A DNA stretch of 64,000 nucleotides from Peribolospora baueri (lineage: Eukaryota): assembly GCA_029717555.1 (NCBI GenBank), contig JAMDHS010000014.1, positions 248,001-312,000 on the forward strand, in the 5' to 3' direction. The position numbers and the translations under genes were made by a program. Positions within the stretch are counted from its first letter, which is position 1. Each line of letters begins with the position of its first letter. Of the stretch, positions 1 to 64,000 are shown one piece after another. The notes below the pieces were generated by a model. That model was not told where the DNA came from, made no database searches, and saw nothing but the letters and a program-made list of their open reading frames with translations.

Positions 1-120
1 TGGTCCTTGTTACATACTTTTTGGGCCAAAGGCAAATCGCCGTGGCTTCTCCGTGCCGTAGTCATACATTGACGCCAAAGTTCGAGTCCATAAGGAGGCA
101 GAGCGAGCACACGAGGGCGC

Positions 121-906
121 TTACTCCTCGTCGGCTTCCTCGTCAGCGTCGAAGTTGACGTTGAAGAACCGGATCTCGTAACCCTGCTTCGAGGTGGCAA
201 CGACGCGAAGCCAGTCGCGGAGCTGAGAGCGTCGGAGGTACTTCTTGGAGAGGTACTGTGAACGACAGGCGATCGAACAGGTGCAAGCAAGAAGCGAAGC
301 AGAAAAACGTAGGAATGGAGAAGCGAAGAAGAGTCACCGTCAGCTGCCTGATCCCTGAGCTGTGCCTCTCGCACAATGCAGCTGAAATGACGTTCCCCAT
401 GAGCCCTTCGAACGCACCTTGAGGTACCTCTTGGAGAAGGGGATGTTGGTGGTGACGGTGATCTTGCCTTCACCCTCGCGGGTGATCACCACACTGTCAC
501 CAAGGTTGCCAGCTCGGCCCTCCACCTTAATGCGGTCGTGCAGGAACCTGACGATTTCCAAGTCGGACAGAGGGGAAAAAGCGGTGAGAGAATGCCAAGC
601 TGAAAAAAAATACGATGCGGCGTCGATCCCTGCGCCATGCTCACTTCTCGAACGACGCCGCATCAAGGATCTTGTCGTTGGCGGGGCCGCTGAAGTCGAT
701 GGTGTACTTGCTGACCGGCTTGGCGGTCTTCTGAGCAGCCTTGGGAGCCTGTCATCGTCCCGTCAGGGCAGGCAAATGCCGATCCAAGGACGATACGTGG
801 AATGGAAAAACATGGGCAAACCTGTGCGTCAGCCTACTGATTTCCAGCAAAGCGGTTCGACGCATTCGCCCCACTCGGCGGTAGGAAGGGTTTGCTAGCG
901 CACCAT
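121..906 (-). CDS. RPL22: 60S ribosomal protein L22 (eL22), 4 exons
   Basis: Spliced translation [52 protein letters not shown]...[29 protein letters not shown]...[14 protein letters not shown]. First coding exon is only the ATG (906-904) followed by a GTGCGC donor; TAA at 123-121. Confidence 0.95.
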
Positions 907-1198
907 TGCGACGTGAGAGGGTGGGCGACGGGGTAGTCTTGATGAAGTGAGGATTACTGAGGAAGGACACGGCCGCGTCCTGCTGTCGAGAATCAGAGCG
1001 ATTGGATTGTTCGGCTGTCACGTGCAAAAATACCAGCAGTAGGGTTGCTAAATTCTATACAGTCCGTGTCTTGGGATTAGCCCCGTCTATCACCGCTCTT
1101 TCCTCCGCCCTCCCGTCCTTCGCGGCCTTGTCGCTTGGTTGCACCGACGTCAGACCGTCGCCCTCCATCCTCATTCCCTCAAGAGTGCATCGCCCAGC
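907..1198. promoter_or_regulatory. Probable bidirectional promoter shared by RPL22 and RPS19
   Basis: Only ~290 nt separate the two divergent ATGs. Confidence 0.6.
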
Positions 1199-2186
1199 AT
1201 GCCTAACGTCAAGGACGTCGCCGCCGACACGTTTATCACCGCGTACGCCAACCACCTCAAGAGGTCTGGTGCGTAGCGTGCTCCTTCCTTTCCATCTCGG
1301 TTGAGCTCGTTTGCGCTCCAAGCTGTGCCATGCGTGTTTTGTGCATCCGCCGCCGAAGGACTGCATAGACTGACACTTGACCTTTCTTCACCGGGCTTTC
1401 TCGCGCGTCCTCGTCTTCTCCTTTGCAGGCAAGCTTGAGGTGCCTACCTGGGTGGACATCGTCAAGACGGGCCACTTCAAGGAGCTTGCTCCCTACGACC
1501 CCGACTGGTACTACGTCCGGGCTGGTGAGCATTTCTTCAGGCCGTCTTCTTTTTCATTCCAGGTTTCTGTCGCTTCTTTGCAGCGGTCGTGGTGTGGGGA
1601 TGGGATGGAGGCCATACAATTGGACGGCTGGTTGGTCAACTGTGCGCGGGCAAGATGGTGGTGCGCATGATGCCATACCTGTGCAGGGTCGCAGCGAAGT
1701 TGGTTTTCATGGCCTCAGTGGTTACTCCGACGTAGCTGCGAGCTTGCACTCCCTCTCCAGGAGGCGAGCATAGTCGAGGAGAGAGGGGAACAAGCTCAGG
1801 CCCATCGTTGGAAGGAATGTCACTTCGTGTATGGAAACATGACAGCTGACCGCTTTACTCCATCATCCATATTTATTCCTTCTCTTTCAGCCGCCGTTGC
1901 CCGCCACATCTACCTGCGCAAGGCCGTCGGTGTTGGCGCTCTCGCTAAACTCCACGGTGGCGCCAAGAACCGTGGCTCTCGCCCGTCCCACCACGTTGAC
2001 GCCTCCCGCGCCGTCCAGCGCCGGGTTGTGCAGAGCCTCGAGGGCATCAATGTTTTGGAGAAGGACCCCAAGGGCGGTCGCCGTATTTCGCAGGACGGCA
2101 TGCGTGACCTTGACCGGATCGCGACGGCCATCCTCGAGTCCCAGGCTGAGGAGGAAGAAGAGGAGGAGGACGAGGATGAGGAGTAG
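1199..2186 (+). CDS. RPS19: 40S ribosomal protein S19 (eS19), 3 exons
   Basis: [24 protein letters not shown] / [31 protein letters not shown] / [16 protein letters not shown]...[16 protein letters not shown]; acidic tail. Confidence 0.96.
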
Positions 2187-2638
2187 ACGCTTCGGTTCAC
2201 TTCCTCTTCTTTTCGCCTATTTCTTTCTGTCTTTCCTCTCTTCGCCCACTTCCCTCTCCTGCATTGGCTTCGGCCGTCGGCAGCCCACACCGCACGCCCC
2301 CATGCCTCTCCTTGGCTTGGCCTGGCCCACGCCGGCCTGAGCTAGCCTCGTCGAGTTCTCTTATAGGTCACCATGTATGAGTTAGCCCCGCCTGCCGCAT
2401 CACCCAAAAAAGATTCATACTCTTACATGCATGGACCGTACGAGGCCGATTACTGTCTTGTGCGGCGATGGTCTTGTGCTCCATCGCCGCATGCTCGACG
2501 TGGCCAGTTTCACTGCGGCGGATGTAAGCGGTCTCGTGAACTGAGTGACCGCAGTATTTCGACCACTCCTTGAGAGTATGGACTAGAGAGATGAAAGAAG
2601 CCCTCACCTAGCCCTGCAAAGGTGGTATCCTATACGAC

Positions 2639-5379
2639 ATGTCCCACGGGCAATTCGACGACGCTCCTTCCGACGATGAAGCTAAGCTCGTCCTCGAAGC
2701 TGAGCCGGTCTTCATCGCCCCGGCTTTTTCGACGAGCTGCTCGGCCCAGCAAGCGGACGACGCAGTGGAAGTTCCAGACTATGCACAAGGTCGACAGCCG
2801 GGGCGATACATTGACGACAGCGAAGAGGAACCGGAGGACGAGGATGTTGAAGACGAGTTTTGGAACGACGAGGAAGATGCGGACGAGCTGATCGAGAGAG
2901 ACGGGCTGGACGGGGTGGAGGGTGGCGATTGGGAGCACATGCGTGGTGGTGAGTTGGAGATGAGGGAGAGAGGCTTGTCTTCTCAGTCTCTTAACCCTCA
3001 TTTGGCTTCTTCTGTCCTCTCGTTGTTTGATTTCATATTCCCCCTTGTGTCGTCCTTTCTATTCCACCCCCAGACTTCACGAAACAGTTCAACCGCCAGC
3101 GCGCCCTGGCCTCCGCCACGGACGCCGCTACGCTTGCTTCCCCGCGAGTGCGAGGAAACCCTACTGCCGCGGCCTCTTCGTCTGCCTCGACGTCGCAAAG
3201 ACAGGCACAAGGAATTATGCTGCCTCCATTGAATAACCCTCTCCGTCCGCAGCAGGCGAAGGTAAAGGCGAAGCGACTGGTCGGCGCAGGGGATCCATCC
3301 GGCGCCGCATCGGCGACCCAAAACGCCGGCGAAAAAGACAAGTACGAGAACCAGCTGGCCGCGCTGGCCAAGTACGCCTCCCGACTCAAGCTCGATGGAG
3401 ACTGGCATTCGTCAGGAGGCGTGGGCGGGGGCGTGAGCAGGAAAACGGGTGGTGGGACAGATCACCGGGGTCACACGAAAGACAAGGCGGACAGGGCGAC
3501 GACGGAGCAAGTGCTGGATCCGCGGACGAGGCTGATATTGCTCAAGATGATCAACCGAGGGATGTTATATGAAATCAACGGATGCGTGAGCACCGGGAAG
3601 GAGGTGAGTGAGCATACCGAATCGTCATTGGTTACGCCATCGCTGCGCAATCTTGCCATAAGTTCATGTGTGTAACGATAACCTTTTCTATGTGATCATG
3701 TCTATCTTCCTAGGCCAATGTGTATCACGCCTTCACCCTAGACTCGACCCACCTGGCACTGAAAATCTACAAGACCTCGATCCTCGTCTTCAAAGATCGG
3801 GACCGTTACGTTACGGGCGAGTTCCGCTTTCGACACGGCTACGCGAGAAGAAATCCTCGCAAGATGGTCAAGCTCTGGGCAGAGAAGGAGATGCGCAATC
3901 TCAAGAGGCTGGCCGCCGCCGGTGTTCGGTGTCCCGAGCCTTTGGAGGTGCGGGAGAACGTGCTTGTCATGGGATTTTTGGGCGACGTCGACGGATGGTG
4001 AGTCAACCGTTCTATAGAATAGGTTTGCGCTCGGCTGAAATCGCTTACATTACATCACGTTATATCGTTCGCTGTAATAGGGCGTCCCCTCGTTTGAAAG
4101 ACGCAGCGATCCCGACAAGAGGCTACCCTTCGCTTTATCTGGAGCTCGTCGCAGCCATGCGCATACTTTACCAGGTCTGCCGACTCGTGCACGCCGACTT
4201 GAGCGAGTACAACATTTTGTAAGTCTGGTGTGAAAGCGTTGTCCAGCCGAGGATGCGCTCACGTTGGTGCTCCGGTGTTTTGCCCCATCTCCCTCTTGCT
4301 CCTCTCCCTAAAGATACCATCGTTCGCACCTCTACATCATCGACGTATCCCAGTCCGTAGAACACGATCACCCAGCCGCGTTTGACTTTCTCCGTTCAGA
4401 CATCAAGAACGTGGACGACTATTTCTCGAAGAGGCGAGTGGAGACGCTTGGCATGCGCAGGACGTTCGATTTCATCATCCAAGATCGCAGCAGGGACGGC
4501 GAGGAGACTATGGATAAACTTGTCGAGCGGGTCAAGGAGTACACCGCAAAGAAAGCACAGGAGGAAGCGGCCGAGAAGGAGGCCGAGCGGGTCACCGACG
4601 GGCAAGGGGGATCTTCATCAAAGCCGGCTTCGTCGACGAGCAAGGATTCGAGTCACACTGCTGCGACGACGTCAGTAGCAGCATTGCGACATGCCGTGGG
4701 CGATGACGACGCCGTCTTTGCTAAAGCCTACATCCCACGAACGCTCAACGAGGTGTACGACCCGGAGCGGGACGTGGAAAGGCTGAGACGCGGAGAGGGA
4801 GATCAACTCATATACAATAATGTTACCGGCATCGCGGAGGCCAATCGAGGCCGGGATGCGAGGCTCAGGGCAAATGGGGCCACGGACGACGAGCCAAGGC
4901 CTGCTTCCTTGGTCCCGTCGTCCACCAATACCGACTCTCGGAAAGATGGCGACACGAATAAAGAGCTGGGTGCGGGCAATGAACAGGACACTGGTCACGG
5001 TCAGGAGCAAAGCGGGGAGGATGAAGAAGAGGGACAGAGTGAGGACGACGATGAAGAGGAAAGCGGATCGGAAGACGAAGGAGATGGAAAGGGTGGTGCC
5101 CGGGTGGAGAAGACACCACGTGGGAAGCGACATGAGAGCAAGGAGGAAAAGAAGGTGAGCGAGCTGAATGGTTCAGTAACTTTCACCCATTTGTCCCTTT
5201 TTTCTTTCCTTCCTGGAGAACGACTCTGAGGTCTCGATCCCATCCGTCCTTCCATCTTCCCAATCCTCTCTGTCACGCAGGAGCGAAAAGCAAAAGTGAA
5301 GGAGGAAGCACGGGAGAAGCGCAAATCCAAGATGCCGAAGCACCTGAAGAAGCGCAAGGTGAAGGCCACCGCGCGATAA
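2639..5379 (+). CDS. RIO1: RIO1 atypical Ser/Thr kinase (40S maturation), multi-exon
   Basis: Motifs [30 protein letters not shown], [61 protein letters not shown]; basic C-terminus [15 protein letters not shown] at 5377-5379. Confidence 0.95.
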
Positions 5380-5561
5380 GTGGACCTCATAACAGGTCGA
5401 ACCGGTCGGGTCGTCCTCTTTTCGTTCCGTCTTCTCTGTGTTGTTTTGTTCCCTTTTCCGGCCTCATCGGTGTTCTATGCATTTCCCTTCCCGTATCCTC
5501 AATATGCAATCCTGGAGATTTTGTATAGCCCTTTCTAAATACTCCAGAGTGCAAAGGCCGC

Positions 5562-8323
5562 TCAGAGGTCGGTGACGCATCTGCGAAATCACACGGACAA
5601 GGGAAACAAGACAAAAAGCACGAAACAATTTGAGTCGATCGAAAGACATTGAGCAGGCCCAGATCTAATAATGCAGAAGACTCACCCATGAGAAGCATCT
5701 GGTTGAGAGTAAGGGGAAGCAAGACGGAAGAGGCGTCAGTGAAATGAGTGCCGGCCATGCGCTGGGAGGAGGATGAACTTGCCAAACTGACGACTCACCG
5801 GAGACGTTCTTAATGTATTTGAACAGCGTGCCCTGCTTGACCTTCGGCTCGGGCGCCTTCCATTCCTTCCTGCGCCTCTCCAACTCGGCTTCGTCCACGT
5901 CGACCTCGATCGTGTTCTTCACGGCATCAATCGAGATCACGTCACCGTCTTTCACCAACGCGATCGGACCGCCCACTTGGGCTTCTGGGACGACGTGGCC
6001 AACCACGAAGCCGTGAGAGCTTATGGATTCGCGGTAGAGGAAGAAACACAGCCAGAAGCAATGACCATGAATCAGCGAAGAGCACAAAAACGACTCTATG
6101 AGACAGACTGGCTCACCCTCCGGAGAACCTCCCATCGGTCAAACAAGCTACGTCCTGACCGAGACCAGCGCCCATGATGAGGCTGGTAGGCTTAAGCATC
6201 TCCGGCATGCCGGGACCGCCCTTAGGCCCCATGTACCTGAGCACCATGACAGTCTTCTCTCCCTTCTTCAGCTCTCCCTTTTCTACCGCTGCCACCAAGT
6301 CGTCCTCAGTGTCGAACGCACGGGCCTTGCCTTTGAATTGGAGGCCCTCTTTGCCTGTGATCTTCGAGACAGCGCCGCCTGGAGCGAGGTTGCCCTTAAG
6401 AATGCTAAACGACGGCGCCAAGATGAGAGAACGTCAGCTTCCGGCGAAATATGACTCGACCGAGGGCTTTTGATTCAGTCTGTCACAATGATTGAGCACC
6501 TGGGCGCTCAGCTCACCGGATATGGCCCGTCTCCTTGATCGGGTTGTTCAAAGGCCGAATCACATCCTGGCTCTTGGAGTTGAGCTCGCCATGCTCGTGG
6601 ACCCACCGATCCAGGTTCTCGCCCAGCGTCTTGCCTGTGACGGTGAGCGTGTCTCCAGTGACCATCTTTTCCTTCATCAGGTAGTGCAAGATGGCTGAAG
6701 TAGAGCGCACAGATGAACATAGACTCAGTGCCGTCAACTTTGAGCAGCACCATGGGCCGGGCTGATCGGCCATCAGGCGTTCTAAGGCGCGAGCAACTCA
6801 CAGGGAATGCCGCCGAGCTTGTGCACATCCTCCATGACGTATTTACCAGACGGCTTGAGGTCGGCGAGGAAGGGCGTCCGATCCGAGACGGCCTGGAAGT
6901 CGTCGATGGAGAGCTCGATGCCGACGCTGCGCGCGATGGCGATGAGGTGCAGAACCGCATTGGTGGAGCCGCCCAGAACCATCGTGAGCACCTGCGGAGA
7001 AGTGGGGATGGCAAAGAAGAAATCGTCGGATCGTTGATCAGAGGATGTGAAGCCTCAGTCCTTGTACGTATATGCTCGCTTACCATGGCATTTTCGAAGG
7101 CCTCCCTGGTCATGATATCCCTGGGCCGGATGTTCTTCTCCAGCAGGTTGCGCATCGCCTCACCCACAGACTCGCATTCCTTGTTCTTCTCGGGGTACTC
7201 GGCCGGGTATGATGACGACCCAGGCAGAGTCATGCCGAGAGCCTCGGAGGCGGATGCCATGGTGTTGGCAGCTTGGAAAAGGGACGCAAACTTTAAGCAA
7301 GGTGCCGAGAAGGTTCTTATAGGTTGTCAATGAAAAGGGGGACATCACTCACTGTACATGCCGCCGCAAGCGCCCGCCCCGGGACAAGCGTGCCGAATGG
7401 TATCCGCTCGCTCCTTCTCCGCCTGCTCCGTCTGACCGTCCTGAATGTACTTTCCATATGCCTGGAAAGCGCTGACGATGTCGAGCGTACCGGGCACGGA
7501 TGCGCAGGAACCCGGGCGGATCGTACCTCCATAGACCATGAGGCCTGGCCTATTGAGCCTACCGAGCGCCATGAGTACACCGGGCATGTTCTTGTCGCAC
7601 CCAGGAACAACGACCATGCCATCGAGCCAGTGTCCTCCAGCAGCAGATTCGACGCTATCGGCGATGAGGTCGCGGGAGGGGAGCGAGTAGGACATGGCAG
7701 AGGTGCCCATGGAGATGCCGTCCGAGACGCCTACAGTGCCGAACTGGTAGCCGATCAGGCCCGACTTGACGAGCGACGCCTTAATTTTCTGGCCTATGCC
7801 AAGGAGATGGCGGTTGCATCTACAGAGAGATGCGAATGATGTAATGAGCATGAGCAGAGCCGCCGCTTCCTCAACACGCTCCAGCGCGCGAGACTTGAGA
7901 CTTACGGGTTCCCTTCATACCTAACCATTGCAAAAACAAGAAAGTAAGAAGTTGATGAGAGGCCCAATCCTACACGCTATCTGACATGTAGACAGCATAC
8001 AGCGAAAGCAAGCGGTCGATAGTGCACAAGTGTTCTTACCAGACGCTAGCGACGCCTACCATCGCCTTCTGCAGGTCCTCCTCGCTTCCCACGCCCTCCG
8101 TGGCATACAGCATGGCCTGGGAGGCACCCTGGTCCTTAGGTTGGGTGATCTTTCGACTGTGCCTGTTCAGGCCGGGCCCCTGCTCGCCTTCAAAGCCCCA
8201 TCCCGAGCTCGTCTTGGCGTAGGAGGATGAGGCGGTGGTAGAGAAGGTCCTGAGGCGGCTGACCGTCGGCACGGAGATGCGCCGGGGTCCGCAGAAGCGG
8301 GCAGAGAGAAGAGCGGTTCTCAT
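5562..8323 (-). CDS. ILV3: Dihydroxy-acid dehydratase, mitochondrial, multi-exon
   Basis: Arg/Ser-rich transit peptide; [88 protein letters not shown]; ends DASHGCVTDL*. Confidence 0.96.
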
Positions 8324-8706
8324 GCTGATAGAGACAGAGAGAAGCGGAGAGAAAGAAAAGCGAGGTGGTGGAAGGAAGGAAGGAGTTTCAAGCCGTGATC
8401 GAGTCAAGGCCGGGCCGGGGTACGGAAGGTCTTCGGAATTGCACCCTTTCATTGGCTCTCGCCGCAGCACAGCTTTCTTCTTGACCGGGACGTCTCCCGG
8501 CAAGGCTCTCGACGTCGGCAGCAATACACCATCGGCACCATGAACCCTCACTCCGCCCCCATTCTAGGACTGGTAAATGACGCCTCAACCACGCGTCGAA
8601 GAAAAAAAAGTCTACGAAATCGGGGTGATACCTCCACATATGAATACGTCGTGAGAAAGCAGAAGGCGAGGAGGAGTGATGTGACGACCGAAAAAGGAAT
8701 AGGCCA

Positions 8707-11560
8707 TCACTGGCTTCCTGTCTCTTCGTCTACCGGCTTGACGTGAGCACAGGCGGCTTCAACACCCTCCTTGTTCTTAAAGCTAGGTGGCGGATCCAGC
8801 TCGCTGCCGGTGTTTCCAACACCCAGGCTGAGGCGATGCTCACTGTCACCCAACTCTTCAGGCTCCCAGTGCAGGTCCTCGTGCCAACCAGAGGTCAACC
8901 GACCAGGAGGAGGGAAGACAAGACAGATAAGCCAGTAGCATAGGAAGCTCACTCCAAAGCCCGTAAAGAAGGCCAAGGTGTAGATATGGGTGGCAGCGAT
9001 GGGCACCGTCCGCCCCACTGCTCCGGCGAAGCCGACGACCTGCGATGGGATAGCAGCACTCCTGTGAGCACATCGCACAGGCGAGGAAGCATACGAGAGC
9101 GAGATGCCTTCCAGGCCTGCCCAGCTCACGTTGATGAGGATGCCGGCGATATAAGCAGCAAATGCGCGGAGGTTGAAGCCGTAAGTGAAGAAGTACGGCC
9201 GGTTGGAGGAGAGCGAGTAGAGCGAGGGGACGTCTAAGAACCCTCGACAGACAATGTAGTAATCGGCGACCATGACGCCAGCGATGGAAGAAAGGAAGAC
9301 GGAGTAGGCGTTCAGGTAGGTCGTAAAATTGTTTGAGCTGGACAAGAGGTTCCAAGGGCACATGCAGAGGCCTACGATGGCGGCTACATAACCCCCGCGT
9401 CGGATAGTGATGAAGCGAGGGAATATGGCTGTCAGGTCTGAGCCAGCTGAGATGCTGTTGGCGGTTATGTTTGTGCCTGCCAAGAATCACGCGGAGATAC
9501 ATGTTCCAATGCATATGTCAGAACGATAGTGGCCTGCAATTTGCCCTCCCAAGCCTTGGTACTCACCCAGCGTGGCGAGCGCGAATGCGAGCGAAATGAA
9601 GAAGACACCTGCGCGGGTCTTGGATCCGTAAGGATCTAGGTCGAGCCTCCGGCCGAGGATGTCCAACGGGTTCCACAACGTCTCTCCATACAAGACCGTC
9701 GCGGACGAGGCGACGATTATGCCTGTTCTCGAGCGGGGTAATGGGGAAGCAACCAAGTTTGAAAACCCATTCGTCGGCAAGCACAGACGAAAAGACGCGT
9801 GTCATATGAAACGCAAGCTCACCGAAGAAAGCAGTCATCCCGAAAAGAACGGGAATACCGATGATCTGTGACAAGATTGGGTCGTTGGGCTTGCGCGAGA
9901 AACGCGTAAAGTCTGGTAGTCAGAGAAGACAGCATTAACGGACATCGGATGAGCAAGAACGTCTTCCACTATGTCGCAAGAACGTGCTCACCAGGCGTGT
10001 TCACAACCAGCGTGATCCAGTTGGAGATGCAAGCGCTGACGCTGACCATGAACGTCCAGCCGAGGTCGGACCCGTGGATCGAGGCGGGCTGATGGATGAT
10101 GGGACCGATGCCGTGTGCGTCGGCAATAGACCTACGAATGGTGCGTTGTGGACGGTTAATCATCGTAGAAGGTGAGAAAGAGACGGAGGGACCTCAAAAG
10201 CAAGGAATGCCACCCACCAGGCAAAGAAAGCAATTCCTGCAATAGGAACGACGATCGATTTGACGGTGAACAAGTGCCTGTTGATGTTGTGAATTTGTGA
10301 GTGAGTCCATACGTGGGAAGACATGCATAAGGAAACCACGGAGAGTCCCACATCTCACCTCAACTTCTCCACAGGCGGCCAAATAGCGGGCAAACTGAAG
10401 AGCCAGAAGAAGAAGAAAGACAGGAAGTCGCGCGTGTTCGTGCCAGACGAGGCAGGCATGGAATTGTGCAGATGAGCGTAGCTGGGCCAGATGGAGCGGA
10501 TGGCAAGGGTGAGGCATTGGCCGCCGAGCCATGTCTAAGTGGGAGGGTGGAATGAAAAGGAAATGAGTTGTTAGGAGGTCAGCTCAAACAGTAATGGACG
10601 GCTCCATACATGCAACAGTGCTCGCTCACTTGAACGCCGTACCTGCAAGAAACGTAAACGGAACAACCGTCAACCTGGCCAGTCGTCAACCCTGCTCCAT
10701 CGTCTCCCACCGAACACAGGCCCTCTCGTCTCGCAAGCTTTTTTTTCTACACTCACCAGATGCAAGCCATGACAGCGCGATTAAGGACGGGCCAAAGACC
10801 TCCCCAGACGCCGAAGCTGGAGCGGACGTGGACGGGAAGCCCAATGTGCCATACTGCCGCTGCTCGACCGTTGAGGACTACGCCAATGGCTACGACGCCG
10901 TAACCGAACCTAAGACGGCGATGAACTGACTGAGCTCACATGATATCGGTATCTAGATCCTCGGGAGATAAGGCGAGAAGCCAGAAGGAGAGGGAAAAGC
11001 TCACCACACTGCCAGCCAAGCTTGCCACCAAGACTGTGGTTCAGCCGATGCGAAATGTACGCAGCACTCGACCCCTGTCAGCCACGATTTGATCTTCATC
11101 TCAGCGGGCGACGGTTGAACGTCGACAGCTCACCAGGCCGCTCTGAATCATAGTACTGCAGATGATCCATGTCGTGACTGGTGAATGGGAGGACCAGGGA
11201 TGGAGCTCGAGTGAGCGACAAAGAGAGAGGAGAGAAGCGCTGCCATAGCTAGAGGGATGTAGAGGCGTGGGTATCGCCGGAAAGAAGGACAGATGCTCAC
11301 TGTTGATGCTGTCAAAAGTGTTATGGAAGTAGAAACACAGACAGGCGAGTGAGCAGGACAGGGCATTATTGCATACGAGGAAAGGAAAGGGACACGCACG
11401 AATCGGCGACCCAAAGTCCAACGAAATTCCAAGGCCCCCACTTCCTTCTGGCCCTTTCGACGGGCTTGAGGTCCGGGTTGACGAGGAGGCGCTGTTTGGA
11501 AGTGTAGCCCACGCGGGGCACGGAGAGGAGGGAGACAATTTGGGAAACAAGGGCGGACAT
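8707..11560 (-). CDS. NCS1-family (Fur4/Dal4-like) nucleobase/allantoin permease, many exons
   Basis: [90 protein letters not shown]. Substrate cannot be assigned. Confidence 0.9.
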
Positions 11561-12380
11561 TGCGGTTGACCGGCCGGCTCAGTGGAAGCGGGTTCCAGAG
11601 AAGAGGCTTGACGACGCAGTGCGATTTATGACAGAGAGGGGCTCGACGGTCACTGGGAGGCAGAAGTGGGGTTCGGGAATGGGTGCTTGTCTTTAGAGAA
11701 GGGGGGTGATCTTCTTGGTCAGCTTGTCCAGACTGAACCTGAATGAACTGAGGTCTGACCGCCCTCTCTTCGTCGTCCGTCCCCCGCCACTGGGGTGGAG
11801 CGTTCTTATCGCGATAAGGCCAGGAAAGATAAGCCGCCGGCCGCGTCTGGGCAAGCAGCGGCAGCATCTTTTCTCGTGTGACCAGACCTACACAGCGACA
11901 ATTGACCGACTACTATACTCGACTTGGGTCGGTCTCACTCCAAGCAGCCGAAAAAATTGATTTACGGACTAGGGACGGACGATTGTGCTAGTCGGGAATG
12001 CAGCGTCATACGTTACATTGCGAGAGGAAGGCAGCGGCCCAAGACGGAGACAGGAGCAGGGATGGCGGGTAAAAATGGTTCTATATCAGCGGGGGTACGG
12101 GTAATTACCTAGGCATGCCTCGGCTTTTCAGCGACGATGGTAAGGCTTTCTGATCCGACTGAGTCGGTCGAACAGGACTCCGACCATGAGCGCGGTCGTT
12201 GTTGAGAAAGTAGACGAGGCAAAGAGACGCCAAAGAGGTCAAGGAAGCGGGTAACGATACGAGAAGAATCGAGACAACCATCATCGGGCTGCCAGGCGCA
12301 AACGAAGCAAGAAACGAAAGAAAAGGATGGCGCTCGTTGAATCGCCAAATCCATGAGAAAATCCATCCCGTCCTCCGAAA

Positions 12381-15300
12381 TCATGTAAACAACCCCTCAA
12401 TATAAGCCTGATAGTCAAACGCTCGTCCGGCCGCCCCTTCCCCGCCGTCCGCCGACTCGTCTGGAGCACCGCCACCACCATTCAACGACGCGGCGCCCAG
12501 AGGCACCTCCGGCATGGCCATTTTGAGATATTCGATCGAGCCCGCGGGAAGGAGAGCGTGCCGGAGGTCGAGCTCGGTTACGTAGGGCTGTGTTTGAGTG
12601 ACATACAAAGACTGAGTACCTCCGTTTGCCGTCATCGGAATCGCACGCTTCACTCTCGCGACTTGTTCAGACGCAAGGTGAGGACGTAGAACACAGAGAT
12701 AAAAACGCACCTTATCTCCTGCCATAGCCCTGAAACTGTCCAACAACTGCTCCGGAGAAGTGGTGTCCTCGGTAATCTCCACTAGGAAACTGATAAAGGC
12801 CTCGAAGTTGACGACGCCGAAGTCGGCCGAGAGCTGGGAGTGAATGAGCTCCACGTCGCTGTCCTGTTGGCGGGAGTGCAGCGTCATCGATAGACAGTTA
12901 GCGGTGGCTGGTTGGACACAGCCAAGCCGGAGGAGGCAAACAACCACTCACGGGATAAACAATGCCCAGGCTGGCCAGAGCGGCGCCGAATTCAGGTACT
13001 TCGAGCGTGTTGCTCTCGTCCTTGTCGAAGTAGCGGAACGTGCTCTCGAACTCTTCTAGCTGTGCCGGTGTGAGGTTGGTGTGTTGGCGAGAGACGATCT
13101 ATTGCGCGACGGCAGGGCCAAACATTTCTTGGTTCATCAGAGATAAACTCCAAGGCTTGTTTGTTCGTCTGCAACGAGTAGACACAGATTCTGCCCACCT
13201 GGTTCTCAATAAACGCCACCCGCCTGTTGACTTGCCCCCGAACGAGCTCAAGCTCGAAGCGGAGGTCGTCCAAAGTAAACACGGTGTAATCGTTCTCCTC
13301 TACATTCGCCTCCTCGCATTCCTGGTTCACTGCCTCCACCTCCTCCAGCGACGCCGCCAGTGGTGCCAAGCGTGTAAGGAGCGCCTTGGCCGCATCGAGT
13401 TGGTCCTGGGATCAGAATGGGACAAACAATGTATCGACGATCAAAAACGAGCAGCGTAGCAAAACCAGAGAGGTCAAGCTCGTCTCGCTCACCTCTAACA
13501 GCCCGTCCAAGGCGGACAACAAGGAGCTCACGTCCCTTAATCGTAGCTCGAAGTCGTTCGCAAGAAGCGCGAACCGTTTCCTCAACGCTTCCTTGATGCT
13601 GAAAAGAGTTCGTTTGTCCGATAGAAGGGGAAGTGAAAAAAGGTCAGCTGCGTCATCTCAGTTGCAAATCTTTGCATCTCTTCGACCTCCATTCACCCAC
13701 TTTCGAATTTCCGCATTGATACTCCTACTCCTCCCGGCCTCAGACGCCACCAGCTCCATCCAAACCGCCTCGAGGTCCGCTAAGCCGAGACCGTTAGGTG
13801 GCTCATAAGGCCGAATACCATATGTCTTGAGCTTAGTCTGCACGTTTCTCAACAGCGCCGCCAGCTCGCTCTTCTCGGCCACCCACGCACGCTTCTGAGT
13901 GCGCTTGTAGTCATTGAACTCTTGGCTTTGCCGTTTCGCGTCTGCGTATGTCCCGTCGAAGGCCGAGGAGCGCCAGAGAGATTGGATGGAAAGGAGGGCG
14001 GAGAGGAGCTGCAGAGGAAAGGGAGACGAATGCGACAATGGACAGGCATGGTCGCTCAAGTTAATCGCTTTCTTTGAAGGACGCAGCAACTGTGACGATT
14101 CACCTCGCGCATCCGCCGTTCATAGTCATTCTGTGCGGACCAAGCGCTCTGCATGACCTCAGCGAAGGTGGCCACCCTCCTCGACACCGTCTCGGCTTGT
14201 TCCATGGATGAGAAGGCGTGGAAGTACTGAGCGACGTAGGTCATTACGGAACGCTCGTCCGGCTTAGATACGTCCACTAGGTCTTCCACGTCCAGAAGTT
14301 GCTGTATTCAGTCGGGCGTTGTAAAAAGAAGGACATGTCAGGCGTCAGCCCTGTGAGGAGATGTCGAGTTTGAGTTTGCGGCGAACAGGCGCACCCACCG
14401 GGATACCGAGATGTTCCTCCGCGACTTGGAAAGCTAGCTTGGTATTGCCGTGAGCGTCGGCTTTGTTAAGTCTTTCGTAGTCTAGGAGATCGGGGCGATG
14501 ACGGTGGATCAAGGCGCACCTGTAGAAGGGGGCATGGCGAAATAAGCGTCAGCTTCGATTAATCCAGCTTGCGGTATCCTCGACCTTATCGTTTCCCAGC
14601 CTTTTTTTCTACTCACAAAGCCAATCCATCCTTCCAGCTCGTGTTAAAGTTCTGCACCTCCACCTCGGGCCGATATGGCGCTGTCTTTCGTTGACACCAG
14701 AGTAGAAGACCTTCCTTCGCGGTGAGACCCTCCTCGCTGAAGAAGACGAAGACAAGCATATGTCAGCACGCGTGGAGAAAGAAACGACAGTGACGTTCCT
14801 CACTTGATGTCGGCGATGGTGAAGCGAAGAATAAGTGTCCATATCATGCCGAGAATGAGCTTCAAATTGCCGTCGATGATATCTGCAACACAGGGGCGTG
14901 TGGGCAGGGGCACAAGGGCAGACAAGGCGAAAGACATCAACATAGTGTTCAGCGGGGCAGTAGGTTTCAGAAAAAAACGTCCAGACCGGGACGGACTGGC
15001 ACAAATTCGCCCACCTTCCGCGCCCACATTAGTCAATACGACCCCTCGACTCTTGATGAAATCCAGCGCCCGGTTGACGTTCTCGGCCTTTTGGACTCGC
15101 ATTCGTGGGCTGGCGTAGTACCTGCCCAGGGAGACCTGTCCCATGATTTCCTGGTAGATGGGAGGAAATGCAACAGGTGATGGGTGCGAGCACGGGAGCG
15201 AGCAAGTGAGGTTCAAGCGTGCTGTAAGCTTGACGAAAACCCGAGAGACGCCAGCTTCCTCGTTCACACACCATTAACTGAATTAGTTTGACGCCATCAG

Positions 15301-15597
15301 AGAGGTCGGTGGACAGCGAGGTCATGGGCGCGATGCCGCGCGTCTCGAGCTTGGCATTCAGCCTGTGTGGAGCGAGGGCGCAGCGAGAAAGAATGCAAAC
15401 GGACGGGATGGAGAACACGATAAGAATGTCACGACCATGCGGCGTGCACCGACGACATGAAGCCTGATACTAGGTCCCATACATCCTTGCTTCCGCACGC
15501 ACCACTTGTTAAACGTTTTTGCCTGCACCTCCTCCCAACCGCGATCCGCGTCCGGAAACCCCTTCGCGGACATAGTGGAGAAGCGTTTGGAGGCCAT
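12381..15597 (-). CDS. ain1: Alpha-actinin (fungal Ain1 type; CH-CH, spectrin repeats, EF-hand-like C-terminus)
   Basis: [89 protein letters not shown]-terminal [23 protein letters not shown]. Confidence 0.93.
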
Positions 15598-16164
15598 GGT
15601 TTGTGTCTCCTTGAGGGCCGACGGACGAGCGCACGCACGCAACGAGGTGGACCAAATTTATGAATGGACAACAAGGACTGGGGGAACAACGGTTGGGCGA
15701 GAGGAAAGTCGCGCCCTCACGGCGTCGTCGTCTACTTAGGGTCTGTCCGTCGCCCGAGCAGCGGTGTTGTGTACGTCTGTCTGAGCGAGCCCAAACTGAG
15801 ACGTCGAGGGACGGGGCCAGCCGACAAGCGGGCGAAAAGCACCTTCAAGAAGCTTGGAGGCAAGTGGGCGTGAGAACGATGCCCGAAAGAGGAGGAGGAG
15901 GCTGTGGGGCAAAACAAATCAGAACAAACGAACGACCTGGTCTCCCTTTTCGCTCGCTCGTTACGACGGCCGACCAACTCATCTCCGGACGGACGGAGGT
16001 TGAACGCGCGCGGGCCCCATGTGCTGCGGCGACACGTGGCCAACCCTACCCCTCCGATCTCCAAAATTTCCTGGGCATGAAAAGGAAATGTCGATAATCG
16101 CAAGTGGACGTCGCCGACCAGCTCAAGCATGGTATCGAAAAGTGAGCTGAGCTGAGTCGAAAAG

Positions 16165-16742
16165 ATGGCCCCCGCGGACCAGGAAGAGGATTTAACGAGT
16201 GAGTGACGTTGACCTCCGCTCACTCCTCTCCCATATCTGTAACAGAACGCCAGCGGCGACAGCAGGACCCGGAACCGCTGATCGAAATTGGCCGACGAGG
16301 TCAGTTAGGAAGGGACTCCTTCAGGCGGATTGCAGAAGGCGAATAAGAGACTGAATCATCGCTTTTCTCCCGTCATCGCACTCTAGACGCCACTCTTTCC
16401 GGCCGAGAGCGAGTAGCCCAACATCTAGCCGAGCAGGCGGCTCGATCCCAAGGCGCATCTTCCTCTGTTTCCGGCCCCACTTCCCTTCTTGACGACCCCT
16501 CGCTTGCTTTGTTTGACGTCGCCGAGGCGTCTGTTTCCTCCGGGACGGCAGGAGCTCCTCCTCACGCGAACCCTAATCCCAATGCGCCGAAGCGCAAACC
16601 TTCGAACCGCAAGAAGCTGAGCTCAAAGGAAGCCAGACAGAGGATGGAGAGGGCGGTGGAGAATGCAGATAAACTGGAGAGGAAGAGGGATGTTGTGCAG
16701 GGTAGACGGCAGAGGAAGGAGGCAGCAAAGGCGTTGTGGTGA
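16165..16742 (+). CDS. Small basic protein, possibly Alb1/Ecm1-like ribosome biogenesis factor
   Basis: A three-exon model reads through in frame (MAPADQEEDLTKRQRR...DATLSGRERVAQHLA...). The C-terminus KKLSSKEARQRMERAVENADKLERKRDVVQGRRQRKEAAKALW resembles the Alb1 family from memory. Confidence 0.45.
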
Positions 16743-17035
16743 CGAGAAGAGCAGGAAGAGGCCGAGCGGCTTGCTGGAGAGGAGGGTAGTAGGAGGGATT
16801 TGGTGGCGTCCTCTCAATCATCCATGCATGCTTTCGATATCTTTTCTTATTTGGCCATGCCCTGACTACGCCTCAGGTTGTACAAGGTTCTTCTCGCACA
16901 TACACAGTCCACCATAGAGCCGCCTCGTCTCGCTGCTTGGTTTTCTTCTTCTTCTCTACTTGTATTGATTGTTTGATCGCATGCGCTTCCGACATCCTCT
17001 AGCATGGCCACCCACACCTGAATTTCGATTCAAAT

Positions 17036-18195
17036 TTACTCCGACTTCTTCTCGGCCTCCTTGACCACCTTCTTCGGGTCGCTCTCCACCTCACCGTCCT
17101 TGCTCACCTCGACAGCAGTGGAGAACTTGGTGTTGTCGGTGGACTTGCCAGTGAAGGACTGTGTCGATGTTCGCGGGATCGCGATGGAGGATAAATGAGA
17201 AAGAATGAAGGAAAGGGATGGGCGTACGGACCGGGGTCGATCCCAAGCGTCTTTCGTTTGCTCACTCACCTCGTCGCTCTGAGTGCTATCGTTCTTCTTC
17301 TCGTCTCCCTGCTCCTTGTCCTCTCCGCCAGCCTGTGCCGCGGTGATGATGGTAGGGAAGGTGGTCGTCAATTGCGCATTCCGAACGTGACGACCGAAGC
17401 AGAGCAAAAAGGAAAGAACGTGAAACAATGCCAGAAGGCATGAGTCGAATCGGGCTAAGAACGAACGAGCTCTAGCCGCTGAAATCGGCATCGACCCGCG
17501 ATCGAACCGAGAGGATCGATGACTGCGGCGGCAGGCACGGCTTAGCAAAGAGCAGCGCAAAGCGCCTGAGAGAAGTTCAGCGCACCTCTTCGGGCTTGTC
17601 CTCCTTCTCAGATTCCGTCGTCGACTGCTCCTGCTGCTGCTCTTCTTCTTTCTCAGCTGGCGCTTCCTCTTCCTCTCCCTTGGCCTGTTCCTGCTCCTCC
17701 TTCTTCGCTACATTGGCATGGCTCTCCTCCTTGTGTCCGCCGTTGTAGTGGGTCTTCGCCTTGGACGGAGGCGCCGTGAGGTAGATGAAAGTGGAGCCAA
17801 ACACGAGGAGCGAGGCGAGCTGCGGGCAAGTAACGTATGGGTTGAATCGAGAAATGGGGTCAACGTCGTCTCCAATAAGATGGGCGCTGGCAAGCATTGG
17901 GGCCATCCATCCGTGGCCCTTTCTTCACTCGCAAGCGTCCCAATGACCCGTCGCGCAACGCACGGTCTACCGATCGAACCGCCTCACTCTGAAAGAAGAA
18001 GCGAAGATCACTTACAGCCCAAGGTACATCGCTACCCTTCTTGGCAGCGTGCTTTGCGGCATCCGTCGCAGAGGCGTATGTCCTGCGCTGGAAAGACACG
18101 CGGACCCCGGCACAAGCGCCCGTGCCAGTGGTGGCGCGAGCACGAGCGATGGCTCGGAGGGAAGACGTGGCGAAGCGGTTAGAGGCGAAGGACAT
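17036..18195 (-). CDS. Uncharacterised single-pass, probably mitochondrial protein
   Basis: Arg-rich presequence ending RRTYAS, then KGSDVPWA/LASLLVFGSTFIYL (TM segment) and an acidic/charged tail; canonical introns. Confidence 0.65.
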
Positions 18196-19461
18196 CTTGA
18201 AGGAAGCGGGGTGGGCGGGAGAGCGAGATAAAATGGTGAGCGCCGAGTGCAGAAGGAGGGAGGCGAGGGCGTCAGCCAGAGGGGAAAGGGAAGGAGACGG
18301 AGACGAGGTCAGCTTGATATGGCAGAAAGTGCGGAGATGCGACCGATGTCGAGAATCTACATGGACCGCTGATCACTCGACGTCGATCGATCAACGTCCA
18401 GCTGACATGTCAGGCGTCCGCTCGGCGATCGAAAAGGGCTCGTCCACTCACCTCGAACAGAGAGGAGGTTAGCGTGCTGAACACGACCGAGAACGTGTAG
18501 AGCTGCGATGAGGACGCGAGCGACGGCTCTGTCTGTCTGTCTGTCTGTCTGTGAGCCAGTGATGATGGCGAGAAGGAGGGAAAGGCGGATAGAGGCTGGC
18601 CGATACTTGTTTCCTTCCTCCTTCCGGCTTAGGCCGAGCGACAGCCGGCGCGCTGATTCCGATCGGCCGTCGATCGAAGGAACGGGCAGGACAGTCGGCG
18701 ACTGACCCACGCGACCCGCCTCCGAGCGGTTTTCGCTTTTCGCCTTGGCATAAGGGGCCCTCTACTCTATCTTCCCCAGATCCTACGTGTGAGGTGCCTC
18801 ATTGCCTGCTGATGGAGCAGTCGCTGTGCCTCTGTCGGCGCTTGTTGGGCACTAGCGCGTGTGAGTGTCCACTGGATCAGCAAGACAGACAGGCGTTGAC
18901 GGCGACGAAAGCCAATGGATTCCGGGACTCATGGTCGGCCAGGGCGTCTTGGGCGCCACCACCTCGCGCTCCCGAATGGTCCCTCGCCCAGCGCGAGGAA
19001 GGAGCGTCGCGAAAACGTCGTTCGTCTTCTACACATCATGACATGGACACGAATGAGAGAGCTTCTCGAGGCAAGGGGCCCGTTCGAGAAGGGAAAGGGG
19101 CGACAAGAGAAAGAGAAGCCACCGTGGAAAGGGCGAGGACAGATAGACGGCCAAGGATGGCGTGCGACGTGCATAAACATGTGCGCCAGGCGTTACATTC
19201 GGTTACGTTCAAATGTACGGGAGCATTGGTCGTGAGGAGTCAGTCAGAACAGGTCAGGATTGTGGAGATGAGAATGGACAGGTGCGCTCGGCTGAGTTGA
19301 CGTCGGATAACAGGAGGAGGGAGGATTCCGTAGGCGAGATACATGGTCAAGCAAGGGCTGTGGCCCGAGGTGCGAAGGACGAGAGTGAGGGAGGGTATCG
19401 CGCGCTGCGGGGGTCCAGTGCCGAATAGCGGAAGGGAGGAGGGAGATGGGGGCTCCGCTGC

Positions 19462-20512
19462 TTAGAAGGTTGAGCGGGAGACCTTTTCGAGCACTGCGAG
19501 GCGTCATATAGGAGAGAACGTAAATTGTCAGCACCCTGGTCGGCTCAACCGCTCCTGGCACGGAACACGAGCAACCGCCACCCCGCTCCAAATGACGCGC
19601 TGATATCCTCCGCCTACCACATCCTCGTATCATGCCACAGCAACCCTGACCGTTCGTATGATCGACTCGTTCATGGCATCGAAACTCACCAGTCTCGTAC
19701 GCAACCTCGCTGTAATCAGTGCCCTGGATCTCGGCGGAGACGCCGACGAGCGCGCGGCGAAGAGCGTCCTTGGACGAGGCAAAGACCATCTTCTGCTTGA
19801 CCTTCGAGTCGTCAGGGGACCTACGGAGCGGCAGCACAAAGTAGGCCGAGCAATACGCAGTTAGCCACAAAGAATCCATCATGGGTGACTATAGGCAGCC
19901 GATATTACGGCGAGGGGGAGATTCTCGGCAGCCGAGACGAGAACGAAAACGAACAAGTGTGGGGTGGATGTCCCCGAACTCTGCCCATTGATGCAGCCAC
20001 AATTGCCAATATCGCTTCCAGACATCTCTGACCACCTCGCACCCCCGACGAAACAACTGCGGGCACTCACCAGGTGAAGAAGCAGATCTTGTTCCTCTTT
20101 CCCTCGCCGCCCTTGTCGTAGTCAAAGTCGTAGATAGCGTAGAGGCACTCCGCGTCAGGGAACTCGGCGATGAAGTCGTCGTAGTTTTGGCTGTCGCTCT
20201 TCTTCTGCACCACGATCTCGGTGTTGTCCTTCGAGAGGGTGTAGATGATGTACTTGACCTTCTTGCCCAGCTTGAGCTCCTGGAACGCCTCAAGGCACTC
20301 CTGGTTCACCTTGACACCAGAAGCCTACGGGATGTGGATCGGGAACAAAGTACCAAAATAGGAGAACATCAGCAATACTTGTAGCGGATTTCAAAGACAA
20401 TGATGACGTCTATCGAGCGGCTGCGAATGCTCAATAATCCTCCGACCGGCCGCAGAGATACGTAAACACGGTGAAGCTTCGTGGCCCAGAGCCTGCGTCA
20501 TTGACTCACCAT
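19462..20512 (-). CDS. COF1: Cofilin / actin-depolymerising factor
   Basis: ATG-only first exon; [28 protein letters not shown]...[48 protein letters not shown]...[22 protein letters not shown]. Confidence 0.96.
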
Positions 20513-21599
20513 GGCTGATCGGTCTGAGAAAGAGAGAAAGAGACGTTTGCGGGGACGAGTGAAGGAGAGAACAGGTGATCGAAAGAGGTCCCAAAAGGCA
20601 CAGGTAGGCTGAGATAGAGTGTGGAAGACGGATGGAGGACGGAAATGACGAGGCAGGGGCGTCCGCGCTGGAAGCCGACGACGCACCGCCGCCCAGAATG
20701 AGGCGAGACCTGAGGGTAGGGTTATAAACTGCAAGTGTCATCACGTGCATCCGCCGCAGCGACGCCTGGGCTGGTCGCGCGGGCGGGCGCACCGGAAAGA
20801 GCTACGTAGGACGCAGACTCATCCGTGAGGCAGGTTCGACGAGATGGCTGTAATCCAGGGCGTGTGGATAGAGAGCCATCATCGGACGTCGCCGAAGGAG
20901 GAAGCATGGGAACGCCGAGACCGTCGAGCATAGGAGACACGTCCTGATGTAAAGGAAGGAGCGCAGGGCGACGGCTCCTGAGTGGTCTGTCTCATAAATC
21001 TAGCTTGCCTCCTACGTCCATACGCTGCTCAGTCAGTCGTCGCCTTCGGACTTGGGGATTCCGAGAGCTTCGGCTGCACATCGTTCTTGACCTGCAGATG
21101 TCGGCGGCCTGCGCGCTGGCGACGGGGACGGGGACGGATGGGCTCCCTACGTCACCGCGCATCTGCGCGCATCGCCAGCACGCTGCCGTTGCGTCTGTTC
21201 TCTTCGAGTGCATGCGAGGATGAGCTCGCCCGTGCCGAACAAAAAAAAATCCTCGGCACGTTGCGAAAAAGGCTCTAGTGCGCTTTCGGGACGACAGCCG
21301 AAAACGACACGACACGAAAAAGGAAGACAGACCTCCACAGGTGCGACTGCGACTGCGGCAGCCTGGGCGATCGGCGAGGGGGCGGCCTGGCCGTCATAGA
21401 AGCGCTTAATCCACTCGTCTCCGTCTCGGCGTCCATCTCGCACACAGCCTGGAGCGACGTTGGTCGGACACACGGCTTGACCGATCTTGAACCGCTTCCA
21501 CACACTCATCCACCCTCGACCAACTCTCTCCGCCCCCGCTCCCCTCCTCAACGCCCCAACCGGCAGCCCCGGACTCTTTCTGATTCGGTTCCGGCAGTC

Positions 21600-22230
21600 A
21601 TGGCTTCTACCAACGCCGCTGTGAGTCTCCCCTTTGCTCATCGACCTGCAGTTCGCTTTTTCGTCGTCGATCCTGTGCAGCTCACCGCCGTCTCCTTCAG
21701 CAGCAGAGCGCCGGAGGCTCTTCGTTTTCTGCCACGTCTCCTGCGGTCGCCGACGTGATCGACATGGATATCTTCGGCCAGCTCCTTGAGATGGATGAAG
21801 AAGATGACCACGATTTCAGCAAGGGGATCGTATGGAACTATTTTGACCAGGCCGAGAGCACGTTTGAGAAGATGGACAAGGCGCTGTGAGTATCGCCCAT
21901 GGGACTGCGCTGGCTCCATTAGTCACGCCGCCTCACCTCGTCTCTGACCCTCCGGTCTTTTCCAGCGACTTGCACGACCTGCCTCAGCTTTCGACGCTTG
22001 GCCACTTCCTCAAGGGCTCCTCAGCAGCCGTTGGAGTGATCCACGTGCGGGATAGCTGTGAGCTGATGCAGCACTACGGCAGCAAGAAGGACGGCGACGG
22101 CCTAACGACCCTTTCGGAGGAGGAGGCGACGAAACGTCTCACCACCTTGCTCGAGAAGGTCAAGAAGCAGTATCGGGAGGCAGAGGGTGTTTTGAAAGAC
22201 TTCTACGTCGTCGATGAGGGCAGCGGTTGA
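21600..22230 (+). CDS. YPD1: Histidine phosphotransfer (HPt) protein
   Basis: IDMDIFGQLLEMDEEDDHDFSKGIVWNYFDQAESTFEKM...LSTLGHFLKGSSAAVGV...DSCELMQHYG, containing the HFLKGSS phospho-His motif. Confidence 0.93.
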
Positions 22231-23193
22231 TCGGATCATACCCACAGCACACCCAAGCATCCATGACGCTCGTTTTCTGTCCGGCCCGTGCGCATGTCTT
22301 CGAATGTAGCAGCATCGTTTCCCCCCCGTTAGTCAGAGCGTCTACCCATCCCTCGTTCTCTTGCGTTCGTTTCCATGTAACCGCAAGCGCAGGCCGTCCG
22401 TCTGTTTTTGTCTCCCTCCCTCCCTCCTTTCCTCCTTCTCTCACGTTCCTTGTTCTAACGTCTCCTTCTTATGTTCTCCACCACGTGGCTAGTTGCCTTT
22501 GTCTTTCGACGTACAATCACGAGCACCTCAGCGAGTCGACACGAATGCACTCGAACGAGCCTGACTTGCGTCGTATCATCCATCTGCGGATTCCGGCGGG
22601 CTCGGAAAACGATCGGACTGGTGGCGGGCATCGGCTCAAGTTCGTAAAGCGGAGCACCCCCGATGACTTTTTCAGTCCCGCAGGATGCGGGGTCGGTAAA
22701 TGGGGCTGAATCTGAGGTACGTGCGGTCACTCTTTAAGAGTTTTGCGTCCTATGCTGGGGTGAGCAGAGCTTTCCGCAAGGCGTCTGTATACCGGTGCAA
22801 AGGACAGGCTAGTAGGGCGAACCAAAGAGGGGAAACGAAATGAGGATAGAGAAGTACAAATCGGCGAAAGCGATCGAGGAAATGCTCCGGGTGTTAAATT
22901 TGGAAGGAGCGGAGCGCACAACGCCAGCGAGCTTGCAATTAAACGCTCGCCATCCCTCCCTCCCACCACCATTCCCATTTCTTTCCCTCTCGACCCACCT
23001 TCCTTCCTCCATCGCTCCCTTCCAGCAGATTTTTCTCTTCCTCCTCCTCCGACGAAGGCCAGCGCAACGCCCCCATCGTCGCTTCGTTGGCACGTACGCA
23101 TGAAACTTCTTGGAGAGCCGAGCCGCAGACCAGACTGGCCTCCTTCCAATCCAGCCAGCTCTTCGTAGGTTTCCGGAGGGCCAGCAGTCTACG

Positions 23194-26100
23194 ATGGCGA
23201 ATCACCTTCGCAGCACCTCTCTCTCCCTGTCCACCACCCACGCTTCCCCCCGCTTCGGTAGTCAGCCGTCCCCCCCGCCTCTGCCTACCCCGAGCACCAC
23301 CCCCACTCCTCCCAGCGGAGCTTCCCTTTCCTCGGATCAACTGCCCATGATCGGCGGCACTCAGACTATGATGGCGCGTATCTTCAGGGGAGGCCGACGG
23401 AATCGTGCGCTGCTCCTTCTTGCCGCGCTCGTCGCTGTGGGCTTCATCTTTCTATTGAGCTATGCAGACCCCCACCGCTGGTCGGACTCGAGAAGGGCAG
23501 CGGGGAGCTTCGTGCTCGAATGGGCCAAGCACAGCTGGCGATCCGGTGCGGTCACCCAGACGTCCAGCGTCGATCGAGGATCGGCGTCGACCGAAGGAGG
23601 GCACACGGGCGACGGTGCTGTTCCAGGCGAGGCGGAGCTCAGGCCAGCGAACGTCGGCCAGGATTTCCTGTCCACTCTCGCCGACTCTGCCTCTGTGATA
23701 AAGCTTTTGAGCGATGCCAAAGGGGATGAACGATTAAGGGCGCTGCTTTTCGAACGTCCGGGACCCTGCGATCCCTCTCTGCTGCATGCCCTCGACCCGC
23801 AGCTCGGCGTATCGCATCAAGATGCCGCGAAGGATGCACTCAACGGCTCTGCAAATCAGACTTCCCCACCCTCGTTTTCCACCCTCGCCCAGTCTCGTCT
23901 TCGGGTGTTCCTGCGCCCGCGGTACGTAGCCCGGCCGTTAGACGACGGCAGCGGCATTGAGATCTTTTCGGACGAACCTTTCCTTCCCGGCGGTCTGGAG
24001 AGCTGTCGATCCATACCGGTTCCTATTCATGACACACCTTGGGAGCCAGCGAAGGAGGGCGATGCTGGTCATCCTCCCTCTGGTCCGCTTGACGGAAAGA
24101 TCACTCACCCTCCACCCCCGCCCTCGCATGCTTGGGCCGCCGGCGCGGGCCCCTTTTCGGGCCAGGCCACTTGGCAAAACCCCACCCACCCTTCTGCTTC
24201 TGAACCCCACCTGCCGTCCTACTTCTTGGGCGCTTTCCTCTCTCCTTCCGACCGCGCGCGACTGCAGCAAGACCACATGGCTCCTACCCTTCGCTCCTTT
24301 TCCTTTGTTCCGTCGTCCGCTCTCTCGCCTGATCCTCTAACCGATCCGCAATCGTGGGATATTGGCTCGTTCGGCAACCCCATGTCTTCCCCGATGATCG
24401 CGCCCTTGCTGTCCGTTCCGCCTCCCCGTCGAAGACACCCCGTCGAAGCTGCCGACATACTCTACGCCCGGGCTCAAACTGTGGACGGCCTCCTCCTCAC
24501 CGAACCCATGTTCGCCCGCTTCATGGACTACAACCAAAGCGCGATCGTCATCCTCGCTCCTGTCGATCCCAATGACGACGAACCGGCTCGCGAGAGGGAT
24601 CGCGAAGCCCTGCGGCGATTCGACGACTTCACTGAGAAGAAGGGGATGAAGTGGGCGAGCATCGAGCTGAGCGATGTGCGAATGTGGGTCCATCGGTGAG
24701 TGAACAGCGTCAGTTAAGAAGTACTTTTCGTTTTTGAGTGAAGGCGATTTGTTGAGCCGCTCCGTCACTTTCGATATGGCGGTCCACAGATGGTTCCATC
24801 TCGTTCCGACGGCGTGGAGGGCGGCGCAGAAACTTAAACGCAAACCGAAGTGGTTCCAGGTGAGTAGTACGATCGACCGTTGATCGCCTCTTTCCGCCGG
24901 ACGAAGGGCGTATAACTGACAGAGCCTTCCTCTTTTCTTGCAGCTCGCTGACGACGACACGCTGTTCCTTGACAAGCGATATATGTACCGGATGCTGGAG
25001 AAATACAACCCCGAGGAGGATCACATTATCGGTACACCCAAGGAGAGCATGTGCCTGCGCGACCCAGTGTGGGGTTTCACCTACGGCGGCGGAGGTATCT
25101 TTATCAGGTATGTTGCATTCATTTTCTTTCCTTCCGCTTCGGAACGCCTGACCCCGCCTTCGCCTTCTTCTTGAATGTTTATTTTTGAACAGTTATCCTC
25201 TCATGGAGAAAACCTTCCATCTCTGTAAGCGTTTGTCACTACTCGTGAGCGGGATGCCTAGAACCTTGGGTATGGACTGAAGCCTCGAACCATATTGATT
25301 CTCGCAGTTGATGAATGCCACCGAGATTACGCGCCTAGGCTCGAGCGAGACAACTGGGGAGGGGACATCATGGTCGCCGCCTGCGCCGTTCGAGCAATGG
25401 GCTTATCGCTTCCTTTTGGATACGAGATAGAAGAAGGCTTGTGAGTTTTACGGTTGCTTACAAGAAAGGGGTCAAGTCGGATGTATGCAGCCATGCGCCG
25501 TCCCACTCAGCCTCGTCGCTATTCTGCACGTTTGACTCTCAGACACCAGTTTGAAATTGGTGGCGACGTCAGCGGCATGCTCCAAAGCGGCCGAAAATTC
25601 ATTACCATCCACCATTTCTTCACGATGTAAGTCTCTTGCACGTTCTGGGAAGGTTCGCTGTCTGGAGAGCGTGCTAATCGCCCCTACCCTTCCGCTACAG
25701 GTCTCTCTTTTTCCCCCTCTGGCACATGTAAGCTTTTGTCTCTTAAGCGCTTCTCCTTTGGTTGAAACCTTCATTCATTGTGATTCTTTTCTTTTGTTTG
25801 GCTTGCCAATCTGCCCGCATTCGCTTAGTGCTGACGTGAGTTAAGTCGGTACCTCTTCGTTCGTCGGGAGACTCGTCGCTAAACAGTGTCGTATTTTTCG
25901 CATCCTTCACAGCGCCGAGAACATGCCCTGCTCCTGTCCAGAGCGGCTGAAGTGCTTGGCGGAGAAAACATGTTCACCCGTTTTGTCTTTGACAGGTCAG
26001 TTGCTTGCCTTTTTTTTTCCAGTGCTGTACCTGAAAGGATTTCGAAGTACCGCGGGTCTGATAGTTTTCGTGTCCCACAGCGGTCGGACGGTCCTCACGA

Positions 26101-26500
26101 ACGGATACACACTTACCATGTACGCCAACCCTCTGACGCCCGGCGATCTGATGCGAGTCGAGCATACTTGGGACGGACCGGCGTACATGGTCCACCCGGA
26201 ACGCTACGTGACCCGTCCGCGGGTACCGGACGGCGAAAAGACGACGCTATGGCTCAAGAGCGTGAAGCGAGTCCAAGAAGAAGCTTGGGAAAATGGCGAG
26301 GGCAGGTTCGCCATCTTTACGTGAGTCTTTTTGCTGCGGAACAAGATGCTTCGGGAGGACACGATTCAAGACGCATAGCTGATTGACGTCGGTGCTTCCG
26401 TCGGTACAGGTACTCGAACGAAGAACCAGGCAGGCCCCCGCAGGAAATAGAGGTGATCTGGGATGCGGAGATGTTGCTAGCCCAGCGCGGGAGGACGTGA
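23194..26500 (+). CDS. Type II membrane glycosyltransferase, GT31/Fringe-like
   Basis: N-terminal TM (ALLLLAALVAVGFIFLLSY), long Pro-rich stem, then PKWFQLADDDTLF (DxD), YGGGGIFIS, GGDIMVAAC, QFEIGGDVSGML; last exon ends IEVIWDAEMLLAQRGRT*. Confidence 0.8.
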
Positions 26501-27476
26501 AAGTGGCTGCCAGGATGGTGGAGTTTTTATTAGAGATACCCTCGTCTCGTCTCGCATCGCACTTTGCATCTCGCCGTCCGTACCTCCTTTAGATTCTCTT
26601 TTTGCTACCAGCGCCATAATGTCATAGATTGGTAGGACAGGAAAGAGAAAGGATACGGAGATGGATGACTCATGACGTCCGCTCCGGCGTTGACGGATGA
26701 GAGCTCCGTGGAATGAGGCAGGGTCGGCACGCCAGTGTGGACGCGTGAATGGATCTGCGCTCGTCTTGCCCGTGAACGACTACGGTTAAGGACCAACTTT
26801 AGGCGGCGCCTACTATCAGCACGGTGGACTATCGTCCCCGCCATCTGAGTTGGTGAGCTCGCGGCCACGACCCCTCAGGGAAGACGATGTGTAGACTGAG
26901 CGCGACTTCCCATAAAGTGATTTCGGTGCCTTCCACAGCTGTGCTCTCCTTCTTCCCTACCTCGTACGCGCATCGAGAGCTCCTCGCAACGGCTTCGACG
27001 CCCAGACCCGCGATATCGATTGGACGGCCCACCCGCCAAAGCGTCCGCGGGGATCGGTTGGGGGTGCAACCGAGCAGGGACGGCCGAAGATGTATGTCTT
27101 TGTCCCATCACGCGCTATGTACATGTACTATAGCTTGTAGTTCAGCAGGTCCTGCTTTTACATTTCTGGATCTCTCTCTCACCTGTCCTCATAAGCGACT
27201 TGCCCAACAGACCTGGATATGGGCGCCTCGTAGATGTGCTGTCTTTGGCTGGGCGTGGAAGCCAGGACTCGGGACTAGATGCTTGTTAACCCTACTTTAC
27301 CGATCGCCATTTACGCGACGCGTCGAGGCATTCCTCGTCCTCCCTTCCCCATCGTCGGCCTCTCTTCTATCCATCCTTCATCGCCAGTCCCGAGCGGCTC
27401 ATTGTTGCCATCCCGGACGCCCTCGGCTTTCTCCACCACTCCTAGTTTGGCGACCTGGAGAACACATATTGACAGG

Positions 27477-29919
27477 ATGACGACTCAATTCGATAACATC
27501 TATCATGGCTCTAACCCCTCCGTCGGCAAGCTTCGCATGTCGGCCGGAGGTCTGGGGTGGAAGACATCGGACACGGATGGTATCGTAACAGTCAGCAAGG
27601 ACGATATGAAGAGCGCTCAGTGGCTCAGGTGAGTTGTTTTGGCGGTGGTGCTTTTCAGTCTGCTCCTCCCGTTCGGATAGGGACGGCATCCTGCTCCTTT
27701 CTCGCCGCCTCGCGCGCCTTCTCGACTTGGTTTCCACACGGTGAGGAGGGGAGAAGGTCAAATCTGACGTACTCGTACACTCCATCTCCAGGGTCGCACG
27801 TGGGTTTCAACTCCGACTGGACTTGACTGGCGAAAGAGCACGGGAAGGACGCTTCAGAGAGAGCTTTGAAGGTTTCGAGCGTGAGGATTTTGACAAGGTG
27901 GCAAAACTTGTCAAGGACTATTACGACCTTCATCTCGAGCAGAGAGAGATGAGCTTGAAAGGATGGAACTGGGGGAAGGCCAATATTGACGGTGTGTGAA
28001 CCCAAATGCCCGCTTTGGCCCTGTTCCTTGACTGACTTTCTTTCCTCGTTCGCGCTTGTCCGGACCTCTCGCAGCCCACGACGTCACCTTCCAAGTCTCC
28101 TCTCGACCCTCCTTCTCCCTTCCTCTCGGCCACATTGCCAATTCGAACATTGCTGGCGGAAAAGAAGTGTCCCTCGAATTCCTCAACCCGGATCAGCAAG
28201 CACCGGACGCGAACACAGGCGTGGCCACTAACGGCTCCTCCAGCAAGCGGAGGGCGAACAAGGGTGACCAGCTCGTCGAGATGCGCTTCTTTATTCCAGG
28301 CATGGTTGAAGGCAGCGACGCAGGTAGCGGGGACGAAAATGAGCCAAGCTCCAAGGCTCAGGCTTTCCATGACATGATCAAGAGCAAGGCCGACATTGGA
28401 GCCGTGACGGGAGACTGTATCCTTGTCTTCAGCGAGGTGCTGGTCCTGACGCCCAGGTGAGATGAACAGGGCACTTCTTGGCACAGCAGTTGTAGATCCC
28501 TCTGCTCACGTTGTGACTTGCTTGCAGAGGACGATACGACATCGACATCTACCCGAACTTCCTGCGCCTGCGCGGAAAGACCTACGACTACAAGGTCCTG
28601 CACACCTCCATCAACCGCCTCTTCCTGCTTCCGAAGCCTGACGATATTCACGTACAGTTTGTGGTGAGTGACGATCGCCAATTGCCCCTTCGCCACGTTT
28701 CGCGGCTCTGGATCGGCGCTTATATCGCTGACTCGCTGCACACCTTTTCTCTAGATTGGATTGGACCCGCCCATCCGTCAAGGCCAAACTCGTTACCCCT
28801 ACTTGGTGCTGCAGTTCGTACGAGAAGAGGAGATGGACGCCGAGCTGAATCTGGACGAGTGAGTCTCGTGCTCCGGTCCGGGCGGGTAGAGGTCCAGGGT
28901 ATCTGGGTGAACTCAGCGAGCGTGCTTTTTCGCATGCGTATAGGGAGACAATCCAGACGAAGTATGAGGGCAAGCTGAAGAAGCGATACGAGGAGCCGAC
29001 GTTCAAGATCGTCAGCAACGTTTTCAGAGTGCTCACAGGAAGGAAGTTGATCACTCCGGCTGCGTTCGAGAGGTGGGTGCCGATGGCCCGTCCAACACGG
29101 TCACCCGTTCGACTGGCTCATTCGACTTTGTTCTCCATCCGGCTTGCGCAGCACCACCCGCCAGTCTTGCGTCAAGTGCAACGTCAAGGCGAACGAGGGT
29201 CTGCTGTACCCATTGGAAAAGGGCTTGATCTGGGTGGCAAAGCAGCCAGTCTATGTGCCTTATTCTGACGTTAGCGAGGTCGTCTTCAGCAGGTGGGTGT
29301 GGCAATGTTTCTCCCACCTTGCAGAGACGCCCACTCTAAACGAGAATTTCTCACCGTCTTCCTCTTCCGCTCGGCAGGGTCGGTGGAGCAGCCGGAGGAG
29401 CGGTATCGGCGTCGCGAACATTTGAACTTGCCGTCTCTACAAAGATTGGTGCGGACCACGTGTTCGGGGCGATACCGAAGGAGGAACACAAGACGCTGCA
29501 GAACTATCTCCGGAGTGTTGGGGTGAGGACGAAGAACGAGCTACAGGAGGGGGCGGAGGGTCTTGCGGCTGCGATGATGAGCGATGAGAGCGACGAGGAA
29601 GGCGGTGGTGGCGTGGCTCTGGACGATGACGACGAGGAATCAGGTGAGCGATGGGGGCCATGGCAATGTTTCCACTTTCTAGCGCAGTTTGCTAATCTCA
29701 TCATCTATCCCACGATTTTGGCGTTCTTTTTCAGACGACGAGGACTTTAGAGACTCGGGCTCTGACGACGGTGGGTCGGCTACGTCGGACTCGGAGGCGA
29801 GCGACGCAGAGATGGCGGAGGCGGGCGCGAGCGGGGAGGATAGTGAAGTGGAGATGGTTGATGCGCCGAAGAAGAAGAAGAATAATTCGGAGAGGCCGAA
29901 GAAGCGAGCGAGGACGTGA
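27477..29919 (+). CDS. POB3: FACT complex subunit Pob3/SSRP1
   Basis: [87 protein letters not shown]; acidic tail with basic NLS-like end. Confidence 0.96.
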
Positions 29920-31563
29920 CTGGCGGTGCCAGATGGAGAGGAGCGTAGCCGTGTGGGAGATCGCTATCGTGTACATGTAGGCCGCCACAGTCCGATGTAA
30001 CGTACCATGGCCCAGGCATCGAATTTGCGGTGTCGAAGGCCGCCTGGGCATGACATGGCCTTGAGGCCGAGCCCGAGAGAGGTTGGTGAATTGGAGCCCT
30101 TCTTCGGTCTTCGCGTCCTCCCAGACGCAACAATGTTAGTCACCTCACTGTCTTTTATTGGACTATGGTATGCTAGACTGACTGACTGGCTAGCCGGCCA
30201 TCGTTGTTGTAACGATCCTCAAGTCGTCCCGCCCCGTCTTTCCATTCGTCCTAAGACGGCATTCGTCTCTTTTCTCGACGGCGAGATGGAGCGAGGAGGT
30301 GCTTGGGACTGACTGATTGCCTACGGACTCGGATACAAGATGAGTCGGCCAACGCGTAGGTCGAGCGTTACTTTTTTCTCATGTAGTTAAGGGTGTCTAT
30401 CTATCTATCTGTCTGCCTCGGCTCGTAGGGCCGACTACGGAGTCGGGCTGGCAGAACTGAACAGACTCTGAATGGCCCCCTTTCCTGGCTGTCTCTTTCC
30501 CGCGTCGGCGTCGTCGTCCCCTTGGCGATGACTCCGTGGAAGAAGGAAAGGAGACGACGAGGGCCGGCTGTCGGTGTTTCGAGTCGGCCGGCACGCATGC
30601 GTAAGGACAAACTAAGCAAAGAAGGAAGGGAAGGCCGACCGGGCGGCGGCACCACGGGGGGGCCAAAGGAGCGGGTGGGCCGGCGACGGCGATGGCGAAG
30701 GTGATGGCGAAATGAGCTAGGCCGGGACGAGGGTGCAGTTCTACGTGTGGCCTCGGTCGCTCGCTCGCCGTTTGCGATGCCGTCGCTCGCCCGGTCGCCC
30801 GTGATTCTGTGAAAAGGAGAAGGAAAGGAACGGATGGTTTGGCGCGTCGGGCGTCGGATGCGCCTCTCCGCTGGTAGCTGGTCCACGATTTCCTTCTCTC
30901 GCAGCCAGCCCAGCGGGACCGATTTTGTCCACTTAGACAAGTCCTTTTCTCTTTCTTCTCTTCATTTTCCTTCCTCCGCGTCCAACCTAACGTAGCCTAG
31001 CCGGCTAGGAACGGAGCTTCCAAAGTCGGCTAGCGAGATCGAGATGGGAGATGGGAGATGGGAGATGCATGGCTGGCTGCCCGTCTAGGCCTTTCTTAGC
31101 GAAAGAGTCCAGAGCGGGCGAGAGAGATTTGGAAACGCTGAACGCCGGTTGGCGTCATCCCCGTCCCCTCCGCTGTTTCCCCATCGGTGTCGCCCGTTTG
31201 CCGGCCGGGTGGTATTGGTTAGAGTTATCAATTTGTCAGCGTCTGTCTGTCTGTCTATCCAAAGATCGATCTATCTATCCATCTATCCGTCTATCCTTCC
31301 GTCTATCTATCCATTCATCCATCCATCCATCGGTGTCTCCGAGAACTGGGGAGGAGTAATGAGCGCCATATGTAGTGCGCTGCAGTGTCCTGCAGTGTCC
31401 TCTGCCGCTCGCCAGCCAGCCACTGTCTGTGCTAACCCTGCTCGAGTGACGTCCGGTCGGGCGGCAGTGCGGTGCTGGGTGGGTGGGCAGGTGTAGCGCC
31501 GGATCGGAGGGAGGCGGTGGGCTGTGGGATGGCGAGGAAGGATGCTAGGGTCCTTGGTGCAGC

Positions 31564-31596
31564 ATGTAATGTAATGTAATGTAATGTAATGTAATG
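31564..31596. repeat. (ATGTA)6+ pentanucleotide microsatellite within a simple-repeat-rich intergenic region
   Basis: ATGTAATGTAATGTA... seen directly; nearby TCTA/TCCA, GAGATGG, GCGACAA and GGCAG repeats. Confidence 0.9.
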
Positions 31597-33266
31597 CAAT
31601 GTAGTGTACTGCAGTGTACTGTAGTATACACTATACAATACCATCCTATACTATCCGCAACCCGTACCACACGCGCTATCGCTTCCTTACGTACGCGAAG
31701 CCATCGTCGGTCGGTCGGGCGGTGGACTGTCCGACGACTTGCCTCCGTCCCGTCGCCGCGCCGGTCGTTGCTTGGCTTGGTTAGGAGAAGAAAGAAGAGG
31801 AGTTGCTTGTCGTGCGTGCGCTCGGTCGGGGAACTGCGCTAGCCACTCCCGTCCCCTTTCCGTCGTCTCTCCGTTCGCCGGCTCGCTCGACAAGCGACAA
31901 GCGACAAGCGACGAGCGACGAGGACGGAGGAAGGAGGAGGGCCGACGCAGGCAGCGGCGCATGCACGTCTTGCCCAGCCCACCGACAGCATAGCAGAGCA
32001 TGGGATAGGACATGCCCCCCGACTACGAAGGGATAAGGGGAGTCGACTGACTGACTGACAATACTAGTCGGCGCTTTGCTTGCTCCAACGCACCATCTCC
32101 TTTTTCTTCCTTCACCCTCTTCTCTTCTCGTCGTCGTCCATCAATCCCACCACGACCACCACGACCCTCTCCTCCCGCCTTCTCTGCCCACCCACCGTTC
32201 CCCTTTCCTCCTTTTCTAACACCTACTCCCTCTTCCGACGACGGCCGCCCATTAACCCGCCCCAAGGGTCCGCTGCACGCGTCGTGGTGGAGGTGGGGTG
32301 AAACGCCAATAAGCAGCAAGCAAGCAGCTCGACGACGGCGACGGTCTGAACTGGTGAGTCGCGTGCGTGGCATGCCAGACAGCCAGGACGCGCAGGCAGG
32401 CGGGCGAGCGGGCGAGCGGGCGCGTAGGCGGGCAGGCGGGCAGGTAGGCAGGCAGGGCAGGCAGGGCAGGCAGGCAATGAACGTCGAGGGAGGGAGGGAA
32501 CGGACGGACGGGACGGGTGGAGGCGCTCCTTGGAGAGGCCCCGGCCGGTGGGTGTGGGATGGGTGTCGGTCGTCTGGCCGGTGCCTGTATTTTCTTTCTT
32601 TCTTTCTTTGCTTTGCTTTTCTTTGTTTTGTCTTGTCCTCCTTTCTTTCTCTGCAGGCCGTTCGTGCTTGTTCTTGGCTCGCCTCGTCCGGCCAGCTGTG
32701 TGACGGACGACGGCCTCCGTGTTCGGCTCCCCTTGCGGCGCGTGCCCTGGCACGATGGCCTCTCTCTGATCGGATCGGCTCGACACTTCGCTCTCCGTCG
32801 CCGTCGTTGCTGTCGTCGTCGTCGCCCTAACTAACCCTTCTCTTTCCTTCGCACTCGCCATAACCTCCAACTGGGCGTGGGCTATGCAGGTGAGTGAGTG
32901 CTCGCTGTCTGTTGTCTGTCAGGGGCGCTCCTGTCCTGTCCATGCATACATCCTCATCCTCATCTTCATATCCCCATCCTCATCCTCACCCCTCGTTCTC
33001 CCGTTCCTGCCTCCCGCTAACCCTCTTTCCCATCGTATCCTCCTCGTCCAACCCCTTAACCTCCCTCCGTGCGACCCAACCGACCAACGCAACGCAACGA
33101 AACGCCGCCTCGCCCACCCTCGCCCATATTCATTCCCGCCCTCCTTCTAATCCCCCATGGGGTCACCTCGTCGCCCACCACCTTAACCCTCCCTTCTTTT
33201 CTGTCCACTCTCTCCCCCCGACCATCGTCATCGTCCACAGACATCTCCACAGACATCTCCACAGAC

Positions 33267-36200
33267 ATGACCTCCGCCCTCTCCCCACCCTTCTCTTCTC
33301 CTCCCAATCCGCCCAACGCTTCGCAGGCGATGCGCAATCACGGCCCCACCACCTCCATCCCCTCCGCCAGCCGTTTACCGCGCAAGGCCAGCTCTCAGAG
33401 CGTCAAGGCGGCCACCGTCGGCGCCCGACGAGGCTCACAGATCGCCAGGCCTCTCCATTCCTCTTCCTCTTCCTCCTCTCTTTCTGCCTCCCTCTACGAC
33501 CGACCGGCGCTGAGGCCGACGCATTCCGTCTCCGAGCCCTCCATCGCCGCCTCCCTCGTCCTCCTCCCTTCCCCACCTGAAGAGCATGTCACCGCTCTCC
33601 ACGACTTTGCTTCCACCAACGCCACCTGCCTCTCCTTTCGCGCCGGTCAGCTTATCAAGGTCTTCAACCGCGATCGTAGCGGCTGGTGGGATGGAGAGCT
33701 GGACGGCAAGAGGGGCTGGTTCCCGAGCAATTACGTCGATCAGGCCAGTCTGCCGCCCGACGCCGGTCACCGCCGTCGCTCCGACGCTGACGACAGTCCT
33801 GACCGCGACGCCGGCGCAGAGGAGAGCACCCCGACGCGACCCACCTCCCCCGGCGAGCTCAGGCGGATGCGGTCCGCGCCTCGCATCCTATCCTCGCCCA
33901 CCATCTCGTCGCCGACCAGCAGACGCTCCCGCGGCGAGAGCCTCGCTTCCACCAGCAGTCTCCCCTACACCGCCACGCCCACGTCAAGTCATCGCGGCTC
34001 TTTGCCCCGCTTTTCCGGCCCCTCCACCATCATGGATCCCATCCTCCACGCCCTCGCCCTCCTCCAGAACGCCGTCCGCGCCAATCGAGTCGCCCATTTC
34101 CAGCCGTCCACCGCCTGCGTCATCTCTTCCGTCCGATGCGTCCTCTCCGCCACCGACTGCCTCACCCGCGAGAGCTCTGTTCTCAAGACCCACGTCGTCC
34201 TCGCCAAGCAGAGGAAACAGATTCTGAGTGAGCTCAGCAGGCTCGTCACCCAAGCACGCAAGGCGAGCGCCCCCACGACCGACGAGGGCGCCAGGCAAAA
34301 GGAGATGAAAGTCATGCTCCAGATGGCCGACCGTGTCCTCAGCAACGTCAATCGCTTCCTCGAAGTCGCCGTCGAATGCGGTGTCGAGCTGCCGAACCGA
34401 AGGAGCGTCGTGTACGACGATGAGTCCGCCGACGATGGTGGATATGGCAACGACGACGACGATGACGACGACGACGGCCTCCGCGAGGCACAGGATAAAA
34501 CTCCCACTCCCGACTCCCCCGTCGCCAGCGCCTCCTTCTCGCGCAGCAGCTCGATTCAATCGATCGCCCGAGGTGCCAAGAGCATGTCCGACCTCCGTCG
34601 CGGCCACCGACGCGGCGCCGATGATCCCTCCTCCGCCGGCTCCGGACAGCTCTCCCCCGTCCCTTCTGGCGGTCGAAGCGGTCACAGCTCCTCCAAGCTC
34701 GGTCACGACGTCTTAGCCGAAGGTTGGCAGCTTGGAGGCCCGCTCTTGCCCTCTCTCTCCAGTGCCGGCTCCAGGCTTTTTGGGTTCGTTTCCGGCTCCG
34801 GCTCTTCTAGCGACTCTCTCCCCGACGAACCGCTCACTCCCGCCGGCCCCGGCACCAAGACGGCGGCCGAGGTCGTGAAGGGCATCGCCGTCACCCACGA
34901 CCAGCTGCTCTCCATCATCGCCGCCTTCATCGGCCATCTCCACACCCACAACCGCTCCAGCCACGCCAGCAGTTATGCCCATCTCATCGACATGACCCGG
35001 GCGACGGTGGACAAGGTCAGAGACCTCCTCGTCATCGTCGAAGCCGTCGGCAATCACCCTACCCTGCAGGCCTCGAGGGCCAAGGAGATCGCCGTTCTCA
35101 GCTCGACTCGGGAGAGCCTTTACGTGGCCACGACGGCCATGGTCACTGCGGCCCGAGTCGTCACCTCCACACCCGCGGCGACGAGCGCGGGAGAGGACGA
35201 GGAAAAATCGCGTCTGCTCTCTGCCGCCACCGCCGTTCTTCGTGCCGGCGGCGAATGCCTGGGCGCGGTCAAGCTGTGCATCGACCGCCGGGACGTGGAC
35301 CCGTCGATCGAGATCGCCTTGGTGGACCCTTCACGAGACTCGGACGCCTCTCGAGAGTCGGTTCACCAGCCCGCCATCGCGGACGCGGATGAAGAGGAGG
35401 AGGAGGTGGAGGAGAAGGAGGACGACGACCTCGGCGAGGGTCAGCATCTTGCCGCGGAAGGGCCTCGCGCCCGCCGTGGAAAACATACGCTTTCGTTCCT
35501 CGGTCGCAAGGCCACCAGTCTGAGCTGCTTGAAAGAGAGGTACGAGGTGGACGGTTATTCCAACCAATTCGACGACATCGAAGAGGACAAGGAGTCCAGC
35601 GGCGAGGGAGAGATCGCACCGAGGCCGACGGGCAAGGATGAAGAGGAGGACCAAACGGCACGCGTCGTCGACCAGTCGCCCAGTAGCACATCCACCGTCT
35701 CCACTCGCCGTGGCCTCAAAGGTCCCACGCCACTTCAGCAGTCTCTCCTCACCAACCGTGGAAGGTCGTCTAGCCTGTCTATGGCGTTCCGATCCGCGGG
35801 GGAGGCCGAAGGCGCAAACGTAATGGTCCGGCGTCCGTTGGCCTCGATGGAAGAAGAGTCTTCCACGGATTCGCTGGCCAGCAGCGAGGACATGTCCCGC
35901 ATCGCCTCATCTCAGACCTTTGGCTCTGTCGCCTCCTCGGACGATCACACCGAGCTGTCGTCAGCGCACTCGTCCGTCGAGCTCAAGTCCAAGCATTTGC
36001 CCCTCCAATCCTCCGCCGACGTCCTCGTCCCGCAGACGGCCCCGTTGAACGGAGGCTTCCCACAGGATCCCACTACCTGGCTGACACATAACAACCCGAG
36101 GATCCACCGTGGCCAGCCGCTCCCACTTCCGACATCTCGGACCGAGACTCTGCGAAAGGAGGCCGGCGGCGTCAGCCGGCCGAGGTCGACGTCCAACCCG

Positions 36201-37867
36201 GTTAGCAACATGGTGTCCATGATGGCCATGGAGAGGTCGTTGCCTCCCACGCCCACCAAATCCGCCTCTCCCGGGGCGTCCAAAGATGATCTCCTGCAGC
36301 TGGCCGACCATGCCGCCTCGGACGTTTGTTTCAACTCGGAAGGCCAAGTGACCGGCGCGACTCTGGCCGTGCTGGTGGAACGGATGACGCCCCACGACAC
36401 GACCATCGACGCCACTTTTTTCAACACCTTCTTCCTCACCTTCCGCCTTTTCACCACGCCCCGCGACCTCCTCGACGCTCTCATTGCGCGCTTCGACTTG
36501 CAGCCCGAGGCAGGTCGCCCGCTCTCCCCCGACGAGCTCCAGGTGTGGCAAGACGCCAAGCTCACTCCGATCCGGCTGCGCATCTTCAATTTCCTCAAGA
36601 CCTGGCTGGAGAGCCACTGGCAGCCATCCACCGACGTCGTCGTACTCGAGCCTCTGGCCGCTTTTTGCAGGGAACACGTCATGTCCGCTTTGCCTCGCGC
36701 CGGACAACGTCTGATCGACCTTGCTCAGAAGCGACTCATCTCGAGCCAGCAGCAGGGCGCCAAGGCGCCTCGCTTGCTCCAACGCGCCATGTCCGCCGAG
36801 CGGCTCAAGTCGGGCGTGCCTGTGGGTGCCGACAACCCTCAACCGCTCTACCCGACCAGCGCCGCCGCCCTCGGCAGGGCCGGACCGCTTCCGCCGACGC
36901 CAGCCATTTCCAAGAGTTTGCTTTCCAGCCTTCGGTCGCTCCCGCACACGTCCATCAACATCTTGGACTTTGATCCTTTGGAGCTTGCACGACAGCTGAC
37001 TATCATGGAGAGCAAGCTCTACTGTGCCATCCAACCCTGGGAATTGGTCGGCCAAGAGTTCAGCAAAAAGGCGGGCGTGAGCACGTCGGTGAACGTCAAG
37101 GGCATGAGCTCGCTCACCACCTACATCACCGGCTGGGTGTCAGAGTGCATTCTCAATGAGAGCGACGCCAAGAAGCGAACGGGACTGATCAAGTTCTTTA
37201 TCAAGTTGGGGGACGTGAGTATCGCTTGGCTTGACCCCCCTTCTTGATCTCGCAGTTTCCGTCCTGATTGCTCCCCTCAACCTTTTTTTTTCTCTCGCAG
37301 CGCTGCATGGCTTTGAACAATTTCAACACTCTGACGGCCATCAAGTGTGCTCTTACGTCCTCCACCATCGCTCGACTCAAGAAGACCTGGGATGGACTGC
37401 CGGCCAAGTATCGGGGCATGATGGACGCGCAGCACTCTGCCATCGAGCTGACGCGCAACTATGCCAGCTATCGCGCTCGCCTGCGCAGCATCCTTCCTCC
37501 CGCGCTGCCGTTCGTAGGCCTGTTTCTGACGGACATCACCTTCTGCCACGAAGGCAACGCCGACTTCCGGCCTTCGCCTCTGAACCCGGAAAAGAAACTG
37601 CTCAACTTTGACAAGTACCAAAAGATCGCTCGCATCGTCGGCGACCTACAAAAGTTCCAAGTGCCGTACAACCTCCTGGAAGTGCCCGAGATCCAGCTCT
37701 ATCTCAGGCAGTCCCTCGATGCCGTGCAGCATAACGGCGACTCTGTCGGTGACCTGTACCGCCGCTCGCTGCTCCTAGAGCCGCGGCAGCCGTCCGGCAC
37801 CGCCCAAGGCACGTCTCACATACCCACTCGCTCGGAGACCAAGATGGGCTCGCTGTGGAAGATTTGA
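33267..37867 (+). CDS. CDC25: SH3-domain Ras guanine-nucleotide exchange factor (Cdc25/Sql2-like), 2 coding exons
   Basis: SH3 (ALHDF...LSFRAGQLI...SGWWDGELDGKRGWFPSNYV), REM (GATLAVLVERMT...FFLTFRLFTTP), RasGEF (DFDPLELARQLT, LNNFN, PALPFVGLFLTDITF, LLNFDKY, SLLLEPR). First in-frame ATG is at 33267. Confidence 0.9.
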
Positions 37868-38456
37868 ACGCGCCTCCTACGTTTCGATTCCTCTTTCCAC
37901 GCCATTTACGCCCCGTTACCATTTCCTGCCCCTCCTTCTTTACCTCTTCCATGTCGTTGCGATCCGCTCATGCTTCATTTCAGGGACTTCTTTCGTATCA
38001 TAGTGTATGAACAACCGCGTCGATAAAAACAGTGGGACGGGACCCCCCGTTTGACGTCTTTCTCTCTCGCTGCTCCGTTCGCTTCCACTGGATCCCTCTT
38101 TATCGTCATGGGCTCTTTCACGCCGAGTGGGGAAGCAGTGGTCGGATCTCACATGTCAGAGTTAGAAACTTTGTATTCTGACTGGGTCCGTCTCTGGAGC
38201 AAAGAAAAGAACGCCGAAAGCCGAGGTCCTCATCAAGGAAGGAAGAAAAGAAAACGGTCATGGGTAACCCTAGTCTCGACACGGGCACGTGCTGACAGCT
38301 CCGGCTGGTCCGAAGGCTTCCGGCTTCGCGCGCTGGCCGCCGCCGCTGCCGCTCCTTCTCTTCCACCCCCCCTAACCCCCACATACGCCGACCACATCCT
38401 CTCTTGCTGTAGTTCACGCCTCGCCGTCGCTCCTTCCCCATTCTTCCATACTCACC

Positions 38457-39995
38457 ATGTCTCAGCCCGTGCCCCCCAGCTGTGAGTCTCGTTTGCCAGG
38501 CCTTGCCTTCATGATCGTCCCTTACGGGGGTGATCGGGAAGCTCGCGTGCCAGCGGATGACCGGGTGACTGACTGACCGACTGTGGTGCCTGCCTGCCCA
38601 TTTTTTCGTCTTCTTTCCAACCGGGACGTGATATATTTTGGCGTTGATGCCCCCTCTTAGGGAAGGACCTTGGCAAGGTGAGCGAGCGCGTTGACCCGTC
38701 TCTTTGCGCCCCTTCGCCTGTCGTTCGTCCGCCTGACTTGTTGCTCTTTGCCGCGCGTCTCTCTCTCCACCTCCACCCCGCAGGCCTCCAACGACCTCCT
38801 GAACAAGGACTACCCCATCCACGGCACGTCTCTCGAGGTCAAGACGCTCACGCCCAACAATGTTGCTTTCAAGGTGCTCGGCGTGCGCGACAACAAGACC
38901 AACGCGATCAAGGGCGACCTTGAGGCCAAGTGGACCGACAAGAAGGGCATCACCATCACCCAGGGCTGGACTACTTCCAACGTCCTCCTCTCCAAGGTTG
39001 AGCTCGACAACCAGGTGGCCAAGGGCCTCAAGCTTGAGCTCGACACCAGCCTGATTCCCGACAAGGCCGACAAGCGCGCCATCGTCGGCGCCCACTACAA
39101 GCAGCCCGGTCTCCACGCCCGGTCTTTCCTGGACTTGTTCAAGGTGAGCGTCGGGCGCATGGTGCTCGGGTTCCTCAACGGGCCGTCGTTGCTTACTTAC
39201 CGCTTCGCCGATGAAATCGTCGCTCCAATTAACCTCATGGTCTGCCTTCAGGGCCCCACCTTCACCGCCGATGCTGTCCTCGGTCGTGACGGCTTCCTCG
39301 TCGGCGCCGAGGCTTCGTACGACGTGCGCGACGGCAAGGTTAGCCGTTACAATGCGGCCGTCGGCTTCCACGCTCCCGAGTACGCCGTCACCCTCCACGG
39401 CCTCGGCAACCTGAGCACTTACGCTGCCAGCTACTACCACCGCGTCAGCGCCGACGTCGAGGTGAGTTTCCGGCGGTTCTTTTTACGTGTCGTCACAAGT
39501 AAAAGGTTCTAACTCGTCTGAATTCGCATCTCAGGCTGGCGCCAAGGCCGTGTACGACACCAAGGCCCCCACGCCTGCCGTCGCCCTCGAGGTCGGCACC
39601 AAGACGTGAGTGGTCGGGTATTCCATCGCTCCAATTACGTTTGATAATGGGTTGCCCTTACTGATCAGATGTAAACTTGCCTTTGCCGGTCGCTCCTCCA
39701 GCTACCTTGACAACTCCGCGTTCGTCAAGGCCAAGATCAACAACGCCGGCGTTCTCGCTCTCGGCTACACTCAGGCCCTCCGGTGAGTCATTACCCCGTT
39801 TTGTTCGGCGTCGGCCTGCAGATGCGTGTCCTCTGACCTTTCCGATCTCCACGGCCCTTTTTATTTCATCATCCGTGACTCAGCCCCGGCGTCAAGGCTT
39901 CCTTCGGTCTCGCCCTTGACACCCTCAAGCTCTCTGACGCTGCTGCCAGCGCCAACGCTCACAAGGCTGGCCTCAGCGTCACCTTTGAGGGTTAA
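38457..39995 (+). CDS. POR1: Mitochondrial porin (VDAC), multi-exon
   Basis: MSQPVPPSWKDLGKASNDLLNKDYPIHGTSLEVKTLTPNNVAFKV...ASYYHRV...FVKAKINNAG..LGYTQALRPGVK...HKAGLSVTFEG*. Confidence 0.95.
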
Positions 39996-41344
39996 AGCGC
40001 TCGTTCTTCCTCGCCTACCCTTCCCTTTAAACCATCATCCTTTAAACCGCGAAAGGTGTGAAGTTGCTCGCCAGATTTAACGTCGCGTTTTCTTTGTGGA
40101 GGCTTGCTTTTTAAACTGGATGAATAAATGAGAACCTCGACTCGCCCTGGCGTGTGTCGTGTGTCGTGCGTCGGAGGCGAACGCGAAACGATTTTCACCA
40201 TGGAAGAATACAGGACTCGAGCGGGGCATAATTGACCGCCTCGGTGGCCGTGGCTCACCGCGTGGCTCACCTAACCGCCCAATGATTGGTTCACGAAACC
40301 TGGAGTGCGTCTTGCATAACTGTGGAAAGCAGGAAGCGTGAGCTAAACAGCATATAGCGTAGTTACCCAGTAGTTACCCAGGTGACCGTCGCTTCCACCA
40401 GTGTGTCTCCTTGAAATATTTGGAATAAAAAACAAAAGATGTAAACGTACCTGTTCGCGGGTAGTGTACTTCAGGATGGGGACGTGCGAGAACAGGGCGA
40501 ATGTACTACTGATGCGTTTAGGGAGGGACGTTGTCATTCGCAGAGAGGGCACCTTAGGCTTCCAGAATGTGCCCATCCCAGAGCGTTGAAACGAGGTCGT
40601 CCGGCGAGGCAAAGTTGCTCGTCAAGCGCCCGTCACGGTCGCGAAAGAAGGACGCGCTTAGAATTGCGACGCGGCGGACTAGACGAGGTGGCCTTCCACA
40701 CCGGCGTTCAGGTATGTGAACGACGTCGGACAGCAGCACCCAATCATTTACTTCAAAGGGGAAGGGGGAACCATTTCGCATAAGCAAGACCGCTATAGAC
40801 GAGTCCAACATGGCCAATCGATGCGAACCACAGTCTTGGCGATCAACGTCGTGCAGTACGCTGGCTAGTCGTCCTATCAACGTGTGTATAACTGGGTGCG
40901 CTTCAGCCGGCAATCGCGGGGAGGACTATACTGGGCGGAGAGGACTACACTGGACGGGGAAGACTTGATATATCCGAATCGCTTCCATAGTCGGCATAGT
41001 AGGGAGGCCTGCAAGGCCGGCTGAAACAGGTGCATCGTGCTGCGTCATCTAAAATGTCTCCCAATGGCCACCGTCGAGTTTATGCTCGGTCAGACTGGAT
41101 GGCTCTTTCAATACCGACCCGCACATTTTCAGACACAGCTGCCTGTGAACCATCTGTCAGGGCATGTCTATCATACGGTACTCGTCCCATCTATCTTTCA
41201 CATCAATCGACGGGACTTTCCTTCCCTGTGCCCCCGGTTAAGGGTTGATGTGCTTGGGGATGGAAATCCGTTGGCAATCTTAAGGAAACGGTGGCGTCAG
41301 CGCTCGGCTCCACATCTATAGTCAAGGGTTCACACAGACACTCA

Positions 41345-42331
41345 CTAGTTCACGCCGAAAAGCATCCAAAGATTGTCAGACCGTTTGCGGTAGGCCATGT
41401 CGATGTCGGCCAAGTCGACAGCGCGGCGGGAAGCGTTCGCGGCTTTGTCTGCCGCATAGCCAAGACCCGCGATAGCACCCACGGCTCCTATCGCGGCACC
41501 CCCAAACCTCCAATGCTCCTTATTCAAGTCGTCCTGGAGTTGTTGTTGCTTTCCGTTATTTACGGGGTTAGGAGGGGCAGGCCCCGGGTTGGATTCCCCG
41601 AAGGGCCGCGAGAAGTTCGGGACAGCCCTTAGGAGTACCTGTCTTTGGCATGGCGCAAAGGGACGGAGCAACGTCAGTGACTTGGGGGGACCCTTCAGAG
41701 CACGAGATGGTCCAAGAGCTGGCGCTTACCGTCTTGAAGTCGTTCGCATCCCTACGCATGTTGTACCCCTCGTCCCGGGCCATATTGTCGCGAAGCTGCA
41801 TGTACTCGTCGTCGGCCCGTTTGGTGCTATTGCCCTGCGGGTGATGAGCAAGGGAGTAAATTCCGGCAATACCGGCTCCAACCGCCGTTGCGCCGGCAAC
41901 TCCGGTAAGGGCCGACCCGGCTATTGACCATTTGTTCACGTATTCTTTGGTGAGTTCTTTGGATGCTCTCGAGTCGAGCGAGTCGAGACCGCGGCGGGAC
42001 GCGTTGTTGGATTTGACCGCCTGGTCCGCCGCGAAGTAGAGAGCCGTGCCACCGGCTCCGACAGCGGCCACTCTGCCAGCAAAACGGAGCTGGTTCCCGT
42101 GGAGCTCCGATTTGAGCTTGGCTTGATCAAAACCAGAGCGGACGTCCAACGTGCGAGCTACGAGACCGCCATCGAGCTGGACCTGTGACGTCCGAAATAC
42201 CAAAGTCAGCAGGGGCGCATGAGGACGTTTACCGGTCGGTAAGGGCCACTCACTTGGGCAGGGACGGGAGCTGCAGAAGCCACGCTGGCGGCGAGGGCCA
42301 GGAGAGAGGGGATGACACGAGCAAACAACAT
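41345..42331 (-). CDS. Secreted Kex2-type repeat precursor with three Gly/Ala-rich hydrophobic peptides (274 aa, 3 exons)
   Basis: Exons 42331-42254, 42182-41730 and 41638-41345 are joined by phase-0 GT..AG introns of 71 and 91 nt with CTGAC branch points. Signal peptide MLFARVIPSLLALAASVASA-AP; repeats end in N-x-S/T-RR/KR. Confidence 0.8.
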
Positions 42332-45300
42332 GCTTTACCGAGTAGATGGATCACTGGCGATGTTGTGAGAGAATGTGGGGAGTGAAAATACAACCTGAAC
42401 CTGCAGGTGTAAGGGAGAACAATAAGGGAAAAGAAGAGTGGACCTGAACCGGCAGGAAAGAAACAGAGGGGGAGGACTTGTTGGGGGTGAGACACAGAGA
42501 AGAGAGCTTTTTCGCCGCTCGAGATGGGCGGTATTTAACTTTTTGGCGATCGCTCCACACGGCCGGTCGGAACGGCGATCCGACGTCAACGATCGCAAGT
42601 CGCAGTCACTGGCGAACATCTGGAGGCGCCAACCATATATCGGTGCAGGAGATATAACGCCAAGGGTTGGGCGCAGGCGCCAGCCAAGACGGGAACTCGG
42701 CTCGAAGAGTTGCATGACTGTGGACAGCGACGACCTGGAAGCAAGATGGAGTGAATTTCACCGTCTGGCGGCGGGGGAGGGGTGAGTCCGCGCCTACGGG
42801 AGAAAATAGCCCCACCTTGGTCGAGGACAAGGCGAAAAAAAAAGGTAATTTAGTGCTTGCGGGCGTCGTCTGTCTCGCCGCCGCTGGTCAGACACGTTGT
42901 CGTTCCTTTTTTTGCGTCCCCTTCCATCGACGTCGGCCACTCCTGTGGACGCGATTGCTTGCTGCGGCGCACGTGCATCGGGAATTTGTCGTTTCTCCCG
43001 ATCGCCCAATTACGGAGCGCCGAACGATCATCTCTGGGCGGATCACTCCGCACGTGTGCACGGATAACCACGACCGCGAAAGCTGCGACGTCGGTCGGAC
43101 CTTTCAGCACACGATCGAGCACACGAACTAGGTTTATTCGCGCAGGGGAGTGCGGCCGGCTCGCCTGGGGTTCGGGCAGATTCAGTCGACAAAACCAGCA
43201 AAGGATGGACGGCTCTACCAGGTTCTCCTTGTCGCGCCCTAGGGGTGCAAAGACGGGAGTGTCTACACGCCACAAGAGAAATGTTGCGATCTCCATCGAT
43301 CATACGGCTCGTGGTGGTTTGCGCGAGTCCTCACGGACAGGCGATACGAACGTGACAGCGGCAGTCAGTCAGAGCTCAGCTCAAGCTCTCCACTTATCGC
43401 AGCGTTCATCACGTCCGCGACATGGAGACGCAGATTTTCAGCCGGCAAAATAAAATTTCCACGCCCGGATTTCGGCAAGCAACCACCTACGATGAATAAA
43501 TAATCCGGTCAGGTTGGCGCAATAACTCCCACCGCCTCTTTTCCCTCAATCCCACACACCTATTCCTCAACCTTCTCCCTCCGACATCGTAATTACTCGC
43601 CTCTCGTTCTTTTAAATTATCTACGGCTCTCCCCCTCAAACCTGTCGTTCCATTTTACTAAAGTAAACTGCCTGCTTCCTCCGCATGAATGGCTCATTTT
43701 TTTTTCGAGGCCGAATGCTTTAGCCGTTCCCACCGGAGCGATCGACGATAGCGCTGAGGCACGGCGACTGTCAATCGTCCTAGATAATTTACTCGCTGAC
43801 TTTCATCTTTCTTGGACGAGCGCGAGAGTGGAGTCGACCGTCGAAGCGAGGAGGGAATGAAGGTGCGATGGGAGAGCCACGCTCAGAGGCAGCGAAGGGA
43901 GCCGAGAGACATGGCCGCTAAGGTCTTCAGAGGAAGGGGACGGAGAGGACGACACACCGGCCTCTCCACGCCCATTTCTTGACACACCGAGGCTGGCGGG
44001 CACGAGCACGAGCGCTGTCAAGCGCAGGTCATGAGTGGTGCAATAGGCACACACCGTCTGCCTTGTCCTTTGCCTGCCTTCCTCCTTCCTCACGTCGGCC
44101 ACGATAGGAATGAGCGCCCGATCAGCTTCTTCCTACGTCCACCGAGCCGAGGAGGAGAACGGAAGCCGAGGTTCAGATGCGGGGAGGAAAATAAAGGCGT
44201 AGGGGAGGGAGAGGTTCGTCCCAACCAGTTATGTCTTGTAGATCGGTGAGAACCATGGCGCGACGGCTACAGCAACTCGGACAGAATTCAGGGCGGCGCC
44301 GCAAGAAAGAGGGAACGCCCTTGCGCCCTCTGTACTATATAACCTCGGAACGGGGGTCGATTCCAAGCCAGACGCGCGTCGCGGAAGCTCGAGCCGAGCG
44401 GCCGAGCCTGGAACGGGGGATTCCAGAATGGACTGGTCGCAGCGGGATGGAGGAGGCCGCAATGGCAATCACGTCGAGCGAGGGGGCAGGGCACCTTGGG
44501 ATCGCGCTCGCCGCAATGGAGATCGGGTTGCCGCAATGGAGATCGACGCGCTGCGATCACGAACAGGCTGGCTGGCACCGCTCTGTTGAAATCTAACCAC
44601 CATTATTCTGTCATTCGAAAAGGTTCCCGATATGGGAGGCTCTGCAAATGTCCTTGGCGAACGATCAAGCTCTCTCACGTTGTCCATAAATATGGCGGCG
44701 AGACTGCAGCGCAAGCTGGCACCCATCGAGGCCCGCCATGGAGCCTCTGCAACTTGCTGGAAGGCGAAATCTTCGCAATATTGTGTTGCTCTCCCACTAT
44801 AGCCCATGTACTTGCCCGAACTATGCAGCACTTTTGCACATTGGCCACCGCGTTCCTTCCAAGCCTCGATAGAGCGGCGCTGGTCACGATTCGATCGGAG
44901 GCCCCCTGGCTGCTTCCTTGGACTGTTGTTGGGAAAGCCTGGTGGACCGAAGAGTACAAACGGTATGCGAGGAGATAAGGGTAAGTAGGTGAAACAATAG
45001 CAGGACGTTGACTACTCTTGTTCGGTGCTTTCTGTCAAATTGGCGCATTCGCTGTGTTCCCCCATACAGGCCAGCAGCTTCCCCTGGTGCGCCTACTTAT
45101 CAGTGTGCTGCACCTCTGACAGTGTGCGAAATCGCCGCCGCATCTGGGGATGTATCCGTCAGTTGATGCAGACTGCACAACAGCACAGCTTGATCGAATC
45201 ATAATGGTGCACAGCCAAGGTGCTGGACAAAGCTTTCGAACTTGGTTAACTGACGGGGACGGAGATACGTCGCCTGTTGCATCTCTTTTTCGAAGTTGTT

Positions 45301-46485
45301 TTGGGCTTCGAATGCATCCTGCAGCATGGGAAAAAGAAATTGAACAAAAAGGTAAGACGCCATGCAGTTTCCCTTGTATGAGAGCTTGTTAATTGTAGCT
45401 CGGGGCAACAGCATTGTCTATCACGTCTTCTAGGATAAAAGGACCATACTCGGTTGAATATCATGGTAGCGTTTCCCACTCTTAAAGGACTTTCGAAACA
45501 GACAGGAAACTTCTTCGCGTTTGTGACAGCCCCGTGTGGCTTCGCGATCCCAAGGCGATGCCAGCGCGACGACGAGCCGCAACTCGAATCGGATAACCGA
45601 GTGGAGCTAAGCCGATAGGTGTTGGACAGGAAGCAGAGGGAGAAACGGACAAAGGGTGGCCGAACAATGGTGAGTCGGCGTCGCAGATGGTGGCGAGGAC
45701 AAAGGAAGGCGGGCGCCTTTGTGCCCGGCGCACTGTCAGGTCTGGGCAGCAGATGCTCGAGGTTGTTAACATTTCGTCAGACCAATACCCTGCGCACGGT
45801 GAGAAAAAGTGTACCAGACCTCCTAAGTCAAACAACATGTGCGTACGGAATGCAAGCGAAGAAAGGTGGCCGATTATTATCTTGTCACCAAGCGTGACAT
45901 TCCGGACTTTGTCACACCTTGGAGTTGCGAATCGAAGGCGTGAATGACCATTGCCAGTCGCAAATGTCGACCATCCCCAAGCCGAGGAGTGTGACGGGCT
46001 AGGGTCCTGCAAAGATGGCCTCGCCGTCTTGAAGGAGAGGCGGCAGACCCACTTAAATAACCGGAGGCGTACCTGTAAGCTATAAAGCGTACCCACCCGC
46101 ACGACGACGTGCAATCGTAGGACGATTCCTCAACACCGGGACTACCTTCATAACATGCGCAAATTTCTTTGGATCATGCTGTGTCGAAAGTCCATACTGT
46201 GCAGTTAGGGTTAGGGTAATCAGACTGCTCAGTACACGGTACGCGCCGCGCCCACCGTCGGCCCTTGCCTGGTCGGCCGGGGCCGATCATCCATCTCCTA
46301 TCTCCCTGAAGGCGCCGATCCAACGCGTCCTATTTCTCATTTCTCCCTCGGATACCCACTATTTATTCGGCGGTGGTTCTACCCACGGGCCCTGAGTGTC
46401 TCACCGTGTCTGCTTCCTGCGTTGAGCGGACAAGAAAGCGTGGCCTCCGAGGGCAAAGCTCCGACGCCGCGAAGGACGGCCAACG

Positions 46486-48955
46486 ATGGCCGGGATCGCA
46501 AAGACGCCACGCCCTCCGCTCGCGCCCCTGGGCCCACCGGCGCCTAGTGCACCTGCCATTGGCGCGCTGCTGGCTTCGGGTTATGTTTCGCCGCAACTTC
46601 GTCGCAGCTCTCCTCGGTGGACCTGCACCACTCACGCTTTTCCTGCTGCCACCCCTCGCAGGCTCTGGGACGGCCCTCCTGCGACGGCGCAGGGCGGTCC
46701 ATTGGCTGAGAAGGATTTTCCGGCCGTCGTCTACCCCCTCCCAGTGCCAACGCCGGGCGCTCGGTCCACCGCCGCCATGCTCGCCGTCAATAGGTATCTG
46801 CACCGGTCCCAGAAGTCGAGCGATGATGTCCGTGCCTCTGCCGGGATCTTAACCGTGGTCATGGTGCATGGCAACGGCTTTTGCAAAGAGGTGCGCCGGT
46901 CGTCGTAAGAGCGAGCCAGCAGCCACGGAGCTGCGTGGGGCGCACGTATTACCCGCTTCAACTATGCCTGACTTTCCTTTGCGTTTTTGTCTTCTTGGCT
47001 CCTGTCCGTCAGATGTGGGAGCCCACTATCGGCTCTCTGCTGGATGGCCTTGATGCGAGCAGCCGGCGGCCGAAGGCGGTCGAAGTCTGGGCTTTCGACT
47101 TGTTCGACCAAGCGGACAGCGCCGTCTGGCGCGTGCCATTACAGGAGAGAGGATACAACGGTCTGTCTATACTACTCCTTTGCCCCCGCTTTATTATCCC
47201 TATCGTGTTCCTCGCCCCCTTCTTCCTTAGACCTCTTCCACCTCGCCTCCCCGGGCGGCCCGGTCCCTTTCGGCGGCCCCTGACCGTGTGCAGTTTCCGT
47301 CTCCTTTCTGAACTGCCTGTTGCAGGCGATGCAGGTGATTACGCAAGGGATCTGATTCAGTTCGTCCGCTCTTTCCTTCCTCGGCCATCGGACGGAAGCG
47401 CCCCGCCCTACTTGCTGCCCCGCTGCGAGGAGGAGAACGCGCAGCTGGCGACAACCTTGACTGTTGTCGGTCACTCCATCGGGGCCCAGGCTGTGTGAGT
47501 CCAACCCTCTGCAAGATCCCCACGTCGAGTGCATGAGGACCGCCAAGAGCGTTCAGCTTAAGGCCGCGGCGTCTTTCCTCTTCTCTCCGCCGCCTCCCTC
47601 CGTCCTCTCCCTCCCTTCGCGCGGGAGCTCAGTCTGTTGGCCGCACAGTCCTGCCCCGATCTGTTTCCCCGGATCGTCGTCATTGAGCCCGTTGTCGTAC
47701 GGCCCGAGTCTGCGGAGCGCACTAGGCAGAGGTTGCCTCTGGTCCGTTCCTCCCTTGCTAGGAAGGACAGGTGGAAGGACAGGTAGGCATCCTAGGGTTA
47801 GATGGCGCGCCTTTGACGGGAGGGAAAGGACGCTTGCCTCTGCGCCCCCTAACGTCACCGTCGCCGGGTCCTTTTTCGCTAGGTCCGCTGCCAAACGGTT
47901 TCTCGACGACAATGTGTTCAGCAAGAGCTGGACAAAAGAGGTCAAGGACCTGTTCGTAGTGAGCATATGCTTTCCCCCTTTTCCTGCGATAAGGGACCTT
48001 CCAATGATGGATGCCCTTTCGAGCTTCTGACGTCGTCGATGATTGCCCTCCGGTTCTCCGCGAGCAGCGGTACGCCCTTCGCCCTTTGCCTGATGGCTCG
48101 GTGATGACCAAAACAAGCAAGATCGTGGAGACGGTGAGTTGCCGGCCTTTCTCCACTGGCGACAAAGGCTTCTGCCTGCGACGTCTCGGAGGTCGGCGTG
48201 GATCAGTCTCTGAACGTTTTTGTTTTTTTTTGTGCCCGGCGGCAACCGCCCTGTTCATGGGCCGCGTCCTCTCCATTTCAAAGAGGTTGTACTGCGATTG
48301 GAACACTGCCGTGCTGGCGGCCATCCACCTTCCTAGCCTCTGTCCGTCCTGCCCTATCCTATGGGTTTACCCTGCTCGCCCGCTCATGACGTAAGGGCGA
48401 AGAGACGCGGGACGAACCCCCGTTTGCTATATCTCTGACAGAATCCGGGCAAGGCGAAAAACGTGCGCGTTGGGGCTGACCACGTCCATATCCGCGTCGC
48501 CTCTCTTCCTTTCCGTTCTTTCTTGGCCCTCTCTGCCGGCCGAAATCACGGGACCAGGTTGATGCCAGACCTAGAAAAGATATTCGATCAGATTCCCCAC
48601 TGTGAGCGCCAGCAGCTCCAAGGCGGACATTGCGTGAGCCTTTCGGTTTCTTTGTCCGCCGGCCCGCCTATCCGTCGGAGACGGTCTCACTCCAAGCCAT
48701 GCCTCCCATTGCGATGGGCCCCCCTCGGAGACAGATCCCCTTCGAGGTTCCCGAGCTGCTCGGTGAGTGCGAGACGAGCGAAGGAACGGGCGAAGCGGCT
48801 GTGATGGGTTGTGTTGTCATGTTGGAGCCCCGCACCTCTCGAGTCTGAATGCGTGCGCTCTCCGGCATCGCGCATCCTACATCTGCGTCTCAGGCAAGCG
48901 TATTGCCCAGTTCATACAGGCAGGACCTGTCACGTCGCGGCCTTCTAACCTTTGA
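46486..48955 (+). CDS. Alpha/beta hydrolase (Abhydrolase_6, Lpx1-like) with PTS1-like C-terminus
   Basis: HGNGFCKEMWEP, EVWAFD, nucleophile elbow VGHSIGA, catalytic His in GGHCIPFEVP; last exon ends SRPSNL*. Confidence 0.82.
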
Positions 48956-50450
48956 ATGCTCCCTACAATGGACGATTCCTTCCCGAAGCTCTCGGAACGT
49001 TCCTCGCTGTAAAATCGCATCTGACCGTTAAGGATTGTCTTACAATTGTAGAATTGTCAATGTTTCGTTGGTATCGCACGGGGCGGCGCGGGGGGGGAGC
49101 ACCGCCTCGCCGTGCGCCCAGCGGACGAAGGGCCGAGATGGCGCGGAAGGAGACTGAAAGTTGCCTGCGGGCGGGGGGTGGCGATCGTAAGGGAGTTAGC
49201 GGCGGCAAAGGGAGACGGGTGGCTTTTCGTAAGGTTCGCGTGTACGGAGCTCGGTACGGAAGCACCCGTCGGCCAGCTTCGCCATTCGAGTTTCGCCGGC
49301 CCGGCCGGTCCGACGCTCCCCTGTCCCTGCGGCGACGCCATGCACGCTTTTCCCGTCCGTCACTGCCCTACACTCTGCTGTCGGGCGCGCCTCGCGAGGA
49401 CGGATCTAGTTGTGCTCGCGCTCTTCCTGCGCCGAGCCAGTCCTCGTTGCCCAGCGCAAAGGGACGTCAGGTTATGAATTTGGGAAAGAATTTCGTGAGC
49501 GGACCAAAGGAAAATGAATACACGCAGGAGCAGGCATGCCAGGTGCCCCACGTCGCCCCTACATAGATAGGCGGGAGCAGCGAGGGGGACCGGAAGATCG
49601 AAATCTCGAGGCGGCTCTATTCGCGCGTTCGCTAGAGGGCAAGATTCCCCGCTCCTCTTTTCCGGATGGGTGAGGCCTCTATGGACCCGAGAACGAGGGG
49701 CTCGATTCCTTGAAGCGGACGCAAGCGAGCACGTTTCGCCAGCGACCTGGGCACCTCGTCCGATCCGGACGTGCGTAAATCCAACTCACCGCCTTACCTC
49801 GTCCCGTTCGCACGTGAGGCTCGTGTAAAAAGAGTTGGCGTGCTGCAATTGTCGTTTGGTGGCCGCGTGCATTTGCCTCTACCGCGGCATCTCCAATCAC
49901 ATGCCCCCGGTGATCCGCGCTCCGCGTCACCATGCTCCAGCGATCCCGCAGACATGTTATCGATTCCGCGACAATCGCGTCGGTGCTGGCGCTTCTTTCA
50001 CCGCGGACAAGATCCTCTCCGAAGCTCGAAACTCCTTTCTTTTCACCGCAAGGATGTCTAATCGCCCGTGGCCGTCCCGGTGCGATGCGATGGTGGCGCG
50101 ACCAAAAACGGAAAAGAAAGGGGAACAGTTATAAAGCTCTTAGCAGGCGGACGCAGGTCGCAGGACGGACATGCGATACATTAGACGGGAAGAGGAGCCA
50201 TCCGGCGGGCGAGGGACCGCCAGCAAGGCGCAGCAGCGGGCCGTAAGGGGCCGGCGGAGAAGAGCAGGAAAGACAGACAGGGGGTGGTCGGAGAGATGAA
50301 AAAACGTAAAAAAGGGAAAAAGGCCGTCGAAAGGACAAAAAAAGAAAAGAAGGGCAAAAAAAAGGCTGGGGTATTGAAGGTGAAATAAATAGGTATGGAA
50401 GATAATAGAATGCCGCAGTCAAGCGGCCAGGACGGGATGTGCGTTCACGC

Positions 50451-51936
50451 CTAAGCCTTCCACGTCTTTTGGCCTATAAGGATGCGAGCGATGATGAAGA
50501 GTACACTAGCGCCGGCGAGCATGCCGCCCCCGTAGAACGTCATGGAATTATAGATGTTAGCCGGGTTAACGTTGGGGTCCTGCGCCGAGTTGGTGATGAG
50601 CCGACCGCCAGCCGGCTCGCCGCCGAGGACGCCCATGGCCATCACGGTGCACGACATGCCGACGTAGACGCCGGTGAGGCGGGGTTGCGGGACCAGTCGG
50701 ACGATGCCGGGGGTGAGCATGGCGACAACACCGCCGGAGGTGAAGCCGTAGAGGCAGGTCCAGACGATGATGGCTGCGTTGGTCTCACAGGCGCTCCAGC
50801 AAAAGGCGAGGACGGTGGAGGCGACGCAGGCGGCGATAACCGAATTGGCTGTCCCGACGCGGTCCGCAGCGAAACCGGTGAACCAGCGGCCAAAGAAGGA
50901 GGCGGCGTTGAGGATAGCGGAAAAGTAGAATGCGGTCTCGGTGGAGGCGCCGCGGAAGATGCCGTACGGGGTGAGGAAGAAGAAGGGGAGGTATAGGCCG
51001 AAGAAGGAGATGAGACAGGCCAAAGTCCAGAAGAAGAAGCGCGGGTCCGAAAAGGCCATCTTGAACGGGGGAGGGCCTTTGCTCATGTTGCGAGGGAAAC
51101 GTGTCTTGGTGAGGTATGAGGCGAGGAGAAGAACGGCGAGTTGAATGAAGGCCACGGCGCGGACAGCCCAGCCGAACGAGACGTTGTTAAAGTTGAGCAT
51201 CCTGTTGAGCATGACCGGCCAGACGACGCCGCCGACGGACGAACCGCTGAGGGCGAGCGCGCTGGCAAGGTTGCGCTTGGTGCTGAACCACTGCGTAGGA
51301 GCGGTGATGGCCGGGTTGAAGATGAGGCCGAGGCCGATGGCGCAACAGATTCCCTGGGCGAGGAAGAATTGGTAGTATTCCTTGCAAATAGACGTCATGA
51401 AGATGCCAAAGACAAAGACGACGGTGCCGATGAAGTTGGGAGGCTGTGCCGGCAAGACAGGAAAGAGAGACGGACGCAAGGAGAAGAAACGCGTCAACGC
51501 CGGTGCCGCCGGAGGCGCAAGCGAGACGAGTCCTCACCCTGGCTCCATACTTGTCAAGAAGGATGCCGGCGGGGAGACCGACGCCAAATATGCCCCAGAG
51601 CTGTAGGCTGCCAATCCACGCGATGGCCGATTCGGAGCGGTCCGCGAGCTGATGGGCCTTGTAATACGCTTGGAAGACACCGAAGGAGTTGACGATGCCG
51701 AAGCCGCAGAACATGGTGAGGAAGCCGCCGAGGACGACGAGCCAGGCCTCTCTGCCGCCGTCGGGGAACGTCATCGGCGGCGGGGCCGGGGGGGCCTGCG
51801 GAGCCGGCGTGACCTTGTCGTGGCCGTTCCCCTGGAGCTCCAGGTCGTTGACCGTGTCGGCCTGGCCCGCACGGACGCTGTCGTCCTTCAACATTTGCAT
51901 TGTGGATCCGCTGCTGTACCGGTAGGCACCGTCCAT
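50451..51936 (-). CDS. MFS monocarboxylate-transporter-like protein (Mch family), 2 exons
   Basis: FPDGGREAWLVVLGGF, NSFGVFQAYY, IAWIGSLQ, YYQFFLAQGI, QWFSTKRNLA, AILNAASFFGR..GFAADRVG. Confidence 0.92.
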
Positions 51937-54915
51937 AGGCGACGGGCGAGGAAGAAGGGTTTTGGACGGAGGGACGGAGTCCGTAACAGGCGGATGAACG
52001 ACTTGAGGTGGTCAGCGAACAAAGGAGCGAGAGGCGAGTAGACTGAGGGTCCACACGGGGAGAGAGAGAGAGCGAGAGAGAGAAAGCAAAAGAAGGGGAA
52101 GCACAACGGTGGTGACGGGAGGACACGACGACAAGGGGGGGAGGGAGCTCAGCCGAGCTGGGGATCGGGAGCGTTTTAGGCGACCACCGGACGGGATTTG
52201 TAGGTGCGCCGGCGGCACGTACTGTATGCTGTCCTCTGCCGCTGCTCCCGTCGCCGTCGCCGCTTGCCTCCCTGCGCCCCGTCACCTCGTCAAGGCCGGG
52301 CGCACAAGCAAGCTCCGGCGCGCTTAAAAGTTGCCGGCCGGAGCGATTTAGTTTCAACTCAACGCCGTGGCCCTGGTTGCGCCCAGGCGTATTCGTTGCA
52401 TGGTCCATCACTAAGTTAGCTAGTGGCGGAGACGCGCTAGGCCAGAGGCTAGGCCAGGCTAACTTGGCCATTTCCCACGCCGGCCCCACCGCGCAGCTCC
52501 AGCCGATTACAGTACATGTGTCCTGTGCCTCTTGTGTCTAATTAAGCCAGCTGACTTACACACGTCCACTCCACCGTGCTACTGCCTGGACGGCTAGTCG
52601 GAAATGTACTGGACGGAGTCGGCGCCTTTCTGATTCGCGCACATGGCTCCGCCATCGTTACAAGTATAGCTCGACGTCGTGGACCTGGAATATCTGCTAT
52701 ATAATTGCTTTCCCTTTCCAGGACTGGAATGTTATTGATGTTAAAGCCAGTCGACGAACGGTGACCATACAGACGAGATCACATGCATCCTCCTTCCATA
52801 TTATATGCTGCAGTGGCCTCCCAATAGTCGATATGGCCTTCTTGGATAGCGTAGGCTATCAGTGGCGTCCTATGTCAACAGCCACGCAAGAAAAATCAGC
52901 AACGATTGGAGAATGGTGGAGATCCGCTATGACGGCTTGTACAAGGGTGACGGATCTTGAAAAGACAGAACAAGTCAAACAATACACATCTCGATGTATA
53001 AACTGCATTTATCTTTGCTCTGGCCAAGCATTTTTTTTGGCACGGTCAGGTTGAGATCCACATCCTGTTGCATGCATGCTGCTTTTCAAGTGAAATACGG
53101 ACATCTACATGACGAGAGAGCTGCCTGAATGCACGAGAATCGGCTAGGCTGACGTTACGCTAGCGTTCGACGCTACTGTTACGTAGTACGTAGGCCTACG
53201 CAATTTGAACTTGATGGCGCAAGCCACTGGATCGGGCCGTAAAATAGAGGAGGCTGACCTGTGCTGACTACCCAACGTAATCACTTTCTGGCGCCAGAGG
53301 CGACATTTTTTTGTCTTGCAACCGGTCTCATTCCAGAGAAAAGTAGAGACTGATTCTGAGCCAGACAGGAGCCAACCGGACGGCGGAAGATGTTCTTAAA
53401 GCTTGAGGTGGGCGACAAGGCGAAATCGCTGGGAATGTGAGAGGGACGAAGAGTGGAGAGAGGAAGATAGGAAGGAAAGAGACGAGGGGAGAAGAGAGAG
53501 ATGGAGAAAAGACGATGGTTCCATGTCGGCGGGGCACATACATGCATGCATGCATGCAGCGGCGAAGGTCGACGGTGACGGAGACAGGAACGAGCTAGAA
53601 AAGGGAGGAAGAGCCTCGTGATGCGGGCGCGGCGTCGGAACGTTGAAGCCGTCCCAGTCGGTGTGCAAAGTCTCCACCCGTTCCCGGCGTCCACGCCCAA
53701 GACCGCCAACGATCGGGCGCCAACGCGATCCGCAATAGTCGTCCCGTTTCATCGCACCGGGGATGGCGGTGGCACTCCGCCGACATCCCAAGTCGAGCGA
53801 GCGGACCGGACGCCGAGGGTCGGATGTTGGCACCCTCCTCGACGCGGGACCAGCCGATGCCCCCTACGTAAGTAACGTCGTCCAGAGAGCCATTGTCGGT
53901 CTGTGATCGCGAGGCCACGCTCGGCGGCGCACACACATCCACTCTCGTCCCGTTTGCGGGAGCGGCGTTATTGATCCGTCCTATGCCCCGACCCATTACA
54001 CCCATTAGTGTGCGAGCTGACAGCCGTATAGCCGTCGCGGAGGGGACGACGCCACCTCGACCCACCACCGGTATATGTACACACATGATAAATGCCTCAC
54101 CAGTGGCCTCGCAAGGCGGAGCGCAAGCCGGCCGCCGCAGCAAGCCAAACGCCGCCCCCCCCCTCTTGGTCCTCTTGGTCAATTCCCATGGTAGGGGACG
54201 CCGGCAGAACTGTTGCAATGGCTGCTGTTCGAGCATGCTTCATGAAGCATCTTCATACTCTTTCATTCCCGTCTAAAAACGACCCTGCCATCCTCACCTC
54301 GAAGATGTGGCCCGAGGACGAGAGATGAGCAGGAAAGCGAGCACGTGCTCGGGCAAGATTGTCTTGATTCCCACGAACACCACTCTATGCGCTAGTATGA
54401 TACGGGTTTGTGTGGGACGTCCTTCACCGCTCGCTCTTGGTCGCCACCATGTAACGGCCACGGCGAAAGTAGCAGAGGGCCACAAGGCGCTATGCCGATG
54501 CTGCCGGCAACTTTAGTTCCGGCCCGCCGTCCGGCGTCGCTGGCCAGTCCGTATGACCGAGCGCGGCTCCAGCACCCGAGCGGAGCGGCTAACACGCTAG
54601 GACCTCCTCCGAGCCCATCGACACAGGCTTCCAGAGCAAGAGGCCGCTGTCATGTAGGTCACGGCGGCGGAGGACGACGAGGACCGGACTCCTCCCGCCC
54701 CTGCCCGGCGCTCCGTCTCGTTTTCGTTAAAAGTCGGCCGACCGGGCGGCCCCTTCCCGCGCGAGGGCCCCCGTCGACTCCTTCCATTCTTTGAACCCGC
54801 CCTGTTCGACAACTTGCTTCTGTGGTTCGCCGTTCGCCAGCGCCGCTCTGTCCTCGACGCCGGCAGGCCCGACTACCCTCCACTCTCGTCCCGTCGCGTT
54901 TTGAAACCAGTCGCC

Positions 54916-56452
54916 ATGTCGTCAGGAGGCGTCATCGATCTCGGACAGGGGTATCACATCCCAGCCGACCCCGACACGTTGAAATATGAGGTCGAGGTGT
55001 TCCGGCACACGCTCATCGCCATCTATGCCTTGCTCGCATGGGAGCACATTGTCACCGCCCACGAAGAGATCTACCGGTGGAAGCAGCTCTTCAGGGGCGA
55101 GTTCGTCCCCATCAACATTTTCTTGCTCGTCGGGAGATACTGCGTAGAAGGCACGGCCATCACATCGGCCATCCTGTTCTTCGGTCAGCCGACCAGCTGT
55201 CAGGGGGTCTACACGAGCATCTACGTGCTGTACGCCATCGCGTGGGTGGGTGCCGCACCGCCGTGGAGCAACGACGGAAAGTGGAGGAGAATTTCTTTCT
55301 CCTCCTCGGGGGAAAGAAGCGCGGTCCATGAAAGCGGTGTCCGGGCGCTTTGGCTGACGTCTTTCTTTTGTCTCCTCCCGTTTCCTTCCTTGGCCGTTCC
55401 CGTTTCAGACGGCGCTGGCCTGCATTTTCACCCTCCGTATCAAAGCCATTTGTCGCGACGACCGTCGTTACTGGTGGACCATGGCTATTCTGACCTTCCT
55501 GGGCTCCGGTCTCTGGATCGCCTCGATCCCTGGCTTCAAAGCCGAGAATTTGCCGGCGGAGATGCGGTTTCGGTACTACCCCATCTGCATGCCTGTGCCC
55601 TCCCCTCAGTGGCGCGCGATGGGTTGGGCCGCGGGGTCGATCTACGACATCATCCTCGTTTTGATCACCGTCTATCACGTCGTCTTCGAGATGCCCGGCC
55701 ACTTCAACCGAAGCCTCAAGCGCTTCCTCTTCGACACATCCATCATGTACTTTGCCATCTCCCTCTCCTGCAACGTTGTCTGCCTCTTCGTTGAACTCTG
55801 CAATAAGGACATCATCTTCCAGGCTCTTCCAGTTCCCATCGCCCTCGCCTTCAACATGATCGTCGGCGCACGCATCGTCTTCCATTCTGAGCTCTGGAGC
55901 GAGGGCAAGAACGCGTTGCTCGTCATCGACCCTCGCCGGCGGGCCGGTCGCCACCTGCCCCCGCGTTCCTTCATGGGGCTCGGTGGCAGCGCCATGTACA
56001 ATCACGACTCCCCGTCGGGCACCTACGACGATCAAGGCCACCGAGTCGACGACGAACCGCCTTTCGCCAACCTCGCCTGGGTGAGGAAGAACACCTTCAC
56101 CTTTGGTAAGGAGGGTGCCGCGAAGCGAGACGCGTACGGGGCGCCCATGCGCGGCAAGCACGCTCACGGCGACAACAAGTCGGCGCGCTCACGTCCGTCT
56201 TGCAACGACCCCGACGTGCCGCTCGCTCGCCTGCAGCCGGCCTACGTCACCCCCTCCACGGCCTCAGAAAGAGCCGCCTCAATCGGCTCGACCTATTCTC
56301 CCGAAGACGAGTCCCTCCCAAGCCGCCCCGCCGGCGACCAGAAGCTCATGGAGATCCTCACCGAAGTCCGTGTCGCCCGCGAGACCCGCGATAATAGTGC
56401 GGAGGGCCGATCCGACCGGCGAGCGGACAGGACGTTCCTCCCAGACATGTAA
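54916..56452 (+). CDS. Multi-pass membrane protein, DUF6533/GPCR-like, 2 exons
   Basis: LLAWEHIVTAHEEIYRW...IFLLVGRY, intron 55246-55408, FTLRIKAI, YDIILVLITVY, LFDTSIMYF; about seven hydrophobic segments followed by a disordered tail. Confidence 0.72.
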
Positions 56453-57440
56453 CCCCCCTAGTCCTTGCTCTCTACCCACGCTAGCAACTCCCCTGGTCCC
56501 TCGGTTCTTTCCCGTTCGGGACGCCGCTTCGCGATTTCAAGCTTTTCACAGCACGTGAGACCGCCCCGAGATCATTGTCTATCCTCCCTTCGCCGCGTAT
56601 AAACCCCTTTCCATATATCACTGTCGTTTCCTTGGTGTCTTCCTTTCCCTCCGTCTCTCTACGATCGTCGACGTTCCGCATAAGCGACTAGGCCAGGGAC
56701 GTGCATCCTCGTCATGCCTTGAAATGATAGCCACCATAACTTTTTTTTGCTTTGTTTTGGCCGAGGTAGAATCGTTTGTCGTGTGTTTCGTCCTTCCGTG
56801 CCAGACATTGAGCATTCGGGCAGACACAGTTAGTCCGGCGGACCGAGACGGCGCATGGCCGACACGTTATTTACGGTATATGCCGTGGGAGCCGTCTAGA
56901 CCAAGTTCTTTCATGCCATATTGACGCCCTTTGCGCCGCAGACGCCGTGCGAGTTACCGCGCGGCCGCCGCAGGTCGCACGTCGAATCGGGTCCCGGCCA
57001 GGGTTAGGGCTGGACCGTGACGACAGACGGTAGCGAAACTGCAACTAGCCGTGGGCCAGCACGAGGCGGAAAACCGTTCTCCTCGCGGGACGAATTCGTC
57101 CTGGGCCGTCGATTCGGCTGCACTGCCAAACAGTCGACGTCCTGCGTAGGTGAGGAGCGAGCGCAGGAGAGTCGATACACTGCACCCACCACGGGCTCCT
57201 CAACGATCTGAACTTCTTGTTGGTAGGGCGGCCGACCGCCTATAACGTACTGTACCTTCATGGCACGCTCCCGTGCATTCCAGCGCGGCACGGCACACGC
57301 CATTTTCGGGTGCGGTGCCGAGTTAACGGTACAGACAAGAGTTGCTCGCCGCCGCAGCCAACACGGATATCGGCTCGTTTCGAATTTGTCCGTCCCAGAA
57401 CGGACAGCTTCCGGCTGAGCTTCCAGAAGAGGCGAGTGGT

Positions 57441-57973
57441 ACGCGATAGGTCTAGCGCCCGCGCACGTACCGTCCATACCGCACTGGGCATCGCCCCAAC
57501 TAGCGCTTCTGATGAAGAAAGGAGCGGTGCATGCACGTCGGCGCTCCTTTGGTGCCATGCACTAACACGTCTAGCGCAGTTGCTTCCGTGCACGGGCCAC
57601 TCGGGCCAGGCTCCACTTCTCACGTCCCATATGTATCCTTTGTTCCTAGCTTCCCTTTGTCGTAATGTGTTCCTTTGTCCCATTGCACGACGCTGGACGT
57701 TGTTTGCCTCTATGTGGACATGTTGTGGGGTAGAACACATATATAAGATGGGCCGTCGACGGTAACCCTAACCCAGAATCATAAGGATCTCAAGCTGTTT
57801 ATTCTACAGCTTCTGAATCCTCCGCCCACGGACGGACTCGCGCAACGCGACGCGATAGGTCTGGCGCCCGCGCACGTCACTGTACAGAACATACTGCACT
57901 GCACTCTGCGCACTTCGCATCGCCCCACAACTAGCGTTTCTGAATCGTCCGCCCACCGACGGACTCGCGCAAC
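57441..57973. repeat. Interspersed imperfect direct repeats upstream of the PKS
   Basis: ACGCGATAGGTCTRGCGCCCGCGCACGT at 57441 and 57850; GCATCGCCCCA(CA)ACTAGCGYTTCTGA at ~57489 and ~57917; TTCTGAATCSTCCGCCCACSGACGGACTCGCGCAAC at 57811 and 57938. Confidence 0.88.
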
Positions 57974-58104
57974 CCGCTCCGCGTCCCATTCCAAGAAGAG
58001 GGCTACGACCAAGTCGAGGGTGAAGGGGTTAACATTGGAATGATAAAAGCAGCCTTGCTGCCGGGGGATCGAAACCTTTCCGCTGGTCGCTGTCCACCTC
58101 TACA

Positions 58105-58232
58105 GCAAGTTGCGGGTTGTGTTTTCCAGCGAGATCCGCTTGCAGACGGATAATGTTTGGGTCCGGTTAATGCAAGTTGCGGGTTGTGTTTGCCAGCTTG
58201 CAGACGGACAATCTTTGGGTCCGGTTAATGCA
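58105..58232. repeat. Tandem duplication (67 and 58 nt units) upstream of the PKS
   Basis: GCAAGTTGCGGGTTGTGTTT..CCAGC..TTGCAGACGGAYAATSTTTGGGTCCGGTTAAT occurs twice; the units differ by a 9-nt indel and a few substitutions. Confidence 0.9.
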
Positions 58233-58663
58233 CGCAAGGGCGAGAACTTTCCATTGACGAGACCGTGCTTGGGGAGAGGAGCGGAGAGGCGGAAAGAGGC
58301 AGAGGCAGCTTGGCTCGGTGCGGAGGGTAAACACTGCGCTGTCCGTTTTCCGGGCGGCTGCAAGTAACGAACTGTGGAAAGCTGGCGTCGCTGAATACTA
58401 GTTCGCGAATGTACGTCTCCGGTGACGGAAGCTACCTCTGGTCCGTTTCCCTAAGGCTCCCTGCGTTTGCTCCACCAGCGCGGGATCCCCTAACGTCGCC
58501 TATAAAATATGCGGGCTAGCCGCGGTCGTTTCCGTCGGTCGTCGAGACTCCTCCACCCCTGATCGCACGTCCACGCCGTCCGGCCCCAACTTGTTCTCTC
58601 CCAACGACGCTGCCTCTGCTGAATACTGTTTCGAAACGTCAAACGTCCCTAGACGGGTCGGCC

Positions 58664-61600
58664 ATGGCGTCTGCACGCACGACCCTTCACGCACCCCCTT
58701 ACACTCAGCGAGGCCAGTCGGGATCTCGTCCCGACCCGGGCCCTAGCAAGCCCAACACAAGCGACCGATCACGGAGATCGAAGTTCGCTCGTTTTTCCAT
58801 CTCTTCCTTTTCTTCCAGCCGCCTGCGCGACCGCGACCGCGACGTCCCGTCTCAGACTCCCTCTACCGACTGGTTGAACGTCGAAGCCCATCCATCAGCG
58901 CCACCATCGCCGTCTCGCTCGGCCGCGCCATTGGCAATTGTGAGAGCATGGTGATCTTGCCGTAATGGCCGCCCCGGCCCGGGAGACTTACACATCTCTT
59001 TCTTCATGCTCTTCGCCTGCCAGGTCGGCATCGCCTGCGAACTTCCTTCTCCCGCCGACCGGCCCGATAACCTCTCCTACCGTGACTTTTGGCGGTTTCT
59101 TCGCTCCGGAGGAGAGGCCTACAGCAAAGTGCCGGATGACCGGTTCGCAGCGGACAGGTGTGTGCCGGCCTCATTCAGACGTCTACTCGAGCTCGTTGCG
59201 CGGCTGCGGCGTGCGTCTGACCGTTGTCCTGCGTTTCTTTTGCAATGATGGACCGCCGGTTCGCTCTACCCTGACGACAGGTGGAAAGGAAAAGGCCCGG
59301 GGCGGGTCGTGACAGACACCGGCGCCTTTGTCAAGCACCCTTCTCTGTTCGACCCACTGGAGTTCGGCATATCCAACAAGGACGCCCCCTCTTTCCCAGT
59401 CAGCGCCCGCAAGCTGCTCGAGCTCTCTTTCCAAGCGCTCACCGACGCCGGCATCCCTTACCGCGGCAGGCGCGTGGGCTGCTATGTGTCCGGCGTGGCC
59501 CACGACCTCTTGTCCATGTCCGATGTGGACGAATACGCCGTCCCCGCCTCATTCGCTGGCGTGCCCGCCATGATCTCCAACAAGATCTCCTACCATCTCG
59601 ACTTGCGTGGCCCCAGCTTGGCCCTGGACACCGCTTGCAGCTCAAGCCTCACCGCCTTCCACCTGGCCGCTCAGGCGCTGCGGCAAGGCGAGTGCGAAGC
59701 CGCCGTCGTGGGCGGCTACCAGTTCAACGCTAGGTGCGTCCCAACACCGGGCCCCGACTCTGGTGACGTCCGCATCGACTTCCATGCGCTGACATCGTCC
59801 TTTCCTTTCTGCAGACTGTCAGATTGGATTTTCTACTCCCAGTCCGGCTTGCTGAGCCCCGACGGCAAATGCAAGCCGTTCGACGCTGACGCGAACGGGT
59901 GAGTCCGTCCCCCTGCGTCCATTGTATGCAATCCAGTCTCAGGTCTCACCGCTTCAGGGCCCTCCGCGTAGGTTTTCCCGAGGCGAAGGGGGATGTGTGG
60001 TGGTCGTCAAACCTCTTCTCGACGCCTTGAGGGACGACGACCGCATCTACGCCACGGTGAGGACGGTTCACAGAGTACAGCGGACCCAGCCGTAGCTGTC
60101 GAGCATGGGCCCCCCGTTGACACGCCTGTCCGCTCCGCTTTCATAGATCTTGGGAACTGCCATCAACAACGCCGGCTTGCAGGCTCCCGCTGGCGTGCCT
60201 GCCGCCGATGCCCAAGAAGAAGTGGCGAGACGCGCGTACCACGAAGCGGGCCGCTCGCCGCACGAGGTCGACTTTGTTGAATTGCACGCGACAGGTGCGA
60301 GCGTTGGCATCTTCTATGCTACATCTCCTGCTTTATCGCGTCGAGAAGCTGATTTGACCTGTTGGGTCGGATGGCAGGCACATCCGTCGGCGACCCCGTC
60401 GAGGCGAACATGGCGGGACGCTTCTTCTCCAAGGGCCGAGGGGACCGCCGGCTGTTGCTCGGCAGCGTCAAGGGCAACGTCGGACATCTGGAGATCACCG
60501 CCTTCCTCGTCTCCCTTGCCAAGGTCTGCCTGATGTTCGAACACGGCACCGTTCCGCCCAACGTCAACGTGCGACGTCCGAATAACCGCATTCGCTGGGA
60601 CGACTATCACATGGCCGTACCTATGGCCCCGCTCGCCCTCCCTTCTCACAGCCAGCCTGAACGCCCTCTGGTGTCCATCTGCAGCTATGGCATCGGCGGG
60701 TCCAACGGTCACGTCGTTCTGGAAGGTCCTCCCTCGCGATCGCAGGCCTCCCCCTCATCCCGCATCTTCGAGCGCTCGCCTACAACATGCCTTGTCGTTG
60801 CCGGCGGCCTGACGTCTCGGTCTTCCGCAGAAGTCTCCAAGGCGGCGGCCGTGACGTTGCAAAGCGCCCCGCCGTTCCTGCGGTCCGCGTTTTGCATGCG
60901 GATGGCGAGGTCGTCGCGTCAAATGATCTGGAGGTCTTACGCCGTGCGAGACTCCGACGACGGGACGGCGCTTGACTTCGGCCCCCCGCGGCAAGTCCCC
61001 AAGGAGAGGCGCCCGCTGGTGTTCTTCTTCTCCGGGCAAGGGCCGCAGCACATCGGCATGGGGCGCGAGCTCTACGCGCGATACGACGTCTTCCGCAGGA
61101 CGATAGAAGAGCTGGACAGCTACGTGGAGCAATCCATGGGAAAGTCTCTCATCCGCGATTACGGTCTGTTCACGACGAATGGGACCCAGAGCGACGTGCT
61201 GCCTGTAAAGGGCACCTGGCCCAACGCGGTCACCCTGCCCTCCCTCACCGTGGTTCAGATTGCCTTATTCGACCTTCTTTGCGCTCTCAGCCTCCGTCCC
61301 GATGTTGTCTTTGGTCACTCGGCCGGCGAGACGGCTCTGGCCTATGCATCCGGAGCGTGCTCGAAGCGCACGGCCGTTGAGATCGCGTGCGCGCGCGCCA
61401 AGGCCCTCGTTCCCGTTGAGAGAGCCGGAGGGACCATGGCCGCGTTATCGTGTTCCGTTAGAGCCGCCCAAAACCTCATCGACGAGGTCGTGGGCAGCAC
61501 GATGGACGGCCGTCGGCCGTCCGTCGTCGTGGCGGCGCATAACGGCCCGGAGGCAGCTGCCATCGCCGGTTTGCGGGAGCCGCTTTCTGCCGTCTGCCGC

Positions 61601-64000
61601 TTGGCTCAGGCCCGTGGCATTTCCGCCAAAGTCCTGCCTACCGACGTCGCCTTCCATTCCCCGCTCGTCGAACTCGCCAAGAATGAATACGTTCGGCTCA
61701 TGGAGGAAGTGTTCCGGTCCGCAACGGAGCTGCGCGCTCCAACGGTGCGGACGTACTCGACTTTTACCAGCACGGTCCGTACGGCATCTTACGACGCTCA
61801 GTACTTCTGGGACAACGCTCGGTCACCCGTCCTGTTCGATAAGACGGTCAGGCACATCTTGGCGGACCTCCGTTCGGAGGAGCCTCCCATATTCGTCGAG
61901 CTGGCTCCCCATCCCGCCCTCTCTCCGTACGTCGTCGCGCTCGGCGTCGCGGCCGAGGACGTCATTTGTCCGATGCGGCGGCCTCGATTGTCCGCACAGA
62001 AACCGGAGACGGCCGACGCGGTCGCCCTGCTCGGGGCCGTCGGCCGTTTCTTCGCCTCCGGTTTCGACGACGTCGCCCTCGCCGCTTGCAGCCTCGACGA
62101 GAAGGAGAGCCAGTCGTGGACCGTCGTACCCGCTCCGGAGTATCCCTTCCAGCGGAAGCACGTGCCCTTCCACATGGACCACCCTTCCTTCTCCCGCCGG
62201 CTCGCTCCCGCTCGTCGGCCGCTGCAAGGAGAGCTCCTGCGGATCAACACTGAGACGCATCCGATCCTGGCGGAGCACGTCATCAAAGGCGCGCCGATCA
62301 TGCCCGCTGCCGGGTTCCTTGAGACGGCTTTCCAAACAGCGAACGCCACCGTCCTCTGGGACGTCGAGTTCCAAGAGGCTCTGACTCTCTCGAGCGACCC
62401 GCCCGCCACCGTCCAGGTGCGCGTCCAAGACGAGCACTTTACGATCCGCACGTCGTCCGCAGGATCGAGTGCGGCCGGGTCCGAGAACAGCTTCGACAGA
62501 ACGCACTGCCAAGGCTTCGCATCGCGGCCTTCCAAGGCCATCCCAGCTCCTGCGTTCTTGGACGTGGCCGCCGTGCGCTCCCGCTGTGCCGACGTCGTGC
62601 CTGGCAGGTCTGTCTACGAGGTCGGGTTCAAGGGAATCGCCTCTTTCGGGCCGCACTTTCGAAGGATTGTCGAATGCCACCAGGGCGGGGACGAACTGCT
62701 ACTTCGCGTCAAGGGAGGCTTCGCCGATGAGGACGCGGCCGCCGGCTTCTTCTTGCACCCCAGCGTGCTCGACGCCTGCTTCCAGTCGGTCCTCATCTTT
62801 GTCATGCAGCACGGTGAAATGTTCCCCGACTGGGACCAGCGCGATTTTTACCTGCCTTCCAGAGCTGGCCGCGTCGTCCTTCACGAGCACAACCTCAACC
62901 GAAGCTCGGGCTCGCGCGAACCGACGCTGTGGGTGCATGCCAGAATGCGTGGCTGGCGCCCGGAAGCCATTGAGGCCGACGTGGATTTGTACGGGCCGGA
63001 TGGCGAGCCCCTCTGCTCGATCTCCCGGTGCGAGGCCGCCAGACACTCGGGCTCCAATGTTGTCTCCGTTGGCACTCGCTACGAGCCTATTTGGCAGCCT
63101 TACTGCGTGCCGAAATGTCCAGGCCCGGCCGGCCTCGGGACGGTCCCGGCAGCCTTGGACTCGACGGTCCTCTCCGCGTTGGATACCTTTTCGCGTCCCG
63201 AGGTCGTCCTCGTCGGCGGGAAAGGTCCTAAGGACTTGTCGGAGCTGGAGCAGCTCCTATCCGAGGCACAGCCCTACGCTTGGGAGCTCATCAAGTCTGT
63301 GGCAGCCCGTCAGAAGACGTTGACGTCGAACCCTTCGGGCGAGTTCCTGGAACTTTTCATCGCCTATCATGAGCAGATCTGCCGAGAATCGTCCGTCCTT
63401 TCCGATGTCCGATCGGCCTTCGTCGCACAGGTGCATCATCTCATCCGCTCAGGCAAGCGTGCCATACGCGTTCTCGAACTCGGAACCGGCGCCATCGCGG
63501 GAGGCCTGACGCAGATGCTTTGTTCCTCCATCTCCGAGTCGGGCCTGTTGGACATGGCAGTCGTCGAGTACTTTGTTTGCGATTCGTCTCTGGGTCGCGC
63601 GGAGACGGCCGCGGCCCGGGCTTCCTCCTACCCATATCTGAGGTTGACAGTGCTCACCGACGCGTCCCAATGTCCGGCTGCTTTCGACATCTTGACTGGA
63701 TTCCATTGCCTCGGCGGTCGCTCACATCGTGGAGAAACTCTCGCGGATGTCGACAGATACCTCGTCCCTGGCGGCTTCCTTTGCACAGTCGAGACCGACG
63801 GACGAGCGTGGCGTGAACGACGGCCCGGAACGACGTGGTACGACTATGCGATGAGTCGTGTTTGCCCAGGCCATCTTGAGGTTCATGGCGGACAGCTCCC
63901 CTTGGATGCCGGGGGCTGGTCGCAAGCGTTGCGTGCTGCCGGCATGGTGGATGTCGCCGTGACCGCCGCGGCCCCGGCCGGGGATGCGAACGAACTCTTT
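58664..64000 (+). CDS. Iterative type I reducing polyketide synthase (KS-AT-DH-degenerate MT...), truncated by the window end
   Basis: KS: PLAIVGIACELP, DTACSSS, SPDGKCKPFDADANGFSRGEG, ELHATGT, KGNVGHLE, YGIGGSNGHVVLE. AT: FSGQGPQ, GHSAGE, AFHS. DH: EHVIKGAPIMPAAG, HPSVLDACFQ. MT-like: RVLELGTGAIAGG...LVPGGFL. The final exon reads open from ~60378 to the end of the window. Confidence 0.95.

Follow-up and report, generated by a model that had tools for sequence, protein, structure and literature searches.

A predicted spliced fungal gene whose product resembles a kexin-processed precursor of three glycine-zipper-like units

The locus described here is best explained, judging by its sequence, as a real, spliced and lineage-restricted fungal gene and, jointly, as the source of a KEP-type secretory pre-pro-protein that kexin would process. 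We give this joint explanation slightly better than even weight. The gene lies on the minus strand of a 64-kb stretch of Peribolospora baueri DNA (contig JAMDHS010000014.1), and this whole stretch is referred to as the window. The predicted product appears to be a further lineage-specific member of a common fungal class of secreted-peptide precursors. It begins with a probable signal peptide and carries three related hydrophobic units, each closed by a dibasic pair.

Three exons and two canonical phase-0 introns, predicted from the sequence, give a protein of 274 residues. In the direction of transcription, the features are:

42254..42331, minus strand: exon 1, 26 codons from the ATG, signal-peptide-like
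42183..42253, minus strand: intron 1, 71 nt, phase 0, GTGAGT...GCTGAC...CAG
41730..42182, minus strand: exon 2 (product P0003), 151 codons, pro-region with LVAR and LDVR, then units 1 and 2
41991..42137, minus strand: unit 1, residues 42-90, ending NASRR
41817..41966, minus strand: unit 2, residues 99-148, ending NSTKR
41639..41729, minus strand: intron 2, 91 nt, phase 0, GTAAGC...CACTGAC...ACAG
41345..41638, minus strand: exon 3 (product P0002), 97 codons and TAG, Pro/Asn-rich linker, unit 3 and C-terminal tail with RKR
41423..41557, minus strand: unit 3, residues 205-249, ending NASRR

Note that both introns are needed. This is because the exon 1 frame, if left unspliced, meets a stop within intron 1, the exon 2 frame has no methionine 5' of units 1 and 2, and units 2 and 3 are in different reading frames. 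Intron 2 has a length of 3n+1, as unit 3 requires in order to be read in frame. An in-frame TAA is found two codons 5' of the exon 1 ATG. After the pro-region, exon 2 encodes the first two units, which are separated by a spacer of 8 residues, and then an acidic spacer that contains KR and RR. Intron 2 also offers a second, weaker acceptor (AAG), placed 4 nt upstream, the use of which would keep the exon 2 frame and lose unit 3. An earlier, sequence-only reading of this DNA had proposed two phase-0 introns and a 274-residue product, and we reproduced that model.

The same reading had claimed a signal peptide, and the start of exon 1 is consistent with one. Briefly, a basic n-region (Arg5) is followed by a 12-residue hydrophobic core, then Ala-Ser-Ala and Ala-Pro. 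This call was made by rule of thumb. The 274-residue product contains no cysteine. Its three units (49, 50 and 45 residues, together about 50% of the protein) follow one plan: a head of charged residues, then an aromatic residue, a core rich in Gly/Ala with small-xxx-small spacing, a tyrosine and the tail N-x-S/T-[KR]-R. The core of unit 2 is the longest and most hydrophobic of the three. In a three-way alignment, the conserved positions are E/D-L, the aromatic residue, A-x-G-A, the tyrosine and the whole N-x-S/T-[KR]-R tail.

That the units are homologous had also been proposed, from sequences that fall at residues 49-90, 99-148 and 211-249, and our comparisons support this. Local alignment of units 1 and 3 scored 71, whereas shuffled sequences averaged 25 (z 8.7), and none of 500 shuffles reached the score. 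The match of unit 2 to either of the others was weaker (z about 3; 6 of 500 shuffles in each case). In a MAFFT alignment, unit 2 shares 33% identity with unit 1, and unit 3 shares 51% with it. The tails of units 1 and 3 are also duplicated at the DNA level, with positions 41400-41453 and 41969-42021 being 76% alike over 54 nt. Within the window, blastn and tblastn detected no paralogue elsewhere.

The cores had been described as having GxxxG-like spacing, and this stands in part. Small-xxx-small spacing is enriched (36 occurrences, where 25.8 are expected, a count reached by 7 of 5000 shuffles), in runs that span 15-28 residues. Conversely, strict G-xxx-G occurs twice, against 2.7 expected from shuffles. 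Since the strict motif is not enriched, 'glycine-zipper-like' fits the units better than 'glycine zipper'. Hydrophobic-moment analysis singled out no strong amphipathicity in the unit heads. AlphaFold2, given the single sequence of exon 2, modelled three long helices, and its confidence was low (pLDDT 62.9). Helices of this kind would equally suit a helical protein that is not cleaved.

Units are closed by RR90, KR148 and RR249, in keeping with the dibasic ends previously claimed. The tail motif N-x-S/T-[KR]-R occurs three times, a number reached in none of 5000 shuffles; the three copies are homologous and are therefore not statistically independent. In six-frame translation of the window, the composite of a hydrophobic, small-residue run followed by N-x-S/T-[KR]R has no other copy. 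The dibasic pair [KR]R is only modestly enriched across the protein (five observed, 2.2 expected; 289 of 5000 shuffles reach five). Fragments between dibasic sites measure 70, 58, 22, 79, 14 and 11 residues. A linker of 34 residues separates the RR at residues 169-170 from unit 3, which starts at residue 205. The spacers are uneven and long, in contrast to those of compact, classical KEPs, and contain L/V/M-x-x-R sites. All of the sites named in the sequence-only reading (LVAR, LDVR, LDSR, VLLR, RR and RKR) are present. The L-x-x-R-like sites that it pointed out match an extended Kex2 motif described in PMC8528282. Two of the L-x-x-R sites have Asp at P3, where that paper rates Asp as unfavourable. 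If the L-x-x-R sites were used, the predicted units 1 and 2 would be 49 and 50 residues.

A route from this precursor to its products can be proposed. The signal peptide would direct the protein into the ER, where the N-x-S/T sequon at each unit end could be glycosylated. Kexin, in the Golgi, would then cut after the unit-closing RR or KR, and probably also after aliphatic-x-x-Arg in the short spacers, with the basic residues subsequently trimmed by Kex1. Three peptides free of cysteine would be expected, about 45-70 residues long. Each would comprise a head of polar residues, a small-xxx-small helix rich in Gly/Ala and a short polar tail bearing a glycan. An interface is the likeliest place of action for such peptides, which may build up on hyphal surfaces or the cell wall, as do the Ustilago repellents, or insert in membranes, as does candidalysin. 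Since the predicted peptides are near neutral (net charge 0 to +2), classical cationic antimicrobial action is unlikely.

Database searches are consistent with the earlier suggestion that the family is unrecognised. Neither exon product matched a Pfam family by hmmscan with E up to 10, where HMMER filters discard most matches above about 0.1. The sole Pfam listing was ABA_WDS (E 0.11; 13.4 bits against a cut-off of 25). Pfam glycine-zipper families, which we take to be bacterial outer-membrane lipoprotein domains, were not listed for either exon product at the same threshold. NCBIfam gave no relevant match, the resemblance to ATP synthase subunit c (E 0.15) being far short of the cut-off, and a PDB sequence search with E up to 10 returned nothing. 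A full-length match to a characterised, uncleaved membrane-protein family, which the sequence-only reading had itself named as contrary evidence, was found in none of Pfam, NCBIfam and PDB.

Among 1.84 billion representative proteins, phmmer gave two matches, P0004 and P0005, of which only P0004 is meaningful. P0005 (736 residues) is a Pro/Thr/Ser-rich repeat protein without the same architecture, and we set it aside as a compositional match. With the exon 2 product, homologous-protein searches scored none of 5057 and none of 319 candidates. No annotated orthologue was found among about 15 billion proteins. The best Protein Atlas score (0.80, to phage 'hypothetical' clusters) was at noise level. 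A match at one metagenome locus was likewise discarded as chance: it lay in a spurious frame, opposite a 464-residue open reading frame, on a GC-rich and bacterial-looking contig. Presumably, the 464-residue frame encodes a PLP-dependent enzyme. Literature searches found no coupling of the glycine zipper with Kex2 in fungal secreted proteins, and no treatment of candidalysin alongside the glycine zipper; GxxxG appeared alongside Kex2 in unrelated work only.

P0004 is a hypothetical protein of Artomyces pyxidatus, one of the Russulales. It has three relatives: P0007 and P0008, also from A. pyxidatus, and P0006 from Auriscalpium vulgare. Members of this family carry a signal peptide and 3-6 zipper units. 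KR or RR closes the units, and a 9-residue spacer ending L-x-A/S-R comes after each of them. The likeness to our gene product is one of architecture, and homology is not established. In both, the signal peptide ends Ala-x-Ala and is followed by Ala-Pro. In both, units run from an acidic head through a Gly-rich zipper, an aromatic residue or His and a polar Ser/Asn tail to KR or RR, after which a short spacer ends L-x-x-R. The phmmer E-value for P0004 (3.7e-6) is summed over five near-identical stretches. BLASTP identities to the Russulales proteins are 29-37% over 45-52 residues, and hhalign gave 25% probability over 15 columns. An HMM of the units scored 16.8 bits against them, which 0 of 3000 global and 1 of 3000 local shuffles reached.

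Variation was assessed using four DNA runs from a single study (X1-X4), of which X3 and X4 represent a related organism. Only the 5' part of the gene could be aligned for comparison of gaps. In the piece of the X3/X4 syntenic contig aligned to 42144-42700, there are 11 gap letters, five in intron 1 and six in the 5' flank, so that exon 1 and the beginning of exon 2 are free of gaps. The related organism's intron 1 has five 1-nt insertions and seven listed substitutions. Its coding body is less than 80% alike, while the flanks are 84-92% alike, and the gene is probably evolving rapidly. Between the window and the X1 contig, exon 2 has seven differences. Six are non-synonymous, hence purifying selection there is without support; none gives a stop or frameshift. 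A separate observation concerns a 124-nt stretch (41646..41769, minus strand), covering the end of exon 2 and most of intron 2, that has a near-identical copy at a second locus in both organisms. The breakpoints at 41646 and 41769 are identical in X1-X4, and this points to a paralogue or gene-conversion tract.

Some of these data could be read as signs of a non-functional sequence, either an open frame arising by chance in GC-rich DNA or a copy undergoing decay. Such would be the orthologue absent from about 15 billion annotated proteins, the non-synonymous nature of six of seven differences within the species and the divergence of the coding body relative to its flanks. We nevertheless consider this unlikely. 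Homologous units in two frames are joined exactly by consensus introns, and the gene retains an intact start codon, signal peptide and stop. None of the seven differences is disruptive, and the relative's indels spare the alignable exons. In addition, GC3 of the gene is 0.67, inside the range of three long open reading frames of the window (0.67-0.78). We regard as very improbable indeed that the gene encodes the precursor of an ustiloxin-type modified cyclic peptide (RiPP). A signal peptide with Kex2-site repeats is, according to PMC7329392, a layout common to such precursors, and a DUF3328/UstYa gene is near 22% of KEPs, at a mean distance of 3.09 genes. However, Pfam scans detected no DUF3328/UstYa match in 91 of the 111 open reading frames of at least 110 residues at 28-56 kb, where short or intron-split genes may escape, or in a set of 14 frames, some outside that interval. 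Nor do the units, of 45-50 residues and free of cysteine, have a short conserved core.

Other accounts accept the gene and explain its product differently. The protein could, as a tentative but serious alternative, be secreted or wall-bound and stay whole: glycosylated and all-helical, with three Gly/Ala-rich helices packing together or lying on a surface and the dibasic sites unused. The three long helices modelled for exon 2 would fit, as would the weak dibasic enrichment (five against 2.2), repeats that are just three and degenerate, and linkers that are long and uneven. Furthermore, a glycan five residues ahead of the cleavage point could hinder kexin. Conversely, RR or KR is at the same position behind the polar tail of every unit, a short acidic spacer ending aliphatic-x-x-Arg comes after each pair, and the same layout is seen again in the Russulales proteins. 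The product also lacks cysteine and any fold or domain recognisable in Pfam, PDB or NCBIfam. Alternatively, the signal peptide could be removed from an integral membrane protein that then has three glycine-zipper transmembrane helices, a reading that would suit the length of the small-xxx-small runs (15-28 residues) and the weak resemblance to ATP synthase subunit c (E 0.15, far below the cut-off). This seems improbable given the low hydrophobicity of the units, with Kyte-Doolittle 19-residue maxima of 0.84, 1.46 and 1.18, and an Arg within the core of unit 1. With the scale values used, insertion energies sum to +2.9 to +5.7 kcal/mol. An alternating topology would also leave one sequon and its dibasic tail in the cytosol. 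A sequon and dibasic tail of the same form come behind all three hydrophobic segments, and this would fit all three facing the lumen rather than alternating across a membrane.

We return to the spliced gene for a kexin-processed precursor as the preferred reading. A bolder version of it, which we think doubtful, is that the gene founds, or is part of, an undescribed fungal glyco-peptide family. Its kexin-released, helical small-xxx-small zipper peptides would self-assemble, in membranes or the wall, as pore-formers or functional amyloid. Behind a conserved promoter, the mature part would change quickly, much as toxin and antimicrobial-peptide precursors do, and the Russulales would either share this solution or have reinvented it.

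The product can be compared with the KEP class as a whole. Le Marquer et al. (2019; PMC6339444) require three or more repeated motifs with KR, RR or KK between them, with repeats forming at least 15% of the protein. Our gene product has three units closed by KR or RR, repeat coverage of about 50% and a signal-peptide-like start (by rule of thumb). Like members of the class, it is lineage-restricted, has a signal peptide and at least three KR/RR-separated units, and its repeats are a large share of the protein. It differs in having only three, degenerate repeats (33-51% identity) with long and uneven spacers. Its units are also long, hydrophobic and Gly/Ala-rich, and each places an N-glycosylation sequon immediately ahead of its dibasic pair. 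The detector of Umemura (2020; PMC7329392) looks for repeats of 8-100 residues between Kex2 sites with an identity score above 0.6. Judged against these values, the fragments fit (11-79 residues) while unit identity is only 33-51%, and an identity-based detector of this kind might pass over the gene product. Six motif words of 5-7 letters, from our gene product and P0004, do not occur in the partial supplementary texts of the two KEP surveys (89,120 and 732,332 characters), an absence that counts for little.

The sequence-only reading had framed the locus as a possible new system, which overstates the case. PMC7329392 counts 7878 KEPs, including 2560 stand-alone types without homologues, and deletion of KEPs mostly gives no phenotype (PMC9769878). 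Orphan KEPs being known in thousands, most without a deletion phenotype, a new one is unsurprising in itself. If the peptides are made, a long, hydrophobic and probably glycosylated type would join the few KEP products of known physical role, namely repellents and candidalysin. The units would be easily tested as synthetic peptides. Note also that such genes hinge on two short introns and are absent from about 15 billion proteins; hence, surveys of annotated proteomes for peptide precursors miss them.

With bacterial glycine-zipper domains, the gene product shares small-xxx-small hydrophobic helices. Close in size is Candida albicans Ece1, which has a signal peptide, as here, and 271 residues, compared with 274. 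Seven KR sites in Ece1 are cut by Kex2, and then trimmed by Kex1, to free a hydrophobic, helical, membrane-damaging peptide (PMC5784256). No homology between the two proteins was detected. The Ece1 peptides are not homologous repeats and only one is a toxin, whereas our three units are homologous. Candidalysin has 31 residues and a basic tail; our units exceed that length, are nearly neutral in charge and probably carry glycans. In Ustilago maydis, cleavage of Rep1 at Kex2 sites yields 10 peptides, 34-53 residues long, which form amyloid fibrils on hyphae (PMC3133707). Rep1 has 12 repeats, rather than three, and the likeness drawn here is one of layout. Like Rep1, our gene product is predicted to be a secreted pre-pro-protein, and its units 1 and 2, which would have 49 and 50 residues if the L-x-x-R sites were used, would be within the size range of the Rep1 peptides.

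We read both strands of the gene region and translated it exon by exon. The candidate Kex2-processed repeat protein (KEP) precursor is on the minus strand, and its predicted gene model is as follows.

Predicted gene model and splice signals
42331..42254, minus strand, exon 1 (predicted gene model)
42253..42183, minus strand, intron 1, 71 nt, phase 0, donor GTGAGT (predicted splice signals)
42182..41730, minus strand, exon 2 (predicted gene model)
41729..41639, minus strand, intron 2, 91 nt, phase 0, donor GTAAGC (predicted splice signals)
41638..41345, minus strand, exon 3 (predicted gene model)

Each intron has fungal consensus signals, with a CTGAC branch site and a CAG acceptor. The joined exons encode 274 amino acids and a single terminal stop, exactly as the sequence-only reading had stated from two canonical phase-0 introns. 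Both introns are required, because the exon 1 frame meets a stop within intron 1, the exon 2 frame has no methionine ahead of units 1 and 2, and unit 3 lies in a different frame. The necessary shifts are supplied by the intron lengths (71 = 3n+2 and 91 = 3n+1). An in-frame TAA lying two codons ahead of the ATG fixes the start. Note that a weaker acceptor for intron 2, AAG, is found 4 nt upstream of that predicted. Its use would retain the exon 2 frame, and the protein would end without unit 3.

The three hydrophobic, Gly/Ala-rich units already quoted from the sequence were all found in the joined translation.

Units of the minus-strand product (joined translation)
residues 49-90, unit 1
residues 99-148, unit 2
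residues 211-249, unit 3

By alignment, units 1 and 3 are clearly homologous (z 8.7, a score reached by 0 of 500 shuffles), and unit 2 has only weak similarity to each of them (z about 3; 6 of 500 shuffles score as high in each comparison). Against unit 1, a three-way alignment gives unit 2 an identity of 33% and unit 3 one of 51%. All three share an acidic-Leu head, an aromatic residue, the core A-x-G-A and a Tyr, and they close with the tail N-x-S/T-[KR]-R. This tail, which the earlier reading did not raise, places an N-glycosylation sequon immediately before a dibasic site in every unit. No second hydrophobic small-residue run with such a tail occurred in a six-frame translation of the whole window. 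The proposed GxxxG-like spacing of the cores holds in relaxed form. Small-xxx-small spacing is above expectation (36 versus 25.8; 7 of 5000 shuffles reach 36), whereas the strict GxxxG form shows no enrichment over shuffles in the 274-residue protein. The protein is cysteine-free and the putative peptides have a net charge of 0 to +2.

The family had not been recognised from sequence, and searches bear this out. Neither NCBIfam nor PDB sequences matched the gene product, the sole Pfam match was sub-threshold (ABA_WDS, E 0.11), and word-seeded searches of 5.8 billion protein clusters returned nothing. A full HMMER pass through 1.84 billion representative proteins gave two matches. One (P0005) was rejected as compositional. 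The only meaningful match was P0004, a hypothetical protein of Artomyces pyxidatus (E 3.7e-6, five stretches). As a Pfam CAP12/Pycsar TIR protein, P0004 scores 36.1 bits against a cut-off of 24.7, yet its repeat is Gly/Ala-rich and the assignment looks like a compositional artefact. A metagenome locus resembling exon 2 (L001, 3001-3132) was also rejected. The contig is GC-rich and looks bacterial, and the 11-residue word that matches lies in the wrong frame, facing a long ORF of 464 aa. The case illustrates how short-pattern scans can mislead with low-complexity queries.

P0004 has three relatives: P0007 and P0008, also from Artomyces pyxidatus, and P0006 from Auriscalpium vulgare. The three Artomyces proteins appear to share one 172,273-nt contig. 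Together, the four Russulales proteins form a small, unannotated family, each having a signal peptide and 3-6 units. Their units run from an acidic head through a Gly-rich zipper to a Leu/Phe-Asp-His-Phe motif, and are followed by a tail rich in Ser and by KR or RR; behind most units is a 9-residue spacer ending Leu-x-Ala/Ser-Arg. P0006 and P0007 carry a second, N-terminal repeat type (F-I/V-L-P-P/D...), which likewise ends in KR or RR. In the window protein the parts follow the same order, including an 8-residue spacer between units 1 and 2 that ends Leu-Asp-Ser-Arg. BLASTP identity to the Russulales proteins is 29-37% over 45-52 residues. With a unit HMM of the Russulales family, the window protein obtains 16.8 bits. 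Of 3000 global shuffles, 0 came up to the full score, against 1 of 3000 shuffles that kept local composition; the best-domain score was reached by 2 of 3000 local shuffles. Comparison of the window protein with the family by hhalign gave 25% probability over 15 columns. From these alignments, the likeness could reflect either homology or convergence.

Four DNA runs of one study (X1-X4) carry all or part of the stretch and were compared over 41000-42700. Organism A (X1 and X2) carries the gene, in X1 with 7 differences in 621 nt, all in exon 2; six are non-synonymous, one is synonymous, and none creates a stop or frameshift. Related organism B (X3 and X4) has a 12.7-kb contig syntenic with the gene locus.

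Likeness of organism B to the window
41116-41249, 3' flank, about 84%
41325-41432, gene end, about 91%
42144-42700, exon 2 start, intron 1, exon 1 and 5' flank, about 92%

The gene body (41433-42143) is below 80%, except for a 19-nt exact match at 41805-41823. All 11 gap letters in the 42144-42700 piece fall outside exons (five single-base insertions in intron 1, six letters in the 5' flank). With positions for 13 of the 43 substitutions in this piece, we do not claim exon 1 identity. Spacing relative to the window changes by +189 nt, then -160 nt, so that a repeat region has perhaps been rearranged in organism B. Over these comparisons as a whole, evolution has respected the gene structure while the predicted mature part changes fast; this is not claimed as purifying selection on the units.

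A second locus, in X1-X4, carries a near-copy of 41646-41769 (the exon 2 end and most of intron 2), with 0-2 differences over 124 nt. Likeness is looser down to about 41616, and the loose ends beyond are identical in all four runs. Read in the gene's frame, the second locus continues into an Ala-rich open stretch upstream and a similar exon 3 start downstream. These features point to a conserved paralogue and, possibly, to gene conversion into the gene described here. The organism B orthologue is some 160 nt shorter in the very part shared with the second locus. Separately, in X1 and X2, two versions of 41425-41694 and 42298-42555 coexist, each with about half of the coverage seen in the intervening stretch. 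One version matches the window exactly, and the second departs from it by 16 differences in 164 nt, or else by 3 plus a gap. The organism A sample may therefore be heterozygous, dikaryotic or carrying a close duplicate.

The neighbours are ordinary core genes.

Neighbouring genes (Pfam scan of ORFs)
about 28.0-29.7 kb, SSRP1/Pob3-type histone chaperone
33.06-37.86 kb, Cdc25-type RasGEF with SH3 domain
38.68-39.5 kb, mitochondrial porin
50.45-52.0 kb, MFS transporter

In the roughly 8 kb upstream (42.4-50.4 kb), Pfam recognised no ORF of at least 110 aa on either strand, and 42400-50400 may hold small or intron-rich genes. An ORF at 54916-55794 (plus strand) weakly matches DUF6533, a mostly basidiomycete family (E 9e-4, 19.7 bits, cut-off 24.1), which gives a slight taxonomic hint. 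Downstream of the gene, some 380 nt past its stop codon, is a 19-nt tandem repeat (2.6 copies, 40916-40965).

As defined in PMC6339444, KEPs have a signal peptide and at least three repeats, split by KR, RR or KK, that account for 15% or more of the protein; PMC7329392 specifies repeats of 8-100 aa between sites. The window protein layout matches this published class. The spacer sites previously called LxxR-like correspond to Leu-x-x-Arg, the extended Kex2 motif that PMC8528282 describes for fungal effectors; Asp at P3, unfavourable in that description, is present in two of them. Dibasic sites number 5 versus 2.2 expected (reached by 289 of 5000 shuffles), and aliphatic-x-x-Arg sites 6 versus 3.6 (612 of 5000). 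Therefore, the case for processing rests on site position, not number. Similar precursors have known products. Rep1 yields 10 repellent peptides, 34-53 aa long, which assemble into amyloid in the wall (according to PMC3133707), and candidalysin derives from Ece1 (271 aa, seven KR sites) by Kex2, then Kex1, maturation (according to PMC5784256).

Because of the layout, the Leu-x-x-Arg sites and these known products, we slightly favour, as the most likely reading, a precursor processed into three hydrophobic, probably glycosylated peptides. The earlier observation is confirmed and its interpretation partly supported. The main rival, an uncleaved helical secreted protein, seems rather improbable. 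A polytopic membrane protein is unlikely, since the cores are weakly hydrophobic and the same luminal-type tail follows all three units. A RiPP precursor is also unlikely, with no DUF3328 gene among the ORFs scanned. If processed, the predicted peptides may act at an interface, as a wall coat or by membrane insertion.

We found no paper in the literature tying glycine zippers to Kex2-released fungal peptides, candidalysin included. PMC7329392 describes 7878 KEPs, including 2560 without homologues, and deletion of several KEP genes in Coprinopsis gave no phenotype, by the account in PMC9769878. We conclude that the gene is an orphan addition to a known, very diverse kind. Less usual are the peptide type (long, neutral and small-xxx-small), the sequon ahead of every predicted cleavage site, and a layout common to uncharacterised Russulales proteins.
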